Assembly: GCA_012719125.1 (NCBI GenBank)
Contig: JAAYAY010000013.1
Span: forward strand, 1-64,000
DNA from: Planctomycetaceae bacterium
Lineage (GTDB): Bacteria > Planctomycetota > Planctomycetia > Pirellulales > Thermoguttaceae
Direction of reading: 5' to 3'
DNA length: 64,000 nt
A program made the position numbers and the translations under genes. Below are positions 1 through 64,000 of the stretch, piece after piece (the first letter of the stretch is position 1; each line of letters opens with the position of its first letter). The notes beneath the pieces are model-generated. The model worked only from the letters and a program-made list of their open reading frames with translations. It was not told the DNA's origin and ran no database searches.

Positions 1-2
1 TC

Positions 3-221
3 GAAAGCACACCGGGGGTCTGTGGGGGCGAGCCTTGCATCGTACGGACCAGGGTTCCCGTCTGGATTCTGGAGCAGATGCGGCGGCAGGGGGTCAACGA
101 GGCGGAGATTCTGCGAAGCTATCCCACCCTGCGGGCGGAAGATTTGGTGGCGGCCTGGGCGTTCGTCCGTGGCCACCGCGAGGATATCGATCGGCAGATT
201 CGCGAGAATGAGGAGGCCTGA
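3..221 (+). CDS. DUF433 domain protein, 5' partial (antitoxin-like partner of the DUF5615 protein)
   Basis: The ORF runs in from the left edge, so it has no M start in the track. C-terminus reads '...LEQMRRQGVNEAEILRSYPTLRAEDLVAAWAFVRGHREDIDRQIRENEEA*', typical of the DUF433 C-terminal region. Stop at 219-221, 3 nt before the GTG of the next gene. Confidence 0.55.
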   Translation, partial: ESTPGVCGGEPCIVRTRVPVWILEQMRRQGVNEAEILRSYPTLRAEDLVAAWAFVRGHREDIDRQIRENEEA

Positions 222-224
222 TCG

Positions 225-566
225 GTGGCGAGACTGTATGCCAACGAGAACTTCCCACTGCCCGTGGTGGAAGGATTGCGGCAGTTTGGCCACGATGTGA
301 TCACGATTCAGGAAACCGGCAAGGCCGAGCAACGAACGTCCGATGACGACGTACTTCAGTTCACCATGGCAGACGACCGCGCCGTATTGACCCTGAACCG
401 CAAGCATTTCATCCGTCTTCATCAAGAGCAGCCCGGTCATGCGGGGATCATCGTGTGCATCGTCGACCCGGACTTCGCGGGCCAAGCGGCCCGTATTCAC
501 GCGGCCGTCGAAACGGCTGCCGACCTTCAGGGTCAGCTCATTCGTGTCAATCGCCCCTCGATGTAG
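225..566 (+). CDS. DUF5615 (Mut7-C/PIN-like) domain protein, putative toxin partner of the DUF433 protein
   Basis: 113 aa with a GTG start 3 nt after the upstream stop. 'MARLYANENFPLPVVEGLRQFGHDVITIQETG' is the DUF5615 N-terminus; gene pairing with DUF433 is the common arrangement. Confidence 0.6.
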   Translation: MARLYANENFPLPVVEGLRQFGHDVITIQETGKAEQRTSDDDVLQFTMADDRAVLTLNRKHFIRLHQEQPGHAGIIVCIVDPDFAGQAARIHAAVETAADLQGQLIRVNRPSM

Positions 567-739
567 TACGCCTTCGGCGTACAGGTTGCGGGAAGAGAAC
601 AACACAGAGGCACAGGGGGCACGGAGAAAGAGGAGAGGAAAGGGTGGGGGCAACCGAAAAGCGGCGACGAGTCGCACGCACTCCAAATGATGTAGTACGT
701 CTTCGGCGTAGAGATTGGCGGGGGATGGGTAACGGAGGA

Positions 740-2161
740 TCAATGCTCCCGTGCCGTGCGGGCGGGGAGGAATCCTTTGAGGGCGGCTGCGTCGGACATG
801 CCGCGGATCTTGGCGAGGGCTGCTTGCTCGACCTGGCGGACGCGCTCGCGGGTGACGCCGAGGAAGGCGCCCACTTCTTTGAGGGTCTGGCTTTCGCGGA
901 TTCCGAGGCCGAACCGACGCCGGATGACCTCGCGTTCCTGCGTGTTGAGGTGGCTCATGATCCGGCCGATGTGCGTCTGGAGGATTTGGTGGTCCATCTG
1001 CGCTTCGAGATCGTCGGACGACTCGCAGGGGAGAATCCGGGAGAATTCGCCTTCGTCGTTCATGTCGGGATGGTTCAGCGACAAGGTCGGGGCGTCGATG
1101 CGGAGGAGGAGTTCCGTTTCCTTGGGAGCCAGGCCGACGGCGTCGGCGGCCTCTTCGAGGTTCGGCGCGTAGCCGTTGGCGTGGCCGACCGAGTGCAGGG
1201 TTGAGCGGATCCGGCCTGCCTTTTCGGCTTTCTGCGAGGGGACGTGGACGGTCCGCGAGTGTTCGCGAATGGCGCGGCTGATCCCCTGGCGGATCCACCA
1301 GGTGGCGTAGGTCGAGAATTTCAGGCCCCGGGCACTTTCGAACTTGTCGACGGCCTTCAGCAAGCCGCCGTTTCCCTCCTGGATCAGATCGAGGAAGCTC
1401 AGGCCTCGTTCGCGATAGCGTTTGGCGATGGAGATCACCAGCCGGAGGTTGGCGGCCGCCAGGTGGTGCCTCGCCTCGTGGTAGCGTTCCTGCCATTGCC
1501 TGGCTTCGTCCACTCGTCGCCGGAGGGAGCCGGGCGACTCCTGGAGGATCTCGATCAGGCGGCGGCGTCTTCGTTTCAGAGCGATCAGGCGTGGGGAGTT
1601 GCCGCCCGAGGTTCGGGCCGCCTGTTGCTGACGGGCGATCCGTTCGAAGCGGCGCAGGCCCCGGGCGAGCCGCGTCAGGAGGGGTTCCAGGTGTTCCATG
1701 CGGAACTGGATACGTTCCATGACGGCCGCCGCAACTTCGCGGTTGCGGGCCGAGTTCCGGAGGTAATTACGCCGCACCGGGAGCGACGCCCCCGGCGTCG
1801 CCGATCGAGCCAGTTGCGTCCGGCTGCGATTCATGTCGCGTTCGATCTCTTGGACGTTCCTGGTGAGTGCCCGGCGCAACCGGCATTTCTCGGCAACGTC
1901 GTTGAAGGGGACGTCGAGTAGGTGTTCGATCCGCAGCGTGCCCTCCTCGACTCGTTTTAATTGCCTGAGCAGAGACCGCTCGGCGAACCCGCTGTGGAGA
2001 ATCAGCCGGCACAGTTCCGCGCGGGATCGCTCCACGCGACGGGCTGTGGCCAGTTCTTCCTCTCGCGAGAGCATGGGGATCCTGTTGACTTCGGCCAGGT
2101 ATTCCCGAATTGTATCCGAAGGCGCAGCAACCATCGGCGGCCTCCTCTTCCTTTCGGACAA
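740..2161 (-). CDS. RNA polymerase sigma factor, sigma-70 family (RpoD/SigA-like, regions 1.2, 2, 3, 4)
   Basis: Region 1.2 '[25 protein letters not shown]', region 2 '[41 protein letters not shown]', region 4 '[28 protein letters not shown]'. Confidence 0.9.
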
Positions 2162-2245
2162 CTGGTTATCGGAGATGAGATCGTCGGTGAAAAGTGGGAA
2201 TGGCTCGGTTCCGGCGAGCCATTCCCTTGGACAACACTCACTCGC

Positions 2246-3769
2246 TCACTCACTCGCCTTGAGGACGACGAATCGCGATCCCTGTTCCGAGCGGACCAGG
2301 AGCAGGACGCTGCCGTCCTTTGCTTCTTCGACGGCTTTCTTCAGGTCGGCGACCGACTTGACGGGGGACCGGCCCGCCTCGACGATTACCATGCCGCTCT
2401 CCAGGCCGGCACGATCGGCTGGGCTGCCGGAGAGGACGTCACTAATTACTACGCCGTGATCGGCGTTGACGTTCAACTGCTCGGCAATCTCGGGGGTGAG
2501 CGTTTCGACTTCCAGCCCGAGGTTTTCCAGCCGAGACGGATTTGAGCGCTCCAATCTGGTTTCACCCGATTGGGCCGGTTGGTCATTCGACTCGCGGGGG
2601 ACCGCGTGCAGGGTTTGTTGCTTTCCGTCGCGCCAAATCTTCACTTCATGCTTGGCGCCGATCTCGGAGCGTTCGACGATTTCCTGAAGTTCGCGGGGGG
2701 TCGAGACCTTCTGCCCGCCGTACTCGAGGATCACGTCGCCCGCCTTGAGGCCTGCCTTGGCGGCGGGCGTGTTGTCCATGACGTCGCTCACGGCGACGCC
2801 CTCGGGGGCCTTCAAGCCGAACTGGGCGGCCAGTTCATGGGTCATGGGCTGGATCATGACGCCCAATTGGGCACGCTGGACGACGCCGTCTTTCATCAGC
2901 TCTCCGCTTACCCATTTGGCCAGATTCACCGGAATGGCGAACCCGACGCCCTGGTTTCCGCCATTGCTGGAGGAGATGGCTGTGTTGATGCCGACGACCT
3001 CGCCGTCGAGGTTGATCAGGGGGCCGCCGCTATTGCCGGGGTTGATGGCGGCATCGGTCTGGATGAAGGTCGCCCGGGCCGGCATGCCGATTCCGCGTCC
3101 TTTCGCGCTGACGATGCCCGAGGTGAGCGTGCCTTCGAGGCCGAAGGGATGGCCCAGGGCCAGCACCCAGTCGCCGACCTCGAGCAGGTCGCTGTCGCCG
3201 AGCCGGGCCGGTTTGAGGTCTTTGGCGCCCTCGATGCGAAGGATGGCCAGATCGGTATTGGGATCGGTCTGGACGCCGGTGGCTTTGAACTCGCGTCCGT
3301 CGTGCAAGCGGACCGTGATGTCGTTGCGTCCTTCAACCACGTGGTTGTTGGTGAGGATCACTCCGCCGGCGTCGATAATCACGCCCGAGCCGATTCCGCT
3401 ACGACCGCCGTGGGGTGACTGGGGCATCTGGGGCATGTCTTCGAAGAACCGCCTCAGTTCGGGGATGTTTCCGAAGGGCGTTCCTTCGAACGGATTCTCG
3501 GGTGCTTCACCTTTCGGCATCCTGCCGCGATCGTTCCATTGGACGGGCATGACCGGATCGGCCTTGATCAGCACGACCGAGTCCTGAACGTCTTGCGCGG
3601 CGTCGCGGAATGCCTGCGACAGGTTCTTCGCGTAGCTGGCGGCGGCGCTACGGTCGGTCTTCGGGGCGTCGGTGGGCAGTGTGGCGGCGGCCGCCACGGC
3701 GAGCACCAGGGGCACGACCGCCAAGGCCGCCCAGGTCTTCATTGATTTCCAGTACTTCATGTTTCTCAC
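2246..3769 (-). CDS. Periplasmic serine endoprotease DegP/HtrA family, two PDZ domains
   Basis: N-terminal signal peptide; trypsin-like motifs 'GSGVIIDAGGVILTNNHVV' and 'GNSGGPLINLDGEVVGINTAI'; C-terminal PDZ segments. Confidence 0.9.
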   Translation of the reverse strand: MRNMKYWKSMKTWAALAVVPLVLAVAAAATLPTDAPKTDRSAAASYAKNLSQAFRDAAQDVQDSVVLIKADPVMPVQWNDRGRMPKGEAPENPFEGTPFGNIPELRRFFEDMPQMPQSPHGGRSGIGSGVIIDAGGVILTNNHVVEGRNDITVRLHDGREFKATGVQTDPNTDLAILRIEGAKDLKPARLGDSDLLEVGDWVLALGHPFGLEGTLTSGIVSAKGRGIGMPARATFIQTDAAINPGNSGGPLINLDGEVVGINTAISSSNGGNQGVGFAIPVNLAKWVSGELMKDGVVQRAQLGVMIQPMTHELAAQFGLKAPEGVAVSDVMDNTPAAKAGLKAGDVILEYGGQKVSTPRELQEIVERSEIGAKHEVKIWRDGKQQTLHAVPRESNDQPAQSGETRLERSNPSRLENLGLEVETLTPEIAEQLNVNADHGVVISDVLSGSPADRAGLESGMVIVEAGRSPVKSVADLKKAVEEAKDGSVLLLVRSEQGSRFVVLKASE

Positions 3770-3914
3770 GACAGTTCTCCTCTTCTGTTAGTGCACATGA
3801 CCATGTCATGCAGGGCACGGGTTGGCGTCCCTGCTGCCGTTGGCGATAATGCACGTGCCGTGCCAATCCGGGTCGGCGTTTGGCGAGCCGTTTGCATTGC
3901 CAAAGATCGCGGAG

Positions 3915-4335
3915 GAAATGACTGTCGCCTTTCGCTTTGCGAAAGCGGCGATGCTTTCGCGGAGCGAAAGGCGACAATAATTCCGGCCTTCGCGGGAATG
4001 ACGGGCGAAGGAGCGCGGGGCAAGCCCACGGGGCTATTTGGATCGGATTGCGGAGAATTCGGCGGCGCCCGAATTCTCCGGACTAACGCGACGGACGAGC
4101 CAGACGGCAACGGCCGGGCGCGCCCCATAATTCCACGGTGTGGCAGAATGCCGCGCGCGGCATGGAGGCAGGCGGACGAAAGAAATCTACCCGTTAGACG
4201 CACAAATGGGGCTGGACAGTCGATGAGAGTGCGAAACGTCAAGCCGCAGCGAGCATCACCAGCAGTGGTCCATGTCTACGCCTTCTTCCTATCCTAGAGC
4301 GTCTAACGGGTAGATTTCTTTCGTCTGCCTGCCCG
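3915..4335. repeat. Repeat-dense structured intergenic region with nested hairpins and a 35-bp inverted repeat flanking about 99 bp
   Basis: Hairpin 3925-3976 (13-bp arms 'gtcgcctttcgct'/'agcgaaaggcgac' with inner 8-bp IR 'gcgaaagc'/'gctttcgc'). Hairpin 4051-4080 'cggagaattcgg..ccgaattctccg'. 35-bp inverted repeat arms at 4167-4201 and 4301-4335 with 1 mismatch. The 'PAFAGMTGEG' pseudo-ORF is typical of repeat elements. Confidence 0.55.
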
Positions 4336-4351
4336 ACAGGAGGCATGTTCC

Positions 4352-5818
4352 ATGAAACTCGCATTCAAACTCGTTTCGGTCTTCATGGTCTCGACGATCG
4401 TGCTGACTTCGGCGCACGCCTACTTCGTGATCCAGCGGCAATCGCGGGCTTTCGAACAAGAGGCGGAGGCAGACGCGGAGGCGCTTGCCGGATCGCTCGA
4501 GGGCCGAATTCCGCAGGTGTTGCAGCAGGAGGGCCCTGAAGGGCTGGCAAAGCTGGTTCACAACGCAGAGGTCTACTCGGTCACCACCCGCGTCCGCTGG
4601 GTCTGGTTCGACGCCCAGCCTGGTACTCCTCACAGCCCTTCGGTGCCTCCCGAACAACTTCAAGCCTTCGTCGTGGAACGGTTCGTGTCGATTCCCGCGC
4701 AGGGATCGGACGGTTCGCGTCACCTGTTCACCTACTGCCCGATCGCCGTTGATGCCGAACGGAAGGGGGGGCTGGAGGTGACCCATCCGATGACGAAGCT
4801 GGAGCAGGAGAAGCGAGAGGTCATTTGGCAGACGATCCGGCTCATGGTTTCGATGCTGGTGCTGACGGGCGGGGTGGCCGTGGTGCTGGGGGTGCGGATG
4901 ATCGGCCGCCCCTTGAACCGGCTGATCGAGAAGACCCACCGCATCTCCGCCGGAGATCTGAGCGGACCGATCGTTATGCGCACGGGCGATGAGCTGGCCC
5001 AGTTGGGGAACAGTCTTAACGAGATGTGCGACGCTCTCAGTGCGTCGAAACAGAGAGTTCGCGAGGAGACCGAGGCTCGAACGGCCGTCATGACGCAGCT
5101 TCGTCATGCCGATCGGCTGAAGACCGTGGGCCGGCTGGCTTCGGGCATGGCCCACGAGTTGGGGACTCCGCTGAACGTCGTGTCGGGTCGGGCGGGGCTG
5201 ATCGCTTCGGGGAAACTCTCGCCGGACGAGGTTGCGCGGAGTGCCTCGGCGATCCAGGCCGAGGCCAACAAGATGACTGCCATCATTCGCCAGCTTCTCG
5301 ATTTCGCCCGGCGGAATGCGCCCCACCGCGTCGAGGCCGACCTATGGCGGATCGTGGGCGATACGGTCGAACTGCTCGGGCCGCTGGCCCAGAAACAGAA
5401 TGTGGCGGTCCGCCTGCCCGGCGACCGGGAACCGATGACGGCCTTGGTCGATCCGGCCCAATTCCAGCAAGTTCTCACCAATCTGATCGTCAATGGGATC
5501 CAGGCCATGCCCGACGGCGGCGAGGTCAGGATCTCCGTCGAAACCGAGCTCGCTGCTCCTCCGGGCGACTCGGAGGTTGCTGCAAGGGAGTTCATTCGAA
5601 TCGATGTGGAGGATGGAGGGGTGGGTATCGCCGAATCGGATCTCGACCAGCTTTTCGAGCCATTCTTCACGACCAAGGACGTGGGCCAAGGCACCGGGCT
5701 GGGATTGTCGATCGCTTATGGAATCGTGCAAGAGCACGGCGGCTGGATTGCCGTTAGCAGTCAACTCGGCCAAGGGAGCCGCTTCTCCGTCTATCTGCCC
5801 AAGGAGCCCCGAGCGTGA
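4352..5818 (+). CDS. Sensor histidine kinase (TM–HAMP–HisKA–HATPase; NtrB/AtoS-like)
   Basis: N-terminal TM 'LVSVFMVSTIVLTSAHA'; H-box 'LASGMAHELGTPLNVVSGRAGLI'; HATPase G-boxes 'DGGVGI' and 'GQGTGLGLSIAYGIVQEHGG'. Confidence 0.9.
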   Translation: MKLAFKLVSVFMVSTIVLTSAHAYFVIQRQSRAFEQEAEADAEALAGSLEGRIPQVLQQEGPEGLAKLVHNAEVYSVTTRVRWVWFDAQPGTPHSPSVPPEQLQAFVVERFVSIPAQGSDGSRHLFTYCPIAVDAERKGGLEVTHPMTKLEQEKREVIWQTIRLMVSMLVLTGGVAVVLGVRMIGRPLNRLIEKTHRISAGDLSGPIVMRTGDELAQLGNSLNEMCDALSASKQRVREETEARTAVMTQLRHADRLKTVGRLASGMAHELGTPLNVVSGRAGLIASGKLSPDEVARSASAIQAEANKMTAIIRQLLDFARRNAPHRVEADLWRIVGDTVELLGPLAQKQNVAVRLPGDREPMTALVDPAQFQQVLTNLIVNGIQAMPDGGEVRISVETELAAPPGDSEVAAREFIRIDVEDGGVGIAESDLDQLFEPFFTTKDVGQGTGLGLSIAYGIVQEHGGWIAVSSQLGQGSRFSVYLPKEPRA

Positions 5819-7161
5819 GACCTCTCGTGCTGATTGTCGATGACGAACGCAGCATGTGCGAACTGCTGGAAACGGATCTCAAGTTGCGCCAGTTCGACGT
5901 GGTCTGGCACACGTCGGCGGAGGAGGGCATTCGCACGGTGCTCGAACAGCCGGTCGATACCGTGCTGACCGATCTGAAGATGCCGGGAATTGACGGGCTG
6001 GAGTTCTGCCGGCGGATCGTCGAGAACCGGCCCGACATTCCGGTGGTCGTGATGACGGCCTTCGGCAGTCTGGACACGGCCGTGGCCGCGATCCGGGCCG
6101 GGGCCTACGACTTCGTCACCAAACCGGTGGAGATGGACCTGCTTGCACTCACTCTGCAGCGGGCGGTCGATCACCGCGAACTTCAGGAGAAGGTCAAGAT
6201 TCTCAGCCAGGCGGCGGAGCGAGCGACCCGGTTCGAGGAGTTGATCGGAGCCAGCCCGGCCATGCAGAGGCTTTACGATCAGCTTGCCCGAGTGGCGGAC
6301 ACTGAGACGTCGATTCTCATTACCGGCGAGAGCGGGACGGGCAAGGAACTGGTGGCCCGCTCGCTGCATGCCCGGTCGCGGCGGCGGGACCGGCCTTTCG
6401 TGGCTGTCAATTGCGCTGCACTCCCCGACACGTTGCTCGAGAGCGAGCTGTTCGGGCACTCCAAAGGCGCCTTCACCGACGCGCGGAGCGACCGGAAGGG
6501 GCTGTTTGCCCAGGCGGAAGGCGGAACGCTGCTGCTCGACGAGATCGGCGAGATGCCGCTGGCCATGCAGCCGAAACTTCTGCGGGCCCTGGAGGAGGGC
6601 AAGGTGCGCCCGGTGGGCAGCGATCGGGAGTTGTCGTTCGACGTGCGGCTCGTGACGGCCACCAATCGGGACCTGGAGACGGCCGTCGAAGAAGGGCGAT
6701 TTCGCGAGGATCTGTTCTTTCGCATCAACGTCATCCAGCTCGACATGCCGCCGCTGCGGTCGCGAGGGACCGATACGCTGCTTCTGGCCCAGCATTACCT
6801 CGAGTTGTTCGCCGCGCGAGCGGGCAAGGCGGTCGAAGGGCTTTCAGGGGCGGTGGCCGAGAAGCTGCTCAACTACTCGTGGCCGGGGAACGTCCGCGAA
6901 TTGCGAAACGTCGTCGAGCGGGCCGTCGCCCTGACTCGGTTCAACAAGCTGGCGGTCGAGGATTTGCCCGAGAAGGTTCGCGAATACCGCAGTTCGCAGG
7001 TCTTCATCGGGGGCGACGATCCGAGCGAACTGGTGCCGCTTGAAGAGGTGGAACGCCGTTATATCGATCACGTGCTCCGAGCCGTCGACGGCAACAAGAC
7101 GGTTGCGGCACGCATTCTCGGGCTGGACCGGAAGACGCTTTATCGGAAGCTGCAGCACTGA
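5815..7161 (+). CDS. Sigma-54-dependent response regulator (NtrC family: REC–AAA+–Fis HTH)
   Basis: REC 'VLIVDDERSMCELL...DLKMPGIDG'; Walker A 'GESGTGKELVARSLH'; GAFTGA-type loop 'GAFTDA'; C-terminal HTH 'TVAARILGLDRKTLYRKL'. 4-bp overlap with the kinase gene. Confidence 0.92.
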   Translation: MRPLVLIVDDERSMCELLETDLKLRQFDVVWHTSAEEGIRTVLEQPVDTVLTDLKMPGIDGLEFCRRIVENRPDIPVVVMTAFGSLDTAVAAIRAGAYDFVTKPVEMDLLALTLQRAVDHRELQEKVKILSQAAERATRFEELIGASPAMQRLYDQLARVADTETSILITGESGTGKELVARSLHARSRRRDRPFVAVNCAALPDTLLESELFGHSKGAFTDARSDRKGLFAQAEGGTLLLDEIGEMPLAMQPKLLRALEEGKVRPVGSDRELSFDVRLVTATNRDLETAVEEGRFREDLFFRINVIQLDMPPLRSRGTDTLLLAQHYLELFAARAGKAVEGLSGAVAEKLLNYSWPGNVRELRNVVERAVALTRFNKLAVEDLPEKVREYRSSQVFIGGDDPSELVPLEEVERRYIDHVLRAVDGNKTVAARILGLDRKTLYRKLQH

Positions 7162-7166
7162 GGCGC

Positions 7167-7300
7167 GGGTGGCACGCCCAGAGCGGAGCGATGGGCGTGG
7201 ATACTCAGGTCACCACGCCCATCGCTCCGCTCTGGGCGTGCCACCCACGAGTGATGACCAGACCATCCACGCCCATCGCTCAGCTCTGGGCGTGCCACCC
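7167..7300. repeat. Three copies of a REP-like hairpin element (stem CACGCCCA/TGGGCGTG, 11-nt loop); one inverted, two direct
   Basis: Copy A 7167-7200 'gggtggcacgcccagagcggagcgatgggcgtgg'. Copies B (7213-7246) and C (7267-7300) are its reverse complement 'ccacgcccatcgctc[c/a]gctctgggcgtgccaccc'. They sit in the convergent gap between the NtrC-like gene and the MBL gene. Confidence 0.65.
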
Positions 7301-7314
7301 ACGAATAGTCGAGG

Positions 7315-8262
7315 TTAGAACAGCCGAGCCTGCCAGGGGCGGTCGAGGGGCCAGGCGTCGACGCCGCGCCGGCGGAGGCAATCGACGAAGGATTCCGGCC
7401 CGTGGGTGCAATAGACCTTCTTGGCGCCGACCCGTTGGACGGCTTCGAACAGATCGTCGTAATCGGCGTGGTCGGAGAGGGGCAGGGCGTGGTCGACCTT
7501 GAGGCGGTACTTGGCTCGCGGATCCTGGGCCCAGCCTGTCAGGGCAAACCGTACTACCGGGCCTTTTAGATCGACGCTATGGCCGGGCGGCACGACGACC
7601 ACTTCACCCGGTTCGAGTTGGCCCGCCCAGCGGCGATAATTGCCCAGGGGCACGCCAAGCTGTTCGTAGACCTGGCTGATCGGGTAGACCAGGCCGTGTT
7701 GGACGACGGGGAAGCCGGCGCCGGTGAGAATACGAGTGACCTCTTGGGATTTTCCCAAGGCGTAGGCGACGACCATGGGGGCGGCGCCGCCGGCGATCGT
7801 CTTCTCGACCAGTTCGAGGAACTGGGCGACGACCGAATCGCGATCGGGCAGCCGGTATTCGGGCGAGCCGAACGTGCTTTCGAGGACGAAGATGTCGGCG
7901 GGAACCAACTCAGCCGGTTCGGCGGTCAAGGAGGGCCGGAGTTGGAAGTCGCCCGAATAGAGCAGCGACTGGCCCGCGTCTTCGGCCAGCAGCATGGCCG
8001 AGCCGAGGCAATGTCCGGCGGGGTAGGTGGTGAGCCGCACGCCGCCCCAATCGACCGGCTCGCGGTACGGCAGTTCGCGAACGGGTCGTTTCCCCAGCCG
8101 CAGATGGTAGAGGGCCGCCGTAGCGGGCGTGCACAAGGCGTATTGATGGCGCGCCATGTGGTCGGCGTGGGCATGGGAGATGAAGGCCCGAGGCTGTCGC
8201 CGGCGAAAGTCGATCGCCAGGTCGGGTGTGGTCAGTTTGAGCCCGCCGTCCCAATGAAACAC
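7315..8262 (-). CDS. MBL-fold metallo-hydrolase (beta-CASP-like)
   Basis: Metallo-beta-lactamase motif 'ISHAHADHM'; C-terminal 'LSDHADYDDL...YCTHGPE' resembles beta-CASP motifs B/C. Confidence 0.75.
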   Translation of the reverse strand: MFHWDGGLKLTTPDLAIDFRRRQPRAFISHAHADHMARHQYALCTPATAALYHLRLGKRPVRELPYREPVDWGGVRLTTYPAGHCLGSAMLLAEDAGQSLLYSGDFQLRPSLTAEPAELVPADIFVLESTFGSPEYRLPDRDSVVAQFLELVEKTIAGGAAPMVVAYALGKSQEVTRILTGAGFPVVQHGLVYPISQVYEQLGVPLGNYRRWAGQLEPGEVVVVPPGHSVDLKGPVVRFALTGWAQDPRAKYRLKVDHALPLSDHADYDDLFEAVQRVGAKKVYCTHGPESFVDCLRRRGVDAWPLDRPWQARLF

Positions 8263-8264
8263 GT

Positions 8265-8954
8265 TTAGCAGGCCGACGCCGCAGGGGCTTCCTGTGTGGA
8301 CCTGATCATGTCGATCAACGGCATGGTCAACTGGACCAATTCGACCACGGAATTGACTTCCAGCTTGCGCATGAGCCGTGCGCGACGATCTTCGACGGTC
8401 CGGATACTCAGATTCAGTTGAGCGGCGATCTCTTTGTTGAACATCCCTTCCAGGATCAGGGCCAAGACTTCGCGTTCTCCCGGCGCGAGCTTGGATACTC
8501 GCTGCTCACCGTCGGTTCGGCCGACGCGTTCTTTTCGCCGTTTGCGATCCAGATCCAGGGCGTGGCGGACACTTTCCCAGAGTTCCTGTTCACGGAACGG
8601 CTTTTCCAGGAAATTGACGGCCCCGGCCTGCATCGCCCCCACCGCCATCTGCACGTTGGCGTGACCGGTGAGAAAAACGATAGGCAACTGAATACCCCTG
8701 TCGACAAGCGTTCTTTGCAGTTCGAGTCCACTCATGCCCGGCATGGCAACATCCAGGACCAGGCAACCCGGGCGACCATTTTCGTAGGCGTCCAGGAATT
8801 CGGCGGCCGATTCAAACGCCTGAACGTAAGGAAAAATCGCCTCCAAGAGACTCGCAATCAAACGTCGTGACGCAGCATCGTCATCGACCACATAGACCGT
8901 GGATGTCATCTCCTCGGTCATCCGCGCATGTTCGTTTGGCAGCAGCATCGCCAC
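8265..8954 (-). CDS. Response regulator, REC + LuxR/FixJ-type HTH
   Basis: REC 'VYVVDDDAASRRLIASLLE...LDVAMPGMSGLEL'; LuxR HTH 'LAPGEREVLALILEGMFNKEIAAQLNLSIRTVEDRRARLMRKL'. Start could be GTG 8954 or ATG 8948/8921. Confidence 0.85.
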   Translation of the reverse strand: MAMLLPNEHARMTEEMTSTVYVVDDDAASRRLIASLLEAIFPYVQAFESAAEFLDAYENGRPGCLVLDVAMPGMSGLELQRTLVDRGIQLPIVFLTGHANVQMAVGAMQAGAVNFLEKPFREQELWESVRHALDLDRKRRKERVGRTDGEQRVSKLAPGEREVLALILEGMFNKEIAAQLNLSIRTVEDRRARLMRKLEVNSVVELVQLTMPLIDMIRSTQEAPAASAC

Positions 8955-9741
8955 ACTCGTTCATCTGGGAAGAAAAGGTGTCCGATTTCGGGCAATCGTG
9001 ATGATGTGAAAAGGTGGATCCCAGTCGGCCCAAACCACCGCGACCCACAGACGCCGTTGAGCGTGAAAGCCCCATACCACGTGGTACGCACAGACACACC
9101 CGGACAACCTCTGTCCGACAGGTACGCCTCTGTTGCTTCGCTCGCCCCAAAAAGACTCTCTGCATCACGTCGCCATACGCAAAGGATCGCCTGCCCTACC
9201 AACGTGCCCTCGCCTGACTCGGCATCATCCCAGCCAAACGGGGCGGTGGCTCTCCCAAATCCTGATGGAATATAACAGATCGACGCGTCGGACGTAAACA
9301 CCGGCTATGGAAATTACTGCTTCCCTCCCTCTTCGTGCGGTTCCCATCGAGCAGCCGCCCTTCCCTTCGTCAACCGTTTGGAGTAAATTCGCGCAAACCG
9401 ACTCCGGGCGTAGTCTTGTTTCCGTTTTTCCGTGACGAATGCTGCGTGTAAACCATTCACCTCCAACGGGTTGCGGCCGAAACGAACCGAATTGCCGTGG
9501 GCGTGTGGAATCTGGGCTGGGATTTTTCTCCCCCCCTGGTGTGGCACTCACATGGACAGACCAACACAGTTACCTCCCCTATCATGGTGGAACGCCGCAA
9601 TCGCTAGCCGTGGTGTCTCCCGGCACGTTCAGTACCGTTTTTTCTTCTGACTGACAGTTGCCACATCCCTGCCGAAGACGTGAGAGGCAACCGCCAAGCG
9701 AATCGTCCCGCTTCTCCAACACTCTGTCAGAGGTCCAGCCA

Positions 9742-10716
9742 GTGCCAAAAATCAAGCGAATTCTCGTGACCGGCGGTGCCGGCTTTCTGGGTTCCCATCT
9801 CTGCGAACGATTGGTCGAGCGAGGCCACGACGTAATCTGCCTGGACAACTTCTTCACCAGCCAGAAATCAAACGTGGTACATCTTCTCGACTACCCCAAT
9901 TTCGAACTGATCCGCCACGACGTGACTCTGCCGATCTACCTCGAGGTGGACGAAATCTACAATCTGGCATGTCCGGCGGCCCCAGGCCACTACCAATACA
10001 ACCCGATCAAGACCCTCAAGACCTCGATGGCGGGCGCCATCAACGTCCTGGGAATGGCCAAGCGCTGCCGGGCTCGGGTCTTTCAGGCTTCCACCAGTGA
10101 GATTTACGGCGACCCTGAGGTTCACCCCCAACCGGAATCGTATCGCGGCTCCGTCAATCCCATCGGCCCAAGGGCCTGCTACGACGAAGGCAAGCGAGCC
10201 GCCGAATCGTTATTCATGGACTACCACCGCATGAACCGCGTGGATATTCGGATTGTACGGATTTTCAATACGTACGGGCCCCGAATGCATCCTTTCGACG
10301 GACGGGTGATATCGAACTTCATCCGTCAAGCTCTCCAGCGAGAGGACATCACCCTTTTCGGAGACGGCAGCCAGACTCGCTCATTCTGTTATCGGGACGA
10401 TATGGTGGACGGCTTCATTCGCATGATGGAAAACGAAGAGGGCTTTATCGGTCCGGTGAACTTAGGCAATCAAGGCGAGTATACCATTCGCCAACTGGCC
10501 GAAACCGTGCTGGAATTGACCTGCTCGAAGAGCAAGATCGTTTACCGCGACTTGCCGGCCGACGATCCGAAGAGACGACGTCCCGATATCAGCCTAGCCC
10601 GGGAGAAGCTTGGCTGGCAGCCGACGGTTTCCCTTGCCGACGGTTTGGCCAAGACAATCCAGTGGTTCCAGTCCATCGACATCGGCGACTACCGGCCGCC
10701 CACGCCAAGCTACTGA
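9742..10716 (+). CDS. UDP-glucuronate decarboxylase (UDP-xylose synthase), NAD-dependent epimerase/dehydratase family
   Basis: Rossmann '[34 protein letters not shown]' and catalytic 'YDEGKRAAE'. GTG start at 9742 (RBS 'gagg') gives 324 aa; the track ATG at 9658 adds an implausible R-rich 28 aa. Confidence 0.85.
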
Positions 10717-10728
10717 CGGCCGGCTGCT

Positions 10729-12054
10729 TCAGGTCAGCTCCGTGATCCCCGGTCGAGGAAGGGGATAGTTGCCGGTTTCGTCGGGTACTGTCGGCGGCTG
10801 GATGTCGAAACTGGCTTCTTCCGGTGCGGGGCCATATTGCAGGTTGGACTTGTGAGCGTCGTCCCAGGTGGTTGCCTTGCCGGAATAGCAGGCCATCTGG
10901 CCGAGCACGCCGATCATGGTGCTGTTGGCCATATAGCTGCCGCTGTTGATCGGCTTGCCGTCGCGGACCGAATCGATCAGCGCCTTCTGCTCAGCATCGT
11001 AGGGATTGTTGGGCTGGCCCTCGAACTGCCAGTTGGTTTCTCCCTCGAATCGCGGCTTCCTCGGGTCCAGATAGCACACGCCCTTCGTGCCCATGATGAT
11101 GTCGCTCGAGTTGCCGTAGCAGTTCTTCTGCGTGCGGCAGAGGGCGTATAGCCGGGTGCCGCTTTCGTATTCGTAGACGACCGTATGGTGGTCGAACATG
11201 TCGCCGTAGATCTCGCCGAAGGAGGCGGATCGCCCGCCCAGGCCGAAGGCCCATTTGGGCATTTCGCCTTGCATGATCCAGGAGATCCGGTCGACGTTAT
11301 GGACCAGGGATTGGGGCACGTCGTCGCCGGAAAGCCAGCAGAAATGATACCAGTTCCAGAAATGGAACTCGATCTCGCTCAACCCGGTACGCCGGGCTTC
11401 GAGTTGATAGGGACCGCGGAGGAACATCGACTGGGCGGCCACGATGTCGCCGATGGCGCCGTCGTGAATTCGCTTGACCGTTTCCTGCCATCCGGCGTGG
11501 TAGCGGCTTTGCAGCCCGGAAACCAGGCTCAGACCCTTCTGTTCCGCCAACTTGGCGGTTTCCTCCACACGGCGTACGCCCACCGGATCGATGGCGTGGG
11601 GTTTCTCGACAAAGCAGTGCTTGCCGGCCTTGACGGCTGCTTCGGAGTACATGGGATGGAACTTCGACGCGCAGGCGATCAGCACCACGTCGACCGAATC
11701 GATCACCTTTTGATAGCCGTCGAATCCCACGAAGCAATGATCGTCGTCGACGGCCACCTGGTCGCCGAACTGGGTCTTGAGATTCGTGCGGCTGGCTTGC
11801 AGGCGGCTGTCGAAGACGTCGCACATGGCGACGAGTTTGACGTCGGCGCCGGCCTTGAGGGCCTGGGCGGCCGCACCGGAGCAGCGCCCGCCGCAGCCGA
11901 TCATGCCGATCTTGATGCTGCCGTCGCCGGCCGCGTGAGCCGATCGGCCAAGGGTCAGACTGGCGGTACCGGCCAGCGAGGCGGCGACTGCCGATTGTCT
12001 GAGAAAACCGCGACGAGAAATCGTGCCGTTTGTTTTCGCTGGTTGCTGGGTCAT
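10729..12054 (-). CDS. Gfo/Idh/MocA family oxidoreductase with twin-arginine (Tat) signal peptide
   Basis: Tat motif 'SRRGFLRQSAVAASLAGTASLTLGRSAHA'; Rossmann 'KIGMIGCGGRCSGAAAQAL'; 'FVEKPHAIDP'. Start chosen at 'MTQQPAKTNG' (RBS aaagga). Paralog of 14972-16276. Confidence 0.85.
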   Translation of the reverse strand: MTQQPAKTNGTISRRGFLRQSAVAASLAGTASLTLGRSAHAAGDGSIKIGMIGCGGRCSGAAAQALKAGADVKLVAMCDVFDSRLQASRTNLKTQFGDQVAVDDDHCFVGFDGYQKVIDSVDVVLIACASKFHPMYSEAAVKAGKHCFVEKPHAIDPVGVRRVEETAKLAEQKGLSLVSGLQSRYHAGWQETVKRIHDGAIGDIVAAQSMFLRGPYQLEARRTGLSEIEFHFWNWYHFCWLSGDDVPQSLVHNVDRISWIMQGEMPKWAFGLGGRSASFGEIYGDMFDHHTVVYEYESGTRLYALCRTQKNCYGNSSDIIMGTKGVCYLDPRKPRFEGETNWQFEGQPNNPYDAEQKALIDSVRDGKPINSGSYMANSTMIGVLGQMACYSGKATTWDDAHKSNLQYGPAPEEASFDIQPPTVPDETGNYPLPRPGITELT

Positions 12055-12088
12055 GGTCGTGTCCTTTGCAGGTGGGGGACAGGAGTAA

Positions 12089-12166
12089 GGTGCGTCAAGA
12101 CGCACCCTATGTGCTGGGGGCCGTGTTGGCAAATCCTGGTGCGTCAAGACGCACCCTACGTGCTGG
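12089..12166. promoter_or_regulatory. Duplicated 29-bp motif with internal hairpin upstream of the Tat oxidoreductase gene (candidate operator pair)
   Basis: 'ggtgcgtcaagacgcaccctatgtgctgg' at 12089-12117 and 'ggtgcgtcaagacgcaccctacgtgctgg' at 12138-12166. Each contains the palindrome GGTGCGTC-aaga-CGCACC; they lie 35-110 nt upstream of the 12054 start. Confidence 0.45.
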
Positions 12167-12349
12167 AGGGGTGACAGGGGAATATCAGGTGGAATGGTGG
12201 GGTGGTGGAACGATGGAATAATGGAATGGCGGAATGGTGTCGACGGACAGGAACAGCTCGGAAGAGAAGACGAGGAAGCACAGCATCCTTCCAGTATTCC
12301 AACGTTCCAGTATTCCCTTTGACCGAGGGGGTTCTTGCTCTCGCCCCGT

Positions 12350-13222
12350 TCACTCCTTTTCTTCCGGGATGTGAAGCTCTTGCATGGTTCGTCGCAGCCA
12401 GGCCAGGGATTTCTCGATCAGCGGGCCGCCCTGGCCTTCGCATTCCATGCTCAAGACGCCGTCAAAGCCATGATCGCGAAGCATTTCCAGGCATTGGCGG
12501 ATGTTGTCGGCGTTGACGCCGTCGCCGATGGCGCAATGGCTGATGGCAATTCCGGTATCCTTGCCGCGCAGCGACTCGGCCAGCGACGGGCTGACGTCTT
12601 TGACATGCACGTGGTCGATCTTGTGGATGAAGCGGCGGCAGAACTCGACGGGGTCCTGGCCGGCGATGAAGGAATTGCCCGTGTCGAAGTTCATCCGCAG
12701 GTTCGGTGAATCGACAAAGCCGAGCATGGCTTCGGCCTTATCCGGATCGGTGGTGAAGTAGCCGTGGACCTCGATGGTTGCCGTCACTCCGTAGGCTTCG
12801 GCCGTTCTCACGATCTGCTCGTAGCACCGCTGCATCATCACCATGGCCTGATCGTCCGAGAGGCCCTCGGGCGCGTGGAGCCCGTCGGTCGTGGCCACGT
12901 GATCGCAGCCGGCGTGGGCGGCCCACGGAATCGACTTGAGCACGTAGGGCAGGCCGATCGACGGACCGTCCTTGCCGCTGAGCGGATAGGCCGCGTCGAC
13001 CTGGCTGAACCGAACGCCGTACTTTGCCATCTTCTGCCGCAACAGCGCGGGGTCCTGGTAGAGGGCTACGTGGGGAAAGTAGCCCAGGCCGTGGATCCAG
13101 CAAGCGCCGTCGATCAGGCCGGGCTCGATGAAGTGCACGTCGTTGCGTTGAGCCCAGGCCAGCGCTTTCTCGAAAGAGAACGCGAACGAGTTGAACGCGT
13201 CGGTGTGGAATCCGATTTTCAT
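12350..13222 (-). CDS. Sugar phosphate isomerase/epimerase (xylose isomerase-like TIM barrel)
   Basis: 'MKIGFHTDAFNSFAFSFEKALAWAQRNDVHFIEPG' and later 'HVHVKDV' are typical of the AP endonuclease 2/xylose isomerase-like TIM family. Start at MKIG (RBS ggga). Confidence 0.8.
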   Translation of the reverse strand: MKIGFHTDAFNSFAFSFEKALAWAQRNDVHFIEPGLIDGACWIHGLGYFPHVALYQDPALLRQKMAKYGVRFSQVDAAYPLSGKDGPSIGLPYVLKSIPWAAHAGCDHVATTDGLHAPEGLSDDQAMVMMQRCYEQIVRTAEAYGVTATIEVHGYFTTDPDKAEAMLGFVDSPNLRMNFDTGNSFIAGQDPVEFCRRFIHKIDHVHVKDVSPSLAESLRGKDTGIAISHCAIGDGVNADNIRQCLEMLRDHGFDGVLSMECEGQGGPLIEKSLAWLRRTMQELHIPEEKE

Positions 13223-13357
13223 GTTCACTTTCCCTCGTGATGAAGGGCCAGTTTCGCGAAACGGCGTATGTTGCAGCGTCCCTGGCGTGTTGGGTTCAGT
13301 TCCGGAAACTCGGTTCTTCCTGGTTCCAGTGACACTCGGCAAGAGTCAGCCGCGGGG

Positions 13358-14149
13358 TTACTTTCTGGGCCCGGGCTCCAACCCGGCGGTCCAGGCACAT
13401 CCGCGGCGGTGCAGTTCCGCGGGACCTTCGGCCGCAAAGGCCGCCGTGTCGTGGCCGAGAACGGAATGGAAGACGCGGCCTTTGCCGTACTGGAGTACGA
13501 AGACCATCGGATAGACCTTGTGGTCGACCTTGGAGACGGCGGTGGCCAGCACGGTGATGGGAGTCTCGCCTTCCAGGCAGGAGTAGAGTTCGTCGACCGT
13601 GGTGAAATCTTCCATTCCCTTCACGATCGGATGGTCGACCTTGGCGGTGTTCACGGTGAACTCGCCGTGAGGGTCATGGCCCCGCCTGCCGGGAGGCGTC
13701 TTCGCGCCGAACCACACGCGGCCGGCGAGCCTGGTGAAATCGTCCTTGAATTCCTCGAACGCCCCGCAACCGAAGTGGAGGATCGTCAACCCGCCGCCTT
13801 GTTCGACGAACCCGGCCAGGTTGTCGAATCCCTTCCTGCCGGGCACCTCGGGATCGTAGTTTTTGAAGTGCAGGACGGCTGCGTCGTAGTCGGAAAGCCG
13901 AACCGTGGCCAGCGATTTCAGGTCGGTTAGGACGTCGACCGTCAGTCGGGGATCCTTTTCGAGTTCGGCCTTGACGACCGGATAGGTTTCCTTCCATTTA
14001 TGGCCCGGATAGTCTTCGCCGGTGATGAGGAGGATGCGTGCGCTCTCCTTTGCAGCCTCTCCGGCAGATGACTGGGCGGCAGGGAGAGCTACCAGGGCAC
14101 AGAAGCCCAGCATGAACAAGGCGGTTGTTACGCATCGATTCGCAGCCAT
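13358..14149 (-). CDS. ThuA-like (trehalose-utilisation ThuA / GATase1-like) domain protein, secreted
   Basis: Signal peptide 'TALFMLGFCALVALPAAQSSA'; ThuA-like core 'ILLITGEDYPGHKW...LHFKNYD...GGGLTILHFGCGAF...HPIVKGMEDF...VLGHD'. Confidence 0.8.
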   Translation of the reverse strand: MAANRCVTTALFMLGFCALVALPAAQSSAGEAAKESARILLITGEDYPGHKWKETYPVVKAELEKDPRLTVDVLTDLKSLATVRLSDYDAAVLHFKNYDPEVPGRKGFDNLAGFVEQGGGLTILHFGCGAFEEFKDDFTRLAGRVWFGAKTPPGRRGHDPHGEFTVNTAKVDHPIVKGMEDFTTVDELYSCLEGETPITVLATAVSKVDHKVYPMVFVLQYGKGRVFHSVLGHDTAAFAAEGPAELHRRGCAWTAGLEPGPRK

Positions 14150-14153
14150 GATG

Positions 14154-14765
14154 TCACCTGTTGCCTGGTTGTGGACAAGTTTGCCCCTGAAGGATGCTCA
14201 TAAGACCTCCGACGATCGTTCGTTGTTCTGCCGGGCAGGCGATGTGCGGCTCGTAGACGGCCCGCAGTTTGACTCCTTCGATGGCTGCCAGCATCAAGTC
14301 GACGGCAGCACGCGGATCGTCGACATGGGCCTGGCCGGCAGCCTTGGCGGCCGCGAGCAGCCCAATGTACAGTTCGCGCACCGAGTCGTAGAACTGCAAC
14401 CAGCCGGAGCGGACCTGTTCGTCCTTGAGCGAAAGGGCGAAGATCTCGGTGGTGAAGACTCGCGTGCTCTGATCGACGACGCAAGTCCGCACCGACATCT
14501 CGACGATGGCACGCAAACGCTGCAAGGGATCTCTCAAGCCCGCAATCGCGCGGTGCGCATTCTGTTGGTAAGCTCGATAGTAGTGCTGGCATGCGGCCAG
14601 CACAATCTCTCGCTTCGACTTGTAGTGGCTGTAGAAACTGCCCTTGGTCACACCCGCCCTGGCGGCGATCTCGTCGATCGTCACGGCATCGAATCCGTTC
14701 CGCCCGAACAGCGCGAAGGCGTTTTCGGCCAGGACGGCGGGCATTTGGGGCGCCAGACGGGGCAT
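14154..14765 (-). CDS. TetR/AcrR family transcriptional regulator
   Basis: N-terminal HTH 'FGRNGFDAVTIDEIAARAGVTKGSFYSHYKSKREIV'. It lies 5 bp upstream of the ThuA-like gene on the same strand. Confidence 0.85.
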   Translation of the reverse strand: MPRLAPQMPAVLAENAFALFGRNGFDAVTIDEIAARAGVTKGSFYSHYKSKREIVLAACQHYYRAYQQNAHRAIAGLRDPLQRLRAIVEMSVRTCVVDQSTRVFTTEIFALSLKDEQVRSGWLQFYDSVRELYIGLLAAAKAAGQAHVDDPRAAVDLMLAAIEGVKLRAVYEPHIACPAEQRTIVGGLMSILQGQTCPQPGNR

Positions 14766-14811
14766 TCAGGTCTCCTTGGAACCGAAGGATCTATCGTACC
14801 GCGACGTTTAA

Positions 14812-14827
14812 GATACTCATGGGTATC
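14812..14827. promoter_or_regulatory. Imperfect 16-bp palindrome in the divergent TetR / Tat-oxidoreductase promoter region (candidate TetR operator)
   Basis: 'gatactcatgggtatc' (GATAC-N6-GTATC) between the TetR start (14765, minus) and the oxidoreductase start (14972, plus). Confidence 0.35.
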
Positions 14828-14971
14828 CTACATGTCAACAGGCGAGCCAGCAGCGGCCGCTGTGGAGTTCCGCAGGAATGGTTGACAGGGAACCTGCCGA
14901 GGGACTACGATCAGCCTCGTCGGTCCCGGTACAATACTGCCAGGTATGCCCATTGTTGTCAGGAGTCGGCC

Positions 14972-16276
14972 ATGGCAAACACGCATCGCATTCCATCGCG
15001 TCGGGACTTTTTGAAGGCGTCGGCCACGGCCGGAGTGGCCGCCTGCGGCCTGTCGGTCGTCCGTGGGGCCCATGCAGCCGGGAACGAATCGATCAAGGTC
15101 GGGATGATCGGCTGCGGCGGGCGGTGCAGCGGGGCGGGCGCCCAGGCCCTGAGTGCCGGCCCGGATGTGAAGTTGGCCGCCATGACCGACGTTTTCGAGA
15201 ACCGCATGCGGGCCAAGCAGCAGTACTTCAAGACGAAGTACCCCGACCAGTTCGTCGCCAAGGACGACGCTTGCGTGTTCGGTTTGGACGGGTACAAGCG
15301 GGTGATCGAGGAATCGGACGCGGTGCTCATTGCCTGCGCGTCGAAGTTTCATGCCTACTATGCCGAGAAGGCAATCGAGGCCGGCAAGCACGTGTTTATT
15401 GAAAAGCCCCACGCCATCGATCCGGGCGGCTGCCGGCGGCTGAAGCGGGTTGCCAGGATGGCTGCAGAGAAGGGGCTCTCCTTCGTGTCGGGCCACGAGA
15501 GCCGCTACAGTTTCCCGTACCAGGAACAGGTCAAACGGATTCACGACGGGGCGATCGGCGACGTGGTGGCGATCCAGTCGATGTTTCTTCGCGCGCCCTA
15601 TCGCGTGGTCGCCCGCGATCCGAAGCTGAGCGAGACGGAGTACCAGTTCTCCAATTTCTACCACTTCCGCTGGCTGTCGGGCGACGACGTGCCGCAGTCC
15701 TTGGTACACAACCTGGATCGCATGCGGTGGGTGCTCCACGAGGAGAATCCCACCTGGTGCTTCGGGCTCGGCGGCCGCTCGAGTTCCTTTGGCGAGGTGT
15801 TCGGCGACATGTTCGACCACGGCACGGTGGTTTACGAAATGCCCAGCGGGGTCCGCGTCTACGCCATGTGCCAGACGCAGGCCGGCTGTTATCCCAATTG
15901 GGACGACATCATCATGGGCACCAAGGGGACCTGCCACTGGACGGCCTGCAAGATCGAGGGCGAAACGAGTTGGCGGTACGAAGGTCCGAAGAACGATCCG
16001 CACACCGAAGAGCAGAAGATCCTCATCGGGTCGATCCGCGCCGGCCAGCCCGTCAATCACCAGGACACGATGATCGACAGCACCTACATGGGCGTGATGG
16101 GGCAGATTGCCGTCTACACGGGCAAACAGGTCACGTGGGACCAGGTGCAGGCCGCCGACTTCGAGTTCGGTCCCAAAGTGGATGAAGTCACGCTCGACAT
16201 GGCCCCGCCGACTGTGCCGGACGAGACGGGCAATTACCCGCTGCCGTTGCCGGGGATCACGAGCTTTGAGCTGTGA
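14972..16276 (+). CDS. Gfo/Idh/MocA family oxidoreductase with Tat signal peptide (paralog of 10729-12054)
   Basis: RBS 'aggag' 7 nt upstream of ATG 14972; Tat 'SRRDFLKASATAGVAACGLSVVRGAHA'; 'KVGMIGCGGRCSGAGAQAL'; C-terminus 'PDETGNYPLPLPGITSFEL' parallels the paralog. Confidence 0.85.
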   Translation: MANTHRIPSRRDFLKASATAGVAACGLSVVRGAHAAGNESIKVGMIGCGGRCSGAGAQALSAGPDVKLAAMTDVFENRMRAKQQYFKTKYPDQFVAKDDACVFGLDGYKRVIEESDAVLIACASKFHAYYAEKAIEAGKHVFIEKPHAIDPGGCRRLKRVARMAAEKGLSFVSGHESRYSFPYQEQVKRIHDGAIGDVVAIQSMFLRAPYRVVARDPKLSETEYQFSNFYHFRWLSGDDVPQSLVHNLDRMRWVLHEENPTWCFGLGGRSSSFGEVFGDMFDHGTVVYEMPSGVRVYAMCQTQAGCYPNWDDIIMGTKGTCHWTACKIEGETSWRYEGPKNDPHTEEQKILIGSIRAGQPVNHQDTMIDSTYMGVMGQIAVYTGKQVTWDQVQAADFEFGPKVDEVTLDMAPPTVPDETGNYPLPLPGITSFEL

Positions 16277-16321
16277 GCTATGAGCTGTGAGCTGTGAGGG
16301 AGCGGGGGATGGCAAGACCGG

Positions 16322-17356
16322 TCAGAGGATTTCGTCCATGGGGACGCGGCGGCCGGTCTTGACGGACATCTGGGTGGCCAGGCACATGGCGACGGACCAC
16401 TTGCCGTCTTCGCCCGTGCAGGGGGAGGGGGTCCCATCGCGGACGGCGGAAACCATGGCGGCGATCTGCTCCTCCAATTCGTAGAGTTCACCGGCGCCGC
16501 GGGTGACGGGGATCTCTTCGAGTTTTTCGCCGTCAAACGCCTTGAGGAAGAAGGAGGCCTTGCGCACCCGGTCCATGGCGCCGCTCCAACTGGCCCAGAT
16601 GGCGCCTTTCGTACCGGTCAGCTTGACGGTCTGGTGGTGTTCGAAGGCGGCCAGGGTTTGCGAGACGACGGCGTAGGCACCGCCGGTGAAGTGCATGATG
16701 GCGCTGCAGTTGTCCTGCAGTTCCGGATGGTCGGGCTGGCGGGAGTTGGCGGCGGCATAGACCGATTCGGGCTGCCCCACGCTGCTCAGGTACCAGCGGG
16801 CCAGATCGAAGAAGTGGATCGGCTCTTCCAGGATCCAGTCGCCGACACGATTGATGTCGAAACGCCAGCCATCGGAGCCCAGCCGATAGGGGTTTCGCGA
16901 CAGCTCGACCAGCACGTATTGAGGATCGCCCACGACGCCGTCGTCGATCAGTTTCTTCACCGTGCCCCAGAGAGACGAGAGGCGGAACTCGTGGTTGACG
17001 GCGATCCGCAGATTCTTCGCCTTGGCCAGTTGCAGGAGATCGTCGCACTCCTTCATGGTCAGGCACATCGGTTTTTCGAGCAACAGGTGCTTGCCCGAGG
17101 AGAGGACGGCCGAGGCGACTTCGTGGTGCAGGCGATTGGGCACGATGACGTCGACGACGTCGAGGTCGTCGCGCCCGACGAGTTCCCGATAGTCGGCCAC
17201 AACGGCTGCCTCGGGATGGGCCTGTTGGGCGGCGTTCCTGGATTCTTCCGACCGTTCGGCGATAGCGACGAGTTGGGCATCCTCCGCCTTGGCGATCGAG
17301 GCGGCATGGTGCTGTCCCCAGGCGCCGTAGCCGATGAGTCCGAAACGTATGGGCAT
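16322..17356 (-). CDS. Gfo/Idh/MocA family oxidoreductase (cytoplasmic, no signal peptide)
   Basis: 'MPIRFGLIGYGAWGQHHAASIAKAEDAQLVAIAER' Rossmann N-terminus; 'LLEKPMCLTMKECDDL'. Confidence 0.85.
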   Translation of the reverse strand: MPIRFGLIGYGAWGQHHAASIAKAEDAQLVAIAERSEESRNAAQQAHPEAAVVADYRELVGRDDLDVVDVIVPNRLHHEVASAVLSSGKHLLLEKPMCLTMKECDDLLQLAKAKNLRIAVNHEFRLSSLWGTVKKLIDDGVVGDPQYVLVELSRNPYRLGSDGWRFDINRVGDWILEEPIHFFDLARWYLSSVGQPESVYAAANSRQPDHPELQDNCSAIMHFTGGAYAVVSQTLAAFEHHQTVKLTGTKGAIWASWSGAMDRVRKASFFLKAFDGEKLEEIPVTRGAGELYELEEQIAAMVSAVRDGTPSPCTGEDGKWSVAMCLATQMSVKTGRRVPMDEIL

Positions 17357-17597
17357 GGTGTGGTCCTTTCTTCATCAACCGCTATTGGACGCCAATGTCC
17401 AAGATGGTGTCTGTACCGCCCTTTCAGGGCTGCTTTGGTGTTGGATTCGTGCCCCAGGGCGGCGCTTCGCTCTGCCCTGGGCTGATATGTTGCTGCCCCT
17501 GTCGGGGCGACGGACTTTGCAGAGGAAGAGGATCGGCTGTGATCGTGTCTATCCTCGTTTCTGTTTCTCTCCCCTTATCAGCGTCTATCAGCGTTCA

Positions 17598-19136
17598 TCA
17601 GCGGTGCCCTAGACGAACTTCGTCACGCCGGGCACGGCGAGGGGATAGCTCCCGTCGTCGTTGGGCAGGATGGGCGGATTGGCGCCAGGGATTCTCGCCC
17701 TCGATTCGGTTTTTCATCAGGTCGCAGGTGCCTTTGGTGCCGAGGATGATGTCGGACGTCTCGTTGGCGCAGCCGGCCATCCGGCGGCAGTGGGAGTAGA
17801 GCCGCCTTCCGCCGGCGAATTCGTAGGTCACGCAATGGTGGTCGAAGATATGGCCGATGGTGATCTCCGAACGAACCTGGCGGCCGCCGGTGCCCCAGAT
17901 TTTTTCGGGGAGCTGCTGGTTCAGCCAATCGCCGCCGGGGGCCAGGGGGTCCTGGACGTCGGGCTGAACCTTCGATGCGTAGAAGGCCGCCGTTCCACCG
18001 GCAATTCGCAGAACCGCCATATTGATCCCGAGCCGTTTCAACTCCGGCATCACCGTCTTGGGGTGTCGATCCTCGCGCACATGGAGCCAGACTCCACGGA
18101 CCTCCTCGTTCGGCGGTTCCGCATAGACGGCATTTACGTCGACCGTTTGTTCCAGAACGCTGTCGCCCAAGTGCGCACGCACGACGAGTTGGCGCCGGCC
18201 GTTCACCTTGGCCGCTGTCGGTACCTTGATCGAGAAATGCCGGACCGTGGCGCCGGCCATCGTCGCATCGGGTCGGTTCGCGTTCTCCACCTCGATCGTC
18301 GCGCCGTCGCATTCCAGGCGGACCTCCGGCGTGCCGGCACATCCGGCGGCGGCGTGATAGACGGCATCCAGTCCGGCAGCAACGAGGCATTCCGAGGGGG
18401 AAATGCACAGTTGAGGCGTCTTGATGATGGCGGCGATACGTTCTTCCGCCGGTACGTCGGGTCGCAGCCAGGCCAGGAACCCCTTGAGCAGTCTTGCGTC
18501 GTCGCCGCGCGGGGCCGCCGAAGCGCTGCCGCCCGGGATCGCCAAGGCCAGGCCGGTGCTGATCACCTTTCCGCGGCCCAATTGGCCGGCGACGGCCACG
18601 GGTTGGCCGTGTTCGTTTTCGATGAGGATTGCGCCTTTGGGACCGACGCGTTCGACGATGTGATCCTCATAGCTCGACTGGAAGTCCTTCATTCCCTTCA
18701 CAGCCGGATGGTCGGCTCGCACGTGCATCGCGCGACTGCCGTAGACCCGCTGCACCCCCGCGCCGACTTCCGAGAAGATGTGATGGTGCCAGGTTTGGAG
18801 GACGCTTCCACCGGCCTCGACGTAATCGTTGAGACTCTTTCGCCACTGCTTGTGCACGTTGCCCGGATTATGCATGTCGGAGAGATAGACCAGGTCGAAC
18901 ACGCACAACGTGACCGGCTGCAGATCGGCAATGCGCCGGGCATCGTATCCCTGCGATTGCAGCCCTTGCAGCAGGCCGTCGACGGCTGCGCCTTGTCCGC
19001 CCGCGGCCTGCTGGTCGAAAACGGCGATCTTCAGCCTCGTTTCCGCGTCTGCCGAAAACGCGTTCTCTTTGGCCGCAGCAACCAGGCCGACGAATGTCGA
19101 CAACAAGACAGCAAGCACGAATCGGATGGTTCTCAT
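17598..19136 (-). CDS. Secreted ThuA-like domain protein with truncated GHL10 (DUF4015-like) start, chimeric with the oxidoreductase remnant at its 3' end
   Basis: Signal 'MRTIRFVLAVLLSTFVGLVAAA'; ThuA-like/GATase1-like 'LKIAVFDQQAAGG...VFDLVYLSDMHN...GGSVLQTWHHH'. GHL10-like start 'EVRGVWLHVREDRHPKTVMPELKRLGINMAVL', then merges into the Gfo/Idh/MocA-like tail from about 17990 downwards. Confidence 0.6.
   Translation of the reverse strand: MRTIRFVLAVLLSTFVGLVAAAKENAFSADAETRLKIAVFDQQAAGGQGAAVDGLLQGLQSQGYDARRIADLQPVTLCVFDLVYLSDMHNPGNVHKQWRKSLNDYVEAGGSVLQTWHHHIFSEVGAGVQRVYGSRAMHVRADHPAVKGMKDFQSSYEDHIVERVGPKGAILIENEHGQPVAVAGQLGRGKVISTGLALAIPGGSASAAPRGDDARLLKGFLAWLRPDVPAEERIAAIIKTPQLCISPSECLVAAGLDAVYHAAAGCAGTPEVRLECDGATIEVENANRPDATMAGATVRHFSIKVPTAAKVNGRRQLVVRAHLGDSVLEQTVDVNAVYAEPPNEEVRGVWLHVREDRHPKTVMPELKRLGINMAVLRIAGGTAAFYASKVQPDVQDPLAPGGDWLNQQLPEKIWGTGGRQVRSEITIGHIFDHHCVTYEFAGGRRLYSHCRRMAGCANETSDIILGTKGTCDLMKNRIEGENPWRQSAHPAQRRRELSPRRARRDEVRLGHR
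17609..17990 (-). pseudogene. Frameshifted C-terminal remnant of a Tat-type Gfo/Idh/MocA oxidoreductase, read through by the upstream ORF
   Basis: In the 17598-19136 frame: 'WGTGGRQVRSEITIGHIFDHHCVTYEFAGGRRLYSHCRRMAGCANETSDIILGTKGTCDL..RIEGENPW' aligns with the paralog C-termini ('GLGGRSASFGEIYGDMFDHHTVVYE...IIMGTKG...FEGETNW'). The final 'PNDDGSYPLAVPGVTKFV*' lies in a different frame (stop 17609-17611), matching 'PDETGNYPLPRPGITELT*'. Confidence 0.5.
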
Positions 19137-19196
19137 GGGTGACTTTCCTGCTTTGCACGGCGTGGAAGTCCAGCAGCTTTCGTCAACGGTTTGCAG

Positions 19197-20111
19197 TCAA
19201 CCCGGTCTAGCGGCCGCCTTCTTCTGCACGGACAATTGCCATTCCATTCGAATTAGGATGGCCAGCGAAGCGAGGATGATCGCACCTCCGAGCCATTGCA
19301 GAGGCGACATGTTCATTCCCCAGAGGGGCCATTCCACGGCCGCGGTCAGGACGGGACCGGCGAGCATGAACATTCGCAACTTCCAGACGTCCAGGCGCCG
19401 CAGGGCGAAGTAGTACAAGGGGAGCGACAGCGCAACCAGTGCACCGAGGGTGAGGAAGGACAGGGCGGCCATTGGCGAGGCGAACACATCGGTCAGGCGG
19501 GCAAAGTCGCCGCCCACAAGGCCGAGGCCGATGAAGCCCAGCATGCTGCCGGCGTGGTTGTAGAATGCAACGGGCGATTCTTCCATCGTCCGCATGATGT
19601 GGCGGATGATGAAGGCGTTGACGGAGAATCCGAAGGCCGCGCCGACGGTCATGGCGTCGCCGAGAATATGCCCGCCCCAGTCGAACGCGTGAATCTCCAC
19701 GAGGAGAGCGAGCCCGACGGCCATCACCGGAATCAGAGCCAGTTGGCGCAGACCGATGCGTTCCAGCCCCAATGCGGACCCGATGAGGACGACAAAGACG
19801 ACATCGCATCGGATCAGCATGCCGACGTTCGTTGCCGTGGTCCATCGCACGGCGTTGAACCAGAGGAGGTTGATGAAGACGGCGATCAGCGCCATGAGAA
19901 TCAGCCAGCCGCCCTGGCCCCGCGGCCGCAGGCTTCGCCATCCCGCTCCGAATGCGGCGATCCAGAGGAGGAGCAGCGGCAACGACACGGCACGGGAAGA
20001 CGCGCCTACCAGCCCGACGGGCCACCCTTGGATGCTGATCAGCCAGCGCACCATGAGCGTCACGGCGACCCAGGGGACGATGGCGAGTGAGGCGTAGAAG
20101 GCGGTCTTCAT
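19197..20111 (-). CDS. DMT superfamily (EamA-like) transporter
   Basis: About 10 hydrophobic helices across 304 aa, EamA-like duplication; 'MKTAFYASLAIVPWVAVTLMV...'. Confidence 0.75.
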   Translation of the reverse strand: MKTAFYASLAIVPWVAVTLMVRWLISIQGWPVGLVGASSRAVSLPLLLLWIAAFGAGWRSLRPRGQGGWLILMALIAVFINLLWFNAVRWTTATNVGMLIRCDVVFVVLIGSALGLERIGLRQLALIPVMAVGLALLVEIHAFDWGGHILGDAMTVGAAFGFSVNAFIIRHIMRTMEESPVAFYNHAGSMLGFIGLGLVGGDFARLTDVFASPMAALSFLTLGALVALSLPLYYFALRRLDVWKLRMFMLAGPVLTAAVEWPLWGMNMSPLQWLGGAIILASLAILIRMEWQLSVQKKAAARPG

Positions 20112-20203
20112 ATTCGGGCATTCTGATTCCCGGTTCTGAATCGGTGTCGCATCTCGTGTTCTCGCGGCTCAAAGGACGCGTCTCGGCGCCGATCGCCGGT
20201 GCC

Positions 20204-21646
20204 CTACGCATCGACTCCCAGGCTGATGTGTTTCGTTTCCAGGTAGGCGTCGATCCCCTCGACGCCGAGTTCGCGTCCCCAGCCGCTCTCTTTCAGACCG
20301 CCGAAGGGGCACTGGCTGGTGGCGGGAACCGTGTCGTTGATCCCGATCGTGCCGGCCTCCAGTCCCTCGGCCAGCCGCCAGGAGCGCGACAGGTCTCGCG
20401 TGAATGCGTAAGCCGCCAGGCCGTATCGGGTGTCGTTGGCCTTGCGGATAACCTCCGCTTCTTCGTCGAAGACACAGACCGGGAGCACGGGCGCGAAGGT
20501 CTCTTCTCGCATGCAAAGGGCCTGGTCGGACATGTCGGCGAGAACGGTCGGTTCGAGGAAGTAGCCGGGGGCGCCCTCCCAACGCTTTCCGCCGCAGAGA
20601 ACCTGAGCACCGCGGCCGGTGGCATCTTCCAGGTGTTTCAGGGCGTTTTCGAGTGAGGGCTCGTCGATGAGAGGACCGATTTCGACGCCTTCTTCCAGGC
20701 CGGGGCCGACTTTCAATTGTCTCGCGGCATCGACCAACGCAGGAATGAACCGGTCGGCAACCGAACGCTGGACATAGACGCGGTTGGCGGCGATGCACGA
20801 CTGGCCCGTATTGCGGAATTTGGCGATGATCGTGCCCTGAACCGCCTTGTCGAGATCGGCGTCGTCGAAGACGATGACGGGCGCGTGGCCGCCCATTTCG
20901 AGGGAGAGCTTCGTCACGTTGTCGGCGGCGCCTCGAATGAGCTGTTTGCCGACGACCGTCGAACCGGTGAAACTGATCTTGCGGCACAGCGGATTGCCGA
21001 GCATTTCGGCGCCGATCTGGCTCGAACTGCCGACGACAAGCTGAAACACGCCGGCCGGAAGCTTTGCTTCGTCGACGGCTTCGGCCAGCATGACGGCGCT
21101 GAGCGGGGTGGCGCTAGCCGGCTTGAGAACGACCGGACAGCCGGCGGCCAGTGCGGGAGCAACCTTGCGGGCGGCGAGGACCAAAGGGAAGTTCCAGGGG
21201 GGAATCGCTCCGACAACGCCGATGGGCGAACGAATGACGAGGTGCCGCTTGCTGCCCGCCTGTTGGGGAACGACGCGGCCGTAGATGCGCTGGGCCTCGC
21301 CGGCAAACCAGCGGAAATGGTCGACCGTCATCGCCACTTCGCCGCGGCTCTGAGGGAGCGGTTTGCCGTTTTCGAGCGTGATCGTGTGAGCAATTTCCTC
21401 GCTTCGGCGCTCGAGGATGTCGGCGATCCCGGCGAGGTAGCGTCCCCGATCGCGACCGGGCGTGTTGCGCCAGGCGGGCCAGGCAGCGGCCGCGTCTTGA
21501 ATTGCCTGAGCGACGGTCTCGCGAGGGACGGTGCCCACATGGGCGAAGACCTCGGTGGTGGCCGGGTTTGTTACCGGGAGCGGGTCCTGGGGCTCCAGCC
21601 ACCGGCCGTTCAGATACAAGCGGCGAATGTCGGTGTTTCCTGACAT
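20204..21646 (-). CDS. NAD(P)-dependent aldehyde dehydrogenase (succinate/malonate-semialdehyde dehydrogenase-like)
   Basis: 'FTGSTVVGKQL', 'LEMGGHAPVIVFDDADLDKA', catalytic 'GQSCIAANRVYV'. Start at 'MSGNTDIRRLYLNGRW' with RBS aggag; the upstream 161 aa of the track ORF are an R-rich artefact. Confidence 0.85.
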   Translation of the reverse strand: MSGNTDIRRLYLNGRWLEPQDPLPVTNPATTEVFAHVGTVPRETVAQAIQDAAAAWPAWRNTPGRDRGRYLAGIADILERRSEEIAHTITLENGKPLPQSRGEVAMTVDHFRWFAGEAQRIYGRVVPQQAGSKRHLVIRSPIGVVGAIPPWNFPLVLAARKVAPALAAGCPVVLKPASATPLSAVMLAEAVDEAKLPAGVFQLVVGSSSQIGAEMLGNPLCRKISFTGSTVVGKQLIRGAADNVTKLSLEMGGHAPVIVFDDADLDKAVQGTIIAKFRNTGQSCIAANRVYVQRSVADRFIPALVDAARQLKVGPGLEEGVEIGPLIDEPSLENALKHLEDATGRGAQVLCGGKRWEGAPGYFLEPTVLADMSDQALCMREETFAPVLPVCVFDEEAEVIRKANDTRYGLAAYAFTRDLSRSWRLAEGLEAGTIGINDTVPATSQCPFGGLKESGWGRELGVEGIDAYLETKHISLGVDA

Positions 21647-21666
21647 GATGGAGGCTCCTTGCTCAA

Positions 21667-22329
21667 CTACTGTTCCGGAGTGGCGTTCCAGGCGTTCTGG
21701 AAGAGCTGTTCTCCCATGGTGGTGTAAGGGTTGCGGAAGCTGTCCTGGTAAACGGCCATACCGGCGGTGATGCAATGGGCGCCGGCCAGAGCGGCTTCGG
21801 CGATGTGGCGGCTGTTGCGGACGGCAGCGGCGATGATCTCGGCGCGATAGTCGTAGTTCTCGAGCATGACGGCCACCTCGGGGATCAGCGACTCGACCGG
21901 GTCGCCGTACTGTTCCTTCCAGCCGACGAACGGACTGACGAAGGCCGCACCGGCTCGGGCCGCCTGCCACGCCTGCGCCACGGAGAAGATCAGGGTCGCA
22001 TTGACCCGTACGCCCCGGTTGGTCAGTTCGCGAATCGCCTTGAAGCCCTGTTCGCTCACGCCGACCTTGATGACGAAGTTGGGCGAGATCTTCGACAGTT
22101 CCAGCCCTTGGTCGACCATTTTCTCCCAATCGGCGAGGTTCGGATCGACTTCGACGCTGACCTCCTTCGTCGTGCCGTCAAACAGTCCGGCGATTTCTTC
22201 GATCACCGTGCGGAAGGGTTTGCCCGAGTCTTTCACATGCTTGGGATTCGTGGTGATGCCGTCGATATCCCACAGATCGAGGGCGTAGCGAATCTCGTCC
22301 GTCTTCGCGCTGTCGAGAAACATCTTCAT
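21667..22329 (-). CDS. Transaldolase-family aldolase (fructose-6-phosphate aldolase / TalC-like, MipB family)
   Basis: 'MKMFLDSAKTDEIRYALDLWDIDGITTNPKHV' ... Schiff-base lysine context 'NFVIKVGVSEQG' ... 'NATLIFSVAQAW'. 220 aa. Confidence 0.85.
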   Translation of the reverse strand: MKMFLDSAKTDEIRYALDLWDIDGITTNPKHVKDSGKPFRTVIEEIAGLFDGTTKEVSVEVDPNLADWEKMVDQGLELSKISPNFVIKVGVSEQGFKAIRELTNRGVRVNATLIFSVAQAWQAARAGAAFVSPFVGWKEQYGDPVESLIPEVAVMLENYDYRAEIIAAAVRNSRHIAEAALAGAHCITAGMAVYQDSFRNPYTTMGEQLFQNAWNATPEQ

Positions 22330-23198
22330 GATTGGATCAGCCTCTGCAAGTATTGGTTGTTTTTCTTCGTATCTTCGATACAGTCTTCGATGCTGTCGTG
22401 GCCCGTCTCGTAGACGTACCAGCCGTCGTAGCCGATTTCGTGGAACGAGCGGAACGCCGCGGGCCAGTCGATCGGCCCCGGCTGTTCGATCAGGTCGTTG
22501 CCGTTCTTGACATGGACCATGGCGATCCGCTTCTTGCCGAGCAGTTCGATGCCGGGAACGGCCTGGTCGCCGTGTCCGTAGAAGTCCATGTTGTGAAGGT
22601 CGTAGTAGACGCCGACGCCCGGATGGTCGACCAGATCGACGAGCTTCTTGTTCTCGGCCGGGCTGAGCGAGTTCTCCAGGCCGATGACGACACCGGCGTC
22701 GGCGGCCTTTGGGGCCACCTTCTTGAGCATGGAGACGATCGGGCCATAGGACGCCTCGTCGGCCATATCGGGAGCGTCGCCGCGGAAGAAGGCAGCGAGG
22801 ATCACGCCGGCGCCGAGCATTTCGGCGGCGCGGATCGAGGCGAGGATGCTCTCGGCGGCGCCGGGGCTGTGGATCGTGACCCCGCGATCCAAGATCCCGG
22901 CCAGGGACGGGACCTTCATGCCGTGGCGTTCGGCCTCCTTCTTGTAGTGGCGAACGGTGTCCCAGTCGCGCAGGTTGGGTGAGCCGGCCGTGGCCTGCAG
23001 TTCGACGCCGCGAAGGCCGGGAATGCTGGCGGCCACCTTAAACACTTCGGGCGTGCCCGCCATCTTCATGCTGGCGGCCCGGATACCGATCTTCAACGGC
23101 TCCGGCTGTGCCGCAGACGCGCTGCGGACGAAACACGCCGAAACGGTTGTGAACGCGGTTGCCTGGAGGAATCTGCGACGCGTTAGCCTGGTTGACAT
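22326..23198 (-). CDS. Sugar phosphate isomerase/epimerase (xylose isomerase-like TIM barrel) with Tat signal peptide
   Basis: Tat 'TRRRFLQATAFTTVSACFVRSASAAQ'; TIM-barrel motifs 'GLRGVELQ', 'HVKNGND'. 4-bp ATGA overlap with the downstream aldolase gene. Confidence 0.8.
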   Translation of the reverse strand: MSTRLTRRRFLQATAFTTVSACFVRSASAAQPEPLKIGIRAASMKMAGTPEVFKVAASIPGLRGVELQATAGSPNLRDWDTVRHYKKEAERHGMKVPSLAGILDRGVTIHSPGAAESILASIRAAEMLGAGVILAAFFRGDAPDMADEASYGPIVSMLKKVAPKAADAGVVIGLENSLSPAENKKLVDLVDHPGVGVYYDLHNMDFYGHGDQAVPGIELLGKKRIAMVHVKNGNDLIEQPGPIDWPAAFRSFHEIGYDGWYVYETGHDSIEDCIEDTKKNNQYLQRLIQS

Positions 23199-23243
23199 TC
23201 CACACCTCCTGTTTCGAGCATTTGTAATTCGGGATTAGGGTTT

Positions 23244-23265
23244 GTTTCGTATTTCGAGATTCGGA
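23244..23265. promoter_or_regulatory. Conserved motif 'GTTTCGTATTTCG(A/G)GATT' upstream of the TIM-barrel/aldolase/ALDH operon; second copy at 24137-24154
   Basis: 'gtttcgtatttcgagattcgga' at 23244-23265 and 'gtttcgtatttcggattt' at 24137-24154, the latter preceded by the half-copy 'ggttcgtattgcgag'. They occur only in these two minus-strand promoter regions, directly downstream of the ROK regulator. Confidence 0.45.
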
Positions 23266-23306
23266 CATCGTCGTGCAAGATAAGGGAAAACTGCCCATGA
23301 CACAAC

Positions 23307-24113
23307 TCACGTGGTCAGCTCATCCACCGACGCATTCATGAACTCCTTGTGTTTGTCGCCGACCCAATACCGGGCGCCGGCAAGGCACCAGAGGAAGTGC
23401 AGCTCTTCCTCCTGGCTGAAGACGGGATGGTAGTTGAGCAGCGGAATCGTGGCCGCGTCCATCGTTTCCATGCTGTGCACGAAGGTCTTTGATTTTTCGT
23501 CGGCATAGACCTCGATCGCCCCGCGACCTTGGGTGAACAGATAGATCTCCTCCTGGTCGGTGTGGTTGTGGGGCGGCCAGGCCCGCGTGTAGGGCTCGTA
23601 GATCGTGTAGCCGGCCATCAGCCGGTCGGCCCCTTCGGTCACGTCGAACATGAGGAAGACGTCCTTGCCGTCGAGGTGGCGAATGCGTGCCTCGTTGGTG
23701 CGAAACTCGTTCCACACGGAGTGGAACACGGGATGACGCTTCTCCGCCGGCGCTCGGCAGACGACCAGCGATTGAGTCTCACTGGTTGGGTTCTGGATTC
23801 GGTAGGGCGTCGCCATGGGGACATAGAGCGTGTCGTAGTGCGCCATGGAATACCCTTGGCCATCGACTTCCACGGCGAGCGGTTCCGAGGTCATGCAGAA
23901 GAGGAGGGCCTCCTCGCTGCGGTGAAACAGTTCATCGGACGACGTCCCGGGCGCGACTCGATAAACGCCGTAGGTGAGCAGGTCGAGGTTCGAGTTGGCC
24001 GGGTTGGACTTCTGTCGGTATTCGAATTGCCAGTCGTCCGCCCGAAGCAGATTGGCCGGCTTGACCGCCGGTTCCGCTCCGGACGACGGGTCTGAGACAT
24101 TTGCGTTTTGCAT
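23307..24113 (-). CDS. KduI/IolB-family cupin isomerase (5-deoxy-glucuronate isomerase-like)
   Basis: 268 aa, two cupin-like halves; 'LAVEVDGQGYSMAHYDTLYVP' and 'HNHTDQEEIYLFTQGRGAIEVYADEKSKTF' resemble the KduI/IolB family. Family-level call only. Confidence 0.55.
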   Translation of the reverse strand: MQNANVSDPSSGAEPAVKPANLLRADDWQFEYRQKSNPANSNLDLLTYGVYRVAPGTSSDELFHRSEEALLFCMTSEPLAVEVDGQGYSMAHYDTLYVPMATPYRIQNPTSETQSLVVCRAPAEKRHPVFHSVWNEFRTNEARIRHLDGKDVFLMFDVTEGADRLMAGYTIYEPYTRAWPPHNHTDQEEIYLFTQGRGAIEVYADEKSKTFVHSMETMDAATIPLLNYHPVFSQEEELHFLWCLAGARYWVGDKHKEFMNASVDELTT

Positions 24114-24161
24114 TTTGGACTTGGTTCGTATTGCGAGTTTCGTATTTCGGATTTGAAGCGA

Positions 24162-25415
24162 CTACGGCGTTGCTCTGACCGGTTCCGCAACGCAAGCCGT
24201 TTCGTGGTGGTTGTTTCGCTGATCGACCAGCGTCGTTTCGTCTTCGGGGTGGAGCCTGGCGAAACCGAGGTACGCGACGCCCAGGGCTCCTGCGAAGCTG
24301 CCCAACGATCCGGTCTGCAGGGAGGTGACTTCGAGGATCTGCGGAAGGGTGAACTTCCGGAAGGTACGCTCCATCTTCCGGCTCACACGTTCGCAGCAAC
24401 TGGGGACCTCACCGGCCAGGATGATCGTTTCGGGTGAGAACAGGTTGGCCAGGTTGGCGGTGACCATTCCCAGGTGGGTGCCCAGCAGTTCCAGGCGATC
24501 TTGCAGCAGTTCGTCGCCGGCTTCCGCGGCCGCGATGATGTCGCCCAGCGAGAGATCGTCGGCTTTGTCGAGCAGGGCCTGACGCTTTGCCTCGCCTTGA
24601 CGGGAGCGGAGCAGCCGCAGTGTGTCTTCGACGAAACCCGTGGCCGAGATCAGGTCGGTCATGGCCTGGGGGCCGTCGCCCGATGGAAACACGGTGTAAC
24701 CAATTTCGCCCGCGAAGCTCCCAGCACCGGCGTAAAGCTTGCCGCTGATGACGATGCCGAGACCGACGCCGGACCGAACCGCCAGGCAGAGGAAGTTATG
24801 GCGACCGCGACCGGCCCCGCGCAACAGTTCGCCGTAGGCAACGGCGCGGATGTTGTCTTCGACGAACACGGGTACGTCGAAGGCCTGCTGGAAGTGCTGA
24901 AGCAGCGGCACGTCGTCGAAATCGGGGAGCAGCCCGTAGTGGAGTACCCGTCCGCCCAGACAATCGACCTGGCCGGGGGCAGCAACTCCAACGGACAGCA
25001 ACGGGCGATCGGCCCGCCCGGCGAGTTGCCGAGACAGGTCGACGATCCTCTGCAGGACGGTCTTGCGGGCGAGGTGCGAGCGAAAGGGAATTTCCTCCCG
25101 GCAGAGCGGGTTGCCGGCAAAGTCGCAGAGCACGGCGCGTGCCCGCAAGGCCTCGAAATCGAGCCCTAGAAAACAGCCGTGGTCCGGATTGAGTTGCAAG
25201 GGGACGGGTGTGCGTCCACGCCGCGTGGGCGACGATTCGCCTTCCAGCAGCACACACTCTCGGAGGAAGTCGCCCACATAGGTCCCCACCATGGCGGCAT
25301 TGATATTGAGCCGTCTTGCCAAGTCGAACCGCGAGCACCCACCGCCACGAAACAACTCGTTGAGGATGCGGTTTTTTTTGGCGGCAAGCTTGGTTTCGCG
25401 AGGTTTGGGACGCAT
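24162..25415 (-). CDS. ROK family transcriptional regulator (NagC/XylR-like; N-terminal wHTH + ROK sugar-kinase-like domain)
   Basis: wHTH 'RILNELFRGGGCSRFDLARRLNINAAMVGTYVGDFL'; ROK core 'LGLDFEALRARAVLCDFAGN', 'GSGVGLGIVISGKLYAGAGSFAGEIGY'. Confidence 0.85.
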   Translation of the reverse strand: MRPKPRETKLAAKKNRILNELFRGGGCSRFDLARRLNINAAMVGTYVGDFLRECVLLEGESSPTRRGRTPVPLQLNPDHGCFLGLDFEALRARAVLCDFAGNPLCREEIPFRSHLARKTVLQRIVDLSRQLAGRADRPLLSVGVAAPGQVDCLGGRVLHYGLLPDFDDVPLLQHFQQAFDVPVFVEDNIRAVAYGELLRGAGRGRHNFLCLAVRSGVGLGIVISGKLYAGAGSFAGEIGYTVFPSGDGPQAMTDLISATGFVEDTLRLLRSRQGEAKRQALLDKADDLSLGDIIAAAEAGDELLQDRLELLGTHLGMVTANLANLFSPETIILAGEVPSCCERVSRKMERTFRKFTLPQILEVTSLQTGSLGSFAGALGVAYLGFARLHPEDETTLVDQRNNHHETACVAEPVRATP

Positions 25416-25776
25416 GAGGCAACCTGGGGCGAGAACGTGAGCGGCGGCTATTTAATATGATAACAAAAATAATATTGTCAAGACGCCCGCTCAGGGGAAG
25501 CTGGGCGTGCGAAACCGAGAAGGGTGCAGAGAGGTGCCACCCAAACTCCCTGGGGCACCGAAGAGACACGTGGGCCGGAAGAGCTGCCACCGCCGCGAGG
25601 GATTCGGAGCGTATTACCCCTTTTCTGGTGGCAGGGTCAACACTATGGGTGTTGCCCTTCCGTTCTCGCCACGATGATGGGGGGCACCTTCCAGGGAAAC
25701 CGAGAGAGACGGCGCCCAGTTCCGGGGGCCGTTGCCCGAACGGCGGTTAGGGGGCTGATTAGCGATCGGGGAGAAT

Positions 25777-26211
25777 TCAGCAAGCGCCGGCCGTCGTTTG
25801 ACGCTGCCGGGCGCGATCCTCGGCCAGTTGCGGCATCCACAACGCCTTGTCGACCAGTTCGACCAGAACGCCGGGATCAAACGGCTTCCGCAGGTAGTAG
25901 GTGCCGCCCACTGCATGGCTGCGCCGGATGATGTCGGGGATCTGGGCTCCGGAGAGGAACATCACCGGCACGCTTTTCAGTTCAGCGTCTTCTTTGATCC
26001 GCTCGCACATTTCCAGTCCGCTGTGGCCGCCCAGATTGATGTCGGAGAGGATCATATCGGGCGTGTGCATGGCGGCAAACTCGATGGCCGCCTGGGCCGT
26101 GTCGCAGCACTGGCAATCGAACCCGGCCTCGGTCAACACATTGGCCACGTTCTCCAGCACTTCCTTCTCGTCATCCACGACCAGAATCAACGGGGCTTCT
26201 TGAGTCTTCAT
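25777..26211 (-). CDS. Stand-alone response regulator receiver (CheY-like)
   Basis: 'LILVVDDEKEVLENV...DMILSDINLGGHSGLEMCERIK...VMFLSGAQ'; 144 aa, no output domain. Confidence 0.8.
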   Translation of the reverse strand: MKTQEAPLILVVDDEKEVLENVANVLTEAGFDCQCCDTAQAAIEFAAMHTPDMILSDINLGGHSGLEMCERIKEDAELKSVPVMFLSGAQIPDIIRRSHAVGGTYYLRKPFDPGVLVELVDKALWMPQLAEDRARQRQTTAGAC

Positions 26212-26454
26212 CTGCCTGTTGTGTCTCCGAGAAAGAACGGGGGCCGAACACGGCGAGCAGCGTGTCTAGCTGCTCTGCCAATCGTTGTTTCGGTTCTCGA
26301 CCGCCGGACAAGTTAGCCTGGCTTGCCCTGCCCCCCTGATCAAAAAAGCCGGATCTTCCAGAACGGGATCGGCGGCACGATCTGCAGAATCGACCCCCTT
26401 GACGGAGGAGTCGTTTGTTTCTCCGCGAAGTCCGGAAGCCATCGTCTCAAACCG

Positions 26455-26485
26455 CAGATATTGATATCTGCCTCAATACTATTGA
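26455..26485. promoter_or_regulatory. Two adjacent palindromes upstream of the XRE regulator gene (candidate autoregulatory operators)
   Basis: 'cagatat-tg-atatctg' (26455-26470) and 'tcaata-c-tattga' (26473-26485); followed by TTGACT -35-like. Confidence 0.4.
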
Positions 26486-26530
26486 CTTCGACATCAATAT
26501 CGTGTAGGCTTGTTGTCTCGGAGGTGAGCG

Positions 26531-26947
26531 ATGAGCAAGAAAGTGCTGAAGACGCCGGATTACCGTCGCGTCGAACTGGACGGCGTTGAATATGTCATCC
26601 TGCGCGAGTCGATTTTCGAGGAGCTTTGTCGCCGGGCAGAAGTCGGGCTGGAAGCCACGGTCGAACCCGGTGCCGAGGCAGACGCGCTCGACGGGGCGAC
26701 GCTAGCCGAGAAGCTCGTTCGGCGACGTCGCGCGTCGGGGCTGAGCCAGGCTGAACTGGCCCGTCGTGCGGGCATCCGGCCGGAGACGCTCAACCGTATC
26801 GAACGAGGCCGGACGACCCCCGACTTCGCAACCGTTCGCAAACTGGTGCTCGCCATGAATGCGGCCGAAGAGGCCGCGGCACAGACCTCCCTGGCTGATG
26901 CGTCCCGAGAAAACGAGTCAACGAAACGAACCCAGAAGCAGGAGTGA
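26531..26947 (+). CDS. XRE-family HTH transcriptional regulator
   Basis: 'LVRRRRASGLSQAELARRAGIRPETLNRIERGRTTPDFATVRKLVLAM' is a Cro/C1-type HTH. Confidence 0.75.
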   Translation: MSKKVLKTPDYRRVELDGVEYVILRESIFEELCRRAEVGLEATVEPGAEADALDGATLAEKLVRRRRASGLSQAELARRAGIRPETLNRIERGRTTPDFATVRKLVLAMNAAEEAAAQTSLADASRENESTKRTQKQE

Positions 26948-26951
26948 TACG

Positions 26952-27242
26952 ATGAGTCAAGGCAATGCGTTTTCCACACGGCGCTCCCTTACGCGAGACG
27001 AGGTTGCCGCTCGTGTGATTCCCATTCTCGCCGAGCAGGCCGGGATGGCTCCAGAGGAGCTGCGTGATTCCCATTCGCTCATTGACGACCTGCTGTACGA
27101 CAGCCTTACGGTTGTGGAAACGGTCATGGAACTGGAGGAGGAATTCGACGTCGAGATCGCGGACGACGCTGCCGACGGAATGCGAACCGTGGGCGATGTG
27201 ATCGACGGGATGTGCCGATTGTTGGAAGATCGGGCTGACTGA
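26952..27242 (+). CDS. Acyl carrier protein (stand-alone ACP)
   Basis: Phosphopantetheine attachment motif 'LIDDLLYDSLTVVETVMELEEEFDVEI' (DSL). RBS 'ggagtga'; start 4 nt after the XRE stop. Confidence 0.75.
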   Translation: MSQGNAFSTRRSLTRDEVAARVIPILAEQAGMAPEELRDSHSLIDDLLYDSLTVVETVMELEEEFDVEIADDAADGMRTVGDVIDGMCRLLEDRAD

Positions 27243-27244
27243 AG

Positions 27245-27931
27245 TCAGCCGGATTGTCGGCCGGCCAGTTCGGCTATGCCGTCGCGAAGAAACTCGTTGA
27301 CTTCCTTGGCGTGGGTCATGGGCAGCACGTGGCCACCACCCGGGACGAGCCGATCCGGGGTCGTGAGCGTGTGGGGCAGCACGCGATCACGGTCCCCATG
27401 GATTTGCCTGATCGGAACCGTCAGGCCGTCGTTGTGAGGTTTCCAGCGCAGAAGGGCCATCGACGCCCAGCGCAGGAATCGGGCGTCGGCATCCGCCAGT
27501 TGTTGCAGGAGGTTCCTGGAGACGGGGCTGAGAAACCGACCACCCAGGAATAGAGCCGCTCTGGCGGCCAGGGGAGGCACGCCGCCGCTGCCGGGCGGAA
27601 GCAGCAAAGCCGCGGGCTTCATGACCCTTGCTCGCCAAGGCAATTCGTGAGGGGAACGGACACTCGCGATCAGAAAACAACCGCGGCAATCGAGATGCCG
27701 AGCCATTTCGACGGCGATCATCCCGCCGAGCGAAAGCCCGCCCACGAAACAAGGTTCGCCCGGATCGACTCGCTGAGCCATACGCCGGGCATAGCCAGGG
27801 AGGTCGTCGCCTGGTTGGGGAGCGCTCCAACCGGGCAGGATCAAATCGGGGAATTGCTCGCGTTGGAGCCGGAACACCCGCTCATCGGCTCCCATTCCCG
27901 ACAGCAGAATCAGCGGCAGCGAACGGGTCAC
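27245..27931 (-). CDS. Alpha/beta hydrolase (thioesterase-like)
   Basis: 'LILLSGMGADERVF' (HG-like), nucleophile elbow 'GGLSLGGMIAVEMARHL', C-terminal 'GGGHVLPMTHAKEV'. GTG start. Confidence 0.75.
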   Translation of the reverse strand: MTRSLPLILLSGMGADERVFRLQREQFPDLILPGWSAPQPGDDLPGYARRMAQRVDPGEPCFVGGLSLGGMIAVEMARHLDCRGCFLIASVRSPHELPWRARVMKPAALLLPPGSGGVPPLAARAALFLGGRFLSPVSRNLLQQLADADARFLRWASMALLRWKPHNDGLTVPIRQIHGDRDRVLPHTLTTPDRLVPGGGHVLPMTHAKEVNEFLRDGIAELAGRQSG

Positions 27932-28014
27932 TTGCGATGACGAATCTTGGACCGCATCCGACGCTTCTTACGACCGAGTTTACGACGACCTTTCCCAGAC
28001 TTCTTCGTTCCCAC
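27928..28014 (-). CDS. 28-aa Lys/Arg-rich small ORF translationally coupled (GTGA overlap) to the alpha/beta hydrolase gene
   Basis: GTG start 4 nt after 'aagggagga'; peptide 'MGTKKSGKGRRKLGRKKRRMRSKIRHRK'. Stop TGA shares GTGA with the hydrolase GTG start. Confidence 0.3.
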   Translation of the reverse strand: MGTKKSGKGRRKLGRKKRRMRSKIRHRK

Positions 28015-28284
28015 GCATTCCTCCCTTGTGTTGGTTGCGATCACGTTCAGTCAACAATGCACATAATTAGGTCGGCTGGCACGCGGGACGGCGGCCAGCG
28101 CAGCCGCTCAGTATAGCAGAAGGCGCCTTGGGGAGGCAACCGGGTGGCACCGGCCGCCCTCAACCGGCGGGGCAGCTAGGCTTATGGCGGGGCGACGCTC
28201 CCTTGGGGTTTGGAGTGCTGCCTCGCTCGTCCGATCTGACATTCGGATCGAGGGGTCAAGATGATTCTGGCGTGTCTCAGGGGA

Positions 28285-28326
28285 CTAAGAAACGAAGAAA
28301 GCCGGGAAGCTCTCGCTTCCCGGCTT
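28285..28326 (-). terminator. Rho-independent terminator downstream of the flotillin gene
   Basis: 12-bp stem 'aagccgggaagc'/'gcttcccggctt' (28299-28326) with tetraloop, followed on the minus strand by U-rich 'uucuucguuucuu'. Confidence 0.5.
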
Positions 28327-28356
28327 TCGGAGTCCGGCAAATCAAGGTTGACTGGT

Positions 28357-29970
28357 TCAGGCACCTTGACTGGCCGGTTTGGCTTGCTTGGAATTCTCCG
28401 AGGTCGAAGACTCCCGCGTGCCGTCGAGACTCGAGAGGATCTCCGGTATCTCGATTCCGCCGACATCTTTCATCACCTGCATCATGGGGGGGAGGGTGCG
28501 AGCCATGTTGTGGAGCCAGTTGGCGGTGGCGGTGGTGCCGTCCTTGCCGCCGCCTTCCCAAACCACCACCTTGTCGAACTTGATGTTCGAGATTGCCTTG
28601 GCGGAGGCGTCGACCAGATCGTCGAAGTGTTCGAGCATCATCATCTGGAAGGCTTCCTTGGCGCCGCCGCAGGCGTTGACAATCTCGCGAAGACCATCGC
28701 CCTTTTTCTTCAAGATCTCGTATTGTCCGCGAGCTTCGGCCTCGAGCCTGGCGTAGATTGCGGACGCTTCGCCTTCGGCCTCGATGCGGCGTTTGGCCGC
28801 TTCGGCTTCGGCTTCCACCTGGATCCGGGCCTTTTCGGCCTTGGCGGGAGCTTCCACCTCTGCACGGCGTTTCGCCTCGATGCGTTCGGCCTCCGCCAAA
28901 TTGGCCTTCGCCCGGGCGCGGTGTTCGATCTCGAGCACCGCGGCCTCGGCCTGACGCTTTCGTGCTTCACCCACTTGGTAGGCCTCTGCTTCCTTGACCT
29001 GCAGGGCGGCTTGCGAGGCGGCGATGACCGCCTTGGCTTCGTTCTCGCCCTCGACGGCCTTGGCCTCGGCGTCGGCAAGCCGCACACGCATCGCCCGTTG
29101 AGCGTCCTTGACCTGGGCGTCTCGTTCGAACTTGGCCGCCTCTTCGCGAACGGCCTGCTCGCGGTCCATGTCGGCGATGCTGATGGCTTGATCGCGGTGC
29201 GCCTCTCGGGTGCCGATTTCGCGGATCTTGGTGGCATTGGCGACCTGGACGGCCTTTTCCTTCTCCGCCTCGGCGACGCGGATCTCGCCCATCTTCTCGT
29301 TGTCGGCCACGTCGCCGCGGGCTTTCTGGATCGCCTGGGAGGCCGCCTTCTGCCCGATGGCTTCGATGTAGCCCGACTCGTCGGTGATGTCGGTGATATT
29401 CACATTGATCAGCACCAGGCCGATCTTGAGGAGTTCCGGTTCGAGCGACGCCTGAATGCTGGTGAGAAACTTGTCGCGATCGCGGTTGATGTCTTCGATC
29501 GCCATCGAGGCGATCACCTGGCGGAGTTGACCGAAGATGATATCCTCGGCCTGTTTCTTGATCTCGGAACTGGTCAAGTCGAGCAGACGGATGGCCGCGT
29601 TCTGCATCAATTCGGGCGTGGTCCCGATTGCCACGGTGAACACGCTAGGCACGTTGACGCGGATGTTTTCCATCGACAGGGCGCCGCGCAAGGGAATCTC
29701 GATCTGCATGGGTTCGAGACTCAACAACCTGCATTTCTGGAAGACCGGAAAGACCAGACGGGCACCGCCATGGAGGCACAGAGACGACCTTCCCTTGCCT
29801 CCTGCCCAACCATAAATCACCATAACGCGGTTGCTCGGGCATACGCGGTAACACTTCAGGGCCATCATGAAGACCATGAAGACCAAGCCAACGGCAATGA
29901 CAACACCCGCGATGACCGGAATGGCAAACTGAGGGTTGTCCAGAAGAGCTGCAAGCGGGAGACTAGTCAT
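28357..29970 (-). CDS. Flotillin-like SPFH/band-7 protein (FloT/YuaG-like)
   Basis: N-terminal TM, SPFH domain 'RVMVIYGWAGG...PMQIEIPLRGALSMENI', then a long EA-rich coiled-coil 'AEAEKEKAVQVANA...AEAKAVEGENEAKAV'. Confidence 0.9.
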   Translation of the reverse strand: MTSLPLAALLDNPQFAIPVIAGVVIAVGLVFMVFMMALKCYRVCPSNRVMVIYGWAGGKGRSSLCLHGGARLVFPVFQKCRLLSLEPMQIEIPLRGALSMENIRVNVPSVFTVAIGTTPELMQNAAIRLLDLTSSEIKKQAEDIIFGQLRQVIASMAIEDINRDRDKFLTSIQASLEPELLKIGLVLINVNITDITDESGYIEAIGQKAASQAIQKARGDVADNEKMGEIRVAEAEKEKAVQVANATKIREIGTREAHRDQAISIADMDREQAVREEAAKFERDAQVKDAQRAMRVRLADAEAKAVEGENEAKAVIAASQAALQVKEAEAYQVGEARKRQAEAAVLEIEHRARAKANLAEAERIEAKRRAEVEAPAKAEKARIQVEAEAEAAKRRIEAEGEASAIYARLEAEARGQYEILKKKGDGLREIVNACGGAKEAFQMMMLEHFDDLVDASAKAISNIKFDKVVVWEGGGKDGTTATANWLHNMARTLPPMMQVMKDVGGIEIPEILSSLDGTRESSTSENSKQAKPASQGA

Positions 29971-30643
29971 GGTCGCTCCTTTCCGGTTCGCAAACCGGTT
30001 CTACTTGAACGGTCGACGGCGTCAGCACGTCGACGACGATAATCTTGGTCCCTGTGGGCAGTTGCTCACCCTCGGTCATGGCCAGGTATTCCGCTGTTCG
30101 CGATTGTACGCACACATGGATCTTGCCTGCTCCTGCGTTGTTTCCTGGAACTCGAAGATAGACGGTTCCGCGACAACCGACTGCGTTTGTGATGTGAACA
30201 GTTCCATCATTTTTGAGCGTGTAAAGAACGCGAAACATCCAGTAGACCACATAGATCGCTGCGGTTCCGCAGCCGATCGCGACAAACCACACCATGAGGG
30301 GAGAGGCTTCCGTCGCATCAGCCGCCCGACCTCCCAGTCCGAAAAACGTCATACCGGCAATGACGGTCCGGAAGGACAAGACTCTTAAACCGGATGCTGC
30401 GTCGTCATGGCTGTGGCCATCTCCGCCCCCATGATCTCCACCGCCGTGAACATCGCTGCTCACGTCGCCACCGGCGTCCACGTGCACGTCGCCGCCAACG
30501 TCCAAGTCTAGGTCACCGACATCCCCCATGTCGCCGGATACGTCCACGTGGCCGTCGCCACCCATCCCCACCAAGGTCATGATGATCTGGCAGGCGAGAA
30601 AAGTCCCGCCGATGACTGCACAGAACAGAAACACGGTAGACAT
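29963..30643 (-). CDS. NfeD-like membrane protein (flotillin partner) with Asp/Gly/His-rich insert
   Basis: RBS aaggag before 'MSTVFLFCAVIGGTF'; TM segments; C-terminal OB-like 'GTVYLRVPGNNAGAGKIHV...TGTKIIVVDV'. 8-bp overlap with the flotillin start. Insert 'GDGHVDVSGDMGDVGDLDLDVGGDVHVDAGGDVSSDVHGGGDHGGGDGHSHDD'. Confidence 0.8.
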   Translation of the reverse strand: MSTVFLFCAVIGGTFLACQIIMTLVGMGGDGHVDVSGDMGDVGDLDLDVGGDVHVDAGGDVSSDVHGGGDHGGGDGHSHDDAASGLRVLSFRTVIAGMTFFGLGGRAADATEASPLMVWFVAIGCGTAAIYVVYWMFRVLYTLKNDGTVHITNAVGCRGTVYLRVPGNNAGAGKIHVCVQSRTAEYLAMTEGEQLPTGTKIIVVDVLTPSTVQVEPVCEPERSDHD

Positions 30644-30983
30644 GGCGATCACTCCTTCAGGATCAACCGGAATTTCGGGATCGACCGGCATGGCAATGCT
30701 TCGTGCCGATCCGGTAGGGGGAAGTCCGGTCGCAGCATACCAGGCGGGACACCGGAAATGCACCCGGTCCGCGCTATTTGTTCGCCGGGCTCGGGGAGTT
30801 CTTGGTCGTTGCCCCGGGAGTCGATTGGATTGCCGCTGTGCGGCCCCTGGATGGCGGGGTGCTAAAGGCGAGCAGCTCCCTAGTTCTAGGGGTTCTGTCG
30901 GAAGTCAGCGAGGAGCGGCGAACAAAGATTCAGGGCACCTGGCAGTGCACACCACGTACTCGACGTGGATTCCCGCATAGAAT

Positions 30984-31400
30984 TCACCGGAGTCTCTTCT
31001 CAGCGAGCGGCTCCAGGAGGTCAGTCAGCTTGATCTCCTCTAGTCGGGCGCGAACGCCTTCGGTGATTCCCTCGAGTGCCGTACGCACTTGCCGATCCGT
31101 TTCGCCGGGGAAGTTTATCCGTGAAGGCAATCCGCTGGTGATCGGACCGTCGATTGCCTCCATGACCTGGAGCAGGGAGATTTCGCTCGGCGAGCGGGCG
31201 AGCATGAAGCCTCCTCCTCCTCCTCGCGTCGATTGCAGAATCCGTTGCTTCGACAAGTCGCGGAGAATTTGCAGCAGGAACCTTTCCGGCATGTTTCCGT
31301 CAGCGGCCAAATGGTTGCAGGAAACGGGTTGTTGTTCCCTCATCTCGGCGAGCCGCAGGACCGCCTGGAGGGCATAAGTGACACTCTGCGATAGTCTCAT
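30984..31400 (-). CDS. Rrf2 family transcriptional regulator (single Cys; not an IscR-type Fe-S form)
   Basis: 'MRLSQSVTYALQAVLRLAEMREQQPVSCNHLAADGNMPERFLLQILRDLSKQRILQSTRGGGGGFMLARSP' is the Rrf2 wHTH. Confidence 0.8.
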   Translation of the reverse strand: MRLSQSVTYALQAVLRLAEMREQQPVSCNHLAADGNMPERFLLQILRDLSKQRILQSTRGGGGGFMLARSPSEISLLQVMEAIDGPITSGLPSRINFPGETDRQVRTALEGITEGVRARLEEIKLTDLLEPLAEKRLR

Positions 31401-31584
31401 CTCAACGGACCTTCCGAAACAAGATCGCTCAAGCCGACGTCCCGACGGCCTGCCGCTGCCACACGGCAACGGGCTTGCCTGTTCAATGCACCTGAAGCGA
31501 GTCAAACCCGCAACCCAATCTGCCCGAGAATATGTGCGCACCGCTTGCACAAGTCTTAGACTACGCCTCGAAAACGCTGTTCGC

Positions 31585-31640
31585 ACGCAAAAAAAAGGCC
31601 CCCAAGAAATGCGCACACTCGCGCATCGCGGGGGCTTTCA
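31585..31640 (-). terminator. Terminator-like GC hairpin followed by U8 (minus-strand sense) in the Rrf2 upstream region
   Basis: Plus strand 'aaaaaaaaggcccccaagaaatgcgcacactcgcgcatcgcgggggcttt': stem GCCCCC...GGGGGC with inner ATGCGC/GCGCAT hairpin, A8 on plus = U8 on minus. Confidence 0.45.
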
Positions 31641-31855
31641 TAGCCGATTTCGCTGCCGGCGTGCCTCTTAGGCCCGGTGTGATAAACCGCGGAGAATCGC
31701 CCGCCGTCCCCTCCGGTCGGCGGGCAACGACGCTAGCAGCGAAAGCATCATACCTAATCAACCGGACGCTGTTAAGCCAATCCCGAAAAATCCAGGAAAA
31801 ACACGATTTTTTCGGCGTGGACCCAGGTTGCCCGAGCAGCCGTCCGTGGTGAAAA

Positions 31856-31907
31856 GACATGTGGTTGACGGTAACACCCACATGTCAAGAGCATGTAGAC
31901 CATGCTC
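31856..31907. promoter_or_regulatory. Two tandem palindromes in the Rrf2 / ANTAR-regulator intergenic region
   Basis: 'gacatgtgg-N13-ccacatgtc' (31856-31886) and 'gagcatg-tagac-catgctc' (31889-31907). Confidence 0.4.
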
Positions 31908-32267
31908 GTCCTGGCACTTCCAGCGAGAGAAACCTCAATTCTCGTGCGAAAATTGCCGGGGGCGGCCGCTGGAACACGTCCTTCGTGCCTCCCCGTCCGG
32001 CCTCAGCCAAGCGTGACTACCTCTACAATGGGGGAAAACGTGCCGAGATTGTTTCCAATACAATCATGCGCAATTAGGATAGAACTTGGGATTGGGGCAT
32101 CGGTCGGCGGAGAATTGTGCTCGGTTGGTCGCTCTCCCCTCCCTCCGCCTTCTGCCGGGGATGGCTTGGGGCTGCATGTTGGCGATACGGTCTGCCTGGA
32201 CACATCCAGTCGCTCCGTTTGCTTCCGTGCGTTGCCCGGCAACCAGCGCTTGATATTGCGAACGTTG

Positions 32268-32861
32268 ATGGTCCACGCTCTGAGAATAGCTGTTGCTGAC
32301 GACGACGCCGACATGCGGACTCTGCTGGACCGGATACTGTCGCGTCTGGGGCACACGATCGTGGCCTCGGTGGGTGACGGAGATGCCCTGGTGGAGCAGT
32401 GTTGCCTGCATCATCCGGACTTGGTGATCAGTGATATCCGCATGCCTCGCCGCGACGGGTTGAGCGCTGCGTCGAATCTGTGCAAGATCGATCCCGTGCC
32501 CGTCATTGTGGTAACGGCATACACAGATCGCGAACTGATGCGACGCGCGTGCGAGAGCGACGTCATGGCTTATCTTGTCAAGCCACTGAAGGTGCCGGAA
32601 GTCGAGGCGGCAATCGCCATCGTAACGGCGAGATTCTCCGAGTTTGTGAGACTCCGAAAAGAGGCGAACGACCTTCGCCAGGCGTTGGAAGACCGCAAGA
32701 CAATCGAAAGGGCCAAGGGCATACTGATGAAACGAGTTTCGCTGGACGAACCGGACGCCTTTCGGCGTCTGCAGAAGCTGGCCAGCGCGCGGAACATGCG
32801 GCTGGCCGAACTGGCCAAACGTGTGTGCGAAGCCGAGGAAACCGTCGATTGGTCCGAGTAG
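32268..32861 (+). CDS. ANTAR-domain response regulator (REC + ANTAR; AmiR/NasT-like RNA-binding antiterminator)
   Basis: REC 'LRIAVADDDADMRTLLDRILSRLGHTIV...LVISDIRMPRRDGL'; ANTAR 'EDRKTIERAKGILMKRVSLDEPDAFRRLQKLASARNMRLAELAKRV'. Confidence 0.8.
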   Translation: MVHALRIAVADDDADMRTLLDRILSRLGHTIVASVGDGDALVEQCCLHHPDLVISDIRMPRRDGLSAASNLCKIDPVPVIVVTAYTDRELMRRACESDVMAYLVKPLKVPEVEAAIAIVTARFSEFVRLRKEANDLRQALEDRKTIERAKGILMKRVSLDEPDAFRRLQKLASARNMRLAELAKRVCEAEETVDWSE

Positions 32862-32879
32862 TAGCGGCTGGCAGCCGGC

Positions 32880-33836
32880 TCATTTCCGCCTCCACAGCAC
32901 GTCGTCATTGATCCCCAACCGGCGCTGTCTGTCGGCGATCTCCCTCTTGAATCGCCTGGCATCCTGCGGATAGCCGGCCGTGGGCCGAAGGCCTTCGATC
33001 TGACTGCACCAGAAGCGGTTAAACGCACGCATGGATAGCTCGCGAAGGTACTTCGAGACCATCGAGGCGAGACCGACGGCCAAGACACTCTCCGCTCTGG
33101 TGCGGAAGCAGACGTCGATCCGCCGATCTTCTCGCCCGAAGGCATAAATGCTTCGTTCGCGGCACTCCCCATGAATCTCGATGAAGGCGTCGGGGAAGTG
33201 CTCAGCAAGCAAATCGGCGTAACGATTTCGCCCGCCGTGCTTGTCGCAGATGATCGAAACGGCGCCCTCCAACGGCGCCGCCAGGTCCGCTGCCAGGCTG
33301 AGGGTGACGTGGGAGAGCAGTTCGCCTTTGCCCCAAGAAGCGAGCATGCCGTTGAACTCGGGCGGATAGACGACCCGGCTCTGCATCCCGTGAAGCTGGA
33401 CTCCATGGTTTCTTGTGACCTCCAGGAATCGCCGGCACAACGGCTCTAATTCCTCGTCGGATGCGTCGAGCGGAATCGGTTCGTCGTAGCCCGCGTACCA
33501 GGGAATGGAATCACGATATTCGGAGGAACAGGGATCCAATCCGTCGAACAGGGCTCGCCAGTTCTGCGGACATTTCTGAAGCGAACGGAGGGCAACGAGC
33601 ACTCCCCGTTCGAGGTGCAGTCGACCACCCCCGGGCCGGTAGAGTTGTTTGGAGTCGGCCACAGCAAACCGATCGGCGTCGGCCTCGGCGGCCGTAGAAA
33701 CGATCGAGTCGCCCAGAACCTCAGAGAGGTCGCCCGCAGCCATCCCTTCCGGCAGTTCCCAGACCGTGGCCGACACGACCAGCGGCCCCAGGTTGGGCCC
33801 CAGCCCGGCTTCGTCGGTGGCAATCAGGTACGGCAT
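32880..33836 (-). CDS. RNase HII-like (RNase H2 family) protein, divergent, with long insertion
   Basis: RBS gaaggag; 'MPYLIATDEAGLGPNLGPLVVSATV' matches the RNase HII 'DEAGRGPLAGPVV' motif, 'VADSKQL' matches 'DSK', and the C-terminus 'AVGLASMVSKYLRELSM' matches 'AASIIAKVTRDRLM'. At 318 aa it is longer than canonical RNase HII. Confidence 0.45.
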   Translation of the reverse strand: MPYLIATDEAGLGPNLGPLVVSATVWELPEGMAAGDLSEVLGDSIVSTAAEADADRFAVADSKQLYRPGGGRLHLERGVLVALRSLQKCPQNWRALFDGLDPCSSEYRDSIPWYAGYDEPIPLDASDEELEPLCRRFLEVTRNHGVQLHGMQSRVVYPPEFNGMLASWGKGELLSHVTLSLAADLAAPLEGAVSIICDKHGGRNRYADLLAEHFPDAFIEIHGECRERSIYAFGREDRRIDVCFRTRAESVLAVGLASMVSKYLRELSMRAFNRFWCSQIEGLRPTAGYPQDARRFKREIADRQRRLGINDDVLWRRK

Positions 33837-33985
33837 CAGAACTCCTTCGACGTCAGACAAGCGGGCCTCATTGTAGCGGAATGCGGAAGAAGTACGCCAC
33901 ACGTTACAATGGGGCCGGCGAATACCTGCCGCTCGGAAACTGGTACCACAAACACGAATCCCGCAAACGCATTGGAGTGTCCAAG

Positions 33986-36325
33986 ATGCTCACCGTTGTC
34001 TGCCGGAATAGTCGCTCGCTGACGAGCATGCTTCTGTTGACGGCACTATCTCTCACGGCCGCGACGGCCCAGGAGATTCCGTTTACCATCTCCAATCCGG
34101 CCTCCGTGCCGGCAACCACGGTGGCAAGAGTTTCCCTGCCGGTTCCTGCGGGTGTTATGCTCGGAGAACCGCGGGCGTACGCTTGGCTCGGCGGCGAGAC
34201 CGTGGCGGTGCAGGCCAAGGCGGTCACCCGCCATGGGGACGGCTCGCTGCGTCGTGTCATGCTCAGTATTCCGGTGAGTCTGAACGCCCGCGACACCGTC
34301 GAGGGCGTCTACCCAGCCGGCGGCTCGGCGGTGTCGCCGGGTAAGCAAGATCTTGCCGCCATCACGACCGACCACTGGAAAGTCGTGCCTGGCATGGACC
34401 GAATTGAGATACGCGGCGACGGCGGGAAGCTGTTGGCGGCCGTGGAGACCTTTGGGCCGCAAACCGGTCAAGCGGAAGACGTTCTCAGTGTGATTGACAG
34501 CGGACCTCAGTTTGTCTGGCTGCGATACGACCGTGCGGGCAAGGAATGGGGTCGCCAGTGCGACGTCCAGGTCTTTCGCACCGGCGAAGTGCGTCTTGTC
34601 CACCGCATCCAGGCGAAGCTCGACGGCGATCACTGGACGCCCGACTTCGGTTGGACGCTCACTGCCCCAGGCGCACGAGTTTCGAACGTGCCCCCCGGGC
34701 CGGTGCACGTGCTGGGCCGCGATCCAAATTCACACTTCAGCGACGACGGTAACGCCGACCTGCTTGCAGAGATCACTGCCAACGACAGCCGAACGGTTTG
34801 CGTCGCCAATCCCGTAGCGCTGCGGCAGAACCGAGGCACGTTCGAGGTGACGCAGGCCCCCGAGGCGGTGACGGTGCGTTCGAACCGGAACGAGCCGGTG
34901 GACGATCTCGAGACACAAGGTCTGATGATTCAGGAGGGGGCATGGCGGTTCAGCGAACTGGTCATCGCGCCGCTCGGCCGAGCCGAACTTGCCGCGCAAC
35001 TCGATGCGCCCGTCTACGGCCATGCCGGCTGGCAGGCCTACGACGCGGTCTATCACACCGGTCCGCCGCTGCAGCTTCAACATCCTGTTTTGCGCGACTG
35101 TGTGGAGAAGACGACTCGTGCTCTGCAGGACATGCAGATGAAGGGCGACGACCTCGGTTCCATGCCGTGGCACTGGTCGCCCGGGCAGACCAAGCCCGAC
35201 TACACGTCCGCGGTGCGGCTGAACCATGCACTCTATGTCTGGGAGGATTGGTTCCGCGGCGGCGATCCGAGAATGAGGGGAGTGGCCCACGACTGGTGCC
35301 GCAACTATTTCGACTTGGGAATGTATTGGGGACCGGACCCGAAATACGTCGGTGCGTGCCGCCGCGGCAATGCCTGGCGCGACAGACCCGGCCACGGTCC
35401 GGGAACCTTCAATCCGCGTTTCGACAACGCGCCCATCTACGTCCACAAGGGCTGGAGCAACTTCTGGCTGATGTATGAGGAGACCGGCGACCCGCGATAC
35501 CGCCGGGCAGCCGAGGCGGCCGCCGATTGGTCGATCCGCGAGCAGAATGCCGGGCTGAGCTACACGCGAACCATCGGCGTGGTGACCGACGCGGTGAAAA
35601 TGTACGAGTATGCGGGCGATCGCAAGCATCTGGAGAATGCCGTCCGCCTATGGAAGACCTTCCAACCGACACAGGGCGAGGACCTGCTGTTCACCGAGAG
35701 CGGCAAGCCGGCAGTAGGCAACGATCTCTACATCAGCAACGACAAGCTCGGCTACAAGACCCCGTTCGTGAAACCTTACATCGTGCAGTATGCCACCAAT
35801 GCCTTGCCTTATCTGCTGAGCCACACGCCGGAGGACCAGCGGCTGCACGACACGATCCTGGCTCTGAACGATTGGATGGCACGGGTGCAGCAGCCCGGCG
35901 GCGGCTGGGGCTATCCTCACCCGGCGACGGCCGGAGCCGCGTGGAACCTGGAGTATGTGCATGGACTGCTGCTGGCCTATGAGGTTGCGGCCAAGGCGGA
36001 GTATCTGGATGCGGCGGCACGCAATCTTCGGCCGACGGTGCAACTCTGCGCACTGCACGGCTGGCCCGCATCGGGACTTGATCCGTGGGAGTTCGGAGCG
36101 AGAATTGACGCCGATCAGCGGCAGCAGCAATACCGGCTGGCGGCCGATCGCGATCCGGCGCGAGACTATGCGGAGGGCCGCATCAGGTTTGGCAGAGGGC
36201 CAGACAATACCGTCTACTTCCCGGTCGTTCTGCGCGATTACCTGAGACACCGATCCGAAGCATCGCTGCTGGAGGCCGATGAGATCATGGAGCAGCTCAA
36301 ACGGCTGCCGGCCACCTTGCCGTGA
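33986..36325 (+). CDS. Secreted hypothetical protein, possible alpha/alpha-toroid polysaccharide lyase/hydrolase-like C-terminal domain
   Basis: Signal peptide 'MLTVVCRNSRSLTSMLLLTALSLTAATAQE'; C-terminal half is rich in W/Y/H/D ('WHWSPGQTKPDYTS', 'HKGWSNFWLMYEETGDPRYRRAAEAAADW'). The function call is inference. Confidence 0.55.
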   Translation: MLTVVCRNSRSLTSMLLLTALSLTAATAQEIPFTISNPASVPATTVARVSLPVPAGVMLGEPRAYAWLGGETVAVQAKAVTRHGDGSLRRVMLSIPVSLNARDTVEGVYPAGGSAVSPGKQDLAAITTDHWKVVPGMDRIEIRGDGGKLLAAVETFGPQTGQAEDVLSVIDSGPQFVWLRYDRAGKEWGRQCDVQVFRTGEVRLVHRIQAKLDGDHWTPDFGWTLTAPGARVSNVPPGPVHVLGRDPNSHFSDDGNADLLAEITANDSRTVCVANPVALRQNRGTFEVTQAPEAVTVRSNRNEPVDDLETQGLMIQEGAWRFSELVIAPLGRAELAAQLDAPVYGHAGWQAYDAVYHTGPPLQLQHPVLRDCVEKTTRALQDMQMKGDDLGSMPWHWSPGQTKPDYTSAVRLNHALYVWEDWFRGGDPRMRGVAHDWCRNYFDLGMYWGPDPKYVGACRRGNAWRDRPGHGPGTFNPRFDNAPIYVHKGWSNFWLMYEETGDPRYRRAAEAAADWSIREQNAGLSYTRTIGVVTDAVKMYEYAGDRKHLENAVRLWKTFQPTQGEDLLFTESGKPAVGNDLYISNDKLGYKTPFVKPYIVQYATNALPYLLSHTPEDQRLHDTILALNDWMARVQQPGGGWGYPHPATAGAAWNLEYVHGLLLAYEVAAKAEYLDAAARNLRPTVQLCALHGWPASGLDPWEFGARIDADQRQQQYRLAADRDPARDYAEGRIRFGRGPDNTVYFPVVLRDYLRHRSEASLLEADEIMEQLKRLPATLP

Positions 36326-36334
36326 GTACTTCGA

Positions 36335-39061
36335 TCAGGTCGACTCGGCGACCAGCTTTCGAAGGACCGTCTGAAGGATCCCGCCGTTGCGGTAGTATTG
36401 CAGCTCGACCGGTGTGTCGATCCGGACCTTCACCTCGAATCGGATGCTCGAACCATCGGCCGCGGCCGCAGTGACCGTCAGAGCCCCGCCGGGTTTGAGC
36501 GTCACGTCGGACTGGGGAATGTCGAAGACCTCCTCGCCCGTCAAACCGAGTGATTGCCACGTGGCCCCGCCGGTCAGTTCGAGCGGCAAGACCCCCATGC
36601 CCACCAGGTTGCTGCGGTGAATCCTTTCGAAGCTGCCGGCAATCACGGCCCGAACGCCAAGCAACTGGGTCCCCTTGGCGGCCCAATCCCGGCTGCTGCC
36701 CGTGCCGTATTCGCTGCCGGCCAGCACGATGAGCGGCACTCCCTCCTCCGCGTACTGCATGGCGGCTTCGTAAATCGTCGTTTCCGTGCCGTCGGGCAGA
36801 TGGCGGGTAAGGCCCCCTTCCGTACCCGGCGCCAGCAGGTTGCGTATGCGGATGTTGGCGAAGGTGCCGCGCGTCATCACCCGATCGTTGCCGCGGCGAG
36901 ATCCGTAACTGTTGAAGTCCACCGGCCCAACGCCGTGCTCCTGCAAGTACTTGCCGGCCGGCCCGTCGGGCTTGATGGCGCCCGCCGGCGAAATGTGGTC
37001 GGTGGTCACCGAGTCGCCCAAGGCAGCCAGCACGCGAGCGCCTTGGATGGGCTCGATCGGCCCCGGTTCGGACGCCAGATCCAGAAGGAAAGGCGGTTCC
37101 TGAATGTATGTGCTGGCCTCGTCCCAGGCGAACAGGCTTCCGCCTGTCACCTGGATGGCGTTCCAGCGAGGATTCGACGAGAAGACGTCGGCATACTGCT
37201 TGCCGAACATCTCGGCCCGCACGACTCGGGCGGCAACCTCGTTCACCTCTTCCGCGCTCGGCCAGATGTCCTTGAGATAAACGGGCCGGCCGTCGTTGCC
37301 GGTACCCAGAGGGGAACTCGTCAGGTCGATATCGACCGTGCCGGCCAGGGCGTAGACGACGACCAGCGGGGGGCTGGCCAGATAGTTTGCCTTGACCAGC
37401 GGGTTGACCCGCCCTTCAAAGTTGCGATTTCCGCTTAGAACGGCCGAGGCCACAAGATTACCCTCGGTGACGGCCTTGGCGACGGGGTCCGGAAGCGGAC
37501 CGCTGTTGCCAATGCACGTCATGCAACCATAACCGACCGTGGCGAACCCCAGAGCGTCGAGCGGCCTGTCCAGTCCGGCCGCCTCCAGATAGTCGGTGAC
37601 CACCCGGGATCCGGGGGCCAGGCTGGTCTTCACGTGGCACGGAACCCGCAATCCCTTCTCGACCGCCTTCCGGGCAACAAGCCCCGCGGCAAGCATCACG
37701 CTTGGATTGCTCGTGTTCGTGCAACTGGTGATCGATGCAATGACCACCGCCCCGTGCCCGATCCGGCTCACTTCGCCGTCCGTCTTGACCTCCGCCTCGG
37801 CATCCAGTGCTGCATCTGCCAGGGCGAATCCTCGCTGGGCAACCGGGGCACGAAGCGACTTGTGGAACGCCGACTGCATTTGCGAGAGCGGCACGCGATC
37901 CTGGGGGCGTTTCGGACCGGCCAGACTCGGCTCGATCCGCCCGAGGTCGAGACTCAGGATCTTGGTATACTTGGGAGTCGGGCTCGCAGGGGTGCGGAAG
38001 AGTCCCTGCTCCCTCGTGTAGCGCTCGACCAGTTCAAGCTCTGCTGCTGTGCGACCGGTTTCGCGAAGGTATTCGATTGTCTGACGATCCACTGGGAAGA
38101 ACCCCATGGTGGCGCCGTATTCGGGGCCCATGTTCGCCAGCGTCGCCCGGTCCGCCAGCTTCATGAAATCGACGCCCTCGCCGAAGTACTCGACGAACTT
38201 GCCGACCACCCCTTCTTTTCGAAGCAGTTCCACCACGGTCAAGACAAGATCCGTGGCATTGGCGCCGGCGGGCAACTGCCCGGAGAGTTCCAGGCCCACA
38301 ACGTCGGGCATCAGCATGTAGAGCGGCTGACCGAGCATCATCGCCTCGGCCTCGATGCCGCCGACCCCCCAGCCAAGCACTCCGAGACCGTTGATCATGG
38401 TGGTGTGGCTGTCGGTGCCGACCAACGAATCCGGGAAGGCGACGGGGCCCTGAGCATCCTCGCGCACGAAGACGCCCTTCGCCAGAAACTCCAGGTTGAC
38501 CTGGTGAATGATCCCGACCGAGGGGGGGACGACACGGAAATTGTCGAAGGCGCTCTGCGCCCAGCGGAGCAGTTCGTAGCGTTCCCGATTCCGCTCGAAT
38601 TCCAGGGCCACATTCGCCTCCAAAGCATCGGCCGTGCCGAAGCGATCGGTTTGGATCGAGTGGTCGATCACCAGATCGACGGGGATCAGAGGATTGATCT
38701 TCGTCGGGTTCCCCCCCAGTCGCTGCATGGCGCTCCGCATGGCGGCCAGATCGACGACGGCCGGAACCCCGGTGAAATCCTGGAGGATCACCCGTGCCGG
38801 CTTGAAGGGAATCTCCAACGGCTCACCCGAACGAGAGGCCCAGCCCGCCAGGTTGCGAACGTCCTCTTCCCGCACGGCGAACCCGTCGCAGTTTCGCAGC
38901 ACCGATTCGAGAAGCACCCGGATGGAATAGGGAAGATCGTCGATCCGGGTCAGGCCGGCCCGCTCCAGGGCCGAGAGCCGGTAGATCCCCATCGGACCCG
39001 ATGAAGTCTGGAAAGTGTCACGTGCCCCAAAGGGGTCTGCTGTTGCCTGCGTCGATGTCAT
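36335..39061 (-). CDS. acnA: Aconitate hydratase A
   Basis: 908 aa; '[23 protein letters not shown]', Fe-S ligand region '[11 protein letters not shown]', 'CMTCIGNSG', C-terminal swivel domain. Confidence 0.95.
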
Positions 39062-39534
39062 CGGTGGGACGATCTCCAGGGAAGAATTCGTGGTGTTTCA
39101 AGGTCCTGCAGGTACCGGGTGCTGCACAGCTCCTCTGTTCGGTGGGTACCGGGCGCCCGGTACCTACGAAAATCCTATCCGCCGAGAGGATTTCATGGAA
39201 CCGGTGTGAGGCGGGAGCGTTCGTCGGCGTGAATCCTGTGGGGTTGGGAGTTGGTCAACGGAGAGTGATTTCTGCCAATATCACTGGCCGAGGCTTCGTC
39301 CGAAGTGGGGGTTGTGTTGTCTAGATTCTCTGCTCCATAGATTTCCATTGATGTCATTGATTTCACCGAATATTTCGTACACTTCCGGCTCACAAGAGGG
39401 GGTGGCGACTTGAGGGCGCCATCGGCCCAGGGCGACCGTGCGTAAGTATACATATTTACAGTATTCTGTCAAGGGGAAAACTGAACACCTTGGGAGAATT
39501 GCTGCTGCGTCCGCCTGTCATGCAGCGAGTGGAT

Positions 39535-40236
39535 TCACGGGTTGACGCCGGTGGCGATCCAGGGCCGCGGCAGGGGAGCTACGTACGACATTGGCAGATG
39601 CGTCATCGGGTGGTCGAAGGCCAAAAACCGGGAGTGCAGGGCGATGGCGCGAAGTCGCTGATCTTCGTATTGTTCGCCAAAAGCGGTGGTGGCCCCGTAT
39701 TGCACGTCGCCCAGCAAGGGATGGCCCCGCGAGGCGCACTGGATACGGATCTGGTGCATCCTTCCCGTTTCCAGGCGGATCTCCAGCCAAGAGAACGCGG
39801 CAGACTGATCGAGGGTGCGGTAATGCATCACGGCCTCGCGAGCATCCGCGTGGTCTGCGGGCACGATCTCGGCCTGGGCGACGTCGGGGATCTTTCGGAG
39901 GTGGTCGAGCCAGGTGCCTTCTCTCGGAGTGACATGGCCTTCCAAGAGGGCCCAGTAGACCTTCTCCACACGTCGCGACTCGAACTGCTCGGACAACCTC
40001 CGGGCTGCCCGAGCGTGCTTGGCGAACACCATGGCCCCGCTCACCGGCCGGTCGAGTCGCTGGGGGACACCCAGATAGACGCCGCCGGGTTTCTGATCGC
40101 GGACCTTGATGAACTGTTTGATACGCGTCTCCAGGCTGTCGATTCCCTGCGGAGCTTGCGTCAGTAGGCCGGGGGGCTTTGAGACCACCAAGCAAGGGCC
40201 GATTTCTCCCAGGATTTCAAAATCAGGCTCGATCAT
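39535..40236 (-). CDS. RluA-family pseudouridine synthase
   Basis: 'CLVVSKPPGLLTQ', catalytic Asp 'VPQRLDRPVSGAMVFAK', 'HQIRIQCASRGHPLLGDVQYGA'. Start at 'MIEPDFEIL'. Confidence 0.85.
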   Translation of the reverse strand: MIEPDFEILGEIGPCLVVSKPPGLLTQAPQGIDSLETRIKQFIKVRDQKPGGVYLGVPQRLDRPVSGAMVFAKHARAARRLSEQFESRRVEKVYWALLEGHVTPREGTWLDHLRKIPDVAQAEIVPADHADAREAVMHYRTLDQSAAFSWLEIRLETGRMHQIRIQCASRGHPLLGDVQYGATTAFGEQYEDQRLRAIALHSRFLAFDHPMTHLPMSYVAPLPRPWIATGVNP

Positions 40237-40376
40237 AGTCCAACCATTGTACTCCACAGCCCGAAGGTTGCAGCGGCGCGGGGCGGATTCTAAATTGGGG
40301 TGTCTGGGCAATACCGGCTCGGCACACCGTATTGGCTTTCGGCGTTGTCGCTTCTGGTAACACGGTGAGGAAGAAC

Positions 40377-41063
40377 ATGAACTTCTTGTACTCAGCGTCG
40401 GCATCGATGTTCACGGCCTGTTTGGCTTCTTCGTTGCTTCTGGCCGCCGAGCCGAAAACACCAGCGGTCGACATGTTCGGCCCGGAGGCCGCCAAGACGG
40501 TCACTTGGACGGCCTTCAGTGAAGACAAAGCCGCGAAGCAGGACGACGTCTGGCAGATCGGTCCGGAGTTGATCCTCTGCAAGGGTACGCCCCGCGGCTA
40601 TCTGCGAACGGTCGAGGATTTCACCGATTTCACTCTGGAGTTGGACTGGCGCTGGCCCAAAGACCGACCCGGAAAGGGCGGGGTCTTGATCCGGACCACG
40701 GGCGACGACAAGATCTGGCCGAAGAGCCTGGAGGCTCAGATCAATGCGGGCGATGCCGGCGACTTCTGGGGATTGGGCGGCTATCGGCTGGCCGGACCTG
40801 CGGAGCGAATGAAAACGCTCGAAAGCGAGCAGTTCGGAACGCTGACCAATTTGAAGAAGAACGAGTCGTGTGAGCGCGAACCCGGTGAGTGGAACCATTA
40901 TGAGATTGTCGCCCGGGGCGGCGAAGTCACGCTGAAGATCAACGGTCGACTGGTCAACAAGACCACATCCAGCGACGTCGCTGCCGGCAAGATCTGTCTG
41001 ACGTCAGAAGGGAGCGAGATCCATTTCCGCAACGTGAAAATTACCGTGCCGAACAAGCCGTGA
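40377..41063 (+). CDS. DUF1080 (3-keto-disaccharide hydrolase-like, LamG fold) secreted protein
   Basis: Signal 'MNFLYSASASMFTACLASSLLLAA'; 'FTLELDWRW...GGVLIRT', 'NAGDAGDFWGLGG', 'NHYEIVARGGEVTLKINGRLVNK', 'GKICLTSEGSEIHFRNVKI'. Confidence 0.85.
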   Translation: MNFLYSASASMFTACLASSLLLAAEPKTPAVDMFGPEAAKTVTWTAFSEDKAAKQDDVWQIGPELILCKGTPRGYLRTVEDFTDFTLELDWRWPKDRPGKGGVLIRTTGDDKIWPKSLEAQINAGDAGDFWGLGGYRLAGPAERMKTLESEQFGTLTNLKKNESCEREPGEWNHYEIVARGGEVTLKINGRLVNKTTSSDVAAGKICLTSEGSEIHFRNVKITVPNKP

Positions 41064-41158
41064 GCTTTGAGCCATGAACAGTGAGCGTTCGGCAGAGTTG
41101 CGGAATTCTCACTTTGAGCTCAACGCTTCCGTTTCTGAACCCTGTCTTGGAGAGAACC

Positions 41159-41851
41159 ATGCGAAGACGATCGATGTATAGCAGCCTGATTGCCCTGTTG
41201 GTCCTGACGGGCGCACCGCTCTCGGCGGAAGAGAAGTGCGTGGCCGATGTGAAAGAACCCGTCGAACTGTTCAACGGCAAGGACCTGAGCGGGTGGAGTT
41301 GCTTCCTCGTGGATGCAAATGCCAAGATGGAAGACGTCTGGAGCGTCAAGGACGGCATCCTGATCTGCAAGGGCGAGCCCCACGGCTACCTGGCCACGGA
41401 GAACCGGTACGAGAACTTCAAACTGATCGTGGAGTGGCGCTGGGCGCCGGGCAAAGAACCGGGCAACAGCGGTGTGCTGATGCGGATCACGGGCGAAGAG
41501 ATGATGCTGCCCAACTGCGTCGAAGCCCAATTGAAGAGCGGCGACGCCGGTGCCATGTACGGTTTCCAAGGCTTCAAGATCGACGGACCGGCCGAACGCA
41601 AGACGGAAACCAAGGGCCACAAGCTGGGCGGCGACTTGACGGGCCTGAAGAAGCTGGAGGCCGCCGAGAACACGCCTCCCGAGTGGAACCGCTACGAGAT
41701 CACGGCCAGCGGCGACAAGATCGCGGTCAAGGTGAACGGCAAGAAGGTCAATGAAGCGTTCGGCTGTGACGTGCGCTGCGGCAAGATCGCCGTCCAGTCG
41801 GAAGGCGGCGAGATTCACTTCCGCAAGATCTCGCTCCAGCCCGTCAATTGA
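41159..41851 (+). CDS. DUF1080 (3-keto-disaccharide hydrolase-like) secreted protein, tandem paralog
   Basis: RBS ggagag; signal 'MRRRSMYSSLIALLVLTGAPLSA'; 'FKLIVEWRW...SGVLMRI', 'KSGDAGAMYGFQG', 'NRYEITASGDKIAVKVNGKKVNE', 'GKIAVQSEGGEIHFRKISL'. Confidence 0.85.
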   Translation: MRRRSMYSSLIALLVLTGAPLSAEEKCVADVKEPVELFNGKDLSGWSCFLVDANAKMEDVWSVKDGILICKGEPHGYLATENRYENFKLIVEWRWAPGKEPGNSGVLMRITGEEMMLPNCVEAQLKSGDAGAMYGFQGFKIDGPAERKTETKGHKLGGDLTGLKKLEAAENTPPEWNRYEITASGDKIAVKVNGKKVNEAFGCDVRCGKIAVQSEGGEIHFRKISLQPVN

Positions 41852-42237
41852 CGCCCCGTCCTGCCTGAGTCTTCTATCCGAAACGGCCCCGGTTTCGTCC
41901 GCTCGAAGCCGGGGCCGGCTTGCATTGAGAGACGATCGCCAAGACGCGACCCATATCCCCCGAAAGAGCTAGATTTGCGATTGTGTTGCCGAAACGCAAC
42001 GCGGCAAGAATTCCCCATCTACTCTGATCGTAAAATCCTGCGCCGAAATCTCTCCGCAGCAGCCAAGAATGTCCCTTTCGGCTGATCCAATTTCGTGCGA
42101 GTTCGATTACACTCGGAACTATCGGACGCTGGATTTCGTCCTTAGGGACAGTGTAGGATTGTTATGGCTCTGCGCCAGTTGGCGGGCGATCGGTGGGTTC
42201 TGCAAGCCCGAACAGACACTCAGGTACGGCAGAAGAG

Positions 42238-45200
42238 ATGAGTACAGTCCAAGGTTTTCGTTTTCCGCAGCAGCGTACAAAGAAAGCCACGACAGCCCGG
42301 TCTTCCCGCGTCGAGGCCCTCGAACCTCGGCGGGTCCTGGCGGCGCCGACGCTGGCAGATCTCCCCAGCGAGATCAACATCTACGCGGGTGCTCCCGTCC
42401 ACCTCGCTCTGGGCGGCGCGGATGCGGACGGCGACAGTCTTACCTATACGGTTTCCAGCACGAATCCCCAGATCAGCGCATCGATCCCCAAGCAGGAGGC
42501 CCCCAACGGCAACCGGAGCATGCGGATTACGGTGCAGGGGTACGGGCAAATGGTGTTCGAATTGTTCGAAGGCCGCGCTCCCGAGACGACCTCGCGCATC
42601 ATCGAGATCGCCGAATCCGACTGGTACGACGACCGGATCTTCCACCGCGTCATCGACGGTTTCATGATTCAGGGCGGTTCCCGCGACGGGCTGGGCATCA
42701 ACGGAACGGGCACCCAGTTCGACGACGAATACGACGTGGAACTCCAGTTCACCTCCTCGGGGCTTCTGGCGATGGCCAAGGCCGGCGACGACACGAACGA
42801 TTCCCAATTCTTTATCACCGACGTGCCCTCGGGCGGCTATTCCTATCCGCGCTGGCTGGACTTCAACCACACGATCTTCGGCAAGCTGACTTCCGGCGAC
42901 AACGTTCGCGAAGCCATTTCGGCCGCCGCGACCAATTCGAGCGATCGTCCGACCACAGACATCGTCATCGAGTCGGTCGAGATCTTTCAAGACACCCAGA
43001 ATGCCGTGATGATGATTGCGGCGCCGCACGGCACCTACGACACGGGCAATATCACGGTCACCGTGAGCGACGGAAAAGGAGGTACGGCCAGCAAGACGGT
43101 CCAGGTCAACGTCCTGCCGGACGGCAACAACAACAACCCGTTCCTCGGCCCGATCGATCCCATTCGACTGGCGATCGACCAGCCTTACAGTTTCCAACTC
43201 AACGCCACGGACGTCGAAGGCGACAAGATCTACTACCAGGCCGAATTGCTCACCGACACGGACGATATCACGGTCGAGGTTTCGGAGTCCGGGCTGGTGA
43301 CGATCACGCCCAAGAACGAAGTCGTCGGCGTGGCCGAAATCGCCTTCCGCGTGGGTCCCACTGCCGCGTCGCTCGTTCCCGACGAATACGGGGACTATGA
43401 AGAGGCAACGATCGACGCGCAAATCGTGACGATTGAGATCCCCCCGGCAAAACCCGTCATCAGCTTTGCGCCCGGGGCGGACACGGGCGTTCTGGACGGC
43501 AACACCTCCAAAGACAATTCCTCGGGCAAGGAACTCTTCTTTGAGGTCAAGAACCTCCAGGCCACGTCGGAACTGGCCATCTATCTCCAGGGGGTGCAGG
43601 TGGGTTACGAGCAAATCGCCCGGATTCCCCAAGGGGACGGCACCAGCAATTTCGTGGCGACCATCCGCTTGCGATCGGAGATGGTGCTGGACGACGGGAA
43701 CTACACCCTCCACATCCAGCAACTTCTGCCGCTCGACTCGGAACTGTATGGCGACCAGAAGTTGGCAAGCGACGTGTCGGAACCTCTCGAGTTCTCCGTC
43801 GACACCGCGCCCCCCGTCATCACTTCCGAGGCGGTGGATGTCGCCTTCCAGGGAGAAGAGTACTTCTACGACGTCGACTCCGACGACGAAGGCGACGACG
43901 ACGTCTACTACGAACTGCAGATTCCGTTTCCCGCGGGGATGACCATCGATTCCGCCACCGGTGAGATCCGCTGGACTCCCGCAGCGACGGCCGGTTTCAC
44001 CGAGGAAGTCGTCGTCCGAGTGACCGACGGTGCGGGAAACAAGGGCGAGCAATCCTTCGAGATCACGGTTTACGCTCCCCTCGAGATCAGTCTCGAAGAA
44101 GGCGACACCAGCGTCGACGAACTGCAGACCGTGACCCTGATCCTCGAGGCCTCCAATCCCGCGGATTCGGCCTCGTCGCTGGTCATCACCTTGCAGGACG
44201 GGGTGTTGCCGGCCGAGGCCTATACCCTCGAACAACTGGACGGAAATCGTGCCCGCTTCACCTGGACGACCGGGGAAGCGGACGGACCCGGGGTCTACGA
44301 TCTGGTGTTCGGCGCCAACGACGGCGCCGATGCGCGCGGCAGTGAGACCATTCGAATCACGGTGAGCGAAGTCAACCAGGCACCCGAGTTCACCGAGGTC
44401 TTCGACGAGTGGACCGGGGCGGAAGAAGAACGAATCGATCTGCAATTCGTGGCGTCTGACGGCGATCTGCCCGCCAACGAATTGCTCTTCAACCTGTTTG
44501 GCGAAGTCCCCGACGGAGCGGTGATCGACGAAACCAGCGGCCTCCTCTCCTGGACCCCGGATGAGATCGACGGTGGGCGGACCTTCGAGTTCGGGGTCCG
44601 CGTGACCGATTCGGGCGGCCTGTCGGACGAACACACCATCGTCATCACCGTCGTCGAGAACCAGAAGGCGCCTGTCTTCGATCCCACGCCTCCTCAGCGA
44701 GTGACCGAAGGGGAGGTCCTTGATTTCGTCGTCGCGGCGCACGATCCCGACGTCCCCGCCCACGCCCTTGAGTATCAACTCGAAGGGGATGTGCCGGCGG
44801 GCCTTACCATCGACGCGCAAACGGGCCGCATCCGTTGGGATGTGCCGGAGGGGTATCTTCCCGGCACGACTCTGGAAGGCACTCTCGAACTGACCGTCGT
44901 CGCACGCGAAGTCGTGGCGGCCACGGAAGTTGGGCAGATCGCTCGGCAAACCGTGGAAATCACGGTGGTCGACGGCCTGGCCGATCTCGTCGCTGCCACA
45001 CTCACGCTGGCAGAGACGGCAATCTCCGATCCATTGGCCGGGCCGACAACCGTCTCGCTCACCGCGTTGACGCTCGATCGAGGATCGGAAGTACCCACGG
45101 TCTCGCAGAAGGCCGAGTTCTATGACGATCGAGGGTTCTTCGGGACCCTGTTCGGTCCGATCGGCACCGGCGGTGGAATCGAGCCTGGGACCAAGGAGAA

Positions 45201-45534
45201 GTCGGATTCCGAGGGCGAGACCGATCCCGGGGCAAACGGCGAGGGAGAACAAACCTCGGCCCTCGAACGACTGCTCGACGAGATCGCGGGCGACGTGAGC
45301 ACCAGCGTCTTCGACGCCCTCCTCTACGCCAAGACTGTTCCCGCCGACGCGCGCGAAGAACCGCCGGTTCCCGCTGACGAATCCCAGCCGGTTCCCCTGC
45401 CCACCGAGGAAGCGGCTCCTCCTGCTGAAGCCTCTGGGGCCGGGCAAACCCAGTCGGCTGCGGAGACCGAACTGGCCTCTGAGAAGCCCGAGAAGCCCGA
45501 AAAGGCTCCGCAAGGAGAGACCGTCAACTCCTAG
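42238..45534 (+). CDS. Giant secreted protein: N-terminal cyclophilin-type PPIase domain fused to multiple He_PIG/cadherin-like Ig repeats, acidic C-terminal tail
   Basis: Planctomycete-type N-terminal motif 'RVEALEPRRVLAAP'. Cyclophilin core 'MVFELFEGRAPETTSRIIEIAESDWYDDRIFHRVIDGFMIQGG...SGLLAMAKAG..NDSQFFIT...HTIFGKL'. Repeated 'PAGMTIDSATGEIRWTP', 'VIDETSGLLSWTP', 'PAGLTIDAQTGRIRWDVP' (He_PIG-like). Acidic tail rich in E/P/A. Confidence 0.8.
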   Translation: MSTVQGFRFPQQRTKKATTARSSRVEALEPRRVLAAPTLADLPSEINIYAGAPVHLALGGADADGDSLTYTVSSTNPQISASIPKQEAPNGNRSMRITVQGYGQMVFELFEGRAPETTSRIIEIAESDWYDDRIFHRVIDGFMIQGGSRDGLGINGTGTQFDDEYDVELQFTSSGLLAMAKAGDDTNDSQFFITDVPSGGYSYPRWLDFNHTIFGKLTSGDNVREAISAAATNSSDRPTTDIVIESVEIFQDTQNAVMMIAAPHGTYDTGNITVTVSDGKGGTASKTVQVNVLPDGNNNNPFLGPIDPIRLAIDQPYSFQLNATDVEGDKIYYQAELLTDTDDITVEVSESGLVTITPKNEVVGVAEIAFRVGPTAASLVPDEYGDYEEATIDAQIVTIEIPPAKPVISFAPGADTGVLDGNTSKDNSSGKELFFEVKNLQATSELAIYLQGVQVGYEQIARIPQGDGTSNFVATIRLRSEMVLDDGNYTLHIQQLLPLDSELYGDQKLASDVSEPLEFSVDTAPPVITSEAVDVAFQGEEYFYDVDSDDEGDDDVYYELQIPFPAGMTIDSATGEIRWTPAATAGFTEEVVVRVTDGAGNKGEQSFEITVYAPLEISLEEGDTSVDELQTVTLILEASNPADSASSLVITLQDGVLPAEAYTLEQLDGNRARFTWTTGEADGPGVYDLVFGANDGADARGSETIRITVSEVNQAPEFTEVFDEWTGAEEERIDLQFVASDGDLPANELLFNLFGEVPDGAVIDETSGLLSWTPDEIDGGRTFEFGVRVTDSGGLSDEHTIVITVVENQKAPVFDPTPPQRVTEGEVLDFVVAAHDPDVPAHALEYQLEGDVPAGLTIDAQTGRIRWDVPEGYLPGTTLEGTLELTVVAREVVAATEVGQIARQTVEITVVDGLADLVAATLTLAETAISDPLAGPTTVSLTALTLDRGSEVPTVSQKAEFYDDRGFFGTLFGPIGTGGGIEPGTKEKSDSEGETDPGANGEGEQTSALERLLDEIAGDVSTSVFDALLYAKTVPADAREEPPVPADESQPVPLPTEEAAPPAEASGAGQTQSAAETELASEKPEKPEKAPQGETVNS

Positions 45535-45741
45535 CATCTCGCACCGGAAACACGCCGGGATCATCGGCCGGTCTCCAGCTTTCTATCATTCCAAGTTCTT
45601 GTCGGGGAATAGGTTGCGCTTCCTGATCCAGGACCGGCAGCCTGCAAGACGCTTGATCTAGTGGCATACCACGCCCGACCTGAGAGGGAGTTTTTTTGGG
45701 GATCGGGCTGAAGGTCTGGATAAAGTTTGTCGATTATTCCT

Positions 45742-45751
45742 ATCACGTGAT
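45742..45751. promoter_or_regulatory. Perfect 10-bp palindrome ATCACGTGAT upstream of the secretin gene
   Basis: 'atcacgtgat' lies in an AT-richer stretch about 70 nt upstream of the secretin start at 45820. Confidence 0.3.
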
Positions 45752-45819
45752 CTTTGCGGATTGCGCTCAGATTTCGTGTTGACCCCCAAACATGGTGATG
45801 GGTTCCGGGAAACCAGACA

Positions 45820-48800
45820 ATGACCAGACCGCTAACGTGCGCTTCAGACAGGGTAGTTGGTGTTCGTTGGTGGGCCTTGGCAGCAACAGCGTTGGCAGTT
45901 GTGCCTTGGAGTTGCCCAGGATTGCACGCTGCGGAGTATCAGCGGCCGGTCTACCCGGCCACTCAAGGCGCGTATCAGGCACAGGTCCCTGTTTCGCGAG
46001 CGGCGACGCCCGTGCAGCGGATCCCGGCCTACGCCTCGAATCCTCCTCAGGGAATGCAGCAGGCCACGTACTCAGACGCGTTGGCCGGTGGGACGGAGCC
46101 GGTCCTGCGGGCCTATTCCTGCACGCCGGCCCAGGGTGCCGTGCTCGACGCCACTCTGAACGAGCAGTTCAGAGGCCAAGGCAATGTGCGGATCGTCCTC
46201 GACCGCGGAGCCAGCCAACTTTTGGTCATGGCGCCCGAGCCGATCCAGCAACAGATCGCGGCCCAGATTCGAGCGGTGACCGCGGTCGCGGCAACGGTGC
46301 CCCAGCCCATGCCCGTGCAGCCGGTCGGCACCACTCCCATCGCGGCGCCTGCGAATGCTCAACGCCGCGAGTATCAACTCAGATATCTGACGGCAGCACG
46401 GCTGGAGGCGATTCTCCAGACCGCACTCGGGAATCGTTGGAGCCCGCTCCAGCAACCTGCCGGGGCACCGCCGGCTTATCACCTCCTGGTCGGGGGACGA
46501 CCCGATTTCACCATCTGGCTCGACCACGGTCGGAACCGATTGCTGCTCCAAGGCCCCGGGGGAAAGCCCTATGAGTCCTGTGCTCGACTGATCGAGTTGC
46601 TTGACACGCCCAACTCTTCGGACGGCTCGAGCCGCTGCCTGGTGTCGCTCACTACGGTCAGCACCGACGATCTCACTGCGGTCGTCAACGCCATTCATAC
46701 GACCAACGGTCCGGTGTCGCCCCGCAGGAGTGCGATCGGGCCCGCCAATGTCGTTCTGGCGCAGGCTACCGGACCGGCCGAGCAGCCGGCTGCTCTCGCG
46801 GCGCCGGGCGACCGCGAAGAAGTCACGGCCACCGTACCGTTTCCGGGCGGCGCCGAGCCTTCTGCCGGCACCGGGTTGATGGGGCCCGTTCAGATCGAAA
46901 TGGTCGAAGGCCTCGGTGTGCTCGTCATCAAGGGCGACAAACGCGACGTGGCCCAGGTGGTGAAACTGATCCAGGAAATCCAACAGATGAGCGATTTGAC
47001 CGAACCATCGGTCGTCGTGCACCCGCTCACTCACGTGAACTGCGAAGCGCTGGCCACTTTGGTGAGCACCCTCTACAGCGAAGTCTTCTCCACCCGGCAG
47101 GGGACGGTGAGCATCACCGCCCTGGTGAAGCCGAACGCCCTGCTGTTGATCGGACGCCCCGAGAACGTCGATACGGTCGTCAACCTGGTCAAACGCCTGG
47201 ACCGCCCGGTCCCACCGGAATCGCAGTTCAAAGTGTTTCGTCTCCGCCACGCCGCGGCGGCGACTGCCCAGGAAACGATCGAGCAGTTCTTCCAGGACAG
47301 CGAAGGGGAGCAACTGGCCGGATTGGGAACGCGGGTCCATGTGCTTGCCGATTTCCGCTCCAACTCGCTGATCGTCCGGGCGAGCCCCCGCGATATGCTC
47401 GAAGTCGAGCGCATGATCAACGAGATCGACACGCGCGACGCTACGGCCGTCAACGATCTGCGCGTCTTCAAATTGAAGAACTCCCTGGCCGAAGACCTGG
47501 AACCCATCCTGCAAAACGCCATCGCCGGGCAGCAAACGGGGCAGGCCCAACAGAACGTCGAGCAGAAATCGATCGGTCTGCGGCTAGTGACCATCGATTC
47601 GGCCGGGCAGAAACTGCTCAGTTCGGGTATCCTCACCGACGTGCGCGTGACCGCGGATCCGCGAGCCAACGCCCTGTTGATCTCGGCCCCGGCCGAAAGC
47701 ATGCCGCTGATCGAGGCCCTGATCAACCAGCTCGATCAACTGCCCGTCGCCGAAGCCCAGTTGAAGGTCTTCACGATCGTTAATGGCGATGCGGCCGCCC
47801 TGGTCGACATGCTCGAAGCCCTGTTCGGCCAGACCACCACGAACCAGAGCGAACCGCCGGTTCGCACCGGGGCTGCTGAGGGCGACAGCTCGCTCGTCTC
47901 GCTGCGATTTGCCACCGACGTCCGCACCAACAGCATCATCGCATCGGGCAGCCTGGGCGATCTGGCCGTGGTCGAGGCCATTCTGTTGCGGCTGGACGAA
48001 AGCGATGTTCGCGAGCGGAAGACCACGGTCTATCGCTTGAAGAACGCGCCGGCTCCCGACGTGGAGACCGCCATCAACGAATACCTCGATCAGGAGCAGC
48101 AGCTTCCCAACATCGGCGAAGGCCTGTTCAGCACCTTCGAGCTTCTCGATCGGGAAGTCATCGTGGTCGCCGAAACGGTCAGCAACAGCCTGATCGTCAG
48201 CGCCACGCCCAAGTACTACGACGAAATCAAATCCCTGGTCGAACAGCTCGACGAACGGCCCGGCATGGTCATGATCCAGGTGCTGATCGCCGAGGTCTAC
48301 CTCAACGACACTGAAGAGTTCGGCATCGAACTCGGCTTGCAGGACTCCGTTCTGTTCGATCGCAGCCTGCTGGGCGATATCACGACCATTAGCCGCACCA
48401 CCCAGGAGCCTGGCCTGGCGCAGGTCGTCACCCAGCAGATCGTCACTGCCACGAACGAACCGGGCTTTCTGTTCAACGACCTGACAAGTCCCCTGGGCAA
48501 CAGCGGGGCGTCGAACGCACTGGCCCAGTCTAATGTGGTCGGAGGTCAAGGCCTCTCCAACTTCGGCGTGGGGCGAATCAACAGCGAGCTCGGATTCGGC
48601 GGGCTGGTCATGTCGGCTTCGAGCGAGTCGGTGAGCGTGCTTCTGAGAGCCCTCAAGGAAGACCGGCGGATCAACATCCTCAGCCGGCCCCAGGTCATGA
48701 CCCTCGACAATCAGCCCGCCTCCATCCAGGTCGGCGAACGCGTTCCCACCATTAGCGGCAGCGAGACCAACGATGCGGGCGGGTTGACCAACCAGATCGA

Positions 48801-49602
48801 TTTCCAGGACGTCGGCCTGATTGTCGGGGTGACGCCCCGCATCAGCCCCGACGGGCTGGTGGTGATGGAGATCGACGCCGAGAAGTCGGAAGTCGGCCCC
48901 GAAGCCGAAGGCATTCCCGTTTCGGTCTCCGAAGGGGTGACCATTCGCAGCCCGCGAATCAAAACAATCACCGCCGCGACAACGGTCAGTGCGTTGGACG
49001 GGCAGACGGTGGTGCTCGGCGGTCTGATCACGTCGAACAAGACCAAGGTCGATCGGCGCGTGCCCTGGCTGTGCGAGATTCCGATCCTCGGTCAACTCTT
49101 CCGCTACCAAGGGTATACGTCCAAGAGGAGCGAACTGCTGATCATCATGACGCCGCGAATTGTGAAAAACGAGCAGGATGCCGAAATCGTCATGCAAACG
49201 GAAGCCGCTCGCATGAGTTGGTGTCTCAACGACGTGCTCGAACTTCACGAAGACGTCGCTCTCCGCCCACGCGGCGGCGAGTGGAAAGACGACGAAACGA
49301 CCACGATCTATCCCGACGGAAAGCCGACACCCGAGGAACTCGACAGCCTCGACAAGACTCCTCTCGATCCCCCCGCCTCGCCCACCGTGGCGCCTCCGGC
49401 GGATCCCTCGGCCGGCGCCCAACGCGGACGTTTCACGCCGGCAAACCGCCCCGGGACTTCCTATGTCGCCCCGGCCAACTATGAATCGAACCTGGACGCC
49501 GCGGCCCGCCCAACCGGCGGGGTTTATCCGGCCACGGGTTCCTACAGTTCCGCCGGACAAGCCTCTCCAACCGCCTCGTCCTATCCGTCAACAGGCTATT
49601 GA
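45820..49602 (+). CDS. Type II/III secretion-system secretin family protein (GspD/PilQ-like), unusually long (1,260 aa) with Pro/Ser/Tyr-rich C-terminal extension
   Basis: Signal 'WWALAATALAVVPWSCPGLHA'; repeated N-domains ('LRVFKLKNSLAEDLEPIL', 'LKVFTIVNGDAAALVDML', 'TVYRLKNAPAPDVETAI'). Secretin domain 'TTVSALDGQTVVLGGLITSNKTKVDRRVPWLCEIPILGQLFRYQGYTSKRSELLIIMTPRIV'. Confidence 0.9.
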   Translation: MTRPLTCASDRVVGVRWWALAATALAVVPWSCPGLHAAEYQRPVYPATQGAYQAQVPVSRAATPVQRIPAYASNPPQGMQQATYSDALAGGTEPVLRAYSCTPAQGAVLDATLNEQFRGQGNVRIVLDRGASQLLVMAPEPIQQQIAAQIRAVTAVAATVPQPMPVQPVGTTPIAAPANAQRREYQLRYLTAARLEAILQTALGNRWSPLQQPAGAPPAYHLLVGGRPDFTIWLDHGRNRLLLQGPGGKPYESCARLIELLDTPNSSDGSSRCLVSLTTVSTDDLTAVVNAIHTTNGPVSPRRSAIGPANVVLAQATGPAEQPAALAAPGDREEVTATVPFPGGAEPSAGTGLMGPVQIEMVEGLGVLVIKGDKRDVAQVVKLIQEIQQMSDLTEPSVVVHPLTHVNCEALATLVSTLYSEVFSTRQGTVSITALVKPNALLLIGRPENVDTVVNLVKRLDRPVPPESQFKVFRLRHAAAATAQETIEQFFQDSEGEQLAGLGTRVHVLADFRSNSLIVRASPRDMLEVERMINEIDTRDATAVNDLRVFKLKNSLAEDLEPILQNAIAGQQTGQAQQNVEQKSIGLRLVTIDSAGQKLLSSGILTDVRVTADPRANALLISAPAESMPLIEALINQLDQLPVAEAQLKVFTIVNGDAAALVDMLEALFGQTTTNQSEPPVRTGAAEGDSSLVSLRFATDVRTNSIIASGSLGDLAVVEAILLRLDESDVRERKTTVYRLKNAPAPDVETAINEYLDQEQQLPNIGEGLFSTFELLDREVIVVAETVSNSLIVSATPKYYDEIKSLVEQLDERPGMVMIQVLIAEVYLNDTEEFGIELGLQDSVLFDRSLLGDITTISRTTQEPGLAQVVTQQIVTATNEPGFLFNDLTSPLGNSGASNALAQSNVVGGQGLSNFGVGRINSELGFGGLVMSASSESVSVLLRALKEDRRINILSRPQVMTLDNQPASIQVGERVPTISGSETNDAGGLTNQIDFQDVGLIVGVTPRISPDGLVVMEIDAEKSEVGPEAEGIPVSVSEGVTIRSPRIKTITAATTVSALDGQTVVLGGLITSNKTKVDRRVPWLCEIPILGQLFRYQGYTSKRSELLIIMTPRIVKNEQDAEIVMQTEAARMSWCLNDVLELHEDVALRPRGGEWKDDETTTIYPDGKPTPEELDSLDKTPLDPPASPTVAPPADPSAGAQRGRFTPANRPGTSYVAPANYESNLDAAARPTGGVYPATGSYSSAGQASPTASSYPSTGY

Positions 49603-49631
49603 TGCACTTTCGCTGCAAGGATATCGTTCCA

Positions 49632-50585
49632 ATGACACTCCGGATTCGTGAAACGGCGGTCCGCTCTTGGTGCGTGCTTCTGGTGGTCACGGCCTGTCTG
49701 GCAAGCGGCTGTGCCCAATGGGACTTGAAGAAGTCCTGGACGCCCTCCCTGTTCGGTGACGGCAACGACAAGCCTCAGATACCTAACCGGGTCGTTGCCG
49801 TGTGGGTCGACACGATCCGCTACACCCAGGGCCAACCTCCCACGCGAGGATTCGGCGGTCGCTTGATGTTCTACCAGAAGGACGAAGAGAAGCCGGTCAA
49901 GGTCGAAGGCGAACTGGTGGTCTACGCCTTTGACGAAGAAGATCGGAAGCCCACCGATCCGCGCCCGACACGCAAGTATGTCTTCCCGGCCGACCAAATC
50001 GACGCGTACTACAGCGAGTCGAAGATCGGGCACTCCTACAGCTTCTTTGTGCCCTGGGACGAAGTGGGCGGATATCGCAAGAACATCAGTCTGATTGCTC
50101 GCTTCCAGCCGAAACTGGGACCGGTCGTTGTCGGCGAGCAGACCCACCACATCCTGCCCGGCAAACCGTTGCCGGAGGATCTGCAGAACGCGAGTGCGGA
50201 AACAGACTACGCAGGCTCGGTACGGGCAGCCTCATTCAGTTCGCCCACGCCGGAGGAAAAGCCATACGACCCGAACCGCGCGCGAATGAAATCGACCACC
50301 ATCCCGCTGTCGCCCTCGTTCGGCCGGCAGACGCCTAAGGCCGAGGTCCGGCGCCGCTCGGTGGGCTCGCAGACTAGGGCGTCGGTTCCAGCAACGCAGG
50401 CGCTTCCTGAGAATCCGGACTCGCCGCAACCTTCAACTGATTCTCAACTTTCCAGATCCCGGCCTCAAGCATCGCCAATCGTTCGGCGAGAAGGCGATCG
50501 TGCTCTGTCGACACCACGCCTCGCAGCGTGGCGGTCCCCTGGTCGACCGACACTTCCAAAGGCGTCCGGTTCTGAATCCAAGTAG
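49632..50585 (+). CDS. Lipoprotein of unknown function immediately downstream of the secretin (pilotin-like position), low-complexity C-terminus
   Basis: Lipobox 'LLVVTACLASGCAQ'; starts about 30 nt after the secretin stop. Conserved-looking core 'VVAVWVDTIRYTQG...RLMFYQKDEEKPVKVEGELVVYAFDE'; the C-terminal S/P/R-rich tail overlaps a convergent gene. Confidence 0.6.
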   Translation: MTLRIRETAVRSWCVLLVVTACLASGCAQWDLKKSWTPSLFGDGNDKPQIPNRVVAVWVDTIRYTQGQPPTRGFGGRLMFYQKDEEKPVKVEGELVVYAFDEEDRKPTDPRPTRKYVFPADQIDAYYSESKIGHSYSFFVPWDEVGGYRKNISLIARFQPKLGPVVVGEQTHHILPGKPLPEDLQNASAETDYAGSVRAASFSSPTPEEKPYDPNRARMKSTTIPLSPSFGRQTPKAEVRRRSVGSQTRASVPATQALPENPDSPQPSTDSQLSRSRPQASPIVRREGDRALSTPRLAAWRSPGRPTLPKASGSESK

Positions 50586-51072
50586 AGTTCGTCATCCGTT
50601 CGGCAAGCCGCGAGGCAACCGCAGACGGCGCCCGTGACGGCGCAATCGTGCTGGGCTTGGGCGGAGTGAAGCCGAGTTGCAGGACAACGCGAACCTCGTC
50701 CCGCTGTCGCCCGCGTCCGCCGCTCCGATTGACGTTGGCGCTGCTCGCGCCGCCACCCCGGCGGATATTGCGACTGCGAGAACTCTGGTTTCCTCCGTCG
50801 GCGGAAGCGGCGCCGACAAAACCCGCGTCCGCCGAATCGGCCCCCACGAAGGCGTTTTGGCGGTTGTCGCGCATGAACCGCGCATTCGTGTCGACCTGAC
50901 CCGCGCTGCCGACGCCAAAGCTGCCCGCGCTGCCCTGACCGCCTGTCTGGCCACTGACCTGGAACCCGGCCTGATTGCTTCGCGCGCCGCCCGCTCGCTG
51001 CTGGGCAAACGACTCCTGCCCCACAAAACCGGCGACTGATACAACGGCTGCAATGATCAGATAGCGACGCAT
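50374..51072 (-). CDS. Secreted BON-domain protein with Gly/Ser/Ala-rich linker
   Basis: Signal 'MRRYLIIAAVVSVAGFVGQESFA'; C-terminal BON domain 'LEVSVDQGTATLRGVVSTEHDRLLAERLAMLEAGIWKVENQLKV'. Confidence 0.65.
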   Translation of the reverse strand: MRRYLIIAAVVSVAGFVGQESFAQQRAGGARSNQAGFQVSGQTGGQGSAGSFGVGSAGQVDTNARFMRDNRQNAFVGADSADAGFVGAASADGGNQSSRSRNIRRGGGASSANVNRSGGRGRQRDEVRVVLQLGFTPPKPSTIAPSRAPSAVASRLAERMTNSTWIQNRTPLEVSVDQGTATLRGVVSTEHDRLLAERLAMLEAGIWKVENQLKVAASPDSQEAPALLEPTP

Positions 51073-51394
51073 CGGATTCTCCCCTCGGAAACTCATCCTT
51101 CGGAAAGGCGGTGATCCTTACCTACATCGTACACCTCGGCCAGCAAAGCACAATATGCACCCGGGCTTCAGCACAACGGGAGCGACCGACGAACCTTGCC
51201 GAACCTACCACCGATGGGTGTCAACGATCGTAACGGCCATGCAGATGGTCGGGGTAATCCGTGCCATGGCGAAGGTGACGCCTTTCCGGTCGGCACCGTC
51301 GTCAAACCCCGCATATTCCTACGTAGCCGAGTCTCTCCAAGACTCAACACCGATCCGATCGCGAAGTCTCGCCACGCTTTTTCGGGGGCCAACG

Positions 51395-52753
51395 TCACAT
51401 GGCCCTCGTCGACGGGTAGATCGGAATCGAACCGCCGGTCAGGGGGGAGAAAACCGGGACTCGCACGGATCGGTCGACCGGCGGCAAGGGCGCGAACCCG
51501 GGCGGCGCAGAAGACGCCATAGAACGGCGATTCTGCCCGGAGTAGCCGGTGGAGACGGAACTGCGGCCATAGCCGTCGTCTGATCGGGAGTAGCCCCAGC
51601 TCTCCGTCGACCGGGGTTCATTCTCAACCGGCACAAGTCCCAGATTGCTGCTGGCGGGAACGGCGCCGGCGGAGGCTGCTGCCGAGTCCTCATACGAGGG
51701 GGGACTGTACGCGTAAGGGCCCGACGGCAGCGCGGTAACGGATTCGCCGCCCGGCCAGGTGCTGGAATCGTCGGCAGCAGCCTCCTGCCGTTCGCCGTAG
51801 CGAGTGGGAGAACGGTCGTTGTCGAACGATGAGTCGTTCCCGTAGGAATCACTCAGAGAGTTGTCCCGAGAGTTGTTGTTGCCGTAGGTGTTTTCGTCGG
51901 TGTTGCTATAGGTGTTGCCGTAGCTGTCGGAACTGTCGCCATAGGACGAGTCATCCCGGTGGGAGTAGCTGTCGTCGGCATAGGAATTCGTTCCATACGG
52001 ATCGTATTCTGAATCCCCGTTCGACTCGTCCCTGCTCGAGTCGTTCCAGGAATAGTCGTTTCCCGTCTCTGTGTCGTCCCCGGCCAGAGTCGCCCGCGAT
52101 TTCCCGCTGCTCCCCCCCGAACCATAAGTGTCGGACTTGGCTCGGCTCTTGTTGCGACGATTGCGTTTGGCACTTGCAGAATCGTCCTGGTTGGACGAAT
52201 CCTTGCTCCCGTAGCCGTCGTACCCGTCCTTGGAGGACGTGGAATCCTCGTCGCAGTAACCATAGGAATCGCCGCGGCTGTCCGAAGCGTCTTCGTCCGA
52301 GCTGTCTTCTTCCTCGTGGCTCTTTCCAGACGAGTAGCGATTACTCGCGTAGCTGGAGCCGTATAACGAAGAGTACTTGCTTGACGACTCCTCTTCATTC
52401 AACTCGTCCGATTCTTCTTCCTCTTCTTCCCCGTAGGAACGATGCGAACCGTAGGAATACGAACTGTATTCGGATTTTCCCTCCGAATCGTCGTTCCCGT
52501 AGCTCGACCAACTGGAGCGGCAGCCGGACGACGATACCTCCGCGGCTTCATCGGTGTCGGCCCCGTAACGGCCCCCTGCCTTGTCCGAATCTGTCGCATC
52601 GCCGGTCGATTCGGCACAAACCACCACCCGCGTCGAAGAAGACGCTTCCGGGACTGCAGCCATCTCGAGGACCACGGGGAATCGGGCCGTATTGAACCCG
52701 ATACACGTGGCCACGAGCATCACGACGGCGATGGCGGCAGGGATTCTTGGCAT
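51395..52753 (-). CDS. Secreted, strongly acidic Ser/Asp/Tyr/Gly-rich low-complexity protein (452 aa)
   Basis: Signal/TM 'MPRIPAAIAVVMLVATCIGF'; then near-continuous S/D/Y/G/E/N repeats ('SEYSSYSYGSHRSYGEEEEEESDELNEEESSSKYSSLYGSSYASNRYSSGKS', 'DSSYGDSSDSYGNTYSNTDENTYGNNNSRDNSLSDSYGNDSSFDND'). Uninterrupted 1.36-kb ORF despite lower local GC. Confidence 0.55.
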   Translation of the reverse strand: MPRIPAAIAVVMLVATCIGFNTARFPVVLEMAAVPEASSSTRVVVCAESTGDATDSDKAGGRYGADTDEAAEVSSSGCRSSWSSYGNDDSEGKSEYSSYSYGSHRSYGEEEEEESDELNEEESSSKYSSLYGSSYASNRYSSGKSHEEEDSSDEDASDSRGDSYGYCDEDSTSSKDGYDGYGSKDSSNQDDSASAKRNRRNKSRAKSDTYGSGGSSGKSRATLAGDDTETGNDYSWNDSSRDESNGDSEYDPYGTNSYADDSYSHRDDSSYGDSSDSYGNTYSNTDENTYGNNNSRDNSLSDSYGNDSSFDNDRSPTRYGERQEAAADDSSTWPGGESVTALPSGPYAYSPPSYEDSAAASAGAVPASSNLGLVPVENEPRSTESWGYSRSDDGYGRSSVSTGYSGQNRRSMASSAPPGFAPLPPVDRSVRVPVFSPLTGGSIPIYPSTRAM

Positions 52754-53183
52754 GGTCTTGTTTTCTCGTTTCCGTCGCTCCAAGCGACCGAGAAAACATA
52801 CACGCCGAGCCGAGCGCTGCAAGCGCGGAACAGACCAAATCGCAGGGTTTTTCTCCGCCCTGGCACGGCACGAGTCGGTTAGCGAAACCTTGCCGTTTTT
52901 CGGCGGAGGTTCACATCGAAAGCACCAGGAATTCGGGCAAGGCAAGAGAGAGAAGAGACGTAATCACGGCACTGTGAACCGATGAATCCGTACGGTAAGG
53001 CTGTAGCAGATGGGCGCTCTCCGGGGTAGGACTCTGCCGAGTTTGTGGGTGGGACCGTCGCGGCGGTTCTCTCGGATATCTACGTAGCCTTGATCTCCTC
53101 CGGGCTCGTTCCGATGGACAGCGTCACCTCGCCCCATTCCTCGGGCGCAAGGCGTTCCACAAGAACGGACCAGATCAGATCGT

Positions 53184-55700
53184 TCACTCCTTCAGTTCCA
53201 CTACATCTTTCCCCTGGGAACGCACGCCGATGATGCGGCGGCCGTCGACAATCACCTGGTACGTCACGCCGTTTTCGCCCTCGATGATGGCCTGGTCGCC
53301 CTGAAGGGTGACGGGAAACGGTGCTGCCACCCGGTGCGTCTTGTCGGCCGCCACCGAAATCGCGTCGAGTTTGCCCTCCAGCACGAGGCGCAAGCTGACC
53401 AGCGCGCAGGGATTGATCGTCCAGGGACGACGTTCCTGGGTCTCCAGCGCCAACGCGTCCGGAAGAAGGCCCGCGTAGTCGCCGTCGGGATACTGCATCT
53501 GCTCGCCCGCAATCAGAATCCCCCAGGCGAGGTGTTTCCAGTCGAGCGTGTCGTCGTAGGGTGCCAGCTTCGTGAGGGCATAGGCATACACTAGTCCGAC
53601 CCATTGGACCGGGAGTCCGAACCAGACGGGGGCTCGCCAGTTGGTCGCTCCCAGAACGGGAACCGTCCCGTAGACCATGATCGGTTGATTGCCCCACTGG
53701 TAGACGAACGGTACTCCGGAAATCGCCCACCGGCGCGCCTCGTCGAGATAGCTCTTGTCGCCCGTCAGTTCATAGCCTCGCACGTAGGCCCAGACGAGAT
53801 AGGCCGACGCCAGTTGGTCGGGAGTGTGCAAGGGAATCTCCCAAACTTGGGCGCCGCGAGGCGTGCGGAACCGCTTCATGTACTCCAACGTGCGGACACC
53901 AGCCTCCAGGGCGCGGGGGTCCGCCGTAATCCAGGCGTATTCCAGCAGGCCGGCCGCCGGCCTGGCGCAAACGCCGCTTGCCGTGTCTTCGTGGTGGCCC
54001 TGGGCGAACTTGCCCTGATAGCGAAAAGAACCGTCCTCCTGCTGCTGTTTCAGCAATCCGTCGATCTGCGCAAGCTGCTTCTCCTTCCATTCGAAGGCCT
54101 GATTGGTCAGGAAGAAAATCGATTCGTTGGCGATATGGGCGCCGCGCATCGTGAAGTCGCGCCGTCTGGGCACCTGGCCCGTGAGTCGGAAAAGCGTGGA
54201 AACCATGTCGGCGAAGTACTGCCTCGGCCAGCGGTCTTCGACGCAATGGCCCCATCCCTCGGTGGATCGCAGGGGACCATTGAGCGCTTGCAGGCAGAGT
54301 CGGTACTGGGCCTCGGAGCTGCGTGGGGCGTCTGGTAAGGGAGGAAGCCCGCGGCGCTTCACCGCCCAAACGATCTGATCCTCCAGAGAGCCGCCGGCCA
54401 CTCGCAGGACCGCCTTGATCGTGGAACCCTGCAAGGCCATGCGGTGATCGTCGGCCGCGTCGAAGAAATTGGGTGTGGCAAAGATCGGTTGCAGGCCCAT
54501 GTCGTCCCAGGTCAGCGAGACCGACGCTCGGTCGGTGACAAACGACATGAGCGGCATGGTCACGTCGAGCGGCTTGGGGGCGAAGCGGAGGTGGGCTTCT
54601 GTTTCCACGTCGAGCTTGGTGGAACTGTGTTCTCCCTTTCCGAGGTGTTCCAGGCCGGCGAGCAGGCCCTGCTCCAGGCCGCCCAAGACTCGGACCACCG
54701 GGCCTTCACACACGCTCTCGCTCTCGATGACGATATGAATCTCGTTGCCGGCGGTCGAAAGCGTCAACGCAACTCCCTCACCGCGAAACTGAAGGGATTG
54801 AGGCGTGGACGTCAAGTTGAACGACGGGATCCGGTAATCGCAGTGAACCAGCGGCGCCAACAGGGCGACCACCTGGTCGTTCCGAAAAACGCGAGCCGCC
54901 TTGCCGTCCGGAGCGACCTGCAGCTTTCCGCCCTCCAAGGGCATGTCCAGCCACTGGACCGGCGCCTCCGGATGCACGACGAAAAGCGAGCGGCTCACGT
55001 CGGGCAGACCCTCGGCCTGAAGGTCGATCCGAATCGGTTCGATGAGTTGCTTGGCGTCGGTGCCGATCGCGATCACCTTCTCGGTCCCGGGCTGCAGCAA
55101 GAGTACCTGCCCGGCGGCGGTGAACTGTCTCGGTGAGGTCCCATGATTCTTGATCGTGAATTCCGCCCCCGCCTCCGTTAACGCGATACGATCAATCGAC
55201 AACGGGTGCTCGCCCAGGTGGACGAGGCGAATCCAGTCGATCTCGATTTCCCCGGCGCCGTCGGCCGGATCAAGCCGGATGTCGGTCAAATGCCCGGGAG
55301 CGTGGAAGTCGACCTTGTATTCGTGCCACTCATTGTCGGGAATCACTTCGAGGGAACGCGCCTTGTCGTCGCCCCGGCGCGGCGACTCCCGGGTGATCCA
55401 ATAGACCTGGGCAGGCCCTGGAGCCGTGCCGCGGGCGCGGTACTCGAGAGCCATCTGCCCCCCGGAAGTGTCAACGCGGGCGTGCATGTAGGGATCCTTG
55501 CCGGTTGTGTGGACGAGCAGATTGCCGTCGCGGGTCGTCAGCTCGCAACGAGCTTCCGCAAACCAGCCCTTCGTCCCCTCGGAGAAGTCCCACTCCGCCA
55601 CCACTTCGCGGAGTGTTGGACGTGGCATCGGATTGATCTGAGGCAACGGTTCGTCGAACCCCGGCAAGCAGAGCAGACAGATAATGGCGGCGTGGTGCAT
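53184..55700 (-). CDS. Large secreted hypothetical protein (839 aa), possible glycan-active alpha/alpha-toroid-like C-terminal region
   Basis: RBS ggagg before 'MHHAAIICLLCLPGFDEP'; no named motif recognised. C-terminal third is W/Y-rich ('YLVWAYVRGYELTGDKSYLDEARRWAISGVPFVYQWGNQ'). The function is inference only. Confidence 0.55.
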   Translation of the reverse strand: MHHAAIICLLCLPGFDEPLPQINPMPRPTLREVVAEWDFSEGTKGWFAEARCELTTRDGNLLVHTTGKDPYMHARVDTSGGQMALEYRARGTAPGPAQVYWITRESPRRGDDKARSLEVIPDNEWHEYKVDFHAPGHLTDIRLDPADGAGEIEIDWIRLVHLGEHPLSIDRIALTEAGAEFTIKNHGTSPRQFTAAGQVLLLQPGTEKVIAIGTDAKQLIEPIRIDLQAEGLPDVSRSLFVVHPEAPVQWLDMPLEGGKLQVAPDGKAARVFRNDQVVALLAPLVHCDYRIPSFNLTSTPQSLQFRGEGVALTLSTAGNEIHIVIESESVCEGPVVRVLGGLEQGLLAGLEHLGKGEHSSTKLDVETEAHLRFAPKPLDVTMPLMSFVTDRASVSLTWDDMGLQPIFATPNFFDAADDHRMALQGSTIKAVLRVAGGSLEDQIVWAVKRRGLPPLPDAPRSSEAQYRLCLQALNGPLRSTEGWGHCVEDRWPRQYFADMVSTLFRLTGQVPRRRDFTMRGAHIANESIFFLTNQAFEWKEKQLAQIDGLLKQQQEDGSFRYQGKFAQGHHEDTASGVCARPAAGLLEYAWITADPRALEAGVRTLEYMKRFRTPRGAQVWEIPLHTPDQLASAYLVWAYVRGYELTGDKSYLDEARRWAISGVPFVYQWGNQPIMVYGTVPVLGATNWRAPVWFGLPVQWVGLVYAYALTKLAPYDDTLDWKHLAWGILIAGEQMQYPDGDYAGLLPDALALETQERRPWTINPCALVSLRLVLEGKLDAISVAADKTHRVAAPFPVTLQGDQAIIEGENGVTYQVIVDGRRIIGVRSQGKDVVELKE

Positions 55701-56146
55701 CGGTTCCTCCAGACATCCCTGTTGGGCAGTCGGCCGCCCGCCACAGAGCCCGACGCGGACGGCGAAAACGCCAGTGTAGCAGATCCCCCGGCAAGCCGCG
55801 CACCGGCCGACGGGCTCTCGAAGAGAATCTGCGGGCTGACGGGCCCAGCGTTGGGCTGATGGACGGACTCCATGCGTCCCAAGGGCCCTGGCTGACCCAC
55901 TGGACGCCGAAATTCTGTCTCGCCTTGTGGCGAACGCGGTGAGCCAATTACGATAGGAGATATCACCGGCCATCCATCGGCGATTGGAGTCGGATCGTCT
56001 GTCTTGTGCTTGCCCTACTCCGTCTGGGTTCCAGCTTCTCGTTCGATCGGGGGGCAAAAACCGCCGGAGCCCCCAACCCCACTGGTTGGGCGGATTGGGT
56101 GGCCGGAGGCGGGAATCGGAACCTCGCAACCCCTCGGAGTGCGGCA

Positions 56147-57469
56147 ATGCCCCGACGCAATCTACGCGTTCTCGTCCTGGCGTTGCTGGTGTGCCTCCTC
56201 TGCGCGCCACGCGTCTCCCGATCCGGTCGCGTCCTCTGGTTTGCCATGCGCCACATCGAGGCCCACTACCTCACCTCCGTCGACGAAGAAAAACTGTTTC
56301 AAGGGGCCATGGACGGGATGACGAAGGCATTGGGCGACCCCTATTCAGCCTATATTCCCCCCGAAGTTCTCCCCGAATTCAATGAGCAAATCGATCGCCA
56401 GTTCGGCGGGCTGGGAATCGAGATCCGGATCGACCACGATACCAAGTACCTTACCGTCGCCAGCCCACTCGTTGGCACGCCGGCAGCCGAGGCCGGTCTG
56501 CTTGCCGGCGATCGAATCCTGCGAATCGATGATGAAAGCACTCAAGGCCTTTCCATCGAGGACGCCGCCAAACTGCTTCGCGGCCTGCCCGGGGAACCGG
56601 TGACGCTGACCATCTCGAGGAAGGGTGCGAAAGAGACTCGCCAGGTTGAGGTCGTTCGTGCCGAGATTCAGGTCGGTACGGTGTTGGGAGACACGCGCGA
56701 TGCGGACGGCTCCTGGAACTACTACCTCGACGGGTATCCCGGAATCGGATACCTGCGACTCGATTCTTTCGGCGAGAACACCGGGGCGCAGATGCGCGAG
56801 GTGATCGCCGATCTGAAGAAACAGGGCCTGAAAGGTCTGATTCTGGACATGCGGGGCAACCCGGGCGGCCTGCTGCCCGCGGCAATCGACGTCTGCGACC
56901 TGTTCGTTTCTCCCGACGATCCCCCCTCGACCGGGCCCGGCGGTGAACACATTTCGTCCGGCCTGATCCTCACGACACGCGATCGCCGGGGACAGGTGAT
57001 CCAGGAATTCTACGCCCATGACGACGGAACCGTGAACGGCTTTCCCATGGCCGTGCTTGTCAACGGGGAGAGTGCCTCGGCCGCCGAGATCGTGGCCGCT
57101 TGCCTTCAGGATCACGGCAAGGCGATCGTCGTGGGGGAACGCTCGTTCGGAAAGGGCACCGTCCAGGAGATTCTCGACTTTCACCCGGACCAGGGGCTCC
57201 TCAAGCTGACCATGGCCAGTTATTGGCGTCCCAGCGGACGGAACATCAACCGCAGCGAAGGCGCGCAGGAATGGGGCGTATCGCCTAATGCCGGTTTTGC
57301 GGTCGCCCTCAACGATGAGGAACGGGTCAATCTTGCCGTCGCGCGGCGGATGCGCGACGTAGCCGAGTCCTACACCGACGAAGAACTGGCCGCAGAAGAA
57401 GTCCCCGAGTTCAACGATCGCCAGCGCAATGCGGCCGTCGAGTGGATCGAGGATCAGATCTCGAACTGA
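56147..57469 (+). CDS. Carboxyl-terminal processing protease (S41 family, CtpA/Prc-like) with PDZ domain
   Basis: Signal 'LVLALLVCLLCAPRVS'; PDZ 'LAGDRILRIDDESTQGLSIEDAAKLLRGLPGEPVTLTI'; S41 'GLILDMRGNPGGLL', catalytic Ser 'VLVNGESASAAEIVAACLQDHGKAIVVGERSFGKGTVQ'. Confidence 0.9.
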   Translation: MPRRNLRVLVLALLVCLLCAPRVSRSGRVLWFAMRHIEAHYLTSVDEEKLFQGAMDGMTKALGDPYSAYIPPEVLPEFNEQIDRQFGGLGIEIRIDHDTKYLTVASPLVGTPAAEAGLLAGDRILRIDDESTQGLSIEDAAKLLRGLPGEPVTLTISRKGAKETRQVEVVRAEIQVGTVLGDTRDADGSWNYYLDGYPGIGYLRLDSFGENTGAQMREVIADLKKQGLKGLILDMRGNPGGLLPAAIDVCDLFVSPDDPPSTGPGGEHISSGLILTTRDRRGQVIQEFYAHDDGTVNGFPMAVLVNGESASAAEIVAACLQDHGKAIVVGERSFGKGTVQEILDFHPDQGLLKLTMASYWRPSGRNINRSEGAQEWGVSPNAGFAVALNDEERVNLAVARRMRDVAESYTDEELAAEEVPEFNDRQRNAAVEWIEDQISN

Positions 57470-60315
57470 ACGCTGCCGACGTTGTCGGCTACGATCGTGG
57501 TGATCCCGGTGATGTAGAACCCGCCTTCCAGGTTACCCGAAGCGTCGTTGCCCACGATCAGGTTGTCGTTGGCCGTGCCGTACTCCGACACGCCAAACTT
57601 CTGCGTCGTCCGGCTGCCGCCCGTCCCGATTGTGTTGTCGGCGACAAGGACAAACGTGCAATTGACCAGCAAGATACCGCTGAAATCCCCCGTTCGACGC
57701 AGGGAATTGTCGACGACGGTGTTCCGGTAAATCGCGTTGTCGCTGCCTCCGTTGACCAGGATGCCTTCCCGGGCATTTCCGCGGATGAGATTGTCGGCCA
57801 CGGTATTGAACATGTCGGCGAAGGAGCCACCCAGACCCAGGCCGCCCACGCCGTACCTCCCGTTGTCTTCCAGCACGTTGCCGGTGACGAGAATGTCGAA
57901 ATTGTCGAAGCAGAAATGGAAGCCGTTGTCGCCGTTGTTACGGCTGACGTTGTTGATCCAGAGCCCGCCGCGATTCAAGTCGCCTCCGGGGTGCAAACCG
58001 TGGCGACGGCTCCCTACGACCAGTGAATTCTCCACGATCACGTCGCTGCTTCCCGCGACTAGAATCCCGTCGCCGGAATCCCCCCGGGTCGCGTAGCCCG
58101 CCTGGCGGATGGTCGCTCCGGAAATCACGGCGTCGGCTTCCACGTTGACGAGGATGCCGTGTCCCCGGACCTTCTCGATGGTAACGTTCTCGATGCGATT
58201 GTCGTGTCCGCCCGTGAGATAGATCCCGCCGCCGTTGGATTCGCGGACGGTCACGTTGCGAACCGCGCCGTCGACCGCCTTTTCCAGATGAATGAGCGCT
58301 GGACTGGCGAGACGCCAGGCCTCGGAGAGTTCGTCCAGGTTCCCGTCGAGAGTCAGGTCCTCCACGACCACGTCCGCCGTCGAGCCGGCTTCGTAGTACC
58401 AGGCGGTGCGGACCAGCGGGAAGTAGTTGACCACGCTGGCCGTGGCGACCGGCGCGTACGTTCCGACAACGGCAATCGGACTGTCAAGATAGAGCTTGCC
58501 GGACTCGATCTTCACGATCGTGTGGCATGCCACAGCACTCTGCCCGTAGGCCAGAATCGCAATGTCGTCGCCGACCGTGAAACCCTTGGTTGATTCCACT
58601 TGCACAAACGTCGCGCCGGTGGCTGCCGTGACCGTGAGCCGCGTCTCGACGTGGTCGGGACGCTCGAGGATCGTCTTCTCCCCTGCTCCGCGCAGGGTCA
58701 CGCCGTCGCGTAGCACAAGCCCCTGCCGCAGGGTAAACGTTCCCTCGGGAAGAACCACCACGCCCCCTTCCTCGGGCAAGGCGTCGATCGCAGCCTGGAA
58801 GCCCCAGGCGGGGTCGCTCGAGTCAAGGAATGCGCTGGCGTAGATCGTCGTTTCCGCTCCCGGACGCTCGACCACAAGCGCGATCCCCGGCTCGGCAACG
58901 TCGACCGTCTGGTCGCCCTCCTCACTCAACCTGGCCGTGACGACGTTAAACCCCTGGGCCCGGCGCACCGTGCCGGACGGATCCTCCGTGAGGGTCACGC
59001 AACGTTCCTCGACCGTAAGGGTGTCGGTGCCGTCCGAATCGTAGACCAGGGCCTCGTCGACCCCCACACTTGCCTTGGCCTGAACGAAGTCAAAGCCTCC
59101 CACTCGGTGCTCGTACCCGGCGCCCCGGAGCCAACTGTGAGTCGAACGGCTTTCGAACGAGTCGGCTCCCGCGGTCCCGCGCAGTTCCGCCTCGTCGTTT
59201 CCGCCCGAGTCGGCATAGGCGTGAACGGAGTCGAACAGCTTGGCGCGGATGAAGTAGTCCTCGCCCAGAAGCTTCCCCCATTCAGAAGTACCGATATAGC
59301 GGTCGTCGCCGGCCGAATCGTGAAGGTTGGCGATATCGTATCCGCCGCCTCGCGCATAGGCGTTGACGACGTCGAATCCATCGGCCCGGTTGATGTACCC
59401 GCTGCCATACAGCGTGGTTTGAGCCGGCGTGCCATGGAGAACGTCGTTACCCGCCGAGTCGACCAGTTCCGCGCAATCGAATCCGCGGCTCGCATAGGCG
59501 GTTACCGAATCGAAACCCACGGCCGCGTTGGAGAAGCCCCGGCCCGACAGGGTCGCACTCTCCGGCGTGGCGCTCAAGTAGTCGTCGCCCGCCGAATCGT
59601 AGATTCTCGCATGGTCGCTGCCGCCGCCCGCATACGCCACCACCTCGCCAAAGAACTTGACTCGGATCGCGTAATTCTCGCCCGACAATCGGCTCCAAGT
59701 TTCCCTTCCCACGAACAGTTCATCGGCATCCGAGCCGGAGATCTCGGCTCGATCGTTACCCCCGGATCGAGCATAGGCGTGCACGTACTCGACCGATTCG
59801 ACGCGAAACGCGAAGCCGTCGCCCGACAGGGTGGAAACGTCCGGGCTGCCGGTGAAAACGTCGTCACCCGCCGAGTCGTTCAGGTACGCTTCGTCAATGC
59901 CGCCGGCATCGGCGACGACCGTCACTTCGCCCGCTCCGGTGGCGACCACCGTCAAACCGTCGGCAACCAGGCGAGTCTCGGCGGGATCGGCGTAGATTGT
60001 GTCGTTGCCGGCCGTATCGTGAAGGACGACGGTGTCGTCTTCTCCGGCGATCAAGGTGATCTCATCAATCGAGTCAACGGCAAACTGCCGGCTGACTCCG
60101 TTCAGCGTGACTCGATATTCGCCGTCGGTGGCGAACTCGAACGCATCCTCCCCGTCCGTGCTGCGGACGGTCAAATGCGTTCCTTCCACGGTGATCTGGT
60201 CGTCGATCGACCACGGCGAAACGGCCAGCAGCAGTCGCGACTCGAGGGGTTCGATCGAGAGCCGCTGGCCGAGGCCCGACCGGCGGGGACGACGGGAATC
60301 CGGGTGCATTCTCAT
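57454..60315 (-). CDS. Secreted repeat protein: planctomycete N-terminal motif, about 7 tandem 37-aa 'DSAGDD' repeats, C-terminal right-handed parallel beta-helix
   Basis: N-terminal 'LSIEPLESRLLLAVSPW'; repeats such as 'AYARSGGNDRAEISGSDADELF', 'AYAGGGSDHARIYDSAGDDYLSATPESATLSGRGF', 'AYASRGFDCAELVDSAGNDVLHGTPAQTTLYGSGY'. Beta-helix 'NVTVRESNGGGIYLTGGHDNRIENVTIEKVRGHGILV...NNGDNGFHF...LIRGNAREGILVNGGSDNAIYRNTV'. Confidence 0.75.
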   Translation of the reverse strand: MRMHPDSRRPRRSGLGQRLSIEPLESRLLLAVSPWSIDDQITVEGTHLTVRSTDGEDAFEFATDGEYRVTLNGVSRQFAVDSIDEITLIAGEDDTVVLHDTAGNDTIYADPAETRLVADGLTVVATGAGEVTVVADAGGIDEAYLNDSAGDDVFTGSPDVSTLSGDGFAFRVESVEYVHAYARSGGNDRAEISGSDADELFVGRETWSRLSGENYAIRVKFFGEVVAYAGGGSDHARIYDSAGDDYLSATPESATLSGRGFSNAAVGFDSVTAYASRGFDCAELVDSAGNDVLHGTPAQTTLYGSGYINRADGFDVVNAYARGGGYDIANLHDSAGDDRYIGTSEWGKLLGEDYFIRAKLFDSVHAYADSGGNDEAELRGTAGADSFESRSTHSWLRGAGYEHRVGGFDFVQAKASVGVDEALVYDSDGTDTLTVEERCVTLTEDPSGTVRRAQGFNVVTARLSEEGDQTVDVAEPGIALVVERPGAETTIYASAFLDSSDPAWGFQAAIDALPEEGGVVVLPEGTFTLRQGLVLRDGVTLRGAGEKTILERPDHVETRLTVTAATGATFVQVESTKGFTVGDDIAILAYGQSAVACHTIVKIESGKLYLDSPIAVVGTYAPVATASVVNYFPLVRTAWYYEAGSTADVVVEDLTLDGNLDELSEAWRLASPALIHLEKAVDGAVRNVTVRESNGGGIYLTGGHDNRIENVTIEKVRGHGILVNVEADAVISGATIRQAGYATRGDSGDGILVAGSSDVIVENSLVVGSRRHGLHPGGDLNRGGLWINNVSRNNGDNGFHFCFDNFDILVTGNVLEDNGRYGVGGLGLGGSFADMFNTVADNLIRGNAREGILVNGGSDNAIYRNTVVDNSLRRTGDFSGILLVNCTFVLVADNTIGTGGSRTTQKFGVSEYGTANDNLIVGNDASGNLEGGFYITGITTIVADNVGSVQFEI

Positions 60316-60824
60316 GGCTGCAATCGCTGAAGTGCCGAAGGGAGGAGCTCTCGCGGGTTCCTTCCCGACTGGCCGCCGCACTCTCCATTCTGATTGGAGC
60401 GCGCAGGAATCTCCAAGGTTTTGTACTGGAGGATGCAAACTCGGGACCGAACAAGAAAGATCCGCCCGTCACCGACTCAGATGCCTAGCCGTTTTGAGGG
60501 GTGAGCAGCCGTGTGCCCGGAAGCAATCGGCACAATCCGCATATTTCGAACCGCAACATCCGAGCAATCGTTCGAATGCCAGCCGTGCGGTCCGTCCCGT
60601 GCCGCGGGCTTTTCGCATACCGGCTCTGCCCGCGAAGCAAGAAGGCAGCGTACTCCGTCCTTGTGTTGCCAAAAGACAACACGCCGCGAAATTCATGCCG
60701 CAGAAGGACTCCCGATTATCCGACCTGCGGCACGGAAACGTTCTATGTTTACTCAGATAGTGGCGTTGTTTCCTCCGCCAGCCAACAAGCAAACACCAAC
60801 CAGTCCCACCACGCGAGGACGGCC

Positions 60825-61385
60825 ATGAAGCCGACAATCATCATCGCAGTATCGCTCATCACCGTGACCGTCATTGCCGTCGGCAGCCTGCAATTCCACC
60901 GAAGCCAGCCGTCCGAAGATCCTGGAATGCCCAAATACGTTCCCTTCTCCGAATCGGCCGCTCCAGTTGCAGACGCGCCGGCACCAGCACCAGCGGACTC
61001 GACTCCAAACCGTCCGACACCTGAAACGCCGGCCGAGACAGACACCAGTCCCATTTCGCCGGCTACCAGCCGGACAGGCCAAAAAGACTGTCTCACGCTC
61101 CTGAGCGTTGCCGAGCGGAGACTGGGGCAATTCGACGACCACGACAAGCGGGCGTGGCGGGTCGAAGTGAAAAACGAGAGCGATCAGAACCGCTATTGCT
61201 ACGTGGAAGTGGAGTGGCTCGATGAAGCCGGATCGCACGTCGACGGCGCCCATACGCTGAGACGGATCGCCCCCGGCACCTGCTCCATTTCCGTGGTCCA
61301 TCCGATGGCCCCGGAAACCGCCGCCAGGGCCAAGTCGATTCGGGTTGTCGAACTTCAAACGCGATCGACGCCCGCGGACGAGTAG
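60825..61385 (+). CDS. Membrane-anchored hypothetical protein (single N-terminal TM, Pro/Ala/Thr-rich linker, small C-terminal domain)
   Basis: 'MKPTIIIAVSLITVTVIAVGSL' TM; linker 'APVADAPAPAPADSTPNRPTPETPAETDTSP'; C-terminal 'WRVEVKNESDQNRYCYVEVEWLDEAGSHVDG'. Confidence 0.5.
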   Translation: MKPTIIIAVSLITVTVIAVGSLQFHRSQPSEDPGMPKYVPFSESAAPVADAPAPAPADSTPNRPTPETPAETDTSPISPATSRTGQKDCLTLLSVAERRLGQFDDHDKRAWRVEVKNESDQNRYCYVEVEWLDEAGSHVDGAHTLRRIAPGTCSISVVHPMAPETAARAKSIRVVELQTRSTPADE

Positions 61386-61762
61386 AACAAGACGGCGGTT
61401 CATGCCCTGTCCTCCTGCGACTGCTCTCCGAACACCTTGCGGTCTTCACAGCGGCCCTCTCGTCGGCGTTTGTATTCTCACGCCGCGCGGAGTTTCAGAC
61501 CGACATTAGCCTCCCGGAACCGCGCGACCGCACCCGAGATTTGTCGGATGACTGTTCGGGTAGCGGACAAACCTGATCGCCGCGCTGCAAGAGTCGCCCT
61601 CGCCATCGTCCGCAGGCGGTTGGCAGCCTGATGCGATTGAGAAACTCGCATCTCGGGGAGAAGGCTAGTGCAGTGGAAGGGGTCGCTTGCTCTCCGCAGG
61701 TCGTTTGGTATCGTAAGACCTTGTACAGTAACACGTTATAGTGTCTTGCGCCGTCCTTTTGC

Positions 61763-61791
61763 TTGACAGATTTCCTGTATTATTGTATTTT
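61763..61791 (+). promoter_or_regulatory. Sigma-70-like promoter (TTGACA-17 nt-TATTTT) for the islet's first gene
   Basis: 'ttgaca gatttcctgtattattg tatttt' in an AT-rich stretch, followed by RBS 'aggaaa' and ATG 61805. Confidence 0.45.
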
Positions 61792-61804
61792 CCAAAATAG
61801 GAAA

Positions 61805-62914
61805 ATGAGTAATTTCAGGAAAACACCTACCGAATCGGACATCCTTGAGCGACTTCGCCGTGGCGAAGTCGCCCTGCCACCGTTGCGTCTGGAAATCGTC
61901 GAAACAGGAAAATGGTCCGACCGGGGATCGGCCGTGTGGGACGCTGTTGTTGTTGCGTCGTACAACGACCAACAGGCTGAATTCGTCGTCGAGTGCAAAG
62001 CCCTGTCGACTCCAAAGGGATTTGACGACGCCGTTCGGCAGTTTCAAGGCCAGCCATTGCCGTCTGACGCCCTGCCGATGGTGATCATGCCCTATCTGCG
62101 TGAATCTCAACTCCGAGAGCTGGAGGCACTGGGGATCAGCGGCGTGGATCTGTGTGGTAACGGCATCGTCGTGGCCCCGGGGCGTTTCACCGTGTCTCGG
62201 ACTGGTGAAAAGAACCAGTTTTCGACGTATTCGCCGATTAAGAATATCTACCGCAAGAACTCCTCGATGGTCGGCCGAGTGTTTCTTGCAACGCCTTTCT
62301 TTGAGAGCGTTCAGCAGATCCGTGAGTCGATCAACGCCAGAAACCTGCTTCTGTCGCGTTGGAGGAAGACACCAATGGGGCTGAGCACCGTCTCAAAGGT
62401 GCTCAAGGTGCTTGAGGAGGATCTCATTGTCGAACGAAGCCAACGAATTCGGCTCCTCCAGCCGGATAAGCTGTTGGAATCCTTGAAAGACAATTTTGTT
62501 CAGCCAAGCGACCCGCCTCGGATTCGGCTAAAACTCGAAGGTGATAGGGCAACCTTGTTGCGGCTGCTGACGGAGCAAGCCAACGCGGCCTCGGTTCCCA
62601 TGGTAGCGACTGGCTTGTCGTCCGTTTCGCGGTATGCCGTCATGCAGCGAGAAGACATACTGTCGGTCTACTGCCCACGAATTGCAGCCTTGCGAGAACG
62701 CCTGGACGGCAAGGCGACCGACCGATTCCACAATGTCGAGTTGATCGAGACCGACGAGCAGCCCCTGTATTTCGACACGCGGGAAGCGGACGGGTTTCAT
62801 TGGGCGTCACCAGTGCAAACGTTCCTTGAACTCACGGCGGGCGACAAACGCGACAAGGAAACCGCTGAACAGGTGAAAGCCCATCTTCTCCGCAGCTTGG
62901 GAGTCACGGATTGA
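61805..62914 (+). CDS. Hypothetical protein with N-terminal PD-(D/E)xK nuclease-like motif and central wHTH-like segment; upstream partner of the AbiEii-like gene
   Basis: 'GSAVWDAVVVASYNDQQAEFVVECKAL' shows D...E-x-K spacing typical of the PD-(D/E)xK fold. 'LSTVSKVLKVLEEDLIVER' is wHTH-like. 4-bp ATGA overlap with the next gene. Lower GC than the rest of the window. Confidence 0.55.
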   Translation: MSNFRKTPTESDILERLRRGEVALPPLRLEIVETGKWSDRGSAVWDAVVVASYNDQQAEFVVECKALSTPKGFDDAVRQFQGQPLPSDALPMVIMPYLRESQLRELEALGISGVDLCGNGIVVAPGRFTVSRTGEKNQFSTYSPIKNIYRKNSSMVGRVFLATPFFESVQQIRESINARNLLLSRWRKTPMGLSTVSKVLKVLEEDLIVERSQRIRLLQPDKLLESLKDNFVQPSDPPRIRLKLEGDRATLLRLLTEQANAASVPMVATGLSSVSRYAVMQREDILSVYCPRIAALRERLDGKATDRFHNVELIETDEQPLYFDTREADGFHWASPVQTFLELTAGDKRDKETAEQVKAHLLRSLGVTD

Positions 62915-63780
62915 TGAACCTCATGCCGACGCTTCAGAGGGCGCTGACCGACGTCCTCTACGAGACAAAGGACGAGGCACTGCGACTGATCGTTGGCGGC
63001 GGTTACGGCATCTACCTCAAACGAGAATACGTCCGAGACAATGGGATTCGGACACTACTGCGTGAGTGGCCGGAAGCCCAATCCACGAACGATCTCGATC
63101 TCTTCTTGCCGCCGGAGTTGCTCGTCGATTCAGCACGATTGAAGCCGCTTGGGTCGGCGCTCCAGCGTCTCGGTTACAAAGTCATCCGTGGAGCGGAGAA
63201 ATTCCAGTTTGCCAAACTGGGACCGGACGGGGGACAGGCGGGTAGCCTCAAAATCGACCTATTGACAGGCCCCAGAAGCAGTTTCGCAGGGACTTCCGCC
63301 CGAGTCGACGAAAGGCGAGTTCGGCCACGTCCGTCAGTCGATGTCCATGCACACCCGGTCGATGAAGCATTGACACTCGAAGAAGGACTGTTGCCCCTGA
63401 CGCTCCATGGCGTCACGAGCGGCGGCATCGCCCATGATGCGACGGTGTACGTCCCGCATCCGCTGACATTCACCATGATGAAGCTGTTCGCATTTCGCGA
63501 CCGGCTGAACGACGAAAGCAAGGATTTCGCTCGCTATCATGCGCTGGACATCTATACGGTGCTGGCCACCACCACAGAGAAGGAGTGGGATGAGGCATTG
63601 GAGCTGAGTGAGACCTACCATGCGGCACCCGTCGTCATCGAAGCTGCCCAAGTCGTGAAAGACCATTTCGCCGGCCAGGACAGCCTGGGAATGCTGCGGC
63701 TCCGAGAGAGTCCATACGCCAGGCCGGAACTGCAACTGGGAGAATTCCTCGATGCGTTGCAAGAGCTTCTTCTGTCGTAG
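62911..63780 (+). CDS. Nucleotidyltransferase-fold protein, AbiEii/AbiGii toxin-like
   Basis: 'IVGGGYGIYLK...(about 25 aa)...NDLDLFL' fits the NTase 'hGG...DhDh' motif of the AbiEii family. 'KLFAFRDRLNDESKDFARYHALDIYTV' matches the AbiEii C-terminal 'K..R...aRDlYDl' motif. Confidence 0.6.
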   Translation: MMNLMPTLQRALTDVLYETKDEALRLIVGGGYGIYLKREYVRDNGIRTLLREWPEAQSTNDLDLFLPPELLVDSARLKPLGSALQRLGYKVIRGAEKFQFAKLGPDGGQAGSLKIDLLTGPRSSFAGTSARVDERRVRPRPSVDVHAHPVDEALTLEEGLLPLTLHGVTSGGIAHDATVYVPHPLTFTMMKLFAFRDRLNDESKDFARYHALDIYTVLATTTEKEWDEALELSETYHAAPVVIEAAQVVKDHFAGQDSLGMLRLRESPYARPELQLGEFLDALQELLLS

Positions 63781-63922
63781 ATCGGCTGGAACATCAAGTT
63801 AACCGGCTCCTCCCGAGGCATCATCGTACCCAAGCAGACCCGCTCTCCTCGCACTCGCTGAAGACCGTAGAAGTCCACTGCGTCGCACGGAATTGCTCCT
63901 CATGTCTCGGGTTACCTGCCTC

Positions 63923-64000
63923 TCACCCCGTCTCCAGGATGTAGGTGGGCAGGTTCACGCCTCGATAGGGTTGATGAGGACCGAGGGTCTGGCCGAAGTG
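63923..64000 (-). CDS. 3' end of an unidentified minus-strand gene running off the window edge
   Basis: Open frame from the window edge ending '...VNLPTYILETG*'; GC returns to the high background. Too short to identify. Confidence 0.25.
   Translation of the reverse strand, partial: HFGQTLGPHQPYRGVNLPTYILETG

Follow-up and report, generated by a model that had tools for sequence, protein, structure and literature searches.

A divergent AbiE/MenAT-class gene pair with a conserved promoter-operator cassette in a Planctomycetaceae bacterium

A two-gene module of low G+C content

Two overlapping genes at the end of the window (the whole 64-kb stretch of DNA analysed here) raise the question of whether they constitute a new variant of toxin-antitoxin or abortive-infection defence, as a sequence-only reading had suggested, or a divergent form of a class already known. 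The genes are:

61805-62914, + strand: gene A, 369 aa, AbiEi_2-type (COG4861-like) putative antitoxin and putative autorepressor
62914-63780, + strand: gene B, 288 aa, nucleotidyltransferase, putative toxin

They overlap by one nucleotide in TGATG (stop codon TGA of A at 62912-62914, ATG of B at 62914-62916) and not, as first read, by ATGA; with the alternative start TTG 62911 for B, the overlap would read TTGA. The family norm is a 4-nt ATGA overlap (52 of 75 loci). A is directly upstream of B on the same strand in all 75 loci with upstream sequence, which represent more than 15 phyla, and the two genes form an obligately linked, translationally coupled unit with its own sigma-70-type promoter. 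With clustering at 90% identity, the subfamily comprises 929 toxin clusters and no fewer than 1377 for the antitoxin, and it was found in about 244 species genomes of more than 15 phyla. Its hosts are mostly MAGs from anaerobic sediment or groundwater.

The interval 61700-63780 has 56.3% G+C, compared with 61.9 +/- 1.8% in 2-kb windows, and is the lowest 2-kb window of the 64 kb; GC3 of A and B is 0.64-0.67, versus 0.70-0.83 in the other plausible genes of the window. The abrupt drop in G+C content and codon usage that had been described is present in this sense, but it is a modest dip: by tetranucleotide distance the interval ranks no higher than the top 3%, and the window deviates more elsewhere. 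The earlier proposal of horizontal acquisition agrees with the foreign composition of the module; because the pair has so wide a phyletic spread, its horizontal transfer is implied, and the module appears to have been acquired in this way. No tRNA was found within the 64-kb window, and no direct or inverted flanking repeats, looked for as hallmarks of mobile elements, were detected. Upstream nucleotide homology to other loci spans only about 44 nt. A phage origin was judged unlikely, with no matches in GenBank phages and four distant matches in 2.9 million viral contigs.

The hairpin gatgcga-N9-tcgcatc noted at 61630-61652 is present in the sequence, but it folds no better than chance (z = -0.53; 52 of 200 shuffles fold equally well) and has no nucleotide-level conservation in related loci. 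A terminator-like site at 61685-61701 was dismissed as below expectation, and an Rfam scan of 60000-64000 returned no match.

Promoter and operator

The region upstream of A contains the following elements:

61763-61768, + strand: -35 element TTGACA; about 60 orthologous loci have CTTGAC/CTTGCA equally far from the start codon
61771-61777, + strand: operator half-site 1, TTTCCTG, between -35 and -10
61786-61793, + strand: -10 element TATTTT (61786-61791) fused to half-site 2, ATTTTCC (61787-61793), located by inverted-repeat search and upstream conservation
61799-61806, + strand: operator half-site 3, AGGAAAAT, inverted with respect to half-site 2, abutting and overlapping the ATG

A sigma-70-like promoter, TTGACA-17-TATTTT, had been proposed, and on its bare consensus it is no more than chance would give (one such site against 0.9 expected). 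What establishes the promoter is that about 60 loci of many phyla have it ahead of the orthologous gene, conserved both in its position and in its sequence. The ORF tool lists TTG 61763 as a start codon, but this triplet belongs to the -35 box; A has its conserved start at ATG 61805. No Shine-Dalgarno sequence precedes this start, and gene calls often misplace it, as happened in this MAG, with the result that the nuclease-like N-terminal domain is hidden.

New here is the conserved promoter-operator cassette, in which three TTTCCT/AGGAAA half-sites overlap the -10 element and the start codon of A and are kept across phyla. The sequence CAGGAAAATG is nearly universal in the upstream regions of orthologous loci. 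Half-sites occur at 2.5 per upstream region versus 0.08 per control window of 63 nt, and the inverted repeat TTTYCYT-N2-9-ARGAAA is found in 49 of 66 loci versus 0.27% of control windows. Since half-site 3 abuts and overlaps the ATG, a near-leaderless mRNA is implied. The placement of conserved half-sites over the -10 element and the start codon makes it likely that A represses its own operon through them. The recognition helix of A has an invariant T195-V-S197-K198; distant relatives keep the layout of the cassette with the half-site TTTCAC/GTGAAA instead, and with a different recognition helix.

Domains and family of the first gene

Gene A encodes three domains:

61805-62209, + strand: PD-(D/E)xK (Mrr_cat/NucS-like) domain, residues about 1-135
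61940-61942, 61991-61993 and 61997-61999, + strand: codons of D46, E63 and K65
62252-62482, + strand: winged helix-turn-helix, residues about 150-226
62492-62911, + strand: AbiEi_2 (PF09952) domain, residues about 230-369

The recognition of a PD-(D/E)xK-like N-terminus followed by a winged helix was borne out by motifs and fold. The motif W45-D46-AVVV...E59-FVV-E63-C-K65 is present as quoted, and the domain has the PD-(D/E)xK core (alpha-beta-beta-beta-alpha-beta, with D opening beta2 and (D/E)xK within beta3), a fold resembling NucS, Mrr and restriction endonucleases, and an invariant D115-x-x-G118-N119, of which D115-G-N is about 99% conserved. The C-terminal domain, a putative toxin-binding module, folds like a nucleotidyltransferase but has no DxD dyad; hhalign found no homology between A and B, so this domain is not detectably a paralog of B.

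This protein had been considered no recognizable AbiEi antitoxin, and its domain combination the mark of a new variant; in that form, neither view was supported by comparison with its relatives. Window A by itself has no PF09952 match at E<=1 (the gathering score is 21 bits), yet 25 of 32 members of its family match PF09952 AbiEi_2 at E<0.1, several of them scoring at least 21 bits, and a PF09952-positive protein of a Sphingobium plasmid matches the A family profile from end to end (hhalign probability 99.2%, E 7.5e-20, 351 columns). The plasmid homolog is named 'type IV toxin-antitoxin system AbiEi family antitoxin' by PGAP, and a PF08843 AbiEii gene lies downstream of it. By these profile comparisons, A is classed as a full-length homolog of PF09952 AbiEi_2 antitoxins, though not as a canonical AbiEi of COG5340; the refuting condition set by the sequence-only reading, a canonical AbiEi/COG5340 antitoxin, therefore applies only by half. 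Proteins of PF09952 are generally 350-370 aa long and share the same N-terminal domain (one scores above threshold for Mrr_cat), which makes the order of PD-(D/E)xK, winged helix and C-terminal domain the norm of the COG4861/AbiEi_2 class rather than a new combination; A fits it in its length and in the overlapping nucleotidyltransferase gene downstream. Lengths of 350-367 aa were recorded in this comparison. A literature search found no account of a PD-(D/E)xK domain in COG4861 antitoxins, which need not mean that it is undescribed.

Motifs and fold of the second gene

The key codons of gene B are:

63085-63087, + strand: T58
63091-63093, + strand: D60
63097-63099, + strand: D62
63481-63483, + strand: K190

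B contains G28GGYG32, N59-D60-L-D62-L, K190LFAFRDR197 and A206RYHALDIY214, and thus motifs I (G28GGxG), II (D60-L-D62) and III (K190...R197); KLxAaxxR is motif III of COG4849 (PMC3985639). In an alignment of 200 sequences, GGGxG, T58-x-D60-x-D62, D115, K190LxAaxxR197 and D212 are kept by 199-200 members, and T58-N-D60, which puts a Thr two positions ahead of the first catalytic Asp, by all 200. The catalytic residues are therefore intact, and B, as had been proposed, is to judge from its sequence a nucleotidyltransferase-fold protein of the AbiEii/MenT-like kind. Motifs I and II are separated by about 30 residues in B and by 15 in AbiEii (PMC3985639). Among B family members, 15 of 32 match PF12281, two reaching the cutoff, and 5 of 32 weakly match PF08843 (best 4.4e-4); the match of the B profile to the PF08843 partner protein is weak (probability 29%, E 6e-4). 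For window B, the PF12281 (NTP_transf_8) score of 19.3 bits (E 0.0012) lies below the cutoff of 26.3, and there is no PF08843 match at E<=1.

Searches with curated models, which the sequence-only reading had recommended, let neither window A nor window B pass any threshold of Pfam, NCBIfam or PADLOC, and the PADLOC AbiE models, including AbiEii, did not match the pair. The A and B family profiles gave nothing meaningful against PDB sequences; the Sphingobium pair matched nothing there beyond an artefactual polyubiquitin repeat and noise from FomA. It is evidence at the level of the family that places A and B, by sequence, in the AbiE/MenAT class.

The structure model of B (pLDDT 90) is closest to ANT(2'')-Ia, the best Foldseek match, and to MenT3 and MenT1, at TM-scores of only 0.4-0.46. 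Together with the weak match of one B relative to Aminoglyc_resit, the first of these matches would suit a small-molecule (aminoglycoside or lincosamide) nucleotidyltransferase that confers resistance, with A as its transcriptional regulator. Such a function is extremely improbable, given the COG4849/DUF1814-specific motif III and [S/T]-x-D phospho-acceptor of B, the homology of its partner to AbiEi_2 antitoxins, the anaerobic sediment or groundwater origin of most hosts and the lack of any match to B in a plasmid search.

The roles of the two proteins might also be reversed, A being a PD-(D/E)xK nuclease toxin and B a modifying antitoxin as in the type VII system MntA-HepT. Window A and 104 of 119 (87%) close homologs keep the D46/E63/K65 triad intact, the fold of A is that of nucleases, and nucleotidyltransferase antitoxins are known (MNT/HEPN). 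This arrangement is nevertheless very unlikely. The DEK triad is found in only 75 of 138 (54%) distant representatives (13 more have DER) and is missing in about 36-46% of 50%-identity representatives, which indicates that nuclease catalysis is not required family-wide, whereas the active site of B is invariant; A bears the putatively autoregulatory winged helix and is encoded first, the usual order for an antitoxin; and the closest structural relatives of B are the toxins MenT1 and MenT3. MntA-HepT resembles the present pair in having two genes and a nucleotidyltransferase-fold domain on the antitoxin side, but its nucleotidyltransferase is active and its toxin a HEPN RNase, whereas here the catalytic dyad is absent from the domain of A, whose partner is a nucleotidyltransferase in its own right.

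Comparison with known systems

Among the closest known systems are the COG4861/AbiEi_2 + DUF1814 pairs, such as Sphingobium pBSY17_2 WP_083217230/WP_069067151 and M. tuberculosis MenA2-MenT2; sequences were compared with the Sphingobium pair, and MenA2-MenT2 (Rv0837c/Rv0836c) is likened by class only. The Sphingobium-type pair also has a three-domain antitoxin of ~360 aa that keeps D...ExK and D-x-x-GN, an overlapping nucleotidyltransferase gene (~285 aa) downstream, and repeated TTTCxx half-sites upstream. In contrast, identity is only 25-28%, the thresholds of PF09952 and PF08843 are not reached by the proteins of the window, the window toxin is nearer PF12281, and the half-site is TTTCCT, not TTTCAC.

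Canonical AbiE (S. agalactiae AbiEi/AbiEii), MenA3-MenT3 and MenA4-MenT4 (COG5340 + COG2253) are likewise bicistronic with the antitoxin first, and their toxins are Pol-beta-type nucleotidyltransferases in which GG, DxD and K motifs are accompanied by a Ser/Thr two positions ahead of the first Asp. Their winged-helix autorepressors act on inverted repeats in their own promoters, a function for which a counterpart is predicted in A. Unlike the canonical antitoxin, A does not belong to COG5340, has an extra N-terminal PD-(D/E)xK-like domain, carries its winged helix internally rather than N-terminally and ends in a nucleotidyltransferase-like domain; AbiEi and Rv2827c are absent among its top structural matches. 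The pair thus has the gene order and motifs of canonical AbiE with neither a PF08843 toxin nor a COG5340 antitoxin. MenT1 of M. tuberculosis, which is among the best structural matches of both B and the C-terminal domain of A, shares with B the COG4849 type and the T-x-D phospho-acceptor, but is much shorter (about 190 aa), and its partner MenA1, a peptide of 68 aa, does not bind DNA.

Gene neighbourhoods and BREX

The arrangement pglX-[A-B]-pglZ, with the pair between two BREX genes, occurs in at least eight other loci of several phyla; placement within a BREX operon is seen in two loci (L086 and L037) and in part in six more. Defence neighbours, taken as raw occurrences, include BREX, canonical AbiE, MADS and SoFic, and most neighbouring genes across loci are unrelated housekeeping genes. 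A search of the whole window for BREX remnants or similarity found none. No report of AbiE-like pairs inside BREX was found in a literature search, which need not mean that they are undescribed.

These neighbourhoods bear on the possibility that the genes are no toxin-antitoxin pair but a regulator or nuclease with a non-toxic nucleotidyltransferase, a combination that would either assist or back up other defence systems, BREX in particular, or take part in nucleic-acid modification or repair. Besides the recurrent position between pglX and pglZ, embedded auxiliary effectors are common in BREX loci (PMC12839542), and MenT2, the only tested COG4861-partnered toxin, is non-toxic in M. smegmatis and E. 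coli (PMC7450476), which also counts against a toxin model. This alternative is rather unlikely, however, as the pair is solitary here and in most loci, with no BREX genes, possesses its own promoter and operator, and parallels the proven AbiE/MenAT systems in its anatomy.

Proposed mechanism

The pair is probably a self-contained, horizontally mobile toxin-antitoxin operon of the AbiE/MenAT class (abortive-infection type), whose toxicity, target and defence role we infer. By homology with MenT1/3/4 and AbiEii, B may add nucleotides to the 3' ends of tRNA and so arrest translation. The winged helix of A would bind the half-sites over the -10 element, transcription start and start codon to repress the operon, and its degenerate nucleotidyltransferase-like C-terminal domain would bind B. 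Neutralization might be by occlusion, by induced autophosphorylation of the invariant T58 as in type VII (MenT/AbiEii-style) systems, or by both; MenT3 S78/D80 and MenT1 T39/D41 place the acceptor two residues before the first Asp, as do T58/D60 of B (PMC7450476, PMC11375011). The model draws on PMC7450476, PMC11375011 and bioRxiv 10.64898/2026.01.19.700257. More speculatively, the PD-(D/E)xK-like domain could couple the antitoxin's state to invading DNA, acting either as a DNA-binding sensor or as an accessory nuclease.

An extension of this model, which we regard as unlikely, would make the AbiEi_2-type partner sensor, repressor and antitoxin in one: its PD-(D/E)xK-like domain would recognize or cut invading or BREX-nicked DNA and thereby release a tRNA-modifying nucleotidyltransferase, and the subfamily would be a dedicated BREX-type back-up effector of more than 15 phyla with its own portable, near-leaderless promoter-operator.

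Implications for the AbiE/MenAT class

The pair is a divergent member of a large and widespread AbiE/MenAT subfamily that current annotation models miss. Because Pfam, NCBIfam and PADLOC all overlook this subfamily, AbiE-class systems are undercounted in censuses of defence and toxin-antitoxin systems, especially in anaerobic, uncultured lineages. The repeated placement of the pair between pglX and pglZ suggests a functional link to BREX, and its worked-out anatomy and conserved operator offer concrete handles on the COG4861/AbiEi_2 branch.

Gene organization and composition

The region flagged by the sequence-only reading is filled by two open reading frames on the same strand, A (encoding a putative antitoxin) and B (encoding a putative nucleotidyltransferase toxin).

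61805-62914, + strand: gene A, ATG start, 369 amino acids
62914-63780, + strand: gene B, ATG start, 288 amino acids
61805-62080: residues 1-91 of A, the segment missed in several gene calls

The peptide motifs cited in that reading all occur in the sequence. The genes had been described as overlapping by ATGA, but the junction is TGATG, the stop codon of A (TGA, 62912-62914) sharing one base with the ATG of B. The reported drop in GC content is real, 61700-63780 being the lowest window of its size in the 64 kb, but modest (56.3% versus 61.9 +/- 1.8% in windows of equal size); the tetranucleotide distance falls no higher than the top 3%. The GC3 of A and B is 0.64-0.67, versus 0.70-0.83 in other plausible genes. 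Another low-GC stretch (about 8200-10700; 56.8% in 2-kb windows) holds an open reading frame at 9655-10713 with 57.2% GC. The hairpin at 61630-61652 does have its 7-bp stem, but was dropped because its fold is no more stable than that of shuffled sequence (z = -0.53).

A TTG at 61763 was considered as an alternative start of A and rejected, as it belongs to the -35 box. In some gene calls of the same contigs (P0124, L001, L003) A is shortened to 278 amino acids and loses its N-terminal domain. Public calls, including that of this MAG, often begin at the internal M92 (P0124, P0241, P0269, P0326, P0330, P0340, P0350 and P0375), giving about 278 amino acids without the PD-(D/E)xK domain. The likely cause is that no Shine-Dalgarno sequence precedes the true start, on an mRNA expected to be almost leaderless because the -10 box ends only 13 nt ahead of the ATG.

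The nucleotidyltransferase

As a single sequence, B passed no curated model (it reached 19.3 bits on PF12281 NTP_transf_8, whose cutoff is 26.3) and matched no PADLOC or NCBIfam model; an identical protein in a Planctomycetaceae MAG is labelled 'hypothetical'. Its strongly conserved family comprises 929 clusters at 90% identity, and relatives of A and B that are 52-87% identical occur in Planctomycetota, Cyanobacteria, Chloroflexota, Actinomycetota, Desulfobacterota and others. PF12281 is matched by 15 of 32 family members and PF08843 (AbiEii) by five of the 32. Against a genuine PF08843 protein the profile of B gives a weak match (probability 29%, E 6e-4), yet one in which the motifs align correctly. 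G28GGxG, T58, D60, D62, D115, R134, R135, H145, D196 and D212 are present in 200/200 sequences, and K190 is kept in 199/200. The segment K190-L-F-A-F-R-D-R197 corresponds to motif III of COG4849, KLxAaxxR (PMC3985639). T58, two residues ahead of the first catalytic Asp, occupies the position of the autophosphorylation acceptors S78 of MenT3 (with D80) and T39 of MenT1 (with D41) (PMC7450476, PMC11375011). The nearest folds to the AlphaFold model (pLDDT 90) are ANT(2'')-Ia, MenT3/Rv1045 and MenT1 (Foldseek E 5e-5 to 8e-4, TM-scores 0.4-0.46). An antibiotic nucleotidyltransferase is an improbable rival reading of B, for which the ANT(2'')-Ia fold has to be weighed against motif III, the position of T58 and the AbiEi_2-like partner. 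From the family matches, fold neighbours, invariant residues, motif III and T58, B is almost certainly a pol-beta-type nucleotidyltransferase with enzymatic activity and a distant member of the AbiEii/MenT lineage. A main caveat for its reading as a toxin is that MenT2 was not toxic in M. smegmatis or E. coli (PMC7450476).

The three-domain partner protein

Searched singly, A passed no curated model, yielding only a sub-threshold HTH_Crp_2 match, a faint Csa3 match in PADLOC (E 0.02) and none in NCBIfam. Its family, likewise strongly conserved, comprises at least 1377 clusters at 90% identity, and its model (pLDDT 85) has three domains.

Residues about 1-135: domain 1, alpha-beta-beta-beta-alpha-beta core; beta2 begins with D46, and beta3 holds E63-x-K65
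Residues about 150-226: winged helix
Residues about 230-369: domain 3, site of PF09952 AbiEi_2 in homologues

Fold neighbours of domain 1 are PaqCI, FokI, MspJI, EndoMS and Card1 (Foldseek), and Mrr_cat was matched by residues 17-109 of the relative P0475 (27.1 bits versus a 21-bit threshold). The D-E-K triad is complete in this copy of A and in 104 of 119 close homologues, and in 75 of 138 representatives at 50% identity (plus 13 with D-E-R), whereas D115-x-x-G118-N119 is kept in 136 of the 138. Nuclease catalysis by this copy is possible; judged from the much poorer conservation of the triad, it is probably not a requirement across the family, and a role in binding, sensing or oligomerisation would fit better. 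PF09952 is matched by 25 of 32 family members at E<0.1, several over threshold. The C-terminal domain, of nucleotidyltransferase-like fold, is probably a pseudo-enzyme, since it has no conserved DxD dyad; no profile similarity was found between this domain and B. R158, S197, K198 and R349 are unchanged even in relatives 29-49% identical. The linker P144-IKNIYRKNSSMVGR-158 (62234-62278) is invariant in the subfamily and may be an interaction peptide; the model is very uncertain at residues 142-149 (pLDDT about 40). Locus L062 has a second, highly divergent A-like gene (6990-8204, - strand) of full architecture with ExA in place of ExK, convergent to B and lacking a nucleotidyltransferase partner of its own.

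The domain calls of the sequence-only reading were good, but the combination that it proposed as possibly undescribed is how proteins of the AbiEi_2/COG4861 class are normally built; A differs from COG5340 AbiEi. A 367-amino-acid protein of Sphingobium plasmid pBSY17_2 (PF09952, 36.8 bits) matches the A-family profile across 351 columns (probability 99.2%, E 7.5e-20), N-terminal domain included, D...ExK and D-x-x-GN being common to both. PGAP names this protein 'type IV toxin-antitoxin system AbiEi family antitoxin', and its gene overlaps by 4 nt that of a 285-amino-acid PF08843 'AbiEii/AbiGii toxin'. PF09952-positive proteins are mostly of 350-367 amino acids; 1684 representatives at 50% identity match the A profile at E<=1e-3, and nearly all of the best 150 span its positions 1-367. 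By these alignments, lengths and coverage, the three-domain form is the norm of the class. No description of the nuclease-like domain of this class was found in the limited library of literature searched. The unlikely alternative that the roles of A and B are reversed has the nuclease-like fold of A on one side, and the winged helix of A, its place as first gene and the invariant active site of B on the other. On pBSY17_2 (L084, 3851-8942) a 'DNA repair exonuclease' gene comes directly after the AbiEi_2-AbiEii pair in the same orientation, and a large hypothetical gene overlaps it by 4 nt; the four may form a unit.

Promoter and operator

A and B form a conserved, coupled two-gene unit with its own promoter. 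Relatives of B were found in 244 species genomes of the collection scanned; of the 80 best loci, 75 include upstream sequence, and in every one of these A immediately precedes B on the same strand, in 52 of them with an ATGA stop/start overlap. Alignment of the 65 nt ahead of the A start codon from 66 loci revealed a cross-phylum cassette, gCTTGCa/CTTGAC - ATTTTCCTr - ~8 nt - cTATTTTCTTG - aa - CAGGAAAATG, consisting of a -35 box, a half-site between -35 and -10, a -10 box fused with a further half-site, and a last one, inverted, that abuts the ATG. The copy in the window reads as follows.

61763-61768: -35 box, TTGACA
61771-61777: half-site 1, TTTCCTG
61786-61793: -10 box and half-site 2, TATTTT/ATTTTCC
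61799-61806: half-site 3, AGGAAAAT

The promoter proposed earlier, a bare consensus match that is not significant by itself, is validated by the conservation of this cassette across phyla. Of the upstream regions, 49/66 contain the inverted repeat TTTYCYT-N2-9-ARGAAA, versus 48/17878 control windows, with a mean of 2.5 half-sites per region versus 0.08 in controls. Distant AbiEi_2 loci have the same layout with half-sites TTTCAC/GTGAAA and a different recognition helix. The pattern speaks strongly in favour of A repressing its own operon through its winged helix at this putative operator, which would parallel the demonstrated autorepression by AbiEi (PMC3985639, PMC7319586). In Anatilimnocola sp. 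NA78 (L007, about 4700-4805) the operator arrays are duplicated in tandem. In a variant subgroup an insertion of about 18 nt brings a fourth AGGAAAAT box ahead of the ATG; operator variants also occur in L013, L019, L023, L025, L028, L036, L042, L044 and others.

Genomic context

The pair was acquired horizontally. It is solitary in its contig, between genes for a beta-helix protein and a GNAT acetyltransferase, amid housekeeping genes, lipA, lplA and smpB among them; no tRNA, flanking repeats or integrase were found near it in the window. The 994-amino-acid beta-helix/NosD-like protein (57454-60438, - strand) has tandem repeats of about 35 amino acids in its N-terminal half, with the motif GGxDxAxLxDSAGxDxF. 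Nucleotide similarity to other loci is limited to the promoter-operator of about 44 nt, and the surroundings of the pair elsewhere vary greatly (the 150 nearest ORFs represent 154 Pfam families). In the viral collections searched the family has hardly any members.

Recurrent defence neighbours elsewhere are canonical AbiEi/AbiEii, MADS mad2, SoFic and BREX. Synechococcus sp. PCC 6312 has the order BrxC - HEPN - PglX - [A-B] - PglZ - BrxL (L086, 1-12519, type-1 BREX), and pglX-[A-B]-pglZ, complete or in fragments, recurs in L037, L017, L021, L030, L045, L049 and L070. The adjacent PglX and PglZ are 40-87% identical across phyla, and in some loci are present as fragments only, by contig-end truncation (L030, L049, L070) or possibly decay. 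At L088 (10103-10683) and L089 (8147-9796 and 12697-14894), PemK-type toxin-antitoxin, HTH_3-Peptidase_M78 and DUF499 genes are found no more than a few kb from the pair, in what looks like a defence island. A survey of BREX systems records many embedded auxiliary effectors and does not mention AbiE/DUF1814 (PMC12839542). The less probable rival that A-B is a non-TA accessory or BREX-linked module has these pglX-pglZ placements to set beside the solitary pair of the source contig, its own promoter and its AbiE/MenAT-like anatomy.

Proposed function and significance

The active site of B is invariant, A is a three-domain homologue of AbiEi_2 antitoxins, and the operator is conserved. By homology, B would extend tRNA 3' ends and so block translation, the C-terminal domain of A would neutralise B by binding and/or through autophosphorylation of T58, and the winged helix of A would repress its own operon; these three steps jointly are the reading we consider fairly probable. 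More speculatively, the N-terminal domain of A may sense or cut foreign DNA. By sequence, A-B is a divergent member of the AbiEi_2/COG4861-type AbiE/MenAT systems, of an experimentally uncharacterised kind. Current models miss this subfamily, to which the present analysis adds the anatomy of the pair, its cross-phylum operator and its association with BREX.
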